A stretch of 64,000 bases of DNA, taken from contig CM120642.1 in NCBI GenBank assembly GCA_051362555.1, forward strand, positions 28,706,001-28,770,000, written 5' to 3'. The notes below the pieces were generated by a model that saw nothing but the letters and a program-made list of their open reading frames with translations, was not told the DNA's origin and ran no database searches. This DNA comes from Lingula anatina (taxonomy: Eukaryota; Animalia; Brachiopoda). Below are positions 1 through 64,000 of the stretch, piece after piece. The position numbers were made by a program, and so were the translations under genes. Positions within the stretch are counted from its first letter, which is position 1, and each line of letters opens with the position of its first letter.

Positions 1-1174
1 AATGGTGAGTTTCACCCCTAACGGTACAACAACATTGCAACTCGAAAGCGTGTTTAAAGCTCGCAATTGCCTCAAAAGCATTGGATAGGATATGCCATCG
101 TAATTCAATAAAAAACATTGAAATAAATTGTTTTGCTGTATATGGCAGTCTAACGCGCACTGTATGTCCTCAACATTCATTTTATTGTGTGCTTACTAAT
201 AATATTGACCTCTTTGCAAGATATATGCTTCTGTCTATTTCAATATATCAAATTAATTTTATCTGCTAGGTCCGGGGCAATTTTAATCATAAAGCTGCAA
301 AAATTCATTATTTGAAAACTACTTCAAACGCCCATTTTTACGCAGGTCATAAGGCACACAACCATCCATAGTGGCAGAGTTTCCTGTGTTTATGTAATGA
401 AAGAAATCCGCTCTTATCGGAAAAAACAACAGTCATAGCTCTCACCCACACAAGAATATTTGTTGCTCGTCTAACATGACTGCTGATAAACAAATAATAC
501 ACGCGGTAAAACTTTTGATTTGAAGGGGAAATCTTTAAGTCTTGCGCATAAGGTGCTTTGGTGGCAAAATCATCGGATCAGATGTTCTCTTATCGGAAAT
601 AACATCTAAAAGAATGATATTATATTTCTAAGAATGTAATTTCACTCGCACCTTGTTGAAGTCTGCATCGTTATACACGGTCACTCCCAGGAGATTCAAG
701 CGTTATTTTGACGTCATACGCAACATTTAAGCCTTTCGGCAAGAACCGTAGGCGCAGACGCGTGTTCTAAGTGATGACAACACTGTAAGAAGCGTTTCAG
801 ACTTTAAACGGCCTCTAGAGCTGGCGGAAAACACTTCAGATATAAACCATGGGCCGCTGTTAATCTCTTCTGTTGGAAAATGTGCCCACTCAGTCTTAAT
901 TTGTATTAAACTGATCAACTAGTGTTAGGGCGAAGATACAACATGTTGCGGAATGAGAAATACATGTCATTTTCACTTTCCAACTGAACATGCTTACGGC
1001 TGAATCAGGGATAACAGGTCTCTAAACATCGGTAAGCCATAGGGAAAGAAGCAACAACAGACAAAGGCTGTGTAAATTTGCGCTGTGGTTTTGCACAATA
1101 GTAAATAATGTTTTAAGATCTTCAGACAAATAATTCAAATGAGAAACCCACCTGTTCGGTAACTAGAAGAAATA

Positions 1175-2332
1175 ATGGAAGAGGACTGCTACCAATTGAA
1201 TCTTTCTTCAGCAAAGATGCCATTCAATGGTGACTATAGCGGGAATGTCACTTATGCGGTATTGGATGGCGGAGCAGTGGAGGGCTCGGGCTGCCACATG
1301 AATGAAAGTGGCACAGTGTGGGGTTATGGTGATGATGGCCTAATGAAGTTTATGATGGATTTGAGGGAAATATCATCGATTTTATTACCAGTGATATACG
1401 GCCTTGTTCTCGTCGTTGGGATATCCGGGAATAGTTTAGTGATATACGTTATATTAAACAACAAGAAAATGAAGACCTGCCCCAACATGTTGTTTCTGAA
1501 CCTTGCCGTCGCTGACTTACTGTTCTTGTTGTTTTGTGTTCCGCTGCAGAGCGCTGTCGCCATCTCAAAATGGCGCCTTATGATTGGGGACGTGTTATGT
1601 AAGATGTTACGTTTCACGACTTATGTCACCATGGGAGTGAGCGCCTATTCTCTTGCCGTCATTTGCATGTTCCGCTGCAGGGCGATAGCGTCTCCGATAC
1701 GGGCGTCTCAGTTCCTAACCAGACGCCATGCCATTACCGTCAGTCTGATCGTATGGCTGGCTATGCTGGCTTTCAACATACCAACGGCTTTATATTACCG
1801 GGAGATTGGCCAATGTAGTATGCACACGGAGACGGACGTGGAGTTCTATCTACTCTTCTCTATTATAAGCGGTATAGATTTTTTTATACCTGTGACCCTC
1901 CTCGCACTCTCCACGGTAGCCATTGTGTGCCACATCAGGAGAAGCAGGTTTACCCCGGAGAGCGAAACCCTGGTGGCCGCCGGTTATAACCCAAGAATCA
2001 TCGTAGTCCTGGTGGCCGTGACCGCCGTCTTTGTGTTGTGCTGGGGACCGTTCCACGTTAACTTCATCCTCATGATGTTGGAGGTACAGGGGATTAGTCG
2101 AGCCTGGGTTGTGACGTCCATATCATCCATCGTACTGGCCTCGGCCAATTCTTGCCTTAACCCTATCATATATAACTTTGTTTCCAAGGAGTTCCGGAAA
2201 GCGTTCCGCCAAACCATGAGTACGGTGATGAGGTCACGGGAGCACAGCTGCAGCGGACATACTGTGGTCAGTATGAGGTCGCTCCGGACCTCTGCAAGAA
2301 ACACGAACTCTTGCACGTCTAACGAGGTTTGA
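1175..2332 (+). CDS. Intronless class A (rhodopsin-like) GPCR, allatostatin-A/galanin-type neuropeptide receptor-like
   Basis: 385-aa ORF with 7 hydrophobic segments and class A motifs: GN (TM1), NLAVADL (TM2), LCK disulfide Cys, W4.50, CWGPF (TM6), NSCLNPIIY (TM7), helix 8 SKEFRKAF. Subfamily assignment is inference. Confidence 0.9.
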   Translation: MEEDCYQLNLSSAKMPFNGDYSGNVTYAVLDGGAVEGSGCHMNESGTVWGYGDDGLMKFMMDLREISSILLPVIYGLVLVVGISGNSLVIYVILNNKKMKTCPNMLFLNLAVADLLFLLFCVPLQSAVAISKWRLMIGDVLCKMLRFTTYVTMGVSAYSLAVICMFRCRAIASPIRASQFLTRRHAITVSLIVWLAMLAFNIPTALYYREIGQCSMHTETDVEFYLLFSIISGIDFFIPVTLLALSTVAIVCHIRRSRFTPESETLVAAGYNPRIIVVLVAVTAVFVLCWGPFHVNFILMMLEVQGISRAWVVTSISSIVLASANSCLNPIIYNFVSKEFRKAFRQTMSTVMRSREHSCSGHTVVSMRSLRTSARNTNSCTSNEV

Positions 2333-2692
2333 AGGGATTTGAGATGACGTATTAACGTGTCGTTTTCATTGTGATACGAACTTGAAATGCGGACTTAATG
2401 AAGTATGTGTCACGTCATTTTAGAGCGAGAAAGTCGAATTGCAAAAGTAATTCTAAAATGTTAGGCAATATCAGTTTATCGTAGCTATTATGATGCATGG
2501 CAGAAGGCAAATGAGATTTTTTACGTCAACGAAATTCAAGTAACATAAAAATCATGATAATGAGAACTTGCTATCAGTCTGGTGCATCGTTTTGTCAGAG
2601 CTAGTGTAAGTTTTGCTCCCTCATGTAAGTTTACGTAAGTTGCTTACAGTGTTTCAAATACCTTAAAGATGCATTTAAAGTCAAATTTTTTA

Positions 2693-2737
<45 letters not shown>

Positions 2738-3521
2738 GGACCAAATGCCACCATATAGTTCCAAATAGTATAACTTTCAGAAACACCTAAAGAAATCGTT
2801 TCATACTATCCGAAAAATGATATTTGAACTGATTGCTTGTTTTTTACTGTACATAAAAGGGGCAGATAAGTAGGGCCAAAAATTTGAAAAGGTGCAGTTT
2901 TGAACTTTTTATCGCTGAGTGATTAATTCGGTTTACACCTTGGTATGTCGACTTAATTTGAGTTGTATAAGACACTAGTAGAAGTTATTTATGTGCTTTA
3001 CTGGGAATCCAGTTATCACGCTCCACAAACTAGCCAGTTGATTAGACGAAATATACTTATAGTGTACGTAACACCTTTAGCCAAGTCATTTGTAATCTTG
3101 TTCAGCTTTTAGCTTACTTTTTAAGACTTTAGTAAATCCGAAGTTGCATGGCAACATTTACCTTTGTTTTGGTGAAAACGTAAAGAGGCTTACTTCTGAG
3201 ATCGTTTATTGGGAAGGAGAGAATGAACAATAAATTATAACTGAGCATTGGTGCTTTTTGGATTTTTTTCAGCGCGACGTACAAGTAAATACAGACAATT
3301 CGAATCATGAATTCGTTAAATGGCGTTATTGGTAAAGAAAATGAACAGATGTCCAATGTCTGGCCCAGGTATAATAAAAGCTGCCCGAAATTCAGAAAGG
3401 CGGTTTTGGACAAAATTGTTGTAATCCAAATTACTTCAATGGATCTTATGTAGTAATACTGAAAGAACGTTACGTTACATTTAGTTTACCTGTGGATCCA
3501 CAGCATGCCTCTCTTTGGTTG

Positions 3522-3696
3522 CAGGCCCGTAGCCAGGGGGGGTTCGGGGGGGGGGGGGTTCGAAAGAACCGCCCTTTTTGCTGGGAAAAGGTCCACTTTG
3601 GATAAAATTTGATCTAGGTACATGAAGTTTTCATGGGAAAAGGTCCACTTTTTCAGAAAACGAACCCCCCATTTGAAATTGCTGGCAACGGACCTG
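3522..3696. mobile_element. MITE family A, copy 1 (CAGG..CCTG ends, 5-bp TSD)
   Basis: TIRs CAGGCCCGTAGCCAG / CTGGCAACGGACCTG, flanked by GGTTG on both sides. Confidence 0.85.
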
Positions 3697-6600
3697 GGTT
3701 GCCTCTCTTGGTTGCTATTTCGTGCTGCTTCTCTGCTGCCTTCGTCACATTGGAGTCTCAGGTGGAAGCGATGAAGAAAAATAATGAGCTTCCGATGTGA
3801 TCAAGGCAGAGAGAAGATGCAAGAAACAAAGATAAATAGTGATGAGTTAGCATTGTAAATTAATGCCTTAACCAATCCCTACACATTAACTTCGATATTT
3901 TAACAACTTGAGACCCGGTCACTGAGAGGAGTTAAAGATACGCGTTGAAATGTGATGAATGGCATGCACTGACGGATTGGTAATGAGAGACAAAATAAGC
4001 ACAGAATTCGAGGTCTGATTAATAACTCGACATTGGCCATTGACGTCAACACCAGGCATAGTACAATGCTCTCTTTCAACTCCGGCAAAACACCGTTTGT
4101 TATGAGACTTTCTCTGATGCTTCCCTTTTGATGCCGCATGCTTGCATGCCAAAATTAAAGGCACACTCCATTGGTTTGAAAATCCACAAGTGGCTATCTT
4201 GACATCAACAGCTTCTTATAAAACCTTACATACACGTTGAAAACAATCTAATCCCTTTAATGTTTTTTTCTGGAATCTGATGTTGATACTTACATAATGC
4301 GTTATAGGAATATAGTCGCTGGTTATAATCACAGGCCAGCCATTTTAAACCAAATCAACCTTAATGAATTTAATTAAAGGTCAAATCTAAGTGTACAGAG
4401 GGATGGATAAATGTTTCGTGACTTCGAGAAAATTGCTTATTTCCTCAGAAAATCCATTTTGGTGGGAAAATCCCAAGGAGTTACCCTTTAGTCGAGTTCT
4501 TGTTTTAAATTTCTTTTTTTTTTTCACGCTCCGAGACGCATTTTTGACACCTTTCCTTAAAAGCAAAGACGGGACTGCTGACTCAGACCTAACAGTTCAT
4601 ACTTGCCATTGTGTGCCAGCTTATTAATTATATTTGCTTAATTGACCTTTGTTTCCAGTATGCGTGGAAAACAAGTGTGATTTGACAAACGACACTTGAG
4701 AAAAGGGCGTTTGGGCAATTACGAGACACGAGAGGGCAATTAAGGTACAATGTAGGTGCTTAATACTAATCGAAGGTTCGAAGCATGTGGTTTGGTTAAC
4801 AAAAATAACAGAAAACAATCGAAGGAAATCTGAAACAACAAAAACAACAAAATGGCAACAAGCAAAACAAGACGTTCGCAGTTACGTGTCACAGTGACCT
4901 AGGTCAAGGTGACCAATATTGCTGATAAGAGGTTCTGTATGTCTTTTAGGTGGTATTATAACCTTAAGCCAATTTTAGGTCGCTAGATTCAAAACATAGA
5001 TGATTTCTAGGGCACTGAAGATGGGTGGAAAGAGAAACCATCTCGAACTCATCCAAGAGCCCCGTAAGGGCCTTCTCTGTCGGATTATGTTCCTCTGGCT
5101 TTGTTCTTCCTCGAGGTATCGCATTTACAAACTAAGCATAAGAAATTTCCGAAACATACATGCAGACCATTTGTTTTGGTAAAGTGGATTTGTCATCTGT
5201 CATCAAGAGATAAACGCTTTAAAATCATGCTGATGATGTCTCTGGCCTACAAAAGTAGGTCAAGGTTACCCGTAAAAGGTACCCCCCCCCCCTGCCCCCG
5301 TAACCGCCCCGCAAGCCCACCAGTGTGGCGGTGATTGGCTTGTAGCGTGCAAGCTTTTCATCACTGGTAACTTTGTACTTAGAATGTAAGCACTAACAGG
5401 TTTCTGGAAATCCTTCAAATATCCGAAAGACATAGGAAATGAATAGCAGCATGGTTTTCATGGTAATTATAAAATTTCGAGGTAACTTTCACCAAGTCTT
5501 TGATCTTCAAGAGGCACTTGTAAGTTGACAGTTTATCACGAACTAACGTAATGTCAGCGTTTTATAGGCTAAATGTCACATTCGGTTTCAAGGATTTCTT
5601 TGTCATCACAGCAGCTTTGATTACAATTCCATGGGTAATGGGTTTCTATCACAAAGGTATAGTGCAATTGCGTCCAAGTATATTTTATTTCCACAGACTT
5701 TATTCTCTACCGTGAATCAATTATTTGATAGATAACAATAAGAGTTCCAATAGGCTCACTTTAATAATACCATTAGATAAAGATAATAATAAACGGATAT
5801 AGTGATCCAATTTTCAGAAAACTCAAAACAATTATTTTTGACGAAAGCGTGTCAGCATTTCAGTAATTCTGACTAATAAGACGACAGTATAAATTGAGTA
5901 TCAGTCGGAAGCTGACAGAGAGAGTTCATATACATATAGTTTTCTCATATAGCAGAAGCAATCTGTGAATGTCTTTGCGAATAGTGTGAAACTGCTATGC
6001 TCAAAATTACGCGTGCATGGACACTTTATCCTGCTGTATGTCAGTGCAATACCCTTTTTTTTCTAAAAACAGATGGTCTTTTGTCTATAGCTTGGGAAAT
6101 CAGTTGATACTTGAGAAGCCAATGTTTCGTCTGCTTACAGTCAGAATCCATAAGTGAGTATTCTATTGCTTATCAGCAGGGAAAAGGCCGACACACGCTT
6201 TCTTTGACACAAAAAAATCATCTGCAGTTGAGTATTCTATTTCAACTAAGCCAAAACTCTGCAGAAATTAACGCATTAGCCTATATGAACAGTGGGATTT
6301 AAGTTTAAGATGAGCGTTGATGTTGTGCTGTGACGCAAAAAGAATATCCCCAACAAAGCTCAATCTAAAGGAAAATTGAATTATCCCAATCAGATAATAG
6401 ACAATTTGACAAAATGGCATTTCAGTTTCGTTACGTTATTTGCCTTTTATTAGATGATGGTATAGAAATTATATGATATGATTGGTATGAGATGATATAG
6501 CCGTATTGCATAGCCGAATTCTACATGTATACACGTTTTCCATGCAGAACGAGTAAAATTTACGACGGACTATTATTGATCTCATTATTAGTAGTTCTTT

Positions 6601-8432
6601 ACCGGCCTGCACACACACACACACACGCATTTCATCACACACAAGTGCGCATGCATTACGTTTCACGTTGTATTAATTTTCAAAGAAATTTTAATAACGC
6701 CTAGCTAAATTTTCATCGACAATAACTTCAATACTATTTTCAAAGTAGCTTCAATTGAAAGCGTCCATTTCGCTGAAAAATCCGGTTATTATAAGACGAC
6801 ACCCACAAATTTAGAAGTAAAATGACAGATTGTTGATGTATCTGTTTGGTTTAAAAATATCCTGGTTGAGGCCTTCACATAATTATTCTGATGTCGAAAC
6901 AAAAATGGCAGCAATGAGCCAGCCGGGTACATCTATCGTTTTGATATCCCGTCGACCGAGGACAAGCATAAATAAATATTTAGTCCATTTTTGTCATCTC
7001 AATTAGGATTTTTCCCCATGCCCATGGATTTCCCAGGAGATGACAACTCACCTAAATAAACAATGCGTTTTAAAATTTGACATGGCATGTCGAGTATTGG
7101 GATGATTGCCAATCTGATTCAGATATGATATCGCCAAGAAGTCCTCTACCAAAAGCCAACTGGGTGATGACGTCGTTTCTGAAATCCTTTGCAATAATTC
7201 TCGCTCACAGTACAGTGCTGAATGATACAAAGAAATCTGTGAATAGCTAAAATGGTATTCTTAATTGATAAACACCTTCACATATGAGGTGCAATCAATA
7301 TGCTCCACATTTAATATCATGCCATGCTTTACATCGAACTATATCAAATAAATAAGAAGATAAATATCTACTGTGGCCCTATTAAAGTGTTGCACCAAGA
7401 TGCTCAGTCGGTAATTGAATTTCTGCTAGACAACAGACAATAACAGCATGCACCCGTGACAATGTGTTGACCTGGCTTGCATCGAACACTTACGGTGAAT
7501 TGAATTCAAACCACATCTTGTAATAATCACTGTTTGTTGAATCTTGTCAGCAAACTATATTGCTATGGAAACTTCGGCTGTGAAAGACGTAAAACAAAAC
7601 GCAGTCGAACAATTAATGACAGACCAATTCCTCGATGTTCACTTTTCTTAGAATAACGCAAGCTGATAAGTATACTATACTGTAGGTATTTTCCATACAA
7701 AAATCTATTTAAACTGGAGATGGAATTTGTGAGCTCATAGTCTTTTTTTCGTTTAGTTGTATTGGCTTTTTGTTAGGCGACATTCCAGTTTCATTTAAAA
7801 CATTCCCGTTGGGTGGAGACAAAACTATTAAAATGGCTCGGTTAACTATAATGGAAGAGTGGTCCTGCATGTCATACGTTACAGACTAGCAATTTGATTA
7901 CAAATTTAATTACGGTTGTGTAACTCATGGATTAGCAAGGAGGACTACAATTGATCTGTTTCTATCTATTTTGCAATCCAATCCGTGTGACCTTCACTTG
8001 ACCTGTAATAAGGTCAGGGCCATAATTTCAGTTGGGAAAACGATGCATGTAATGGAAAATGCTCCACTGTGAGCTTTCAGATACTATGCAGTGCGCCAAC
8101 ATTATGGAATTAGATCAGTGTCATTCATTAGCTTAGACATTTCCATTAAGTGTTAAAACTTTATTGTGCTTGATTTAGGCCTATGCTTCTTTTCCTTTTG
8201 AAAATACCTAAAGTCCATTTGTCCATTTATTCTAGCAATCTAATCATAAAAAATGAAAACGTATAGACTCAACCTCAACAGCTTAAAAGGGTAGGAAGCC
8301 ATGCAAGGCTTTTTGTGTCCTTTCTCAATTTTTTTTACTTATATGGTCTCCCAGCCGTGCAAATGTGCGTTTTTCGAAACGTCATCCTGATAACTACTCA
8401 TTCGGCGAAGTGCATGTAGGCCAATATATATT

Positions 8433-8519
8433 TGAAATTTGGCATGATACTACATGCGGAGCATATTGTATATATCTTTCATACAATATGCTGCACATGT
8501 AGCATCATGCCAAATTTCA
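8433..8519. repeat. Imperfect inverted repeat (~39-bp arms)
   Basis: TGAAATTTGGCATGATACTACATGCGGAGCATATTGTAT / ATACAATATGCTGCACATGTAGCATCATGCCAAATTTCA. Confidence 0.8.
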
Positions 8520-9583
8520 TATATCTTACATGTCACAATCTATAAGGAAGATCCCGACTGTGTGTTGATTATTTGACATGTACTCCGTTAACATCATATT
8601 GGTACCTATAGTCAGTATACTTCACGTTGCTGTGCGAATTATGTAACGATATTTCTACAAATGGCTTTCTTATTGCACATGGCGTGATGCGATGAGATAA
8701 TCTCTAGTTGATCACCGGTTTCACAAGCGATGCTGTCAGTGTCACCATGAACAAATGTAAGTGGCAGATGTATTTTATTACTTAAGACCAACGACAACTC
8801 CCGCTTCTTCAATTGATGTATGGTCGAAGTAACAGACAAGATGCATAATTTTTGGATAGAATTTACAGGGATGTTTTTCTCCCACGACAGCCATTTCCTT
8901 CATATATCTAGAAACACGACTTTATAATCGAAATCTTCATTTAGAAACTTGGCAACGTAACGACCTTAGTTGACATACCACACTGAGAAAACAATGGGGC
9001 GCCTCCTCCTTCTGATGACGGTAAACGTGAAGACAGCTTCAAGGACTCCTGGAATAGACAGATGACTGTGAGGCAATTACAGGGCATCTGGGTACGCCAC
9101 AGAGAGTTGACTTGAAATAAATTCTTTCTATTATTGTGGTACCTGGCGACAGAAAAGATAATGATGAATTAAGAGAAAAATGATAAATTAATGTCAAAAA
9201 AACGTGATGGGCTTTCCCATAGCACATTTGAAAAAAAGTCTTCCACGTTTATCATGTAGCTGAAAAGAGTAAATTAATGTCTACGTGTAGTATGCAGTTA
9301 TCGTACCATTAAAAATTGGACGCATGGATTTTCTCATTAAGAGCTTATCTCGACAAAAAGGAAATTTATGGCCAATTCCCCAAGGCGTTAGCATTATGTA
9401 GATTATCTTGCCGTTAACACCTTGACTGGACAGGAAATGATGGTAATAGACATAGTCCTGGGTGACCGCCATCAAAGATAGTTTCTTTCTTGTTTTTCTA
9501 CAAATAAATGAATGGATACATACTTGAAATCCTCATCCTACACAACTAATCCTCGCGCATTTATCTGGTGGGATGCGTTTAAA

Positions 9584-9806
9584 GGTGCTTTCCCAGAGAT
9601 TTAGATCGATCTAAAGATTAAGTTTTAGATCGACCTAACTCCCTGGGCGTTCACGCTAAATTGCAGTCAGCCTAGCGGGCACCATAGTTAATTACCCCCT
9701 TACAGCTTTTAGTAGGCGGGACAGACGCTTAAGCCGGCCAAGCTGACAGTAATCTAGTGAAACTCCCCACAGGGATAGATCGATCTAAAATCTATGGAAA
9801 TGGGGT
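9584..9806. mobile_element. MITE family B, copy 1
   Basis: TIR TTCCCAGAGATTTAGATCGATCTA / TAGATCGATCTAAAATCTATGGAA; homologous to the copies at 20236 and 60748. Confidence 0.85.
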
Positions 9807-11953
9807 GTAATACACAAGTGCTGAGAGTGCAATAGGGTTTTTCTAAAGAAAAAACAATTTTCAGGTAGTTGGTGTCCTCAGAGACACTGATACCCCCTCA
9901 AGGTGATATAAGTCTGCACAACAAAGTTTAGTGTGGTTCCGAGTCTTTTCTCCCTTATTTGAAGGTGGGAAACGGTGGCTAAACATATAAAAAGTGGATT
10001 CCGCCTGTAAATATCACAACATTTCAAAATAAAGTACGTTAAAGTACACAGAAGGTAAGGTACCCCAAGCGGCTTCTTAAAAACCCTCAGTGCCAAAGTT
10101 TTCATATTGCAGTTAACTCCAACCTTCAACGCTATCTAAACTTTTTCTGCATTAAGAACAAAGTAAAAATGTATGAATCCCCACTAGTACATTAAAAAGA
10201 CGCCTGTAGAGCCGCTAAACCAGGCTAAATTTCATTCCTCCAGATTGTCTGCCAGTCTCGGCGCAAACCCCTGGGCGTCCTGTAACATAAGGATGCGCCA
10301 GAAAGTCTATTTAGTAGCCTAAGGGGTTAGGGTTTATGCTACATTTAGACATTTGGTCTACTTTGATCTCGTTTGATTTGCCAGGTTTAATACCAGGGGA
10401 TCACCGAACATGCCGATCTCCCTGGCTTTTGCGGTATAAACTGCTTTTCATTGTGAACAATAGTGTCCTTGGCCACCAGGTCCTGGAAATAAAGTGAGCA
10501 CTGGGCAAAATGCATTGGTAATCTACCTCACCTACGTCTACCAAAACATTCAATACAACCAAAGGGGAATAAAACTCATATCCTAGTCAGTTTTTTTTAC
10601 AATATGCGAATAGATTGGTAAACAATGAATTACGTAAACCCCATTCGGATTACGCTGTCTCTGCACAAACTGGAAGAATAAAACGCAGGAGTGTGGAAAA
10701 GTGATTTGGCAACGTGCACTAAAAGAAAATCAGTTTATGCAGTCGTCGTCATATCAAAAGACTCAATCTGCACTTTAGTTTGGTTATTATAAATAATAAT
10801 AATAATAATAGTAGTAATAATATAAGGGAAGTAAATTGATAATGATAAGTGACAGTGATACTCTATTGTTCTAAGTTGTTTTGACTTAGAGTCTTTCTAA
10901 ATACATTCAACAACTCTTTAGTTATTAGTTTCTTCCCAAACAAATCATTCTTAAATAAATGCAATAATACCCAAGCCCTTTGCAATTTCCCATTGGTAGT
11001 TAAAATAACCACTGAAAGAGGCATGTCATCAGACCACGTACGTGTCCGTTAAGCCTCGGTCGATAATACACTGCCAAGATATCTGCCGGATATTGTAGCC
11101 ATTCCGTGACGTCGCCTACAACAGACCATTTAGGGACAACAACAACAACGATAGAATACATACCATGATTAAGATACGTGCCTTCAGACAAGTCGGGTCA
11201 TTTTTGTTGCATCTCGTTGACATAAAACGAAATTGGAAATTTGTTTCAGAATCAGAATTGCACATTCGCTACACTTGAAGTGGGTACGATACGCTATAAA
11301 GGCCTACATTTAGGAAAATTGCTTTAGGAAAGATGCTTTTAGATAAAATACTTATTTAAATATTATTAAGATATGAAGTAAACTCATTTATAGTAAAATA
11401 TGGCTTTTTTTGTTTTATACCCCACCGCACGGGCCTCTGGACCCAGAGTGGCCAAGTGTTTATCGTCAATTATGCTGCTTTGTTAACATTACCAGGTGCA
11501 AGATAGTCAATCTGTGCCTTAACATTAGGACATAAATAACATAATATTTTTCATTGGGGCCATTCAGAGTAGATTGTTTAAGTACTAACTGATCCGCCGA
11601 CTAAATATGGCCGGCCAAACTTCAAAATCGATACCGCTGATGGTTTACCCGTCTCCACACGCGCCATTAAACGGATTAAATCTCGGCTCCTAGGTTTAAT
11701 TGCTAAGCCCCTGGAGCGACGGCGCGTGTCTCTCTATTTCAGATTGGTAAAGTACAAATTGTAAAAAGAGGTTAGATACTAGTTTTCCTATGTCCGGGAT
11801 ACAATGTGATGAATCAGATATGCAATGTTACTTGTGCTTTCCTTAAAAGCTTTTAAAAATACACAAGACTTTACCGGAGCGGTAACAATGTAGCTGTTAT
11901 AAGGCTGGAGTAATATGCTCAAAAGCTCCAGTTTCCCATCTGTCTAACCCCTC

Positions 11954-12217
11954 CCCCCCTTCACACTGGATGGCATCCTTTCTGCGTCCCGTAATACGGC
12001 ACCGTTTGTGAGTCTAAAAAATGCTTTACGTGCCGACAACTGACCGATTATTGAGCATCCATTCTGCAACCAAAGTGATGCTTGTCAGGGCCGTAGCCAG
12101 CAATTTCAAAAGATGGGTTCTTTTTCTTAAAAACTGGACCTTTTTCTATAAAAACTTAATGTAACTAGATAAAATTTTACCCAGAGTGGACCCGCAAAAA
12201 GGTCCCCGAACCCCCCG

Positions 12218-12256
<39 letters not shown>

Positions 12257-12355
12257 CTACGGGCCTGCTTGTGCTTCCTTTTTACGACCACGGTGATACC
12301 AGTTTCAAGGTCGCACAAAGGACACAGAAAGGACGCCGTCCGGTGTAATGGCCCC
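11954..12355. mobile_element. Harbinger-like MITE hosting MITE A copy 2
   Basis: Inverted ends TTCACACTGGATGGCATCCTTTCTGCGTCC / GGACACAGAAAGGACGCCGTCCGGTGTAATGGCCCC. Confidence 0.65.
12086..12267. mobile_element. MITE family A, copy 2 (inverted)
   Basis: TIRs CAGGGCCGTAGCC / GGCTACGGGCCTG, TSD CTTGT; internal sequence is a diverged reverse complement of copy 1. Confidence 0.85.
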
Positions 12356-15328
12356 TTAACTAATCTAGCTGTTGAATTCTAAATTAGTTGTACTTTCTTT
12401 GACCTTCACTCACTTCAAAAAGATTGCTATTACAATAGTCAAAGTTTTAGGCAACAAAAGCATGGAATTATTTTGTGGTTAATGCTGTGTGATGTAAAAA
12501 ATTACGTACTTGCATGTTCTCCATAGTGAAATAATTCGGCTGAAATATGTTTACAAATATTTTTGATTTGTTTTTTTTTCCAAAATTCCCAGTTGATTAA
12601 AAAAATACCGAAATCTTTTCCACTGTCAGATGCCATCACAGACACGTTACTCATGCAAACATTTGTAGCACGCCCATGCTTTTAAACTTAGACAAAATCC
12701 GGATAGTTTCAGTTTTACTGTCATATGTAGCAACCTTTCTATATAACCTCCACAGAGGGATCTCATCAAGTAGTTTTTCAAGGGCTTTTTCAAGACATTA
12801 TAATCAGGCAGGTTTATCTCAGTTGACGTATATCTGAGTGTCATCATCAAAAAACTCTGTCTACAGATTGCGTTTAGGAAGACCCCATGTAGAGTAAAAA
12901 AAAAGTTGAAGATTTAGATCTGATAGCTGAGGAAAACCATGCTCAAGAATATCAGACAAAGATGAACGCCTTACATTTACTGGTGTTCATTATCACTCTA
13001 TTTTATTTATGATTATCTTTATCATAATTTTTAGAGAGAAAACTGTGATTTGGCACCAATACCAAGGATAGCATATGTTTTGTTAAACAAAGAAGTTTCT
13101 ACGGTTAATGTGTTTTAGTACTTATATTAGCTATTTAAAGGAAATTACTGATACTTTCTTCTGGGCTCTCTCTACGTAATGGGATCATGAACTTCGCAGC
13201 GTTTTCAATCTATTTTATCGTGTTAGCTTATGTAATCAGCGATTCCTATTAGTGAAAAAAATGGTTAATTTTGCCTTAAGTGCTCATGCTTCTGAACTAC
13301 AATGTGCAAAAGCTTGTAACTGGTGTTACTGCGCCGGCGTAACATTAGCATTTTCACAATGCAACAATGAGTTCCCTTTTGTGCTACAATTGTACGTAAC
13401 TGGATAAATTGTTAACACTTATTATCTTAGTTTTTTCATTATACCGATTATGGTCGAACACTCAATGTCCGGTATCACTTAAATGCTATCACAAAACTAA
13501 TACTACTCGTAATTCCAATCGATAAAGTGGCATTTCAAAAGGCATTTCGATGATTGTCTTATGAGATCCAATAAAAGTACATATTTATATAAAATAATTA
13601 ACACACTTCAACTGGACAAATTAGATCAAGAGAGTGTTTTAATGTAGAGCAAGGCTTTTGCACAGCACAGCAAAGCGGTTACAATGTTCACCAAATCAGA
13701 GAACTGTGACGATAGAGAGAAAAGGAACTTGGATCTACGACGTCACACTTGCTGTAAAACACAAACGCGAACGCGCGTACTTTTATACCTCGTAGACAGT
13801 GCCACCTCTGTCTTTGCACGTACACGACAAGAGCGCCATTTAAAGAAAGTGGACATATTGACCGTTTAACAAGGTTAAACAAGATCAAAGGCCAATTTAA
13901 AAGTAGGTTAGCGTTAATTTCTTATAACTATAGGTGATGTATCCTCTTTTCTCAACAGGAAAGTGGCTAATTCTTTAATTATAAAATGTTAGGCGCTATC
14001 TACTACTTTCAAAGAGGCACAGAAAGAAAAAGGATACACGTGATATGTCTGTGCTTGAGAGGTGACCTTTCACTTCCCCTGGGGAACACGTCACATCACT
14101 AATTTACAAAGTGACGGCTTACGAGCAAAAAAAGAAAAAAAATCCATCTCTTTTAAGGTTTTTTCCCTTTAAGGTTCTTTCCCATGAAATAGTTCATCGT
14201 CACTTTTGCTGCTTTGTAAACTGTAATGAGATACGTGATGATCAGTTCGAATTTCCAACGAACTCTATAACTAAGTAGGATGTTATCATGAAAATCAGCA
14301 TGGTCGAAAGCTAGGGTGTGACTTATTTTTCGGTGCAAGCGTTTAGTATTGATTTTGTTTCGAAGATATGGGCCCTTAATTGCGATGTTCCATTCAACAA
14401 AGGCATTGTTTTGCCTCTTTACTGATAAAATCATCAGTACACCTTTCAAAAAAATTCCTGGTACTGTGCTACTTATTGTTCTAATTAATCATGCCTTAAA
14501 ACGGTGCTGATAGCCGTTTAGGCGAGAGAGATTTGCTTGAAATAGAAGATCCTTGCCATAAAAACGCTGCTGTTGGGTCATCAGCTCGCATTAGCGGTGT
14601 CTTTTTGAGGCGACAGCATTATCACTTCACATTGCAAGGTTTATTTCCGCATTATCAAAGCGGGAGGGAATAATCCGAACAATGGCATCACGTTTTCCTT
14701 CAGGGATACCAGTTTGTTGCCATGCCAACGGGTATAAGTAGAGGTAAATGAAAACCAACACTCAAACGGCCACGTAATTAATCGTTTGGAGACTGGCTTC
14801 AAAGAAAGGATAAGTGCATTGCTCAGAAATATCAAATTGCATTCTGACTTTGTTAAGCAAATTGATGAATTGACTAATGATCATATCTTTCTTGTCAGCG
14901 TCTTCAGATCATAATCAATTTTGCATTCAAATGACTATTTTCATTAAAGGCACCAATGAAAATAGTTTTGCGAAAAAGGTTATCAAATTTAACAAACAAA
15001 CAAACGAAAAAAATTCATATGCATATTTTTTATTTTTTGATATTTTCTTGATGAATCCATTATAAGTGCTGTACAAAAATGTATAATTATGTTAATGATG
15101 TGACATGCGATGCAATCTCTACAATATTCTTAAAACCAGTTGACCTTAGCTATCTACACTCTTATGAAATATATGTGTAACCATGAATCAGCAGAAAACA
15201 CTTGCATTTCAGTATTTATAGAATGCATTAATAGAGAAAAGTACTTTTCACAATTGGCATGCACTTTTAACTGGACCCGTCTACTTTGAAAGATTTTTGA
15301 AAATCAAACAGGGTGACTATTACGTTAG

Positions 15329-15537
15329 GGACCGTTCACATGCAAAATCTATTTTCTAAAAATCTATTTTCTATTCGCGGTATCTTGTGATCACGGTATG
15401 TGCCCTGAATACTCCGCGGCGTAATTACTGGCAGCAGGAGCCAGTTACTTCCAAAGCTGTAATTAACTCTCGGCTGCGCTCGGAGTGAACACAAGATACC
15501 GCGAATGGAAAATAGATTTTTCATGTGAAGGGAGTCC
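15329..15537. mobile_element. Harbinger-like MITE with long TIRs, TAG TSD
   Basis: TTCACATGCAAAATCTATTTTC...ATTCGCGGTATCTTGTG / CACAAGATACCGCGAATGGAAAATAGATTTTTCATGTGAA; TAG on both flanks. Confidence 0.8.
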
Positions 15538-17382
15538 TAGAGAGTACCCTAAACATGTCCCACCCTTGCCACGCCAATTCACTTAAAACAACAGCAGAAG
15601 GCAAACTTATGGAGAAGTTGTGAGCGGGAGTAGAAACCCTGTGATATAATTACATGAAAGGACCTGTAAAAGCGGGCTGGTCCAGTTAATGTACCGCTTG
15701 ATGTGAAAAGGCCCCAAGTTATAAAATTACATCTCTTCTGTACTTTACTTGTACTATGCAAGGCTACAGACTACTGAAGCTCTTTATGTAAACTGTGTGC
15801 TCCCAGGATTTAACCCAGCAGTTGATGGGTTACTCTACATACAAAGTACTTAAAGGTGGACACAACAAACTGGAGAGTTAAGAAGCACATGCTTTGAAAT
15901 GTCATATGAAATTTATCAGAAAAATGGCTATATATTATCTCTGTGCTTTACTCACAGATAACAATATATCAAAATAGCTATCAGTAATCAATTGATCACA
16001 ATGCTGTCAATGCATCTTCTTGTGAAAATATCGGTAACATTTTAGACAATTCACTAAGATTTGAACAAACTGGTCCTTGTACAATACTTCTATGAGAAAA
16101 TGGACAATTATTGCAAGTGTAAAGTAGTACTTCCATCACTAGAATACAAATGTTGCATACATATATTGGCAGGAATTTTCTGGGCAACATGTAAACTAGA
16201 AACAGCATTTTTAATGTACTTGTGTTAAATGTTTTCAGTGGCGAATCATCCAGCAAGGATTTTGACTAGAATTGCATCTCGATAATGAACTACTACTGAT
16301 TGTTCATTTCTGACTTGTAATCGCCAGTTCCACCGAATACATTCCCATTAGAAAAATAAATGGTCATCCCAAGAACATTTTATCTTAAAATTAAGGTGGT
16401 TTATAGAATTTCCTCACATTTGTCTGCTGAGCTCTGGGGTCTGTATAGTTGTGAACTTTTTTTTAGTAGTTAATGATATACAATTACTGGGAACAGTATA
16501 GAAATACAGTTAAATATCTAACATGTGTATAATAATAAATATAGATGTGATTTTGATAAATACATTTCTATATGTCTATCTACATCAGTTTACATTTGTA
16601 CAATGGTTAAAAGATAAAAGATACACTTCATGTAAATGAACTGTTTTTTTTTCTGGGAATAGAACCTATCTTTTCTTATAAGTTCCTTTCCTTCATAATG
16701 CTTCTTTAATTAAGCAGATTTGCTAACTGATCATGCAAATAAAACTGGACAGAATTAAATGCAAAGACTTACATACAAAATATCCTATCTATTGGTCCTC
16801 TTCATCCTTAACTTTCGCTCAAGATCTCTTTTACTTATTACACAATTTAACAATATCTTCGTTTGGAGGACTGAAAAATCACAGCACTTCCTCCGCAACC
16901 CAAAACTGAATTACTTTCATAAAACACTGTTTTCTCCTAATATCAGAAACGTGAGAGACTAAATGCCTACAATGATATTGCAAAATCTTAAATACAAGTG
17001 AAGACCTTGCATATTAGCATAATGTGGATGATTTTCTTACATAAACACATAAAATGTATACTGCTAATAAAACAATACCTTGAAAATTAACTACAAATTA
17101 TGCTAATTTCTGATATTCTTTTAAATCTTCCAGATAGATTAGTTTGATAGGTAAATTCACACACCATCTTTAAAGTACATGAAAAAAGACACTGTTTTGA
17201 ATACATCCCTGAACGTAAGACCCTAATTTCCTTCTTTTATAAAAAAAGACAAATATGTCACTTTAGGCACTAAATAATTTGGACCATAACCTTTAAAAAG
17301 CCTCTATGAACAGCAGTAGTGGCAAACTTGCTTCGTAAATAAGATTAAAATTCAATGGAAACAATGTTTTCTGTGGTCACTT

Positions 17383-17594
17383 CACCACGTAAGCCAAGCC
17401 ATTCTGGTGGACATGTCACCATGTAAGCCAAGCCATTCTGGTGGATGTGTCACCATGTAAGCCAAGCCATTCTGGTGGACATGTCACCATGTAAGCCAAG
17501 CCATTCTGGTGGATGTGTCACCATGTAAGCCAAGCCATTCTGGTGGATGTGTCACCATGTAAGCCAAGCCATTCTGGTGGACGTGTCACCATGT
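17383..17594. repeat. 34-bp minisatellite, 6 copies plus partial
   Basis: CACCATGTAAGCCAAGCCATTCTGGTGGA(C/T)(A/G)TGT repeats. Confidence 0.95.
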
Positions 17595-18481
17595 GTGCCA
17601 CTCAATTTTTGGTGCAAGTTCTCTGTGTGAATGGCAATACTCTCAATTCCAGTCACTCTAACTAACAACCCTTAAGTGAACTCTGTTCCCAAATCTATTC
17701 TACTTGCATTTCACTGAGAATAAAAATAAATCATTATTTTCTCATTCAAGGCAATGGATATCTTACCCCAATACAAAAACTTGAAAAAATAAATATTCCA
17801 TTTGAGACGTCTTACACCCCTGATTTCTGTTTTAATGGACACATCTTGTGCATTCAATAACATGGATGGAGCAACCCACTGAATATCTTAGGGGTGACAG
17901 GTTGGAGGGAAAACCAGGCATAGCATCACAACCTTCCATGTTATCTGAGATCTGTTTGGACATTTTGATATGACTTGTCACATTTGATGTCACTAAGTTA
18001 TTTAATGTTGATATTCCAAGGCATTTTATCACATTTCTTTAATAAAAACAGTTTCTCACTTTCTTGGCTATAATATATCATATCAGCCACAATCTATCAT
18101 TACCTATATTTTCTTATTAAAATGCCTTATTCTTATTTATTTTGTCCCCAAAGATACCAAGACTATATTTCCCTGTATAAGAAACATGATAGGCCTAACA
18201 TGCAAACTTGATGTGAAGATATTTTATGATTTTGGCTTTCTGTAGGTTCTCATTACAGTAAAAAAAACCTTTGGGGAAATTATTTTCTTAATACAATTTC
18301 ACTGCTTCAGACAGCTGCATTTATCGTGCTTGGTAAAGGCACTTTAACCATTGTCCATTTTTTTCAAAATGTTTCTGGTTTTCCCTTAAATAGATGTCAT
18401 TTTCGGAAAAAATCTATCTCTTCATACCACACACTGCTTTTTTTGTGGTATGTTAACCTTTATCACACAGCTGGAGAAAGT

Positions 18482-18621
18482 TTAAATCAACCTTTCCTCT
18501 GGAGGGGGTTTCAGCACATTGCCAAGTTCAACACGAGATCCTTGCATTTCCTGGCGACTGGGGCTGTACGTGCCTCGCGTGGCTCTCTTGCTGCGGGCCA
18601 TCACCAAGAAGATTATTACAG
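18482..18621 (-). CDS. crb: crumbs last coding exon: end of TM and cytoplasmic tail
   Basis: ttcttgtag acceptor, phase 1; encodes [46 protein letters not shown], then TAA. Confidence 0.96.
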
Positions 18622-18795
18622 CTACAAGAAAAAAAAAAAAGAAAGCCCTTCTTATGAAATAATATAACAAGGGAAACATATATCAAAGAAATAAAGCCAA
18701 ACAATTCTTTTTCCTGCATGTGTGCACTAAAGTTTTGATCATTATATAACAGGTGTTTGTATATTACAGTGTGTTTGGTGTAACAGAGTGTAAAA

Positions 18796-19251
18796 TTGTA
18801 CATGGGGCAGTGTGTTAGGTGTAACTGTATAAAGTGGTACATATGGCAGTGTGTTAGGTGTAACTGTATAAAGTGGTACATATGGCAGTGTGTTAGGTGT
18901 AACTGTATAAAGTGGTACATATGGCAGTGTGTTAGGTGTAACTGTATAAAGTGGTACATATGGCAGTGTGTTAGGTGTAACTGTATTAAGTGGTACATAT
19001 GGCAGTGTGTTAGGTGTAACTGTATTAAGTGGTACATATGGCAGTGTGTTAGGTGTAACTGTATTAAGTGGTACATATGGCAGTGTGTTAGGTGTAACTG
19101 TATAAAGTGGTACATATGGCAGTGTGTTAGGTGTAACTGTATTAAGTGGTACATATGGCAGTGTGTTAGGTGTAACTGTATTAAGTGGTACATATGGCAG
19201 TGTGTTAGGTGTAACTGTATTAAGTGGTACACATGGCAGTGTGTTAGGTGT
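18796..19251. repeat. 39-bp minisatellite, ~11.5 copies, in the last crumbs intron
   Basis: GGCAGTGTGTTAGGTGTAACTGTAT(A/T)AAGTGGTACATAT repeats. Confidence 0.95.
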
Positions 19252-19318
19252 GGTAGTGTGTTAGATATTACATTGAATTAGCTGTAGTAAGTAAGACAAT
19301 ATATGAAGTATAACTTAC

Positions 19319-19394
19319 CAATGACAATCAACAGGACCACACCCCCCACCACAGGGCCAATGATGACAGCCAGGGGGGTATCCTGGGTCGATCT
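19319..19394 (-). CDS. crb: crumbs exon: juxtamembrane and TM
   Basis: tttcag acceptor; RSTQDTPLAVIIGPVVGGVVLLIVI; G|gtaagt donor. Confidence 0.92.
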
Positions 19395-19696
19395 CTGAAA
19401 CACAGGGAAAAAATAGGCCACTTAAGACAGGTTATGAATATATTGATTCTTTTAAACTGAATGTGAAACTATAGTGTAACTGCTATAGAGAATTAATCTC
19501 TACATCTTTAAATAAGCATTGATCTTATTGATAAATTAAGTCATAAAACTGATATATAAGGGACAAGAAAGGCTTTGTTGAAACTGAAAAAACAGACATA
19601 GAATGAAACATAAATACAAAACTGACTATTGATGTTATTAATAATAAAGTAAGCTAAAACAGTTCTTAATAGTGTTCAATACTTCATCTTCCTTAC

Positions 19697-19842
19697 CATG
19701 GTCTCACACCTGACTCCAGCGTAACCGTCAAGACAGGTGCATTCGGCGCTGTACATGCCCTCCTGTTCTCTGTAGGCCAGACACGACCCACCATTAGAAC
19801 ACACGCCTGGCTTACACGGGTCTTCGTACTCACAGTTAGGAC
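19697..19842 (-). CDS. crb: crumbs exon: last EGF repeat
   Basis: GPNCEYEDPCKPGVCSNGGSC...GYAGVRCETM, gtaagg donor; phases 1/0. Confidence 0.92.
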
Positions 19843-20235
19843 CTGCAGCAAAGAACACAGCTTTAGATTGGCTTGCGTGTGAGAGGTCACTTACGCAATA
19901 TTTAATAGGTATATCATGTTATTTAAGTCGGTCTAGATCAAGGAGACGTAAAAATTAAAATTGTGTAATAAAATGTTCTGAAATCTTTAATTACCATGAG
20001 CTTAAGTACACAAGGGATGTCATTTCTCAACCCCACCCTTGATCTTAGATATGCAGGGTATCACAGCCTGAAATTTACAGTCGTTTCATTCACATTGAAA
20101 CTATCATACGTAAATAGATCCAACTCTGCTCGAATACAATCAAATTAACAGACTGACATGTATAATTACAGACATTTCTGTATTCTACTCAGTGCCAAGA
20201 GGAGACATGTTAATATGTTAATCTGACTGCATTCA

Positions 20236-20445
20236 GCCCCCATTCCCACAGATTTTAGATCGATCTATCCCTGTGGGGAGTCTCACTAGATTACTGTCAG
20301 CTTAGCAGGCTTAAGCGTCTGTCCCGCCTACTAAAAGCTGTAAGGGGGTAATTAACTGTCATGCGAGCTCGGCTGACTGCAATTTAGCGTGAACCCTCAG
20401 GGAGATCGATCCGGATGGATCGTTCAAAATCTCTGGGAATGCACT
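20236..20445. mobile_element. MITE family B, copy 2 (inverted)
   Basis: Reverse complement of the 9584 copy (TGTCCCGCCTACTAAAAGCTGTAAGGGGGTAATTAAC core). Confidence 0.85.
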
Positions 20446-20514
20446 CTAAGATCGATCTATGTAGATCAATAATTTCACTGGGATAGAGCCCACAGACATT
20501 CCCCTTTAACTTAC

Positions 20515-20637
20515 CCAGGAACTGAGCAGTGCAGGTGCAGTTGTAGGAGCCAAGCAAATTGTTGCAGGTCGCACCATTTTGACAAGGTGTCTTCAGACAT
20601 TCATTTATGTCTTCACTGCAGTTGACACCCTCCCAAC
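20515..20637 (-). CDS. crb: crumbs exon: calcium-binding EGF
   Basis: [41 protein letters not shown]; phases 1/1. Confidence 0.92.
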
Positions 20638-20947
20638 CTAAAAACAAACAATAACTATCAAGATTTTCCTTTTCTTTGTGACTTGAAATAACACTTTATG
20701 AACATAAAATACAATCAGTTTGCTTAAAAAAAATTTAAGTGTTCTTTTTTTTTTGAAAAAAAAAATCTTTTCAAAAACTGTTACAAATATAATACTTTAT
20801 TCCAGTCATTCATTCTGAGCTACTGGCTGTTAAATACCAAATGGTGGTTTATTTCTAATAAATGAAGTATTCAGACATCTTATAAGATATATATTTATAT
20901 AAATAAATTCAAGACAGGCTGGTGACCATGGCGCCACCTATCCTTAC

Positions 20948-21172
20948 CGTCCTCACACTGACAGGAATACTCGTTAACAAGATCGCTACAGTTGCCATGC
21001 ACACAGGGGTCGCCAGCACAGTCGTCAATGTTAGTCTCGCAGTTTGTGCCAGTAAAGCCTAGAATGCAAGCGCACGCGTAGCCACCCTGCGAATTTGTGC
21101 AGGAGGCGTTGTTTTGGCAGCGACCAATGGCACACTCATCTATGTCGTCTGCACAAGTATCGCCTTCCCAAC
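20948..21172 (-). CDS. crb: crumbs exon: two EGF repeats
   Basis: GWEGDTCADDIDECAIGRCQNNASC...NIDDCAGDPCVHGNCSDLVNEYSCQCED; phases 1/1 (not in ORF track). Confidence 0.92.
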
Positions 21173-21892
21173 CTGGAAGTTGAAGTCATGCTCTTCTGTT
21201 AGTGCGTCATGCACTGTCATGCTCAGTCAAGTTAAGATTAATATGAGACATGATTGCAAGATCCCCATTTGTATTACATCTTAACTGTTTCAAAGATTTA
21301 AGCTATACATAATCATTTGCCAATAAAGAAATCTGATCATACGCTTTGCATTCAGCAAAAGAACTTATCAGAATTTCAAGCTTCATTGTTATTTGTACAG
21401 TTGTATTACTCAACAGCAGGAAGTGAAATATAAGCAAAATCTGTCTTTCACACCAAAATCGCATTATCATGAAGAGCCTCAATTCAAAATAAAATGTAGA
21501 TGGAGCCACTTCCCAGCCAAATTCAACTGGAGGTGGAGCCACAGCTGTGACAAACAGTTATCAGGAACAATAGACTTCAGTGTTAACAAGGTATACATGA
21601 GGCAACACATGGTTTCAACATGTGTCAGGGATTGGTTATGAATAAGCTCAATTATTAAGCAACCATGCTAGTTTATCACATTTTAACTAACAAAGCAAAA
21701 GTACTTTTATTTAAAGTTTTTGTTCTTTGAAAAAATTAGGAAATTTGAGGAAGAAGCAAAAATAAACAAATAAATAAATAATTAAGTCAGCTAAGCCTCA
21801 GAATTTATGCTGGGGTATCACAATACAGAAAGTACAAATGAAATGTCTTCAAGATTATCCGTCATTCGATCCTACCCTAGCCCTTTGCCTAC

Positions 21893-21997
21893 CTGGACCA
21901 CAAATACACTGGTATCTTGCTGGGTCATCATCACTACATGTGGCTGCATTCTGACAAGGGTTGTCTGCACAGGGATGCTTTACATCACACTGTGGAC
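21893..21997 (-). CDS. crb: crumbs exon: EGF
   Basis: GPQCDVKHPCADNPCQNAATCSDDDPARYQCICGP, G|gtaggc donor; phases 1/1. Confidence 0.88.
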
Positions 21998-22356
21998 CTG
22001 AATATGTGGTACAGAACATGAGAATCAGATATGTACAGATAGTTCCTACACGATGAAAAAACAAAACTTACTAACAACAGTATACCTCTGTTGTCAAAAC
22101 TGGTATTTTTACTTAGGCCTGTGAAAAAGGCCTCAACAATGAAGTTAATAAAACTGTCTCTAATCTTTGTCCATTAAAATAATCCTCCATTTTATCTTTT
22201 ATCTTCAAATCAGGTACACCACTAGGCTTTAGGTCTTAGTTCATATCCATTTTGCAATTAATCTTTATTTCTCTTAAGGTTATAATTCAGTTATAATTAC
22301 AAATGACTCATTCTATATACGACTGGGCACTTGTAGAGATATTTCCAAGACTTGAA

Positions 22357-22536
22357 GCGCATTCAGAACAGAGACTAACACATCCGCAGGTCAAATATGG
22401 CTGACCCACTTAAAGGCTTGCTGTGAAATCCCCTTGGGAAATCCATTAAGTGTCTTATCAGGAACTAAGCGAAAAACTTTTAAATGGGTCGCCATACTTG
22501 ATCCGTGGTTCTGTTAGTCCGCTGTTCTGAATGTGC
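22357..22536. mobile_element. MITE family D, copy 1
   Basis: CATTCAGAACAGAGACTAAC..GGTCAAATATGGC / GCCATACTTGA..GTTAGTCCGCTGTTCTGAATG. Confidence 0.8.
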
Positions 22537-22551
22537 TCTCGGTGCACTTAC

Positions 22552-22800
22552 CAGCATAAAACTCAGGACAAACACATAGCCACTGCTGGGCCTGAGTGGT
22601 CGAGTTATCGAACACTTCACACGTAGCGCCATTTTGGCACTGGCTGAACGAGCAGTTTGCAATCTCGCAATCCTTCCCAGAATACCCCAGCAAGGTGGAA
22701 CAGTTGCATAAATAGCTGCCGACCAGGTTGTAGCAAATGGCGCCATTTTTACAAGGCCGTTCTGTTTCACATTCATTGACATCTTCAGAGCAATTTTTAC
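22552..22800 (-). CDS. crb: crumbs exon: two EGF repeats
   Basis: GKNCSEDVNECETERPCKNGAIC...IANCSFSQCQNGATC...WLCVCPEFYA; phases 1/1. Confidence 0.92.
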
Positions 22801-23149
22801 CTGTAAAAATATGTTCCTAGACATCATTTCAAAACTTCTAATTAACAAAATTGTCTTAAAATAACAGCACTATAAAACTTTTCAAACAAGTGTGTTTAAC
22901 TACAAGTAAATTATTCGTGTAGCATATGTAATTAGTTCCATAAAGGATTTTTTTACTGTTTCAGCATGACCCCAGGCGATTATGACAAGATGTGTCAGTC
23001 TATGAATAATACAGCTGTCAAAAGAATGAAAATGAAGCTGCTGGAGCACTAGTCAATAAAAATGTACCAAGTGCATATGTTACAGTATTAAAAAGACATA
23101 TGCATATGACATATGCACACACAGGCTTACAGAATGCATGTTCTTGCAC

Positions 23150-23152
<3 letters not shown>

Positions 23153-23213
<61 letters not shown>
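23153..23213. repeat. (GA)n microsatellite
   Basis: ~30 perfect GA units. Confidence 0.95.
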
Positions 23214-23215
<2 letters not shown>

Positions 23216-23217
23216 AC

Positions 23218-23343
23218 CTTGATATCCTTTGTCACAGCTACAAGTATAACTTCCTGCTGGAGCATTGGTACAGGTGCCGTGGACACAGGGGTTTATCTCC
23301 GTACACTCGTCTATGTCCCTAGAACAGTTCCACTCTGCCCAGC
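23218..23343 (-). CDS. crb: crumbs exon: calcium-binding EGF
   Basis: GWAEWNCSRDIDECTEINPCVHGTCTNAPAGSYTCSCDKGYQ, G|gtagct donor; phases 1/1. Confidence 0.9.
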
Positions 23344-23387
23344 CTGAGGAATAAAATGGATGGATCAGTAACTGGTTTAAAATCCTG

Positions 23388-23647
23388 GGCCCAGTTTTAT
23401 AAAGGACATTTAGCACTAACCATTGTTTAACTCTAACCAGACCTAAATAGTCTGTTAGTTAACTGACCTTTAAATAATCATTTAATCCAGTTAAACACTG
23501 GCCATTAACTAATTGGCTGTTTTCCGTCAGAACACTGTATATGTAACACAATTTAACCATCTTTTACTTAATAGGTGCTAGGAGAATTTATCAACTGGTT
23601 AGGCTTATCCACTGGTTAGTGCCAAACGTCCTTTATAAAACTGAGCC
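23388..23647. mobile_element. Harbinger-like MITE, CTG TSD
   Basis: GGCCCAGTTTTATAAAGGACATTTAGCACTAACC / GGTTAGTGCCAAACGTCCTTTATAAAACTGAGCC; CTG on both flanks. Confidence 0.85.
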
Positions 23648-24242
23648 CTGCTGTTTTCAACAAATTTAATAGAATGAAAAGCAGGGAAACTATTCACGTA
23701 TCATGCACTCAGTAATTTCAGTTTTTACTCCAAATATGTAAAGCATTTAATGTCAAACCTTTTTGTTAAATTCTCAAGTTAAGAACAGTGTTGTTAAGTA
23801 GGGCTGTTTACACAAACACGACAACAGCAGGGTGTGAAACCTTGTCAATACAACCTTATCCATTTCAGTAATGCAACAGTTTTGTCTCACTTCATTAAGC
23901 AAGTGGTACTCCTCACAGAAAAGACATTAGAAGATTACATTCCTAAGCAGAAGCCAACAAATGCTTTTGCGGGTAATAAAAAAAAATCTCATCTCTAGTA
24001 TTGGGTGTTTAGAAAAGATGCGGACAGCAGCAACTCCTCTCCATATTCTTCTATAGTGGAAACCACAAGTTGAAAACTACTAAGGTTGCCAAGAAAGGTA
24101 TCTTTGTATAATTATAGTTAAAGAACAGATAGAAATGGTTAGATTAAGATACAGTACAGGAATGTGGTTTTTCTGTTTTTTTTCCTGATTTCAGATTTTT
24201 AAACTTCATTCTGACATACTTTGGAACATTTTCCCTACTTAC

Positions 24243-24356
24243 CTGGATTACAATTACAAGTGTATGTGTCTAGTCCATCCACACACTGACCATGTCCACT
24301 GCAGGCGTTAGCTGGACAGTCGTCCCTGTTCACTGTACAGTTCCTACCTGAGTAGC
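24243..24356 (-). CDS. crb: crumbs exon: EGF
   Basis: GYSGRNCTVNRDDCPANACSGHGQCVDGLDTYTCNCNP; phases 1/1. Confidence 0.92.
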
Positions 24357-24992
24357 CTGGAGAAAGAGAGAGTGAGATATGAAGTGTAATGTGCTGATCA
24401 ACTTATCCCTTGGCAGCAGACAACAGAGAACAGAGAGAAATTAACACATAGATACTTGATTTATCTATCTCTGTGCCTGTGTGTCCTTTCCAAAGAATGA
24501 TTTGGGGAAAAAAAAACAGGGATTAAGACAGAGAAAGAGAGAGAGCAAACAGTTGTGTTCAACAGGCAATGACCATTCAAAATCTCATCTTTGACAGTAC
24601 CACTTCACCATAATAGGCAGAATGACATTTTCTAGTTTTAAGTGCCAGAATTTTCAGGTAATAAGTCACACCTGTGATTTAACTACTCTGTCACAGAAGG
24701 TCTGTTCTGCCAACAACTGAGATAATTCAAAATTAAAGACTTTGAGGAGCAGACAAACTCAAACCAATACATATACGTAATAGTGACTGAGCAGTTTTCT
24801 TTACACCTTTACTTTGCATTTCAAATTAAGAATTTTCATATTTCTGTAAAAGTATCATACCAAAATAATTACAATGTTCTCCATGTTAAAAAGATTCTAT
24901 GAAAACAGTGAGGTAAATATCACGATATTGGCTCAGAAGGAGTTGTAAGCACAACTATAAACAAAAGATAAGTGTTTTTGCGAGGTCCTTAC

Positions 24993-25140
24993 CTTTAGAG
25001 CAGTTACACTGGTAGGTAAATAGTGTGTAATCGTTTATACAGGCCCCTCCATTCTGACAGGGCACGTCCTCGCAGTAGTCGATCATCTTCTCGCACAGTT
25101 GGCCCTCAAAAGGTCGAACACAGCTGCACTTAAATAGAGG
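24993..25140 (-). CDS. crb: crumbs exon: EGF
   Basis: PLFKCSCVRPFEGQLCEKMIDYCEDVPCQNGGACINDYTLFTYQCNCSK; phases 0/1. Confidence 0.92.
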
Positions 25141-27594
25141 CTGGAAAAGAAAAGGTACTTCCTAACCAATAATGAATATATTCTGTTTTTGCTAATATGC
25201 TAAATACTGCCAAAGAAGCTGAGATGTAAATTTCTCTGCACACTTTCAATATTGTTTCAACAAATTTGTCCACATTCTTAGAAAACCTAGCTTCATCATT
25301 ACCTTGTCTTGTAACAATGTTTTCAGTAATCCGTAGCTTCAGCTCAATTTATATGTTACTCTTACAGTCTATTCAGGGTGATAAAACTTACCTAAGAAGC
25401 TTACAACACAATCTATGACAGAAAACTATCTAAAACAGCCCAGATAAAGGAACAGAAAATTCTTCATTCTGTGCAAATAAAAAACCCTAAACAAGGTAAT
25501 AAAACATTTCTCCTGCATGTCTGCTTTACATCTGCTATAATTATGCAGTACCACATTCATACAAATGATTCAACAGAATCAACTACAATAAGACTTACTT
25601 GCAGAGTGAAGAATAAATTTCATGATAGAAACTACAGCCTGGTATCTTTGAGAACTCTGCGAAGGGTGTGATAGCTAATACACGTCCCACCTCATAGACC
25701 ATGGTGACAGCTTGCATTTCTCAATTATACACCAACAGGGCATACATGCTTAACTATCCTATGCCCTGACTGAGGATAACTAACATCTGCACCCATGTAG
25801 TATCCACAACGGTCCCTCCCAATGCATGCACCTGGCCCTGGACCATGATTACTTAATAAATATAAGAATAGTAAATAATGTCTCCCCAGCTGGCCAATTT
25901 TCCTGGCATAAAAATGTGATGACAAGATTCAAAGATGGAGATAGATCAAATTTAAGTGGCCGTGATTAACGTGGGGATTGACAGATGGCAGGGTGACATG
26001 AAAAGCTACAGGAATGCATTTCATAGATTGTGATGTCTACAACAGATATATCTAGCACCAATCTCTAGTACCAAAAGATATTTCAATGGGTGTCCATCAT
26101 GAAAGAGTGCCCTGATGAAATTCTGTGTTGTCCCGTCAGGTTCTCCCTTAAATTATGAAGGGAACATCGTAATTCCCAGTGCAACATGCACCTTAAGATT
26201 TTATGCAAATAATGAACCAAGTAGAGAAATCTTTCTAAAATGCGGTGTGCTTTAATATGTTGTGTGAACAAAATAACACATAATTACTTCAAAGCAGGCA
26301 CTTAATACCTGGTTGCTTTATACATTATCTGCAGACAGCAAATATATTGAAATAAGGACATTTCAATGCTGCCATACTTTCTTATTTCTAATGGAAAAGG
26401 TATTTATACATCCAAATGATTGTTCACTCATTTTAGTAAGACTCAACTATTGTGTCAGGTTGAGTCCCGATCAGTTTCTAAAATACGTAATACCAGAATT
26501 CTCTGGCTGATCCCGATGCAAGTTCAATTTGTCCAAGGTTCGGTGTCTACATATACGCAAGTGAACTCATAACGCTAATTGAATTCCCATGTACAGTTTT
26601 TAACTGTAACATGACATTTACTTCTAACAAATAGCATGCACTATAATTCATGTCTCACTTGAGCTCATTTGCTAACTTAACATCATGCTGGTTCTAGAGA
26701 ACAATCATGAAAGACTGAAGTTATGTAAAGTTTAACACTGATCCACACAATACCCAACATTTATATCCAATAGTTTTTTTTTAAATAATGCCCAAATAAT
26801 AAACAGTACATCATTTAAATAGTCAATCTGAAGATGGTCTGAACTCAAACAGCCCACGTCAATCGCAGACATGGACCTGGCCTTCAGAGTGACAACAACT
26901 AATATCAGTTTAAACATAAATCTTCAATTAAAGGTAGAACTGGATCATAAAATGTCCAAGTGCTTTGATGTGCCCCTTAACAGTCCCATCAACTGCCAAG
27001 CCATGACTTAACATGGTCATTAAATCCATCTGACCATCATACTAAGGATAATTTTAGTTTGACCACAATAGCTGGACACCCACATAAACTTAGCCATCTT
27101 GTTGGGGGGAGGGGGGGGGGGCTGTGGCAAAAGTTAAAAGGTTGAAGGTTCGAGAGTCCAAATTTTTGCATGAATAAAGTGTATAGTGAACTGGCAATAA
27201 AATTTAGTTCATCAGAGGTGTGTACATATGATTTTTCGAACCAAAGAGCCTTCAAACCAATGAACCTTTAGATTATCGCGATGCCCCTTCTTGTCAGTTG
27301 TTATCTAAAAACTACTCTTTCAAGGAGACTTTTGTGTAAAGTGCGTATGTGTAACATGTTAATTATTGTGTTTATGGTGCATCATGCATAATCTGTTTTT
27401 TATTATCCAATTAAGGAAAAGAATTCTGCACTGTGCATCTTAGTCTACAATGATCAAGTTGAATTGTTTTTTCTTACTTGATCTCTAGTTATAGCATTCA
27501 ATAGTTTTCACATAGAACAGCTACTCCCCGTGTTTTCCCATAGCATACTTTATCAGGACAGGTAATATTATATTATTAACACTAGAACACTCAC

Positions 27595-27678
27595 CTGTCC
27601 CGGCTCTGTCTCATTGCGGTTTATATCCACACACGTTGCATTGTTTTCACACGGCTCAGAAGCACAGGTGTCGCTGAT
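27595..27678 (-). CDS. crb: crumbs exon: N-terminal half of an EGF
   Basis: tttcag acceptor; ISDTCASEPCENNATCVDINRNETEPGQ; gtgagt donor; phases 0/0. Confidence 0.9.
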
Positions 27679-27747
27679 CTGAAACAGACAGAACAACATA
27701 CAATCATTTGAAAACATTTCAAACCATTCGATACAGTATTATATTAA

Positions 27748-27916
27748 AGGGGCCAATTTAAGCTGTCTTCTGGGTCTTCCAAAAGATGGTCAGATTTTCA
27801 GGTTTACATTGACGGGTATCTAATTTTCACTGTCGGAAGATGGTCAAAAATGGAATATGCATCAACAAAGATCATTTGAAACACTGTCAGAAAATATCTC
27901 TGGATCCGTCTCCCTG
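27748..27916. mobile_element. MITE family C, copy 1 (hAT-like ends)
   Basis: TCTTCTGGGTCTTC..AAGATGGTCA..CTGTCAGAAAATATCTCTGGATC shared with 58642 and, inverted, with 39291. Confidence 0.75.
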
Positions 27917-28803
27917 TATTATGCTGAAACCAACCAACTTGTAGTTATTAATCTGTGAGAATGTTCTGAAATCATCCCTTGCTGCACACAGAGGCAGGCT
28001 TGGATTGTGACATCCAGCACATCCAGTCTCAACTACCGCAATTACATCATTCACGCCTCAACTATTGCAAACCTGTTGCGTCTAACTGGTATCACATGCT
28101 GGTTTTTTTCCTTTATCATTTAAGCAAATAAGCACAATTCTTTATCAACGAGGCATTTTAATAATGATAATAAGGGATGTTTACAGAAGAGTTTGATAAA
28201 TAATTTCCTAACAAATTTGGATTTAAATATTTTATGGTGGTGTAGAGGTTTAAAAAATGAAATAGGTTAAAAATAAGTGCTCATTTAGGAATTAACGGCA
28301 ATTTCATGCTCTTTTTTTGTATTTTTATATTTATTTTCTTTTGACAGGCCTTGCAAACATGTGACTGTACCAAAGTGGCCCAATTTGATAAGATTATTGT
28401 GTATGAGACATATGTACAGTCCTTGCTAGCAAAAAGAGAATTCTGCTCAACACAAAAAGAACATATTTAAATTAGTTAAAGGGATAACATCTATTTGCTT
28501 TGGCCAAATGGTTGAATTCATTCCTACATTTAAAGTTAGTTCATGTTTTTTTCCTAAACATTTTTTTTGTAATAATCTTTTAAAAGATTATTATGGAGGT
28601 ATAGCCATCTATGAAGATAGCCATCTATGATGGCAAGCACAGATTCCAGAATAATTGCGATAACCACTGTTTTGGCAGTAAAATGCAATTTATCATATTT
28701 CTAAGAGCTGTTTGCAATGTATTTCTCATGAAATATGAATCTCATACTAAGAGTTGTTCCCATTTAAGAAAGTCACACACAAATAAAATAACAGAATACT
28801 TAC

Positions 28804-28930
28804 ATGTGTTTCACATACTGGTCCAGTGAAATTAGCAGTACAGTTGCACTCAAAAGCGTTCACTTTATCAATACAAGTGGCGTTATTCTGGCAGGGACTA
28901 GAGGCACACTCGTCAATATCTGTCTGACAC
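28804..28930 (-). CDS. crb: crumbs exon: calcium-binding EGF
   Basis: (R)[42 protein letters not shown], gtaagt donor; phases 2/0. Confidence 0.93.
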
Positions 28931-30653
28931 CTGTAATATAACGAAAGACTTTTTAAAATATAATATAACACCTTATTGGGAAGATTGCTTACTATCTATC
29001 ACTTACCTTTCTGTTCAGTATTTTCTGGCTTTTGACATTGTTTTCAATCAGAAATAAAAGTTTAAGGGGATGTGGCATGTGTCCTTGAATGTGTGTGCTG
29101 GGGGTGGGGGTGGGAGAGAGGTTGAGACTTTGAATAAAATATATATAAGAATATATATATATATCAAAGATAAGAGCAATTTACATTGTTTCAAAACTTC
29201 AAAAATTAGCAGTAAAAACATATTGGTTGCCCTAATCTCTTCTGATAAAATATATCAGATAAATCTGGGGTAAATCAGGACCAAGATCTAAATGTAATTT
29301 CCTAAAAGGCTCATATCAGTTTTATGCACAGATTTCATATCAATACCACAACTTCAAACTGAACTGCAGCCAAGTTGAAATCATATCAGACAAATGTCAT
29401 TTTAGGTTGCTGACTTTATATTATAATATAATATAATTGCATTTAGTTGTTAAATTAAATGCAGTGCTTCATACAGAGACTTGCTTGATCAATTTTAATA
29501 CATATATAACAGATACGCAATTAAGATAATTTTATAACTTCAGAATTAAACAGTATATTAAACAATGTGAAAGCAATGTGCAAATGGACCTCTTGCCCCT
29601 CCCCCCCCCCCCAAACCTGGGCTTCTGACACCATGATTACCCATATTAACCAGAAGGCAATCTCCCCATTACATCTAGTTCTTAACACCAGCCACAGGTA
29701 ATCATCCCAATAGTATTGACCTAAGAGTTAATAACAGGTGCTCCCTTTGATTTCAACCCACTGCTCTATTCAGTGGGGTTAAAAAGAAAAGAATAACAAA
29801 GTCCTGATATTGTAGACTACATAATTATTAATGGGTGAATTGCTCCCCACAGAGTTTATATATAGTCTGTGGACAATAAAAACACTAATGAACTTTCACA
29901 TTCAGAACACCCAAATAATAAGCTATTGGGATATAAATCTTAATGAAATGTCCTTCGCTTCAACTGAGCATTATCAAATGGAAAGCCTTTAAACTGGATC
30001 TTTTGTCAGCCTTCATTTTAATTTCAAACCTTTCTCACCATTAAAAAACATGAAGGTGAAATTAAATTGTCATTTAATACCATAGGGTTTAAAATAGCCC
30101 TTGTGATAGTCTGGGTGTTTTTATGCACTGGGAAGATATATGCATGATAAAGAATATTTATGTTTCATAAATAATTTCTAGTCTGGTTACTCACTGAAAA
30201 AAAAAAAAGTCAACTGGAGTCACTTGTGTGTTGTGAGAAATACTGTAATGAAAATGTTGTTTGTGAATAATATAGATTAAAAATTGGGGCTGGAATTGAC
30301 CTTGTGTGTGTGCGTGTGTGGGAGGGGGGTTGTTGTTTGTAACTCACATCCTAAATTTTCTAAGTTTACAGGAGATGAAAAAGGAGATCATTTTAACTAC
30401 TTCGAATTTCAGTGAGCATCAGAAAATCAGGAAAACATGTTTTATTAGCTACATTTTTAGACACCATTTCTGTCTTTTAAGTGAAATAAAAAAAAATCAA
30501 GTTTATAGAATTAATATATGCAGAGCTGTCTGACCATAAGTAGAAACATTCCACACATACTTTTGGGGTATTTTACATACATGTACAGAAATGCCAATTT
30601 ACAAAAACATAAAACCACCCAACCTAGATTTTAAAATGGCAAAGCATGCTTAC

Positions 30654-30709
30654 CTGGCCTGAGGAATGAAAGCTAATAAACATGCAAATACAATGCACCA
30701 AGTCAGCAT
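30654..30709 (-). CDS. crb: Putative alternative first coding exon (signal peptide) of a short crumbs isoform
   Basis: ATG at 30709; MLTWCIVFACLLAFIPQA then AG|gtaagc; phase-2 donor matches the 28930 acceptor. In-frame ATGs further upstream at 30844, 30850 and 30871. Confidence 0.7.
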
Positions 30710-33532
30710 CCCTCTCACTGAAGAATCCCAGCGTGAAATTATACTTAATTTGCGATTCACTGATTCTGAACACGTCCTTGTTTTGGGAAAGTTGAGTTTT
30801 AGGAGCACTGACCCTTTTGGATCAGTTCTCGTTTTGGTCCTCATTGTCATGCTACAATATATTTTCTCCATAAATGTCGTTTTAATCACGGTCCCAGTTG
30901 GAATGGACAAATTCTGCTTTCACTTCCAATGTACCTTGACTTGTCGTTATATTCTAAGTAGAAATCGACACAGATTTTCTTTCTCTCCTAATACAGAGAA
31001 TTAATCTAAGTTTTTGTTCCAATCAATGCCAATGAATCAATCCCATTTCATGGGACTTATATAGAACATTGGTCACTTCTTTCATGCAGGCTTGCAAAAT
31101 CCGACCTCCTACAGCTTCCAGTGTATAACTTGCCAGCCAGCAAGTTCCTTGTTTATCAAATTGTTCTTTTTCAATGAATTATTCAACAAACACACAACAA
31201 AGGCAGGTCAAGTATCTTCAAGTAACAACATGTTAATTCCTATCTAGAGTAACCCATATCTGTGATGCACTGCACTTCTCAAGTAATCAGGCCTTGTAAA
31301 GAAAATGTTTTTAAAAATCTGAGGATGTTGAACAGATTCTGTATCAGGTAAAATCAGTGCAGTGACGTCGGGTTTATTAAAAATAAGAGTTTTTGTCACA
31401 TTATCCTCCAATTAGACCACAAATAGTCTTGTAATATCAATTACTGAGAATTGCACCACATCCAGGTAATATGGTAATCAGTTTCCCAGGAGGCAGTTTC
31501 TTTCGTAACCGTTAATTTCCTTTATGTCAAACCACTAATATTGAGCCAGTGAAATGGATGCCCTTTTCTCAAATCCAATTTCTACTGTTTTCCCTTCTGA
31601 TTGCTTATAGTTCACTATTTATTAAGTAAGATGTAAAGTCACACTCCAGTGTAATCAAGATGTGGTAAAATTCCAGTGAACACTGTAGCAAAACTGCTCT
31701 ATCTCTAAACATTTATGTTAATATTTGGAGTGTGGTTGACATCTGTCCTGACACAAAAGGTCTCACACTACTAATATGAAGCATGGGAGTGCATGGTGAT
31801 CACAACATCACAGCATCATTCCTTTCCTGTCGCTTTTACGATCAACTTCCAACTTCTGGTAAGATCAGAGATTGTAATGTCAAAACATTCCTGTTATTCT
31901 ACGTCAGCCATTTTTCCAGCATTAAAATCACATCCTCCTCACTTCACCTCAACCTGAAAAAATTCATCAAATCAACCAGGAAGTCGCAGTTTTCATGGTA
32001 ACTGTTGCTTGTTTGATCCAGCAACTATATCAACAGCAAACTACTGTTCTTTGATCGGTGGAGTAACAAAATGTCTTCTTTCCCAACGTGTCCTGCCTTC
32101 TCTCAACCTCTGCTAATAGCCTGCTGAGTGGCACAAATACAGGTGATTCTAATGATAATTACACCTAGGTCCTACAGCATGCACGCCGCATGATTCATCT
32201 CTGATGACAAGCGGGTCCTTCCCTCAAGCTGAGAGAAGCCAGGCTGTGGTTACTCACTAAACTGACTGCTGAAACTGGCCATGCATTAAATAAGTATGGT
32301 CTCCTCCTGTGCCAAACGACACATATACCCTTCTAACAGCACTGCAATATAGCCATCCATACATATAGGTGGAGAGAATGGGTGAGACAAAAGACTTCAA
32401 AACCAGTCATGGTCCACTCGTAATATTCTCGCCTGTGACTACAGGTGGTCATTACTGGTCAAGCTTGACCTCATCTACCTATACAGGGCACTTGCTGAAC
32501 TGTCCTAGGGCACCTGTCGTACTGGCTTCCTATACCTAGAGGGCGCCAGGTGATGAAGTTATCATAACTAATTAGCGGAAGTCTCACTTTATCTACTACC
32601 TGGTGTCAAAGTCTGAGAATTATCATGAATGGCAATCAAAAAACAACATATCTTAAAGTACTTTGAGAAGACCCAAAGGCCAGTTTCTATTAATGGCAGT
32701 GAACAAATTTCCCAAGTAACACATTAAGCCAAAAGAGCGAGAGAAAAGGTGAGGATACAAAGAAAACAACAGGTCTGCCCTTGAAATACACTGTTTACTC
32801 TTGTGGTTTTCATATAGATCTGTGTTAAAGAGGGGTGGAGGGTGGGACTTACTATTGCCACCTTGCATTAGGGATGTAAAATCAAAGCCTGCCAGCAGTA
32901 AAATGACAAAAGGGATGGGGGAGGGATTATGTTGACATAAATACCTTAAGTTTCCAATTCATTTCTCACTATACCTCAGATCTAGATCAAAATTACTGCC
33001 CCTGACCACATCAGACTTTTGAAGTTTTCCTAATTAAACATCAAATCCAAAATGAAAACCACTTATTTTTTTAAAAAATAATTGCCGGTCTGAAAGTTCT
33101 TACAATAATAACAAAGTTTATCCAACCACTGAATATTATAAAACACAACAAAATTATTGAAAAAAATTTTTTACCAAGACAACTCTTTTTGCCTACAGGG
33201 TCCCTGAAGACCCCCCCCTCCCCCCCCTTGGACTAATGCATCAGACTGGGCATCTGATAAAGGTTTAAACCCTGCCAGAACAGTACTGAAAATTCACAGC
33301 AGAATGTCATCTGGCAAACAACAATAAAATAATAATGAGGTGATCTCATTCATTCACATCTTATTACATCTTCCCTATCATGTTACTTCACCTTATCACT
33401 AATACAAAAACACCTGCTTCTACAGCATGACAGAATATAATATATAGTCACTCCTCAATGAACTGTGGTGATCAAAATACAGCGAAATCCATAGTTAATA
33501 TAACTGAGCTCTTTCAAACTCTGTCTATTTTG

Positions 33533-33710
33533 ACTGTTACAGGCATACACTAGTCTAGAACTCTACTGTTACAGGCATACACTAGTCTAGAACTCTACTG
33601 TTACAGGCATACACTAGTCTAGAACTCTACTGTTACAGGCATACACTAGTCTAGAACTCTACTGTTACAGGCATACACTAGTCTAGAACTCTACTGTTAC
33701 AGGCACACAC
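33533..33710. repeat. 32-bp minisatellite, 5 copies plus partial
   Basis: ACTGTTACAGGCATACACTAGTCTAGAACTCT perfect repeats. Confidence 0.95.
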
Positions 33711-36700
33711 CGTTTCCTATACTGTTTATGCAGTTCACCTTGTCTAAGAGGACTCCCTCCAGATATGTAAGCTTTTTATTGATATCATATTGACATTGTG
33801 CATTCTGCCACACTCCCATAAAGTGAACTTCCGTAAATGCTTTTTCAACCAGAGAAAACCCACATCATATAACACTATGGCTACTTCTACACAACCCCGA
33901 GGATCAGAACGTCATCAGTTCTACTGTTGCTTTTCTTGATATGTCTTTAGAATCTCTCTCCATATCTGCTAAAAGGGAACCACATACTCATAGCAAAACA
34001 TGTCAATTAAGTCTAGTGCAAAAATCTGGCCACCTTTGTTAATCAATTGACTTTAGCAATGGAGTCACGCAGGATTAGGATCGCCAAATCAGATATTGTT
34101 GTTTCAGCACAAAACATCAATAATATATTGATTAAAAAAACTGTTCAATAAAAGATACAAAGTAGCCTCGCTGATGTTTATCTTTTCAATCAATGCAATA
34201 TTGACTTTATTTGTGCACTTAATGGCCCATGCATTTGAAATGATACTACCATTCTAATTTGAAAAAAAAAAATACACTAAAATATCATTTTTTTGATTAC
34301 TTGAAGATGCTATATTAAGCCAGTGATAAATCCATAGGCATTGGTGGTCCTCCCATAAATAGATAAATTAGAACAAAGGCCAATAAACCTATCACTTCAA
34401 GATAAAAAACTCAAAGCTAAAACAAAAGTATTAATCAACTGATCACAGCAAAATATCAGATCACATAAACTTTTTCACACAAGTACTGACAAGTAAAATA
34501 TTCTAAAACTGCTGAACTTGGGGGGACACAACTTCAAATAACTGACTCTAGCCAATATAGTAAACCCAAGAACACTAGTACACAACAAACACTGTCTGAA
34601 CATGAAGTTTCCGCTCATTTCCACGTTTAAGTACCTTCATATGAAAGACGTAAAGACATGATGACAGGTTATTTCAGGTACAAAGACAAGTAATTAGGTC
34701 TCAATGTTCCTGAAGCTGATATTTTGACACATTAGACAAGGTGACACTGACATTATCATCAGCTAGGTTTTACACTGCCTGCTGCAGTGCAGCTGTATTC
34801 CTCAGAGCTAATAACAAGAAAGCATTGAAAACTTTGCTGAAAGCCGTGTCCGACAACCATTTCACTCCGACATAAGGACCTAGATTATCTATTCTGTGTC
34901 AATATTAAATGATTTATCTCGACCCATACTTTTTTACTGATAAAATCTACCTGGTTTATGCAAACTTAAGCTGAACACTTCTAGACACATCACAGATAAA
35001 AGGCTCTTTTGTACCATTCAAGCCACAACAATAATTCAATAAGAGTCAAATTCTATCTTCATTATTTTCGTAAATACGTGTATCACCTCTGGCTAGTTTA
35101 GCAGACTAAATCTTTCCCTACTCACTGAACTCCAAGTAAAGAGAAACTGCTCACCACACAAAGAAATAAGAGTGAGGACAGCATTTTAACTCGATTTTTG
35201 CTCCATATTCAGCATAACTCCCAACTCGAGCAACTCATCTAATCAGCAAAACAGTAATTCCTATAATTGGTGGCAAAAAATCTGATGTGAACTTCTTCTT
35301 TGCCATATTTTTGGCACAAGAGTTTTCTCCCATGAAATACTCAAGTTTTTTTACACCAGAATGCACAAAGAGAACAAACATATATTCACCCTGCTACCAC
35401 CATTTTATTCACCTCAAATGAAAGTCTCCAACAGATAATCCTTTAGAGTCCCAGCACAAAACAAACCACTGACAATACCTATGCCCTGCTGGTGCCTTGT
35501 TCACCCCTAAAACCTAAGCAAAAGTTTCCAACTGGCAACAAAACTTGGTGAACTTTCCCTGACTTCACCGCACACCTCTCTTCACCTCCGACTTAGCAAT
35601 ATCTTCTTAAAGCACTTGAAGGTTATTAAAGTTCACAAGTTTGTTTCCAATTTATTGCCTTCTGTGTGTGTGTCCTGTTGGAATGGAACTCCAGCATCCT
35701 CTTCACGAGATACAATCAGACTGGAGAAAATAGCTTCCACTTTGAAAACATTTTTTTAAATAAGTCACAGCAAGTTATTTAGAAAACAATGTCCACATCT
35801 CCTGTTCTAGATATAATATCACTTCCATTCCCATAAACTGCCTGGCGTGACTTCCTACAAAGAACACACTGGACACTTTATCACTGTGCTTAGATCTACT
35901 TCCTGTGACTGATATATAATATGCTTCCACATGACGAATGTCCTCCAATAAATTGTCCACTAATGATGATGGTGATTCTTAAATCCATCATTTTTCTTCT
36001 GCTATGTAGCAGTGACAATTCACTTACTAGTTCCCAATGTCACTGCTTTGATGGCTCTGTCCCACGAGCTTGTTAACTGCAGGTGACGGTTATATTCCTC
36101 TCCAGGTGAAGTCTTCATAATGACCCTGTCATAAATCCTGGATCCCGACCCCTAGCCCAAACAGGGATTATTCATGTATTTTCCTGTGGTTGGAATTCAG
36201 CCCTGGGGCCCGTGATAGTCTGCTCAGTCTTTGAACAGGTGGTCGTGCATAGAAATCCATGTTACATGAAAGCATTTGTAAATGTACTACACCTGAGCAT
36301 GTATAATCAATGAGGTGCTCTGTGCATGGTAATTAGGCACTACAAAAAGCTATAAAGGTGCCTTGGTACAAAATTATTGGGGGGAAAATTAATTAGGTAG
36401 GGTGGGAGAAATTGAACGGTGGGATTCTGATATCTTCTGATTTGAATCATGCTCTGTGTTTGTTGGATAAAAAATATCAGATAGAAATGTGCTTCATTCA
36501 TCAAAATCTTTCATGAGTTCCTGTTAATCTTTTCATCTATCTGTATAAATTTTTTTGACCTGCTTCTCCCCCAGTTGAATTTTTTGTTCACTTTCATGTT
36601 CATGTCAAGTAGCTGTGTGTTTTTTAAGGTAGGGAGAGTCATTAAATACAGTAATATCAAGTTAATATTTATACATGACAATGTATGAACTATGGCTTTT

Positions 36701-37369
36701 AATCAACCAACAAGGGAAAGGAGTTTTTTGTTTTTGTTTGATGGTCTATGTCATATTTTCACATTGTTCGGTTAATAATTTAATAACATTTGTATTGAGT
36801 GTATAAACATCCCAGGAGCAAATATAAGGATCATAGTTAAAAGAACACTTCATAAAAGTGAACAATAGTTTGTGGATTCATGTGAATAAATCTCTTTAGT
36901 ACCTTTATGCTAATGAAAAATTGATTTGACTGCAACATCTGGAAAGACTGCCACAGTAACTAACCTAGTGCTAGGTATTATTACTATTACATTCCTTTAG
37001 TTTCAGGTATATTCTGTTGAAAGAAGCATGACAAACAACAGACGTAAATCTTTGCATTTTGAGAACCATGATAATGTATACAGTACTGCAGGTGGCTACG
37101 ATAAAAATCAATTTTCTCTAAGCTAAGACGAGTGAGACAATGTTAAAATTCATATTCAGACTTCAATGCCTTTAAATGGACAATCAGTATGACTACAGTG
37201 ACATGATGTCCTCACTATGAGGTGTTAATTTGGTAACTGGTCACTTTGTGGTCAAGTTGTCATGGCAACCATCTAGTAACAGATACTGTGAATCATTTAA
37301 TAGATTTTTACAGTTGTGTATATATCAGCTAAACTGCATGTCTAATGATCTTCATGCACTTAGGAAAAG

Positions 37370-37558
37370 GGCTTGATCAGAACAAAACTGATCCAGAGAT
37401 CACATATGGCAAGCACTTGACAATGAATTCCCCGCCTCCCACGCATGCTGTCCCTGCAGGGGCAGAGCAATTACATCTTGACATGCTTTTAAGTGAGTTG
37501 TACCATATTTGATTCAGGGCTTAGTTAGTCCGTTGATCAAGTTGGTTCTGAACAGGCC
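37370..37558. mobile_element. MITE family D, degenerate copy 2
   Basis: GGCTTGATCAGAAC..ATATGGC / CCATATTTGA..GTTAGTCC..GTTCTGAACAGGCC. Confidence 0.6.
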
Positions 37559-37577
37559 TTAAGACTGCAGCACTCAC

Positions 37578-38400
37578 CTGGCATCAGTATACCCAGCCTG
37601 ACAGGTACAGGTGTAGTTAGCAATGCCATCCACACAGGTAGCTCCATTCTGGCACTCGTTACCTGGGCAATCATCGATGTTGTTCTCACATAGCCTTCCA
37701 TTGAAACCCAGGGGACACTGACAGGTGAAGTCGTTGAAGATGTCTACGCAGGTGGCTCCGTTCTTACACGGGCTAGGAGCACAGACGGGGTCTGGGGTGC
37801 AGGGGGTGACTATGCTGGCCTTGGTCATTACCTGGAACTTCTCCAAGCTGCTGTCATTAACCAGTGCGGAGTTGAAGAAGAACGGGAGCAGGTAGCGCCC
37901 AAGTCGGACCTCATCCATGCACCCTTTGAATTTGCTCAACGCAGACTGTGTGTTTGTATTTGGTGATATGGCGACAGTGGTGTCGTCAATGCCACCCAGG
38001 AATACCATGTCACTGCCTCTGATCACCTGAGCCAGAGTGACCGCTTGGACGGGCTGGGGCTTGGACTTGGACTTCTCGTCCTGACCCTGGTCCATAGCGA
38101 GAGTCAGGTGGGTGTCATTGACCACTATGGACACGTTGTGGTACTGACCATCAGTGACCGCCCAGTTTGTCGGCAGCTCAGAACTTTCACCGAGGTTGTA
38201 CTTCAGATTCAGTTTACGTTCGGAGACTTCGATGGTGAGGAACCTTGACGCAGCTGCATTGCTACGAGCATGGAAGATGATAGCATTCTCTTTTCTTGTG
38301 CGGAATTTGAGGCTCATTTGGTTAAAGGTGGTGGTCGAGTTGATGGTGTTGTTGTAGCGGAGGAGACTGTCCATTCCATTGAATGTGGCCTCTGTTATAC
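37578..38400 (-). CDS. crb: crumbs exon: laminin-G 3 and two EGF
   Basis: (C)ITEATFNG...LKFRTRKENAIIF...VTDGQYHNV...FLGG...FKGCMDEVR...CQAGYTDA, AG|gtgagt donor; phases 1/2. Confidence 0.95.
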
Positions 38401-38706
38401 CTGAAAATATAAATATACATTGTGTAACACAGGGATATTATACATCATAAGTAATCTGTCATACAGGATAAAGAGTAACTCAAACAAATGTCACTTAATC
38501 AATTACATTTAGCTTATGAAAATTATGGTTTTACAATATACAGAAAAAATGCAGGTAAATCCTGAAAATCAGCAGCTTAGGCACATTTCTCAGAACCCTT
38601 TTCAAAAAGATGGATGGATTTGTCACTTTAACCTTCGTTCCAAACACATTCAGTGTACAACCTGTCAGACGTAACACAATGCCTCCCACCATCTCCCTAT
38701 ACTTAC

Positions 38707-38819
38707 ATTCATAACCATCAGCCAGGTCCCTGCAGGTAGAGTCTTCTGGGCACTTGGAATACATGCAGAAATCCAAGGCACTGCAGTTCTTACCCTTGTA
38801 ACCCTTGGGGCAGTCACAG
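38707..38819 (-). CDS. crb: crumbs exon: EGF
   Basis: ctaaag acceptor; CDCPKGYKGKNCSALDFCMYSKCPEDSTCRDLADGYE; T|gtaagt donor; phases 2/1. Confidence 0.9.
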
Positions 38820-39290
38820 CTTTAGAAAGAACATAAATATATATCATGCTAAGCACTTGGAGAGAATGAGGAAAAAACGCCAATGAAGAAATGTGAATGT
38901 ACCTTATCATTTCAACCCTTAGAGAGTCACAGTTCTTAAAAAAATTGAAATAAAATTTCACCAGTGGCATGCAATTCACAACCATATTTATATCTTCTTT
39001 CAAATCATAACCAAACTACTTCCTTACTGGCTTTTCAAATATTTTTACAGGATAAAAAAAGCATGCCAAAAGCACCAACAAAACTGCAGAATTTAACTTC
39101 CTATGAAAAAGACATGGAGAAATATATAACAAGGCAGCAAAGCTGTCAAATGTACAGACAAAAAACAGAAAATAAAGATGCAAAATAGGTCATTTTGTCA
39201 ATTTTGATGCAATAATAAATAATGCTTATAATAGCACTGTCAGTCAACACTGAATTTTAATCATGCACAACAGGTAAAATGGTCAATAAC

Positions 39291-39460
39291 ATGAGCGGAC
39301 CCACAGATATTTTCTGACAGTATTCCAAAGTATCTATTTTGATCCATCCTCCATTTTGATGGTCTTCCAACAGAAGAAAAAATAGATACCAGGCAATATA
39401 AACTTAATAACCTGCATGACTGTCTTCCGGAAGTCCCAGAAGATGGTCTCAATCTACCCT
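39291..39460. mobile_element. MITE family C, copy 2 (inverted)
   Basis: AGATATTTTCTGACAG..CCCAGAAGATGG is the reverse complement of the family core. Confidence 0.7.
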
Positions 39461-39699
39461 TTCAATAAGATTACAGTTTCAGGACCATGAGAGTTCAAAT
39501 TCACATGATGTAAGTCTCAATATTTGAAAAATGATGACAGTGCATAAAATAATATTACATAAGTAACATAATGTTTAAAGACATAAAAAACAATACAACT
39601 GCTTATGTGGAAAAACAGAAATGTCAGAGTCTCAGGCGGATGAGAGTTTAAAGTCACAAATGCAAGTGTTTGAGAAAAAATTATAAAGGAAAACAACAA

Positions 39700-39884
39700 A
39701 ACTAGAAAAGCACTCCGAGAGTGCAGACCTCTGCCAAGGTAGCAATTGTTGATTATTATTGATTTTTGTCCTCTTTGGCCCACTTCTGACAGTTCCTGAA
39801 AATTTCAGCAAAATCGGTCCATAACTTTTTGAGTTATGTTGATGACAAACAGGGGTGAAAATATAACCTCCTTGGCAGAGGTAA
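39700..39884. mobile_element. Short non-autonomous Helentron-type element
   Basis: AACTAGAAAAGCACTC start; subterminal inverted repeat ACCTCTGCCAAGG (39727-39739) / CCTTGGCAGAGGT (39870-39882); ATAACCTCCTTGGCAGAGGTAA end. Confidence 0.75.
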
Positions 39885-39930
39885 ACATAATTCCAATGAA
39901 GCTGCTATTCAAACTTTTAATCTTTCAGTT

Positions 39931-39932
<2 letters not shown>

Positions 39933-40014
<82 letters not shown>
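39933..40014. repeat. (AT)n microsatellite
   Basis: ~40 perfect AT units. Confidence 0.95.
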
Positions 40015-40016
<2 letters not shown>

Positions 40017-41799
40017 CTTATTTGCAATATTAAACAAAATTTACCTGCATAATTATCACTGCTTCCTTATTATTAATCTAGCAGAGAGCTTAACCTATGG
40101 GAGTTTACAGGGAAATATCAACAAGTGTGCTTTATGTAATCTCAAATCACAAGTGTGCTTTATGTAGCCTATCAATTAGGCAAATTACTTTATAACTGAA
40201 ATTAGCGAAGTGATACCCAAGGGAAATTTATAGACTGACCCTCTCAAAGGTCTTTCAGGCCCATAAGTCACAACTTAAGAAGAGCACAAAACAATAATGC
40301 ACAAAATAGGAGACTACCACTTCTGATGCAATAATACATTATGTTTAAAGATGCATACAAAGTCAATTTTTTGTCACAAAAACCAACCAAATGCCAGGAT
40401 ATAGTTTCAAGTAGTATAACTAAGAGAATTACCAAAAAGCATTGTTTAATTTTACCCGAAAATGATGTTTGAACAGATTTTTCTGCTGGCATTCTAAGCT
40501 GTATGTCAATGGGGCAGGAAAGTAGGTCACGGAAGTAGGTTAAATTTACAACCATAAATTTAAAGAAAGGAGCAGTCTAAAGGTCTTTTTTGGCTGATCG
40601 AGTGATCTATTCAGTTTATCCCTTGGCTTGTCAAATTTATTTGAGTCATATAAGATTCTAGTAGAAGTGGTTTACATGTGTTACTCGGAATCCACACTCC
40701 ACCGATGCTCGGTTCGTATGTACCTTTAACTGCACAGTCAACATCAAATTTTAATTTTGCACAACAGGTAACACCGATGAGAGTAAAAGCATAAGGCTTC
40801 AGGCCCATCAGAGTTCAAGTTTATACTTAGAAAGTGCCAGAATGAGAAAAATGAAATTTCACACAAAATTGCATTAAATTCAATAATAAATGATAACCCA
40901 ATTGACCTGGCTTTCTAATTTGAACTGCATGCCAATCCTAAAAATCATACTCTTAAGTTAAATATAATAATAAATAACACAGTTTTCTTTTCATAATGTT
41001 TGCAGTAGCAGTGCAAAAAGATTGTCAATTTTGATGTAACATTACATAATAAATTATAGAATAATTATCACCAATTTTTGATTATTGACTATAAATAGCA
41101 TGAACATGTAGAAAATTTGATTACCATCCGGCTTCATGTCCATGGGAGCTCCGAGTCCCACAATGAATATGCCAAAAAGATAATGAATATTTCACTAAAA
41201 TGAATCACTTCCAGAAAAAGAAGCCCATTAGACTGCTTTTCCAACTTGGGCTGCATTTTAGTCCTGTGTTTCTTTTTTGAAAGTTTGACAATCATAACGA
41301 ACACGATTTTCCCATCATGGTCATCATGGCAGATGTGGATGATTGAATCTGACAAACTGCAATGATATGAGTTTATTTCCGTTTTGGACACTTGATTACA
41401 CAATACATGATAACAAGTTTACCATCATTTTTACATAATCAACTAACAATGTTGTAAAGATGCAGGAAATATCAAACACACACTTTTACGTATCTTATTA
41501 GTTCAATAATGAGACTGTTAACATGCCTAAGAATTGAATCTGAGGAAATTTGAAAAAACAGTACAACTTCTAAAATAATGGCCCGATAACACTGATTTTC
41601 GAACTCAACCTGCATTTTTGTAAGATTGACCACTCCTGTGAGTATAATGACAATTGGCTAAGCTGTTTTTCTTATATTGTGTTATTAATGTTGCATATAT
41701 GTTGAAAAAAGTGAAAAAACAGCATAAAAAATTAAAAGAAAATGTAAAATAAAACATAACAAAAAATACCAATAAAGCTGCTATTCAAACTTTTAATCT

Positions 41800-44481
41800 A
41801 GCTGTACAATTACTAACATGATATGAATAACCCTATTGAGTTTGAGAATAATAAGGCACTGTTATTTATTGAACCAAGTGAATTTTATGAGTATTTTAAA
41901 AGTCTTTGTGAGGAAACTGAATCAAGTAAACACAACTTTGATAAAGACTTCAAGCTTAAAATAGAAAATAAACTAAGGCAAAGTGAAATGAATTCTCCAG
42001 ACAGAACTGCACTTGACCATGACATTAGTGCTGATGAGATCATGAGCAATATAAAAAAATTGAAAAACGGCAAATCAACAGGGGAAGACAAGGTAACCAA
42101 CGAAATGATAAAATCAGGGAAGGATTATCTTAAAGATGTAATTGTAAAATTGTTCAATATCATATACAAAAGTGCTAAGTACCCATCAATATGGAACAAG
42201 GCATATATAGTCCCTATCCACAAATCTGGTGATGAATCAAATGTTAACAACTACAGGGGAATATCTATTACAAGCTGCCTCGGAAAGCTGTACAACTCGG
42301 TCCTGTTAAACAGAATTCAAGCACACGCATCCCAACAAGGGGTACCCCTACCTCATCAAACTGGGTTTAAACATGGTCATGGTACTTCAGATAATATCTT
42401 TATATTTAAGTCCATTATTACAAAATTTATGAAAGGAAAGAAAAAATTATACACATGTTTCATTGACTTTTCAAAAGCATTCGATAGTGTTTGGAGGAAC
42501 GGACTACTATTCAAACTAAGTACTCTAGGAATAAGAGGACTTATGTACAAAAACATTAAAAGCATGTATGAAAACTCCCAAGCATGTGTTAAGACAAGTA
42601 GTGGTATATCCCCGGCCTTTAATACAACACTAGGTGTAAAACAAGGTGACACATTGAGCCCGTTTCTTTTTAATATTTTTATTGATGACCTTCTAAGATC
42701 AATTGATGGCGAAAGTGCTGCAAGTCCAGATATAAATGGAATACCAATACAAGGTTTACTCTATGCTGATGACCTCATCCTTATGTCCAAGACCCCCAAT
42801 GGGCTAAGGCAAAGTTTGGAAATAGTAGAAAATTTCTGTAACAAGTGGAGACTGACTGTAAATGTCACCAAAACTAAAATAGTTATTTTCAACTCAAAAT
42901 CAAAAGCTCACAGTGAAAAATTTTTTCTGTATGGAAAACCAATCCAAGAGGTCAACAAATACATGTATCTAGGTCTCCTTCTAAATCGATCAGGAAGCTT
43001 TACAGAAACCAAAAATAATCTCCTACAACGTGCTACAAAGGCATTCTTCAGTCTGTCTAAGTCTCTTCCACTTCAGAGTAATGTTAACACATCCTTAAAA
43101 GAGAAATTATTTGATACCCTCATTTCCCCAATCCTTACATATTGCTCAGAGATATGGGGCTACTCGGTGTCAACGGATAACTGCCCTACAGAAAAGTTGC
43201 ACTTAAAATTTTGCAAACAAATCCTTGGCCTCCATCAAAACGTATCAAACTATGGTGTATACACTGAACTTGGCCGCCTTCCCCTCTATACCAAAATACA
43301 GTTTGCATCTGTCAAACTATGGTGTAAAATTATTCAAATGTCTGATGCTACACTAATGAAACAAGCGTACATACAAGAGATAAATAGTTACAAGTTGCTG
43401 ACACCCTATGTCCCACCCGCAGTCCACACACTCAGACCAGCTTGTATGTCATGGTCTGAGGGTATTCGAAAAATCCTTTTCACATTTGGCCTTGGTGATG
43501 TGTGGCTTAGCCAGTCACCCCCAAAAAACTTCACCACAATTTTCAAACAAAGACAAACTGACCACTTTACCCAAATATGCAACAGCAAACTTCAAGCCAA
43601 CAGTAAATTATCTCTCTTCCGTATACTTAACCAAAAGTGTGAAAGGGCAACTTATGTTGATAAAATAACAAATTACGACACCTTGTCAACCCTTGCTAAA
43701 CTACGTCTGAGTGACCATAAACTCCACATCGAAACTGGGCGGCACACCAGGCCAAAAACTGAAAGGTGCGACAGAATCTGTCACCTGTGCACACAAGGGG
43801 TAATTGAGGATGAATACCATTTTATATTCCAATGCCCAATGTACAAAACAGACCGAGTCACCTTTTTCAGTAAAACCTCATCCCTAAAAGCTGATTCAAG
43901 GTCACCAGACAGTCAATTATGCCATGTATTTAACAGTGCCAACAAAGATACTTTAGTGTCCATCTCCAACTTTATAATCAAATCATTCAAGAAAAGAAGT
44001 GAAGTGGTTGCTCTGCTTGGTAACTCCTAGCATATCCCTTAAAATGTCAGTGTATGGTGCCACTGTTGTGAGAAGTGACTCGGCAGTGGGACTGAACATG
44101 GCACAATATTTATATCTGTGTAACTTATTTACTTATCTGTCTTATGTAATTGTCATTAATCGTAATTATCAATGTCATCAAACTGGCTTTGAACAGCCAT
44201 GTAAACAGCTATGTAACGGTGGTTTTAAGTTTTTAAAAAAACATATTTAATTCTTTTTGTGTAACATGCTTATACTATGTTTATGTTAAATTTATAATCA
44301 CACCAAGGTTTATCTCATTGCTTAGATAGAATATTCTATGAGTGATTTTACTAGTACTTATCTTCATTATATAAAGATGGTAATGCACTAACTGTATTGT
44401 ATCATCATTTGTATATCATATTGTACAAGGTCATGACAATCTATGTACCAGTACAGAAATAAATTGAATTGAATTGAATTG
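41800..44481 (+). mobile_element. 5'-truncated non-LTR retrotransposon (LINE, RTE-X-like), antisense to crumbs
   Basis: Contains an RT ORF; the 3' end has AATAAA followed by an (ATTGA)n tail at ~44459-44481; no endonuclease domain. The 5' boundary is approximate. Confidence 0.88.
41823..44030 (+). CDS. LINE reverse transcriptase ORF (truncated ORF2)
   Basis: 735 aa uninterrupted; motifs NYRGISITSCLGKLY, QTGFK, FIDFSKAFDSV, GVKQGDTLSPFLF, YADD, YMYLG; C-terminal ICHLC...EDEYHFIFQC zinc-finger-like motif. Confidence 0.92.
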   Translation: MNNPIEFENNKALLFIEPSEFYEYFKSLCEETESSKHNFDKDFKLKIENKLRQSEMNSPDRTALDHDISADEIMSNIKKLKNGKSTGEDKVTNEMIKSGKDYLKDVIVKLFNIIYKSAKYPSIWNKAYIVPIHKSGDESNVNNYRGISITSCLGKLYNSVLLNRIQAHASQQGVPLPHQTGFKHGHGTSDNIFIFKSIITKFMKGKKKLYTCFIDFSKAFDSVWRNGLLFKLSTLGIRGLMYKNIKSMYENSQACVKTSSGISPAFNTTLGVKQGDTLSPFLFNIFIDDLLRSIDGESAASPDINGIPIQGLLYADDLILMSKTPNGLRQSLEIVENFCNKWRLTVNVTKTKIVIFNSKSKAHSEKFFLYGKPIQEVNKYMYLGLLLNRSGSFTETKNNLLQRATKAFFSLSKSLPLQSNVNTSLKEKLFDTLISPILTYCSEIWGYSVSTDNCPTEKLHLKFCKQILGLHQNVSNYGVYTELGRLPLYTKIQFASVKLWCKIIQMSDATLMKQAYIQEINSYKLLTPYVPPAVHTLRPACMSWSEGIRKILFTFGLGDVWLSQSPPKNFTTIFKQRQTDHFTQICNSKLQANSKLSLFRILNQKCERATYVDKITNYDTLSTLAKLRLSDHKLHIETGRHTRPKTERCDRICHLCTQGVIEDEYHFIFQCPMYKTDRVTFFSKTSSLKADSRSPDSQLCHVFNSANKDTLVSISNFIIKSFKKRSEVVALLGNS

Positions 44482-45519
44482 TTATTCATCTTTAGCATTA
44501 ATGTAAGCGTTACACAAATTTTTTTTTGTAAACTTATTTTCCATATTAAATAACATTTACCTGCATAATAATCATCGATTCCTAATTATGTGACACAGTT
44601 AAGAAAGCTAAACCGATGGGACTTTACAATGAAATCTCAATGTGTTTTTATGTAATCTCATTTAATACCCACTTGAAAATTAATTAAGCAAATTATTTTA
44701 TAACCCTGAAATAACTTGAAAATCAATTAAGCAAATTATTTTATGGCCCTGAATTAACTGCCTACTATCCATATACATTTATTGCACCAAATAGCACTGT
44801 ACTGCATTGCTTTCAAAACAGAAAACAATTACGATGGTTTTCCAACACAAGCTGCACTTCACTCTTTTCAGTAAGGTTGATTATCATAAGTAACATGGTT
44901 TTCCCTTAATCGCTATCCTGGCAGCAGTGTCCAAAATAGGGTTTTCTTTAACTTTCATGCAATATAACATAATACTTAACAGCATAATGACCATCAAATT
45001 TTTTATAAAAAAATAAAAGTATCATGGATATTCAGAAAATGTGATATGGAAAGGTCTCCAAGGACATGGAAGTTAGGGTCACACTTTCAAAATGCCAAAA
45101 TGTTAACAAGAGATAACTGTACTGAAATGATTTTCTTTCCATTTTCAACACCTTTTTTACATAAAACCATCATCAATTAACTGTCATTTTTAAATGATCA
45201 ACTAGGAAAATTGTTGACATAGGAAAAATATCAATAGAACAATTTATAATGTCCAATTAGCTCCATTTGGAGATTCTGAACATAGTGAATGATTGAATCT
45301 GACGAACTGCAATGATGAGTTCCTTTCCATTTTTGATACTTTATTACACAATGCAGGATAATAGGTTTACCGTCATTTTTATATAATCAACTAACAATAT
45401 TGTTAAGAAGCAGAAAATGTTAAAACAACACTTTAACATATCCAATTAGTACCGTTATGAGACTGTTAACATGCTTAAGAATTAAATCTGAAGAAAAACC
45501 ACTTATATACAAAAAGGCT

Positions 45520-46795
45520 AATAACTTCATCAAAACTTAACGGATCAAGCTTATTTTCAAACTTGATCTGTATACTGGTCAGATTGATCACTCCTGTGAG
45601 TTGCAAGACAAAAGGCTGATTGGTTTTCCTTAAAATGCGTTATCAGTGTTGCATGTATGCTGAATAAAGGGAAAAAAACAGCATTACTTTTGTAAAAATA
45701 GTCCAATCAAGCCAATTTTCAAACTTGACCTGCGTATAATAAATATTCACCAGTTCTGTAAATTTCAATCCAAGGAAAGGAAAAACATTTTTACACTTAT
45801 CATGTTATCGGTGTTATAAAAGTGCTGAAAAAATTGAAAAAAAAAAACAAAAACAGGATAACTTCCATAAAAATTGCCCGATCTTGCTGATTTTCAAACT
45901 TGACCTGCATATTATGAATATTCATTAGTTCTGTAAGTTTCAAGCCAAATGAAAAAACAGTTTTCCACTTATTGTGTTATCAGTGCTGCATATATGCTGA
46001 AAAAAGTGAAAAAACAGCATAAATTCCCTAACAATAATCGAATCATGCTGATTTTCGAACTTGACTTGCGTATTATGAATATTGATCAGTTCTACAAGTT
46101 TCAAGCCAAAAGGTAAATTGGTTTTCCACTTATGGTGTTATCATGCGGCATATATGCTGAAAAATAGTGAAAAAACAGCATAAATTCCCTAAAAATGACC
46201 CAATCATGCTGATTTTCGAACTTGACCTGTGTATTATGAATATTAATCAGTTTTGTAAGTTTCAAGCCAAAAGGTAGGATGGTTTTCCACTTATCGTGTT
46301 ATCGGGGTTGCATATATGCTGAAAAAAGTGAAAAAACAGCATAAATTCACTAAAAATGACCCGATCATGCTGATTTTCGAACTTGACCTGCGTATTATGA
46401 ATATTCATCAGTTCTGTAACTTTCAAGCCAAAAGGTAAAATGGTTTTTCACTTATCGTGTTATCGGTGCTGCATATATGCTGAAAAAAGTGAAAAAACAG
46501 CATAAATTCCCTAAAAATGACCCGATCATGCTGATTTTCGAACTTGACCTGCGTATTATGAATATTCATCAGTTCTGTAACTTTCAAGCCAAAAGGTAAA
46601 ATGGTTTTTCACTTATCCTGTTATCGGTGCTGCATATATGCTGAAAAAAGTGAAAAAACAGCATAAATTCCCTAAAAGTGACCCGATCATGCTGATTTTC
46701 GAACTTGACCTGCGTATTATGAATATTCATCAGTTCTGTAAGTTTCATACCAAAAGAAAAAACAGTTTTCCATTTATCGTGTTATCGGTAAAAGT
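45520..46795. repeat. 161-bp tandem satellite, ~8 copies, more homogeneous toward the high-coordinate end
   Basis: Unit TGAAAAAAGTGAAAAAACAGCATAAATTCCCTAAAAATGACCCGATCATGCTGATTTTCGAACTTGACCTG... recurs at 46320, 46481 and 46642. Confidence 0.9.
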
Positions 46796-47111
46796 GCACG
46801 GCGACGGCGACGACGGCGACAGCGACGACGGCGACGGCGACGACAGACGCAGATGATGGCTATATGTACAGACACATCTGTGTCTGTACATAAAAAGACT
46901 TCTATGACAGATAGATTTGACATCTAAATACCTCTCACAGAAGATGACGCAGGATATAAAAATAATCATGCAGCAAATGGATAAAACAGCTAAGTACATA
47001 ATTTATCAGGTAAAATATAGCTCAATCAAATAATTTCACCTTCAAATTAGAACCACAAAATATCCGATCCCAAGCAAGTAGTATGAGGCATTGGTTTTTT
47101 TCTATACTTAC

Positions 47112-47841
47112 TTGAAATCATTAAAGAACACATTATTACACGTTCCGTTATTTTCACAAAGATTTCCAGTGGCGCAGAGATCGTCCGTCTGCTCCCCTTC
47201 CACCACACCGTCCAGGGTCACCGGGTACGACTCGTTCAATTGGAAACTGTCGGGAACGGAAACGTTGTAAAACAGCAGCAGTTTGTCATTGAGCCGAGCA
47301 TCCTGGATCGTACCCTTGAAAGGTTCCTGGACAGTAGCAGAGATAGGATTGTACTCTGTAAGTACTGTTTGTCGCCTGCGTCGCCCACTGGAGGAGGAGC
47401 CCAAACCGGGCAACCCGCCAACGTACATCTTTGCTGGATTCAGCATGGTGGCCGTCATGGTCTTTCCTGATAACCTGACGGAATCGATACGGATTTCTAA
47501 TTTATCACGGTTTTTATCAACTTCGATCAAATGTTGTGAACCGTCATTCAAATTGCTGCCCAAGTTGTCTTCATATCTTGCATATGTTCCCTCCATGGTG
47601 TTGTACAGATTGAGAATGACATGCAGACTTGTGCCTTTCAACTCAGCAGAAACGAAGGCTTTGTCGCCTGGGCTATTGGTATTGACACCGCCCAGGTAGA
47701 AAATAAAGCCGTCAGGTTGGCGTGTGCGTATAAACATGCTGATGACATTGACATACTGAAGGAGATTTTTGTCTCTAGCTGGAATAGTAAACTGTGCCAG
47801 ACTTGACGATGAACCTTGACTGAAGGTGGCAGCTGGGAAGG
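47112..47841 (-). CDS. crb: crumbs exon: laminin-G 2 and start of EGF
   Basis: FPAATFSQ...SMFIRTRQPDGFIFYLG...LNDGSQHLI...MYVGG...FKGTIQDARLN...CENNGTCNNVFFNDF; phases 1/2. Confidence 0.95.
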
Positions 47842-48091
47842 CTGGAAAAGATAATGTTATGGGTGTTATTACTTGAAAATATTACAGTCACTTTATCAAA
47901 AAAATGACAATAAGTCACTTTCAAGGCAAAAACAAAAGAATCAAGAAAATTGTTTGTTATAACTGTATAAAGAAATTGTACAAGTTTTTTTTTCTAGAAA
48001 TCAAGTGGTGATACTGGACATTCAAACTCTATACAACAACAAATTCTTAAGTGAAAATAGACATCTCACTCGGCACTCTTCTCTCACTTAC

Positions 48092-49132
48092 TCTGGTTAC
48101 ACTGGGGTCCAGTATACTTCCTCAGGCAGCGACATTTATACTGCCACCAGAGGTCAGCACATACACCCTTGCCGCTACACGGGTCGGGAACACACTGGAC
48201 CTCCCTGTTGCATCCTGGGTAAACTCCCACCAAAGAATTCGGCACATCTTGAGGAACAACCAACTGGCCGTTCAACACAATATCTCTGGTGCAACCAATG
48301 AATGTGACTTCTGATTGGTCAATTGCCCCTGCCATCACTTTACTACCAATGTAGGTCGTGCCGAAGGTGAGGGGGGAACTTACATTGATATTGTCTTGAT
48401 AAGTACACACGCCACCTGGACAATGATTTCCATAGATATGAAGCTTTGTGCTCCCCGCTGAATTCACCGCAAGTTCGATCTGGTGCCACTCTCCATCTTT
48501 TAATCGTTGATTCTCCGATGCAAAGCTGACAGGATTGCCTGTGACCTGGTTAAAGGTGAACTGTAAGTTGTGTCCTGTTAGTGTCAGGAGCATGCTGTCG
48601 CCAGATGGTAACTGGTGGTGCATCAGGACGCCGCTGAGCAGCGTGGTACGCAGCCACAGCACCAGGGTGAAATTCGACCAGTTTTGTGTCGAATTTAACA
48701 CCATGTAGGAGGTACCATTGAAAGAGGCTGATGTGGGAACTTCACAATAGAACCCAGTGAACCCTGACGGACATGAGCAAGTGTAGTTATGCACAGCGGG
48801 AGTTTCAGTCACCAAATATGGCCGGCAAGTGGCGCCATTTTGACAGGCGTTATTTGCACAACCAATCAGCTGTACTGTGCAGTTCTTTCCACCATATTCT
48901 TTCCCCTGTACAGGTCTTGCACACTGACACGTGTAGTCTGCCAGCTTGTCCGTGCACGTGGCCCCATTTTTACATGGTTGGTACTCGTCGCACTCGTTGA
49001 TTTCTGTCTCACAGTGCGTGCCAGTCCAGCCTGCCTCACATGCACACGTGTAGCCATTCAGCCTGTCGTTACAAGTGCCATGCACACATGGGTTAGAATT
49101 ACATTCATCAATGTTCACTTCACAATTCACGC
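48092..49132 (-). CDS. crb: crumbs exon: three EGF, laminin-G 1, EGF
   Basis: [16 protein letters not shown]...YGGKNCTVQLIGC...LRTTLLSG...LKDGEWH...FIGCTRDI...YTGPQCNQ; phases 1/1. Confidence 0.95.
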
Positions 49133-49449
49133 CTGAAAATCAGAGGGAATTCCAACAATCATCATTCAGCAACATAAACTAAATATCACAATAAACAGAA
49201 AAGTTGGCAATTTCTTTAAAATGTGATGATTGATCTTACAACTTTGAACATATCAACTACTCTTCTGATAATGTATAATTAACACAATATCATAAATTTC
49301 TTAAATTGGTATTCGATATCTGTTTCAGTGATACCAGTCAAGTTACATGTTGACCCTTATAGTGGACTAAAATACAGCATTGTGTGAATTGAAAATTCTG
49401 CATTGCAGTAGTTGAGATAAAAAAAAATCTCCATATTGTGTTTGCTCAC

Positions 49450-49657
49450 CTGTGGACCCTGGCACACACTCGCACACATAACCAGCCGCAGTGGAGAAGT
49501 TAAAGTTGTTGAAGTTCAGGTAGCCCTGCTGGTACAGGGAGAGGTCGGAGCGCTCGAGACACGTGCTGTTATAACGACACGGGTTGGACTCGCACTCGTT
49601 GATGTCGATCTCACAGTTCTTGCCCTGGTAACCTTCCCAGCATGTACAATTGTAGTC
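49450..49657 (-). CDS. crb: crumbs exon: EGF with Crumbs-type insert
   Basis: DYNCTCWEGYQGKNCEIDINECESNPCRYNSTCLERSDLSLY...FSTAAGYVCECVPGST; phases 0/1. Confidence 0.93.
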
Positions 49658-49994
49658 CTAAAAGTGAGGAGTACACATTCCAAGGTTTATTTAGAAGGTT
49701 GTTCCATGGAAAGAGCAAAATTTAAAAGAAAAGAGAGAATAAGTGTATTTGTCAATGTAATAATTGAAGGAAGATCTGAATGTTTATCACACTGGTGTTC
49801 AACACATTAAAATGTTTTTTTAAATCAAAAGGTGAAAACTTTGTATATCCCAGACATAAATGCCCATAAAAAATGTTCCTGATAAAATACCAAGTCGTAA
49901 TAACTGTGATACAATTTATCAGTGCCTTGTAAAAACTTACCACTTCTTAAATGAGGGAAGAAGGAATGAAATGAAATGAAATGACATGAACTTA

Positions 49995-50255
<261 letters not shown>

Positions 50256-51381
50256 TCAGAACACATGTAGACCAGTTACGTTAAAACACAAACAGGGAAA
50301 TGCCACTGTGATAACATTAGGTATGGATTGAAAATGCTTGATAATGTTTTTTTCTAAATTCAATTTAGAATATATTCTTATTAAAGCGACTTATCAAAAA
50401 TGTTTAAAGGATTTGTAAACTATTAAAATACCTAATAAGTAGGAAAATAGAATTGTTGGAAATCTCTACTACTTGTTGCCAAGATGTCTTTTCACCCTTT
50501 CTTATATGCTTAAAATATTTTTGAAACATTTGTGCAACACAGATTTTTCTCTAAACCTATTTCTTATATAAACAGTCACACAATAAACAACAAAATGCAT
50601 GCGGTTGCAGATTACTATAACTTCAACATGCACAGTCACACACACAAGAATATAATATAATATAATATGTGTTATAGACATATATATAGCATATGTATGT
50701 ATATGATGGTAGATAGGCTGCTTTTGAAGCTCTATCAGTCTTGTGAATGGGTTACAATACACAGCTGATTTGACATCTTTGACACGTTACAATACAGATG
50801 CCCTGAATTATTCTCTAAATTAGTTTTAGGACAAAGATCTCATTTTCAGTGATGATATTTCAATATTATTAATGTATTAATTAAAATCATCATACAGAAG
50901 ATGCCTCTTTATCTTAATATGTGTTTGTGCTCCAAGCGGTATTCTATTCAGTGCTGCAGTTTGTGGAGGAACAAACATAATAACAGTAGATTTTAACAAC
51001 AACAGTATTGTACAACCAACACTATCTAGGAATACAGAAATTGAAACATGCACGCAATGCATTGGCCTCTTTACCTTGGGATAATGGAGAGCAAAATAAA
51101 AGTATAATAATATGAATAAATTGAACTAAAGCTATGAATTCAACACAAAATATTTTAATTTCTTTTCTCTTTTTACATCATGAATGATTAGTACATTAAA
51201 AGGCCTAGGGTTAAGTTTTATTAAGCATGCCTTTCCATAACTCGAAAGTGGTTTCTGTTCCTATATTAAAACATATCACACACACATTTTCTCTAGAATA
51301 GAATGACCATTAAGTTAAGACCAGATTCAGGTTCTTACCAATGGTAAAATGTGACATTTTATTCCTATAAGTATTTCTGTA

Positions 51382-51424
<43 letters not shown>

Positions 51425-51986
51425 GATCCTGTAGTTTGCTTGATGCACATACAAACACAGATTTCAGTTATTTACTTGCATTCTACTGTCAACAAGTGTG
51501 TGCGCCTGTGTGTGTGCGTGTAGGTGTATGCATGTGTGTATGTAGGGTTACTGATAACAATTTGCCTGTATTAAAGCTGATGGACATACATTAAATGTTA
51601 ATAGTACACAGTTTCATTCAAAAACATAATGCAGGCAAGTTAAAAATGCAATCAAAATATCTAGGCAAAAAGTTGATTCGTAAATTTTGAAACAATGCTG
51701 TCTTTTGTGCAAAACATGGATGCAGACTTGACAAATTTTCATTGCATTTTTAACAAAAAAACTTCAGGCTTGGTTCCATAAATACACACTGAGTATAAAT
51801 ACTTCTATTGCTTTTGAAAAACTGATGCCACTTATGTTTTACCAATGTACAAATTTGACTATAGGTGTCACTGCTGCAGCAAGGATGCTAATTTTTGATA
51901 ATAGATGTCACTACTGCTGCCAAGATGCAAATCTGAAAACCATGCATTACTGTCCTACCCTGTGTTATTATCCACGCAAGTAAGTT

Positions 51987-52080
51987 GTAAACAGATTTTG
52001 GTAACATTTAGAAGACTCGGACTGTAAACAGGAAGTGGTAAACTTAAGATGACCAGGACGATAACAGGAAGTTGTAAACA
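51987..52080. promoter_or_regulatory. Candidate intronic enhancer: clustered Forkhead (GTAAACA) and ETS (CAGGAAGT) motifs
   Basis: GTAAACA at 51987, 52024 and 52074; CAGGAAGT at 52029 and 52065; includes the overlapping GTAAACAGGAAGT. Confidence 0.4.
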
Positions 52081-52735
52081 TTTAGACGACGAGACAATAT
52101 TTCTAACATCTTTCTGTCAATTAAAAATTGAGAGTAAGTGGTTCGATAAATAATATAAGCATTTTGTGGGGATGTGGACTTGACTGTTGTCAATTTATCT
52201 AAATTTAGTCGGAATTTATATCTGGCAATATTTAATACAGACTTGTGAAATAACTTTGTCATATAAAATGCTCTGCTTTATCATTGTGATTATACATGTT
52301 GCTGCTGTATAGGAATAAAAAGTGCAGTTCATTTACAAACCTATGAAGAGAGAAACTATGGCACAAAACAGACAACTGATACATGTTCACCCAAAATGCC
52401 ATACAGGATTGGATGGGGAAAAAAGCTGGCATATGTGCAAATAACTTTCTTTCATTCTCAAAAAAAAGGAGAATATAGCTCAAAAATTAACTTTGTCAGA
52501 TCCACAATGGCTGCTGTATGGTGTATAATAAAATGTAGTCATGGTAACTAAAAAGCAGCAGAATACACAGGGGGAGGGAGTTCATACAAATACGTATCGT
52601 CAAACATATCTTCAGCATTGCCTTAAAAACTGCAAACTGCTCAGTTGATACTTCAAATTAATGTGTCCACTGCCTTTTACATAACATCTGAACTTACATG
52701 TTACCTATTTACCCCTAAAAATTTCTAGAACTCAC

Positions 52736-52931
52736 CCGTTGACCAGATCAATACAGCTTCCGCCATGCAGGCACGGATCTGAGGCACACTCATCGATATT
52801 AGTCTCGCAGTGAATGCCCGTAAATCCTGGCGCACAGTCGCACAAGTAACCATTGACCTGGTCGTCACAAGTTGCGTTGTTCTGGCACGGGTTAGATGCA
52901 CATTCATCTATGTCGATTCTGCATCTTCTGC
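52736..52931 (-). CDS. crb: crumbs exon: two EGF
   Basis: [22 protein letters not shown]...[23 protein letters not shown]|gtgagt donor; phases 1/2. Confidence 0.92.
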
Positions 52932-53260
52932 CTAAAAATTATCATTCTTTTTTCAATAAGAAGAACGGTTACATTAATAAGACTGCAAAGGTCTCAGTAA
53001 ACGAGAAATCTTTAGTGGATTTAACCAAAATCATTCTTGCATACCTGTAAAAGCACAAAACAAATCTTAAATACAAGTAATAAGATGCACCTGACAAAAT
53101 GATAACTTCAGTGTTTGAATCTCTAAGAAACAACTATCAGTAAGTCAGGTGAAAAAAAAAAAAGACAATCTATGAGGAATGGATTACAGAGCCAGGAGCA
53201 CCATCTTCACTCCAAACATTTCACATTTTAAAGAAAATGCCCTTCTAATATAATTTTCAC

Positions 53261-53407
53261 CTGTCCATCCTGCAGAGCAATTACACAAATAGTTTCCAGC
53301 TTCTGCTGCAAGGGGGATGCAGACGCCATCGTTCTTACACACTGGGGGGTCGTCTCTTGCCAGATTTCCACTAGTGCAATAATCCGTCACCTGCTCACAG
53401 TTTTTAC
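53261..53407 (-). CDS. crb: crumbs exon: EGF
   Basis: GKNCEQVTDYCTSGNLARDDPPVCKNDGVC...YLCNCSAGWT; phases 1/1. Confidence 0.9.
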
Positions 53408-53671
53408 CTGTGAAAAACCCAGAACACAATGATAACTAAATAAGATGATCCTAAAATGTGAATTCATTAAAAAAAAAATGGATGTGTGATATGATTTCTC
53501 CAGTTCTGCTAAAAAGTATGGCAAAAGATCACATAAATTAATGTGCTTTAACAACGTGTAGTGCAAAATCTACCAGACTGATGACGAAATTCACTCCAAT
53601 TCCCACTGCATTTCAATCTAAAACATAGGCAAACACAGAAACATTTGAATCACATATCAAACAGGGTTTAC

Positions 53672-53986
53672 CTGAATAATATGCCCCTTTTTCTTGTGAC
53701 GGTGCACAATAGCAGTCAAAGCTGCCGTTCTTATTGCGACAAATGCCATTGTTCAGGCATATCCCCGGCTGGTACTGACATTCATCAATGTCTCTTTCAC
53801 AGTTGGTGCCGTTCCATCCACTGATATAAAACATGTCAGGATTCCCCGTATACTGGGTGAGGTTGAAATAGTTTTGCGTGCAGTTACATGTATAACTGGC
53901 GATACCGTCGACACACCTGGCGCCATTTTGACAGGGGCTGTCGGCGCAGTCATCGATGTTCACAGAACAGTTATCACCAGCAAAAC
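53672..53986 (-). CDS. crb: crumbs exon: two EGF
   Basis: GFAGDNCSVNIDDCADSPCQNGARC...DIDECQYQPGICLNNGIC...GAYYS; phases 1/1. Confidence 0.92.
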
Positions 53987-54414
53987 CTACAGGGAAAGGT
54001 AGGCTATGTAATTATTTGCGTACTTTGTCTTAATAAGTAACATGACTTATAAACATACTTTGCAAGGACAATAAGTAAACAAATTTACAATGATCACCTG
54101 ACAATAGTGATTATGTAATCTAAATAGCACTGATGAGTTAAAATTTTTAAAAAATAGTACATGCCAGATGCTATTCTTACCTGAAAGGAATTTTTAACAT
54201 AACAATCAAATATATCTTTTCTGCATGAACGTATAAAATATACATCTTATGTCCTATGTCATCCTTAATCTGTTAATTATTCTCATCATCATCATCATCC
54301 TTTGCCCTTGGGCAAAATAAAATAAAATAAATCATTTCAATTGACATTAAAGTTTTCATATGTCATAAACAAAAATGGTCATGAAATCAAATACTTAACC
54401 CATGGTCAACTTAC

Positions 54415-54753
54415 CTATTGGACATTGACATTTGTAGGAGTTGACCATATCAAGGCACACCTCGCCATTAATACAGGTGTGGTTGACACAATCATCAATG
54501 TCCGTCTCGCAGTCTGCACCAGTGAATCCCAACACACACATACACGTGTATTCAGGATTCGGAATTATACTGGTGCATGTGGCCCCATTCTGGCATGGAG
54601 AGAAGGAGCATGCGTCGTAAGGTTGTGAGCAGTTTTTTCCCATCCACCCTGAGGTACAGTTACACATGTAGTCGTTGACCTGGTCCACACACGGCGCGCC
54701 ATTCTGACAGGGTCCTGAGGCGCAGTCATCTATGTTGGTCTCGCAGTGAACCC
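54415..54753 (-). CDS. crb: crumbs exon: three EGF
   Basis: GVHCETNIDDCASGPC...YDACSFSPC...DIDDCVNHTC...YKCQCPI; phases 1/1. Confidence 0.92.
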
Positions 54754-55134
54754 CTAGTGTGAAGTACAATAATATTTTACTCATATATGTCATTGATTAT
54801 TGTAAGTGCAGGTGAAATTCATGGACACTAATGAAGAGAAAGGTGGGGTTTTTATGCTTTAGCTTCATGATTTGTCAAAAAATATTTTGTTTTCATTTTT
54901 TTAAATTAAATTTTGCTTGTTTTGGAAATTATTTCCTTAAATGGTCCAAGCATTTGATAGTGCAAAGAGAAGATGGAGAAATAAGATGTGGGAAGTGGTA
55001 ATAATGGTAGTGCTTGTAGAAATCCAATTAAGACAATAATAATTCAATGACAGCATTTGGATGTACACAAAAGACAGAGTAAAAAATAACTGTTAATCAA
55101 GTTTTGGTCATGATTTAGTACTAAGACAACAGAC

Positions 55135-55287
55135 TTCAGAATAGGGGACTAACTAGTCCAAGGGTCAAATATGGCCAACCCACTTAAATACTTCCCCATG
55201 GGATATCTATTCAGTATGTATTAGCAGAATGGACAGCAAGCTTTGTAGTGGGTTGCCATATTTGACTTGTTAGTCCCCTATTCTGAA
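55135..55287. mobile_element. MITE family D, copy 3
   Basis: TTCAGAATAGGGGACTAAC..GTCAAATATGGC / GCCATATTTGAC..GTTAGTCCCCTATTCTGAA. Confidence 0.8.
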
Positions 55288-55314
55288 TTTGGCCTCAGAG
55301 ACAGCAGTACATAC

Positions 55315-55468
55315 CAGTGAACCCGGGTCTACAGACACAGTCGTACATGTTCAATCTATTCTGACAGGTGGCGCCATTTTGGCAGGGGTCAGATTGGCAC
55401 TCATCGACGTCCACCTCACAGTTGACCCCCGTCCAGCCAGCAACACAGTCACAGGTGTAGCCATTCAC
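55315..55468 (-). CDS. crb: crumbs exon: EGF
   Basis: [51 protein letters not shown]; phases 0/1. Confidence 0.92.
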
Positions 55469-55570
55469 CTGGGGATGAAAGTATACACAATAATAAGATC
55501 GCATTATTCACTCATTAAACTAGCCTTATGTTTAGCTGACAACACAGACCTGCAGTCATTCTACTGATAG

Positions 55571-55780
55571 CTAGAAAAGCACTCTTAGGGAGTAGAACTC
55601 CACCGTAGCAGCCCAATCTGTCTTATTGTTAATTAAAAAAGAAATGGATCAACAGCAAAATCTTATTGGTAGTAAGTTAGCCCTTTACTGACCTATTCTG
55701 AAAATTTTATTAAATCTCTTAATAACTTTTTAAATTAGGCTGTTCACTAACAAACCAAAAAAGAAAAATCATAACCTCAA
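55571..55780. mobile_element. Degenerate copy of the 39700 element
   Basis: Shares the CTAGAAAAGCACTC start and an ATAACCTC end remnant. Confidence 0.4.
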
Positions 55781-56189
55781 AAAGTCAGAAAATCACTCAT
55801 CTCATCAAACGCAGAACTGAGATTTCACCGAGCTATGGATATCCAACATCCAAATCATTCGCAGTTATAATCAATTCTATAGTAATATCACTGTCAATCA
55901 AAGCTGATTTAAATGCTCATTATTATAACACTAAAGGGGTCATCCATTTTTATCATCATATTCACAAGTACACGAAGCGTAGACTAATTCCCTACCCCCT
56001 TCCCCTCCAGAGAGTACAAGGTGAAAAGCTAAAATTGTTGACCTTTGACAGCAATTTGGATCATCATTCTTGTTATTTTTCAAAAGCGTACTGAGAGCAT
56101 TAACAACCCCCATTCTTCAGTTTGTAGACTTGTGAAAATGTTGTTAAAAATGCATACTAGTATCCCCTTTATGATATTTGTGACATTAC

Positions 56190-56316
56190 CTGGTCCATGC
56201 ATGTGGCACCGTTCCTGCAAGGACTGCTAGCGCACTCGTCTATGTTGGTGGCACAGGTGGTGCCAGTGTAGCCCGCCGCACATGAACAGGTGTACCTGTT
56301 GATGCCATCAACACAT
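56190..56316 (-). CDS. crb: crumbs exon: EGF
   Basis: [42 protein letters not shown], gtaatg donor; phases 2/0. Confidence 0.92.
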
Positions 56317-56399
56317 CTAGAAAAGTAGAGAACATACTAGTACATTACTTAACTAGTCATGTTTATGTTAGAAGAATATAGAATTATGCTACTGGGTCT

Positions 56400-56587
56400 T
56401 CAACCCGGGAGGGGGGGGGGGGGTCAGGAGAATTTGAAAGGTTTCAAAGAACAAAGAACCCCCTTCTTGCTGGGAAAAGATCTGCGCTGGGTAAAATTTT
56501 ACCTAGGTACATAAAGGTTTCTTGGTAAAAGGTCCACTTTCTCAGAAGAAAAGATGCCCCCTTTGAAATTGCTGACTACCGGCCCAC
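56400..56587. mobile_element. MITE family A, degenerate copy 3
   Basis: Shares the G-run, TTGCTGGGAAAAG, AAAAGGTCCACTTT and TTTGAAATTGCTG blocks. Confidence 0.7.
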
Positions 56588-56926
56588 ATAACAATACTGA
56601 CATATGACATATAAAATCTAAAAACAGATCTTGTGTATAAATAAATTGTGTATAATTTGCGTGTGTATAAAAGACATAAAAGAGAACTAAAATAATTAAC
56701 ATGTTACAATTTGCAGGTAATTCCTGTGCACCTCACTGTCTGAAAGTTATATGAAACAAAATACTTAAACAAACACTTTTGAAATTTACAGATATTTTCA
56801 CTTTCAATTTTTACCTTTATTTAGTACATATGCCATGTTCCACCTTTGTTAATATCATCCATCACAATAATGTTAAAAATACAGGTAGATACTGTGTACT
56901 CATATCAAAGATGCAGGAATACTTAC

Positions 56927-57104
56927 GTGGCTCCGTTACTGCATGGCTGGCCAGCACACTCATCAATGTTCACCTCACAATTGACGCCAGAAAACCCCGT
57001 CACACAGCTGCAGTTGTACGCGTTCAAGAGATTGGCGCATGTTGCATTGTTACGGCATGGGTTACTGGCACATTCATTAATGTCTACACAATTGCTTTGG
57101 TCTC
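56927..57104 (-). CDS. crb: crumbs exon: two EGF
   Basis: [22 protein letters not shown]...[16 protein letters not shown]|gtaagt donor; phases 1/2. Confidence 0.92.
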
Positions 57105-57792
57105 CTGAAGTAAAGATACATTATGAATGCATATCATAGACTTAAATATTTTTTCACCTTACACATGACACATTTGAATTTCATAAATTAAGAGAAAGAT
57201 GGAAGTTTTGAGAGCTAGCATTGCTGTCCACTAATATATGACATAATGTCAAGCAAAAAACTTTTAAAAAATCGATATTTTCCAAGTGCAATATTGCAAT
57301 TTATGCTACAGTAGATGTTGCGGAGGAAAGATCCAGACATGGTGTATCTGGCATACAGACACCATGCGCGAATAGGAGTTACACCATGCTTGGGTCTTTT
57401 GTTCCATAGTTATTACCATTCATCAGCGTAGTATATGTAGCATCTATTATTTCTTCACACTTGTGTATGTCTCATATGACTCACTGACTCACGGCGTATC
57501 TACGACATATTTACTCACAAATTTCCCCACCTGCAGCATCAGTTCATATTAAGATATTGTGAATGTTTGAATTTCTACACGAACTGAAAGCACAGAAATC
57601 GTCCCAACTTTTACAGGTCTGCTACAGTGTAGAAATTGAACAGTTTAAAATTTCCTTAATATGATGCTTTCATCCCAACTTGTACGCATACACTTTCAGT
57701 TAGTGTAAAAAATGAACAGTTTATAATTCCCTCAATATGACTAACAATAATACACAGATCCATTTTTGTCAGTACGTAAATCGGTTACCTAC

Positions 57793-58006
57793 CCGTGAAC
57801 CCCGGGGCGCATTCACACTTGTAGTTCAGTACATAATCTACACATATCACGTTATCTCCGGGACACACGACACCCACGCAGTCATCAAGATTTGTCTGAC
57901 AGTTCTCTCCACTGAACCCCGCCGCACATGTGCACGTGTACGTGTTAAGGCCGTCGTTACATGTGGCACCGTTTAGACAGGGAGATGAGGCACACTCGTC
58001 GACTTC
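57793..58006 (-). CDS. crb: crumbs exon: two EGF
   Basis: [16 protein letters not shown]...NLDDCVGVVCPGDNVIC...CAPGFT, G|gtaggt donor; phases 0/1. Confidence 0.9.
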
Positions 58007-58366
58007 CTGAAAACGGAAAGAAAATTCAGTTGTTCAAGTGGATAAATATTATCTGATAGAAAATATGATTATACATAATGTTTTAAGGGCAAACTAATAT
58101 CATTAAAATGAAAACTGTGTGGAAATATTTTGTGTCTTTCTCACATAATAACTGTATAAAAACTATAATGTAGTCTCCAGTAGCTTCTCTCCATACATAT
58201 AAGTATGCAATAAAATCAGAAAAACAACCTGTTGAAAAACTGCTATGTCAAAGCTGAAGATCTTTGCTTAGTCTAAAATTAAACCACAACAATTTCTATG
58301 AACTGCTGGAGGGTTGCTAAGTTATGTATATGTATTCCTAAAAGTCTAAATATAGTCTTTACATAC

Positions 58367-58506
58367 CCTCTCACAGTTATTGCCATCATAACCTGGGGAA
58401 CAGATGCAGGAGTACGTCCCCTGGTTGTTCTGACAGGTGGCGCCATTTTGACACGGAGAGGCGGAACACTCGTCCATGTCATCGGTACAGTCTTCACCTG
58501 TGTATC
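58367..58506 (-). CDS. crb: crumbs exon: calcium-binding EGF
   Basis: [47 protein letters not shown], gtatgt donor; phases 1/0. Confidence 0.92.
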
Positions 58507-58641
58507 CTGATTACCAGAGAGAAATAGTTGTTACCAGAAAAATATGGGAGAAAATTGAACAAAAATGGATAGGAAACTCATATACAACATTTTTCCTTGG
58601 CTTATCACTATAAATGACTAAACTTAATGAAAGTTGGGTAA

Positions 58642-58808
58642 CAGGGGCAGTCAGAGGCCATCTTCTGGGTCTTCTGGAAGATGGTCAGAATTTTTCTTTT
58701 TACATTGAAGGGCAACTTTTTTTCTGTTGGAAGATGGTCAAAATTGGAGGATGGATCAACAAAAATAATTTGGAAGACTGTCAGAAAATATCTCTGGATC
58801 TGCCCCTA
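58642..58808. mobile_element. MITE family C, copy 3
   Basis: CAGGGGCAG...CTGCCCCTA termini with the same core. Confidence 0.78.
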
Positions 58809-58876
58809 GGAAAGCCTCATCATGAGACAGGATTGCGCTCAGTGGTTGTAAATGTTTGGACATCATATACCTGCTA

Positions 58877-59101
<225 letters not shown>

Positions 59102-59523
59102 TTATGATAAACTCTTTCTAAATCTCTTTTTTTTTTAATTATGAAATCAATTCTTATTCAAAGTCTTTATATAAAAACAGAGGGTAAACAGTTGTTCTGT
59201 AGTCATCTTCATGAATATCTTTTCAACATGCAATATGTCAACTCTTGCAATACAAAATACACTTGCATTAATGAGGCTATCTTGAAAGATAAGTGTACAT
59301 CATACTCATGAGAAATAAATGAATAATTTGAAAAATAATTAAGTCCAAAAATAAAAATAAAATAAGATGACATAAAGTGAAACAATTTAAAAAAAGAACA
59401 ATCAAAACAAAACACACTTACAAAAATGAAAATTAAAATAAAAGAACACATACAATCATAAAATAATAAATAGTACTTTATTCTTCTATCTAATTCCTAC
59501 TTTATTCTTCTATCTTTCCCTAC

Positions 59524-59619
59524 CTGGAACACAGCGGCATTCATACAGCCTGGTCTGACCAGTAACATCCACACATGTTGCACCATTCTTACACAGCCCC
59601 GTCTGGCAGCCACTGGCAC
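59524..59619 (-). CDS. crb: crumbs exon: EGF
   Basis: GASGCQTGLCKNGATCVDVTGQTRLYECRCVP; phases 1/1. Confidence 0.9.
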
Positions 59620-60476
59620 CTGGAGAGATGGAAAGGATACAGGGATTAGATATAGATGTCAGCACTGGCCGAAATACCAGTTATTAAAAAAAAAATTAAA
59701 ATATAAATATTAAAATATGACAGACAAAACTCACAAATGTCTCTGAAAAAAGAACTTCTCTAATTTGAGATTTCTTTTACTTAATTCACAAACAATTGAT
59801 TATAAAACAGAGAATTCATTTTGTCTCACTGATGGCAATTCACATTAATTCATATTAATAATATGACTGTTTTAAACCAGCTGACTGTCAGCCTCAGACA
59901 TGCTGAAAATGTCTGTCCTAACTATCATGACATAAAAAAAATTCAAGGACTGGTAAAAACTTGTTCAGTTGGTCCAACAGTCCATTATTTTATGAGCAAC
60001 TTTTAGAAAAGTTTTAACATAATCAGTAACTTTCTCTAAATATATGTTAAGTTTTCAAAGACCATGAATACATTTAACTATGTACTAGTAATTTTCCTGT
60101 TTGATAGCTTTATTCATACAAGCAGCTTTAGGTGACCCTGACAGCCATGGCACTCAATTTTTTCAATGGGCAAAAATGATCAAACTTTCAGATACATCTT
60201 TTTAAAACCATGTATAGCATTTGTGGTGCTTTTAATATATAGATTAAAACTATAAGGTAGTCTGCTTTCCAATTTTGTTGCCACCACTTAATAAGATAGC
60301 TCTTGTTTTAAGAAATTAAGACTTTAAAAAATACAGTGTCTGTAAAATTCACAACCTTTACCCATTGAAAAGATCGAGGCATTACAGTAGTTATAATATC
60401 AGCTGATCTTTTACTGGAGCATACCAAGTATCACAAAATGTCCCATCCTGCCTACTCCTACTCCTATGTCACTTAC

Positions 60477-60561
60477 CCTCTGCGCTCCCATCAGTCACAA
60501 AAATCATCAACAAAGTCAGTAATGCTGTTGTTTTCGCTGTTATAACGCGACATTGTACCAT
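60477..60561 (-). CDS. crb: Putative alternative first coding exon (signal peptide) of crumbs
   Basis: accATGG Kozak context; MVQCRVITAKTTALLTLLMIFVTDGSAE then G|gtaagt; phase 1 matches the 59619 acceptor; in-frame TGA 33 nt upstream of the ATG. Confidence 0.75.
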
Positions 60562-60747
60562 GGTGTAACTGTGTGACCAAATGTGACAACCTCACTCAAT
60601 ATTGTCCCCTGTCCACAGATCATTACTCATGTCCCCATCTAACCAGCCCTGGATGGGTTGTTGTTGACAAGGGAGTAATTTGCCACAGGTTTACTCAGCT
60701 GAGACACTAAAGGGATTGTTCCACGGGGAGAACAACATGCAATCAAA

Positions 60748-60962
60748 GACCCCATTTCCAGAGACTAGATCGATCTACTTTAGATCGACCTAACTCCCTG
60801 GGGGTTCACGCTAAATAGCTGTAAGCCGGGCGGACACAAAAGTTGATTACCCCCTTACAGCTTGTAGTAGGCGGGACGGACATTTAAGCTGGATTATCTG
60901 ACAGTAATCTAGTGAGACTCCCCACGGGGATAGATCGATCTAAAAGCTCTGGGAATACAGCC
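60748..60962. mobile_element. MITE family B, copy 3
   Basis: Same core TTACCCCCTTACAGCTTGTAGTAGGCGGGAC and TAGATCGATCTA TIRs. Confidence 0.85.
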
Positions 60963-62032
60963 AAAGGCAGCCATGTGAAACCTCCTCTATTTGCTCTTAT
61001 CAACCATGAGCTGTCCTTTCCTATTAGATCTTGTCAGATAACTACAGGTAGCATGCCATCTATTAGTTCTCTGTGAGTATGACTACTGCTTAGTCATTAT
61101 TCCTTTTCATATTACATAAGACACGTTCTTAGATATAATAACAAGGCACAGTCTGTATCAAGCATGTTTACAAATAAGTTCAGTTGAGTTTCAGAAAGTG
61201 TTATAGTCTGAGTTGTCTGGTATACAAACCTGCTCAATTTACAGTTGCACACCATATGCATGTGGGAACTGTTTGATTCTATCTAATTTTTTCCTTTGGT
61301 ATTAAACAATTGCTCCATTTTTATACCAATTAATTACAATGCATACTTTTTTAAAAAACTTTTTAACAACAATTGCAGACATAATGAGTTAAATGTTGTA
61401 AATCTTTTTTTTTCTTACTATAGGCTACTGGATATTTATGCATCCAATGACTTTTCTCATGGAATGATGTAATCAAATATTCATCATCATATTTCTTTTT
61501 TTTTTAAAGCAATTTTGGTACTTTTTTAAAAACAATTTAGGTATTGTATTCAGTGACACTCTAATCCTGATACTAATGTATATTCCCAGGGCCCATTTTT
61601 AAAGAAAAATAAGAACATTTAAAACTTAAACGGAAAAACAAATATTGCCCAGATTAATATCATAATTATCTAAAGCACAGTGCACATTTTTTTAAGACCA
61701 TTACATTTTTTTTTTTTTTGGGGGGGGGGTATAAAATCAGAACCAAATCACTGCTATTATTTTATTTCTACACTGCACTCATAATCCCATTTTTAAAAAT
61801 TTAAATAATCTTTTTAAAAAATATAATTTTGTACTCAATTTCCAAATCTCATCAACAAAACCTTGGTTATACCATTACACTGGAAACAAGAGGAGTCTTA
61901 GTCTGTTAATATGATTGCATTCAGCGAGCCCCCTTGGAATTAGTGCATATATTAGCTAGGTGGACAAAATTCATTGTGAACAGTCCCTCACAAATTGTTA
62001 AGAAATAAAGTATTTGGGCAGACCTAGACAGA

Positions 62033-62327
62033 CAGTGAACCTCCTCTGCCATCTACTGTTGAACTGACTACTTGACTGTGACTGTCTGATGACTGACTCA
62101 TAGCACCCTGAGTTATACAGGGTAAATATACTGACACCAGTGAACCTCTTCTGTCATCTACTGTTGAACTGACTATTTGACTACGACTGTCTGGTGACTG
62201 ACTCCCCACATCCTGTTTTACACAGGGTAAATATACTGACAACAGTGAACCTCCTCTATCATCTGCTGTTGAACTACACGACCATGAATCATCACACCCC
62301 GTGCTACACAGGGTAAATATACTGACA
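62033..62327. repeat. 105-bp diverged tandem repeat, ~3 copies
   Basis: CAGTGAACCTC...CAGGGTAAATATACTGACA units start at 62033, 62138 and 62243. Confidence 0.85.
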
Positions 62328-63493
62328 AAAGCAAGATCTATGTACACAGATGGTGTCTTAAGAAATGAGCATATTGAAACTCAGGGCAAGTGGGTGGATC
62401 ATGATGGAGACACATAAAAAAAAACTTATCAGACGAAAGTAAGCATGCTTCCCAGTGCCTTTTGAATACCCTTCCCTGGTCTTATCTTCTCCATTTCAGT
62501 GTCTGAATTCTATTTTTCTGGTGACTTTTTATTTCCTAAGCTGACTAAAACTAGATGTTCCTGGATTGAGATTTTATTTAAAATAATTCTGCTTTTAAAT
62601 ATTTAAACAAATAATTTTTATAGTTGTATTATTTAAACTTATAGTAATATTTTGGAATTTTTTGAAGCTTCTTAGATGTTCTTCAAAATTTCAAATTATT
62701 TTTATCCAGAAATTTCCCAGCTGAACTTTTTTTCACTATCTCAGCCTGAAATTGTTAGAGCAGGTCAACAGCTGAGAAATGTCTAGCCAGCTTAGAATGA
62801 GGAGAAGGAAGATAAACTTTCTTTTTATCCACAGGGCAAGAGAGACATTTCAAGAGAATGAGCACCTGGTACAAATGGAGGGAAGCAGGAAGCTCTTCCA
62901 ATACAAATCTCCTTACAATCTAGAGTGCTTTATTTACGAAACCACCTACATAGTTATTGCACATTTTATCCAATAATCTAAAGGCAGCCATACTGCTACT
63001 TTGGAAACCAAGGATCTCCTTTTGCAGTCCAGTCCCTTAAATATTTGTGAGTGCTAAGATACCACACACAAACATTACCCTGCCCTGAAAACTAAATGCA
63101 TCTCCTTATCTTGGACCTTTCACAGGCACAGGGATGAAACCCCCGTTTGGTGAAAAAGCTGGAAAATATATTGTGGCAGCCAATGCCAATGGTATTTTTG
63201 GGTCCTAAAGTCCGAAAACTGCCAACAGTCAGAAAAATCTTATCCCTGCATGTAGACTAAAATGCCATGAATGAGAATAAAGATTTAGATTTCTCAAGGA
63301 CTGGTTTCCTATAAGGACCTATCCTTCCCTATGCCAGAAATCACTAAAACATTAACTGGAATTATGGGTTATAGAATGAATTATGGGTTTTAGTACTGTA
63401 TCTACTTAGTTTACAAAACAGGAGCATTTTTCTATCATAAATCCAAAGAACTCTAGATGGCATTTTATTTCATTTTACGTCAATATATCTCAC

Positions 63494-63622
63494 CTAGATC
63501 TGTCTCACAGTTTCTGCCACTGTAAGGAGGGGGGCAGACACAGGTGTAGTTCTTGAATCCGTCCTGACACACTCCAGCATTTTGGCACGGCTGACTCCAG
63601 CAGTCGTTGATGTCAAAGTCAC
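63494..63622 (-). CDS. crb: crumbs exon: EGF (most 5' exon in window)
   Basis: tttcag acceptor; GDFDINDCWSQPCQNAGVCQDGFKNYTCVCPPPYSGRNCETDL; G|gtgaga donor; phases 1/1. Confidence 0.9.
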   Translation of the reverse strand: MTLTSTTAGVSRAKMLECVRTDSRTTPVSAPLLTVAETVRQI

Positions 63623-64000
63623 CTGAAATGACAAATTATATGTAATGTAGGGTAGAGGCAGGCTGTTTGCTTCACCAGTCAACTTCAACACATATTTTTC
63701 ATCAACACTTGCTAATGCTAAAGTTATTCCAGAATAATTACCATAACTACCATTTTGGTGGTAATAAAGTTACAAAATAACTAACTTATTTTAAATAAAT
63801 AAAAGCAACAAGTGAGAGTGTGCTCTGTTTCAATTTCATTGACTCAAGTCTGCAATAAGATAGACAAAAGTGTTCTAATAAAGTTAGCTCTGGCAGTTAC
63901 TGATGCCAAAATTGTTAAGGATTAACAAAAGAGTACCTTCTTAATTGTTTAATTAACTCCACAAAATGCATCTTTTAATTTTTCAACTTATTATTTACAA

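Follow-up and report, generated by a model that had tools for sequence, protein, structure and literature searches.

The window, the whole stretch of 64,000 nucleotides of Lingula anatina DNA that was analysed, carries the crumbs gene on its minus strand, where the in-frame exon at 37580-38401 gives a 100% match to 'protein crumbs' XP_013412192.1 (1999 aa), a record that is the sole member of its own protein cluster. The long Crumbs form of this gene carries LamG domains. Seven EGF-coding exons (about 1450 nt) on the minus strand at 57104-52737 of the window are absent from the RefSeq record XP_013412192.1 and may represent either a skipped block or an annotation gap; with them, the Lingula long form would reach ~2,480 aa, like other spiralian Crumbs, the exon boundaries being approximate. 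A 737-aa open frame with an RVT_1 match (E 9e-39) at 41817-44027 on the plus strand is a LINE-like element lying antisense in an 8.3-kb crumbs intron, and a single open frame of 389 aa at 1163-2329, plus strand, encodes a rhodopsin-family GPCR (7tm_1) convergent with crumbs. The crumbs introns also hold a 161-bp satellite in 7 copies and a 39-bp minisatellite in 12 copies (45639-46789 and 18767-19251).

An alternative exon is present in the 8.6-kb intron of Lingula crumbs. The features that bear on it are as follows.

18482..27678, minus strand: eleven further shared exons, encoding EGF repeats 2-12, the transmembrane segment (TM), the FERM motif, ERLI and the stop; three junctions down to 24356 were seen in RNA
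28804..28930, minus strand: first shared exon, with the orphan Cys of the preceding EGF repeat and then EGF 1 of the short form; onward splice to 27678 in X1, X2 and X7
28931..30653, minus strand: short-form intron, 1723 nt, GT-AG; a joint skipping 1723 in X1, X3, X7 and X8
30654..30709, minus strand: coding 3' end of the alternative exon, with a signal-peptide-like h- and c-region, 18 codons plus 2 nt; phase-2 donor GTAAGC at 30653
30710..30871, minus strand: the frame stays open here and holds further ATGs (30871, 30850, 30844); covered by RNA, with no listed indel or stop variant
30872..32500, minus strand: transcribed leader, from the depth tables; possibly a single 5' UTR, or else a short UTR next to an independent RNA that is not spliced
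37578..38400, minus strand: long-form exon with the last LamG and two EGF repeats; its normal donor (intron begins at 37577, phase 2) is the rival donor for the 28930 acceptor

The coding piece begins with the ATG at 30709 (context GGG ATG), and its 56 nt encode MLTWCIVFACLLAFIPQA plus 2 nt. A sequence-only reading of the window had proposed that the phase-2 donor at 30654 matches both the 37577 donor and the 28930 acceptor, and these coordinates and the phase were reproduced. Its predicted reading frame was likewise borne out, for splicing of the 13 exons, all bordered by GT-AG, gave a 572-aa frame free of stops with 12 EGF repeats, a TM, the FERM motif and ERLI, that is, an EGF-only ectodomain without LamG. 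The three upstream in-frame ATGs (30844, 30850 and 30871) and the TGA at about 30920 were also found as claimed, the latter at 30922-30920. The shared exons at 18482..27678 are 98% identical to residues 1445-1999 of XP_013412192.1; the last exon contains the FERM-binding motif RxxxGxYxPS, as defined in a passage of PMC5968619, and the single TM is followed by a C-terminal ERLI PDZ-binding motif, the tail being identical to that of XP_013412192.1.

A filter for an ATG plus a hydrophobic run was passed by one of the 202 GT[AG]AG sites in the window (123 minus, 79 plus), namely the 30654 donor, and by a site in 1 of 1000 simulated introns, a chance estimate that flatters the site because the filter was designed with the case already known. 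RNA variants listed within 30654..30709 fell only at 30668, one synonymous and one changing Phe to Leu. A perfect donor word, AAG/GTAAGT, lies at 29006 on the minus strand, 76 nt above the 28930 acceptor, without any joint listed from it.

RNA across the 30654-to-28930 junction

Six Lingula-labelled raw-read runs of nine, from three studies, were read to 6% or about 25% of each run; X1 and X2 were examined twice and counted once, and the samples are unlabelled. The joint anticipated from the sequence alone was seen in 20 reads from 4 of the 6 runs and 2 of the 3 studies, namely X1 (7 reads, 4 starts), X3 (3 reads, 3 starts), X7 (3 reads, 3 starts) and X8 (7 reads, 4 starts). It was not found in X2 (0 short versus 9 long reads) despite leader cover up to 12x, nor in X4, a run with almost no crumbs signal and no reads on any listed crumbs joint.

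Long-form reads at the 28930 acceptor, counted in X1-X3 as loose ends at 28933 matching the 37578 exon end with two differences, numbered 5 in X1, 9 in X2 and 4 in X3. Short-junction reads were about level with long-form reads in X1 and X3, a ratio that is only rough because joints and loose ends differ in sensitivity. The share of short reads, 0 of 9 in X2 versus 10 of 19 in X1 plus X3, differs with P 0.001 when every read is counted and 0.02 when the count is halved to allow for read pairs, a hint that use of the alternative exon may be regulated.

The junction reads are oriented as the crumbs exons, and in the stranded runs X1-X3 the intron is empty on either side of the exon, with depth no higher than 0.41 across 29092-30567 and zero across 32536-33191; intron retention is therefore rejected as the source of the RNA. 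In X2, the leader was covered from 30732 to 32535 with depth 0 at 30568-30731, which could reflect either unspliced RNA that ends early or sampling noise.

Short forms in molluscs and the question of common descent

Short proteins with a Crumbs tail were sought in relatives through the best 120 of 297 matches and look-ups of 20 clusters. Among the matches listed, there were at least 44 ERLI-ended proteins of 250-1100 aa, at least 41 with three or more EGF repeats, and at least 11 LamG-less records from 8 molluscan taxa in which a hydrophobic run stood directly before the first Cys. The molluscan short forms come from Patella (limpet), Littorina (periwinkle), the planorbids Biomphalaria pfeifferi and Bulinus, the sacoglossans Elysia and Plakobranchus, Euprymna (squid) and a bivalve-like record that groups with Mercenaria and Mactra; six of the eight are gene models. 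A Pfam scan returned no LamG family in any of the eight. In all nine short forms, Lingula included, the junction falls at the 14th Cys behind the last LamG, a position taken for six of the molluscan forms from a relative's long form, and all nine use the same one of the 12 introns behind the last LamG exon. Peak 9-residue hydropathy was 2.3-3.3 in the short forms versus 0.4-1.0 in the long forms, and the short-form leaders have A, V, I or C at -3 (9 of 9) and Pro at -4 to -6 (8 of 9).

The Patella proteins of 582 and 2459 aa carry one locus tag, SNE40_000740, and are identical over their last 555 aa, and the Littorina proteins of 622 and 2508 aa are identical over their last 570 aa. A separate short paralogue is thereby rejected for Patella, by the shared locus tag, and for Littorina, by the identical C-terminal part. 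It also receives no support from the tree, where short forms group with the long forms of their own taxa without a paralogue clade; the tree was used for tip grouping only, its deep nodes being weak and its outgroup not monophyletic. In B. pfeifferi, crumbs is split into two gene models at the same junction. The 459-aa 'CRB' of Euprymna scolopes in GenBank (AQM40270.1) is a short form of the same architecture and junction, and two further assembly records share this form. The short form was absent from the RefSeq isoform sets listed and from the Lingula RefSeq record, and the matches listed included no annelid, nemertean, chiton, oyster, mussel, scallop, arthropod or deuterostome example.

A tail profile run against 1.84 billion representatives yielded at least 6 more proteins of 250-1100 aa among the best 150 of 362 matches. 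Not counted as examples were fragments that lack a hydrophobic leader (Ridgeia P0127, Aplysia P0142, Tegillarca P0141 and Homalodisca P0149), the sea-urchin P0431, which has another position and looks like read-through, the mite proteins P0123 and P0160, which are of a different build, and P0562, which lacks the orphan Cys. P0562 (594 aa), which came from the tail-profile search, has a signal-peptide-like start, 11 EGF repeats and an ERLI tail without LamG, and shares 32-35% identity with the long forms of molluscs and annelids, beginning at about the same point; a mostly molluscan 68-member cluster of 512-aa EGF proteins lies near it in the Atlas and is taken as a lead only. P0123 (Dermatophagoides, 991 aa) has a signal peptide, 17 EGF repeats and an ERLI tail and no LamG; its best alignment is with arthropod Crumbs, in the N-terminal EGF block, possibly marking a separate route to LamG-less Crumbs in mites.

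The sequence-only reading had pointed to the orthologous intron of relatives as a place to look for conservation. Position was conserved, the eight molluscan forms lying at the same cysteine, but the leader sequence was unlike that of Lingula. Between the leaders of Biomphalaria and Bulinus the likeness extends over about 80 aa and was reached in 0 of 500 shuffles, and that between Biomphalaria and Elysia in 1 of 500; since 36 leader pairs were tested, two matches of Patella carry little weight. None of the molluscan leaders was significantly like that of Lingula, the best pair being equalled in 21 of 500 shuffles, so that the argument for common descent is one of position and character.

It is conceivable, though rather unlikely, that the Lingula isoform is real and the molluscan forms are independent, or in part gene-finder read-through of the pyrimidine tract of a phase-2 acceptor. 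Such an origin would fit the unlike leaders and the six gene models; moreover, Lingula's own phase-2 acceptor, when read through, likewise yields a fairly hydrophobic segment with Arg-Cys at its end, and Arg or Ser before Cys suits a donor AG and an acceptor AG alike. However, V, A or I occupies -3 in 7 of the 8 molluscan leaders, and read-through would therefore need a purine at acceptor position -5, which occurs in 2 of the 28 acceptors of Lingula crumbs; with these Lingula frequencies, 7 of 8 leaders would arise as read-through with P about 7e-7. The squid leader, with Cys at -3, is not cleared by this test. The conservation of the planorbid leaders and the use of one intron out of 12 by all nine forms also speak against such an origin. 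The arrangement is probably ancestral to brachiopods and molluscs. The boldest reading, slightly more probable than not, is that the Cambrian ancestor of the two phyla already had a second promoter, in the intron, for an EGF-only, LamG-less Crumbs with the canonical tail, and that it has been kept since; its product would be a major form in some tissues, missing from RefSeq and deposited as squid Crumbs, so that spiralians would obtain from one gene the long/short split that vertebrates and nematodes obtain from paralogues.

The 5' end, the start codon and the predicted isoform

In the stranded runs X1-X3, depth in crumbs orientation extends between 30654 and about 32500, with no inner joint among those listed. 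The exon that the sequence-only reading had drawn as 30654..30871 is indeed transcribed, but its RNA cover amounts to ~1.85 kb and not 218 nt. Near 32500 the depth fades gradually without a sharp start, the 37578 donor lying outside both stretches examined. No pyrimidine-tract acceptor was found in 31900-32900, none of the loose ends and joints listed falls at the 5' edge of the leader, and core-promoter motifs near 32500 gave nothing useful. The leader contains 33 ATGs in 1629 nt, that is, 20 per kb versus 23 in the intron, and this absence of depletion makes it poor for scanning. A depth dip at 31224-31387, which may come from polymorphism, adjoins an AATAAA at 31378, and the stretch 31045-30872 is free of ATGs (P about 0.02-0.03, a post hoc observation); the RNA may therefore start nearer, around 31030, with a separate RNA further upstream. 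TATATAA at 31063 is one TATA-like word, within chance.

Translation would begin at one of four in-frame ATGs. The start at 30709 had been proposed with the upstream ATGs as possible alternatives; these are transcribed, but the start is uncertain among the four. Since RNA covers the three upstream ATGs, the short precursor may be longer, with 617, 619 or 626 aa from 30844, 30850 or 30871, respectively, and the extension at 30710..30871 would then add a basic n-region of 45-54 aa (12 K/R, 4 D/E). Two of these ATGs carry A at -3, and every indel listed has a position of 30887 or higher and so misses the open frame. Hydropathy and the -3/-1 residues suggest that signal peptidase would cut after Ala-Arg-Cys and remove the orphan cysteine, in which case the mature protein would have 552 aa whichever ATG is used.

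With a start at 30850, 30844 or 30871, the hydrophobic run might instead stay in place as an uncleaved signal anchor, and the protein would then cross the membrane twice, its basic N-terminus lying in the cytoplasm. Although the transcribed upstream ATGs would allow it, and long leaders, of 52-84 aa or more, occur in 5 of the 8 molluscan forms too, this is improbable: the run spans only about 13 residues, Pro stands at -5 with small residues at -3 and -1, the uncleaved form would retain an unpaired Cys, and the signal peptide of Drosophila Crumbs is itself described as unusually long in a passage of PMC5312091. Slightly less probable again is a real RNA that is mostly untranslated, serving regulation or decay as a uORF-laden leader or a 'poison' exon spliced from 37578 and yielding little short protein; the upstream ATGs at intron-like density, the in-frame TGA at 30922, the 37578 donor outside the stretches examined and the X2 leader RNA without the junction would suit it, whereas the gradually tapering 5' edge shows no acceptor-like site or listed loose end, X1 and X3 have about as many short-junction as long-junction reads, the eight molluscan forms repeat the signal-peptide features at this junction, and the TATA-like word and the ATG-free stretch allow a nearer start.

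A short Crumbs isoform without LamG is regarded as very likely; its predicted protein combines 12 EGF repeats and a TM with the normal FERM/ERLI tail. The transcript that opens with the alternative exon likely comes from an internal promoter, and the observed junction and frame show that this exon is joined in frame to the one at 28930. The product would be a type-I membrane protein with an EGF-only ectodomain about a fifth as long as that of the long form, taking the latter as ~2,480 aa. Its unchanged tail, with motifs whose roles in Crumbs partner binding are described in part of PMC5968619, would recruit Stardust/Par6/FERM partners as full-length Crumbs does, and could thereby supply apical scaffolding without the LamG and N-terminal EGF region. 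In Drosophila, most epithelia are rescued by the Crumbs tail alone, and apical enrichment and Notch stabilisation are tasks of the ectodomain, according to a passage of PMC5829512; the vertebrate CRB2 ectodomain binds in trans, as stated in an excerpt of PMC13507169. Because no literature passage was found showing that LamG carries Crumbs adhesion, the idea that the short form has lost adhesion is put forward as a hypothesis only.

Comparison with known Crumbs systems

Zebrafish Crb2b-sf resembles the Lingula form in that a second transcription start in an intron of a crumbs gene leads to a shorter ectodomain (PMC7044448, in part); however, it lacks the first 11 EGF repeats only, according to a passage of PMC11129452, and would hence keep the LamG block, whereas the Lingula form starts after the last LamG. 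Vertebrate CRB1-B likewise has its own promoter and first exon and a predicted signal peptide, and was long unannotated in databases (a passage of PMC7335077), but it joins at c.1172, before LamG1 at aa 485, and so keeps LamG (a passage of PMC12859255). Its intracellular domain is also a different one, whereas the Lingula short form retains FERM/ERLI. In all of these cases, a unique intronic exon is spliced in frame to shared exons, in Lingula with junction reads in four of six runs. The Lingula short form joins two EGF repeats after the last LamG, not upstream of the LamG block; it is therefore not orthologous to the Crb2b-sf and CRB1-B isoforms and is a variant distinct from the vertebrate internal-start isoforms.

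CRB3 and the C. elegans proteins CRB-3 and EAT-20 are LamG-less Crumbs with FERM and PDZ motifs (PMC4359734, in part), like the Lingula short form, but are products of separate genes, while the Lingula form shares a gene with the long form; CRB-3 lacks a recognisable ectodomain and EAT-20 carries three EGF repeats, versus 12 in Lingula. The analogy to CRB3 and CRB1 drawn by the sequence-only reading thus holds for the device, which is the same as in CRB1-B, and is otherwise loose, since CRB3, encoded by a separate gene, has almost no ectodomain, unlike the 12 EGF repeats at the long-form locus of Lingula, and CRB1-B keeps LamG. Drosophila Crb_A-D are also several isoforms from one invertebrate gene, but the N-terminus and three LamG repeats are common to all four, as far as the cited part of PMC5312091 describes them.

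The mechanism itself, in which an alternative first exon brings a signal peptide of its own, is ordinary. New here is a predicted LamG-less, internal-start Crumbs with the canonical tail, placed at one start point in Lingula and eight molluscs, which suggests from sequence comparison a very old two-form design. The literature searched gave no account of a LamG-less internal Crumbs isoform in spiralians; the E. scolopes CRB, deposited simply under that name, probably stems from Peyer 2017 (PMC5519459), and the squid source paper may describe the short architecture. The main text of the Lingula genome paper does not mention crumbs, and the annotation files of the Lingula and mollusc genome papers may already hold the transcript.

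The role of the Crumbs ectodomain apart from the tail is still argued, with adhesion, apical enrichment and Notch stabilisation under discussion in a passage of PMC5829512. A natural LamG-less form kept in two phyla would, if true, be a ready-made test of what LamG and the N-terminal EGF repeats contribute. The reading of spiralian data would change as well: probes, antibodies and knock-downs directed at the 3' end would detect both forms, the squid Crumbs sequence may represent the short form alone, and split gene models, as in Biomphalaria pfeifferi, or models named 'Notch' would be explained. A short, LamG-keeping fish protein, P0145 (CRB1-like, 1019 aa), has a hydrophobic leader that ends in Val-Arg-Cys before the first EGF repeat, the same orphan-Cys arrangement as in the Lingula short form at a different intron.
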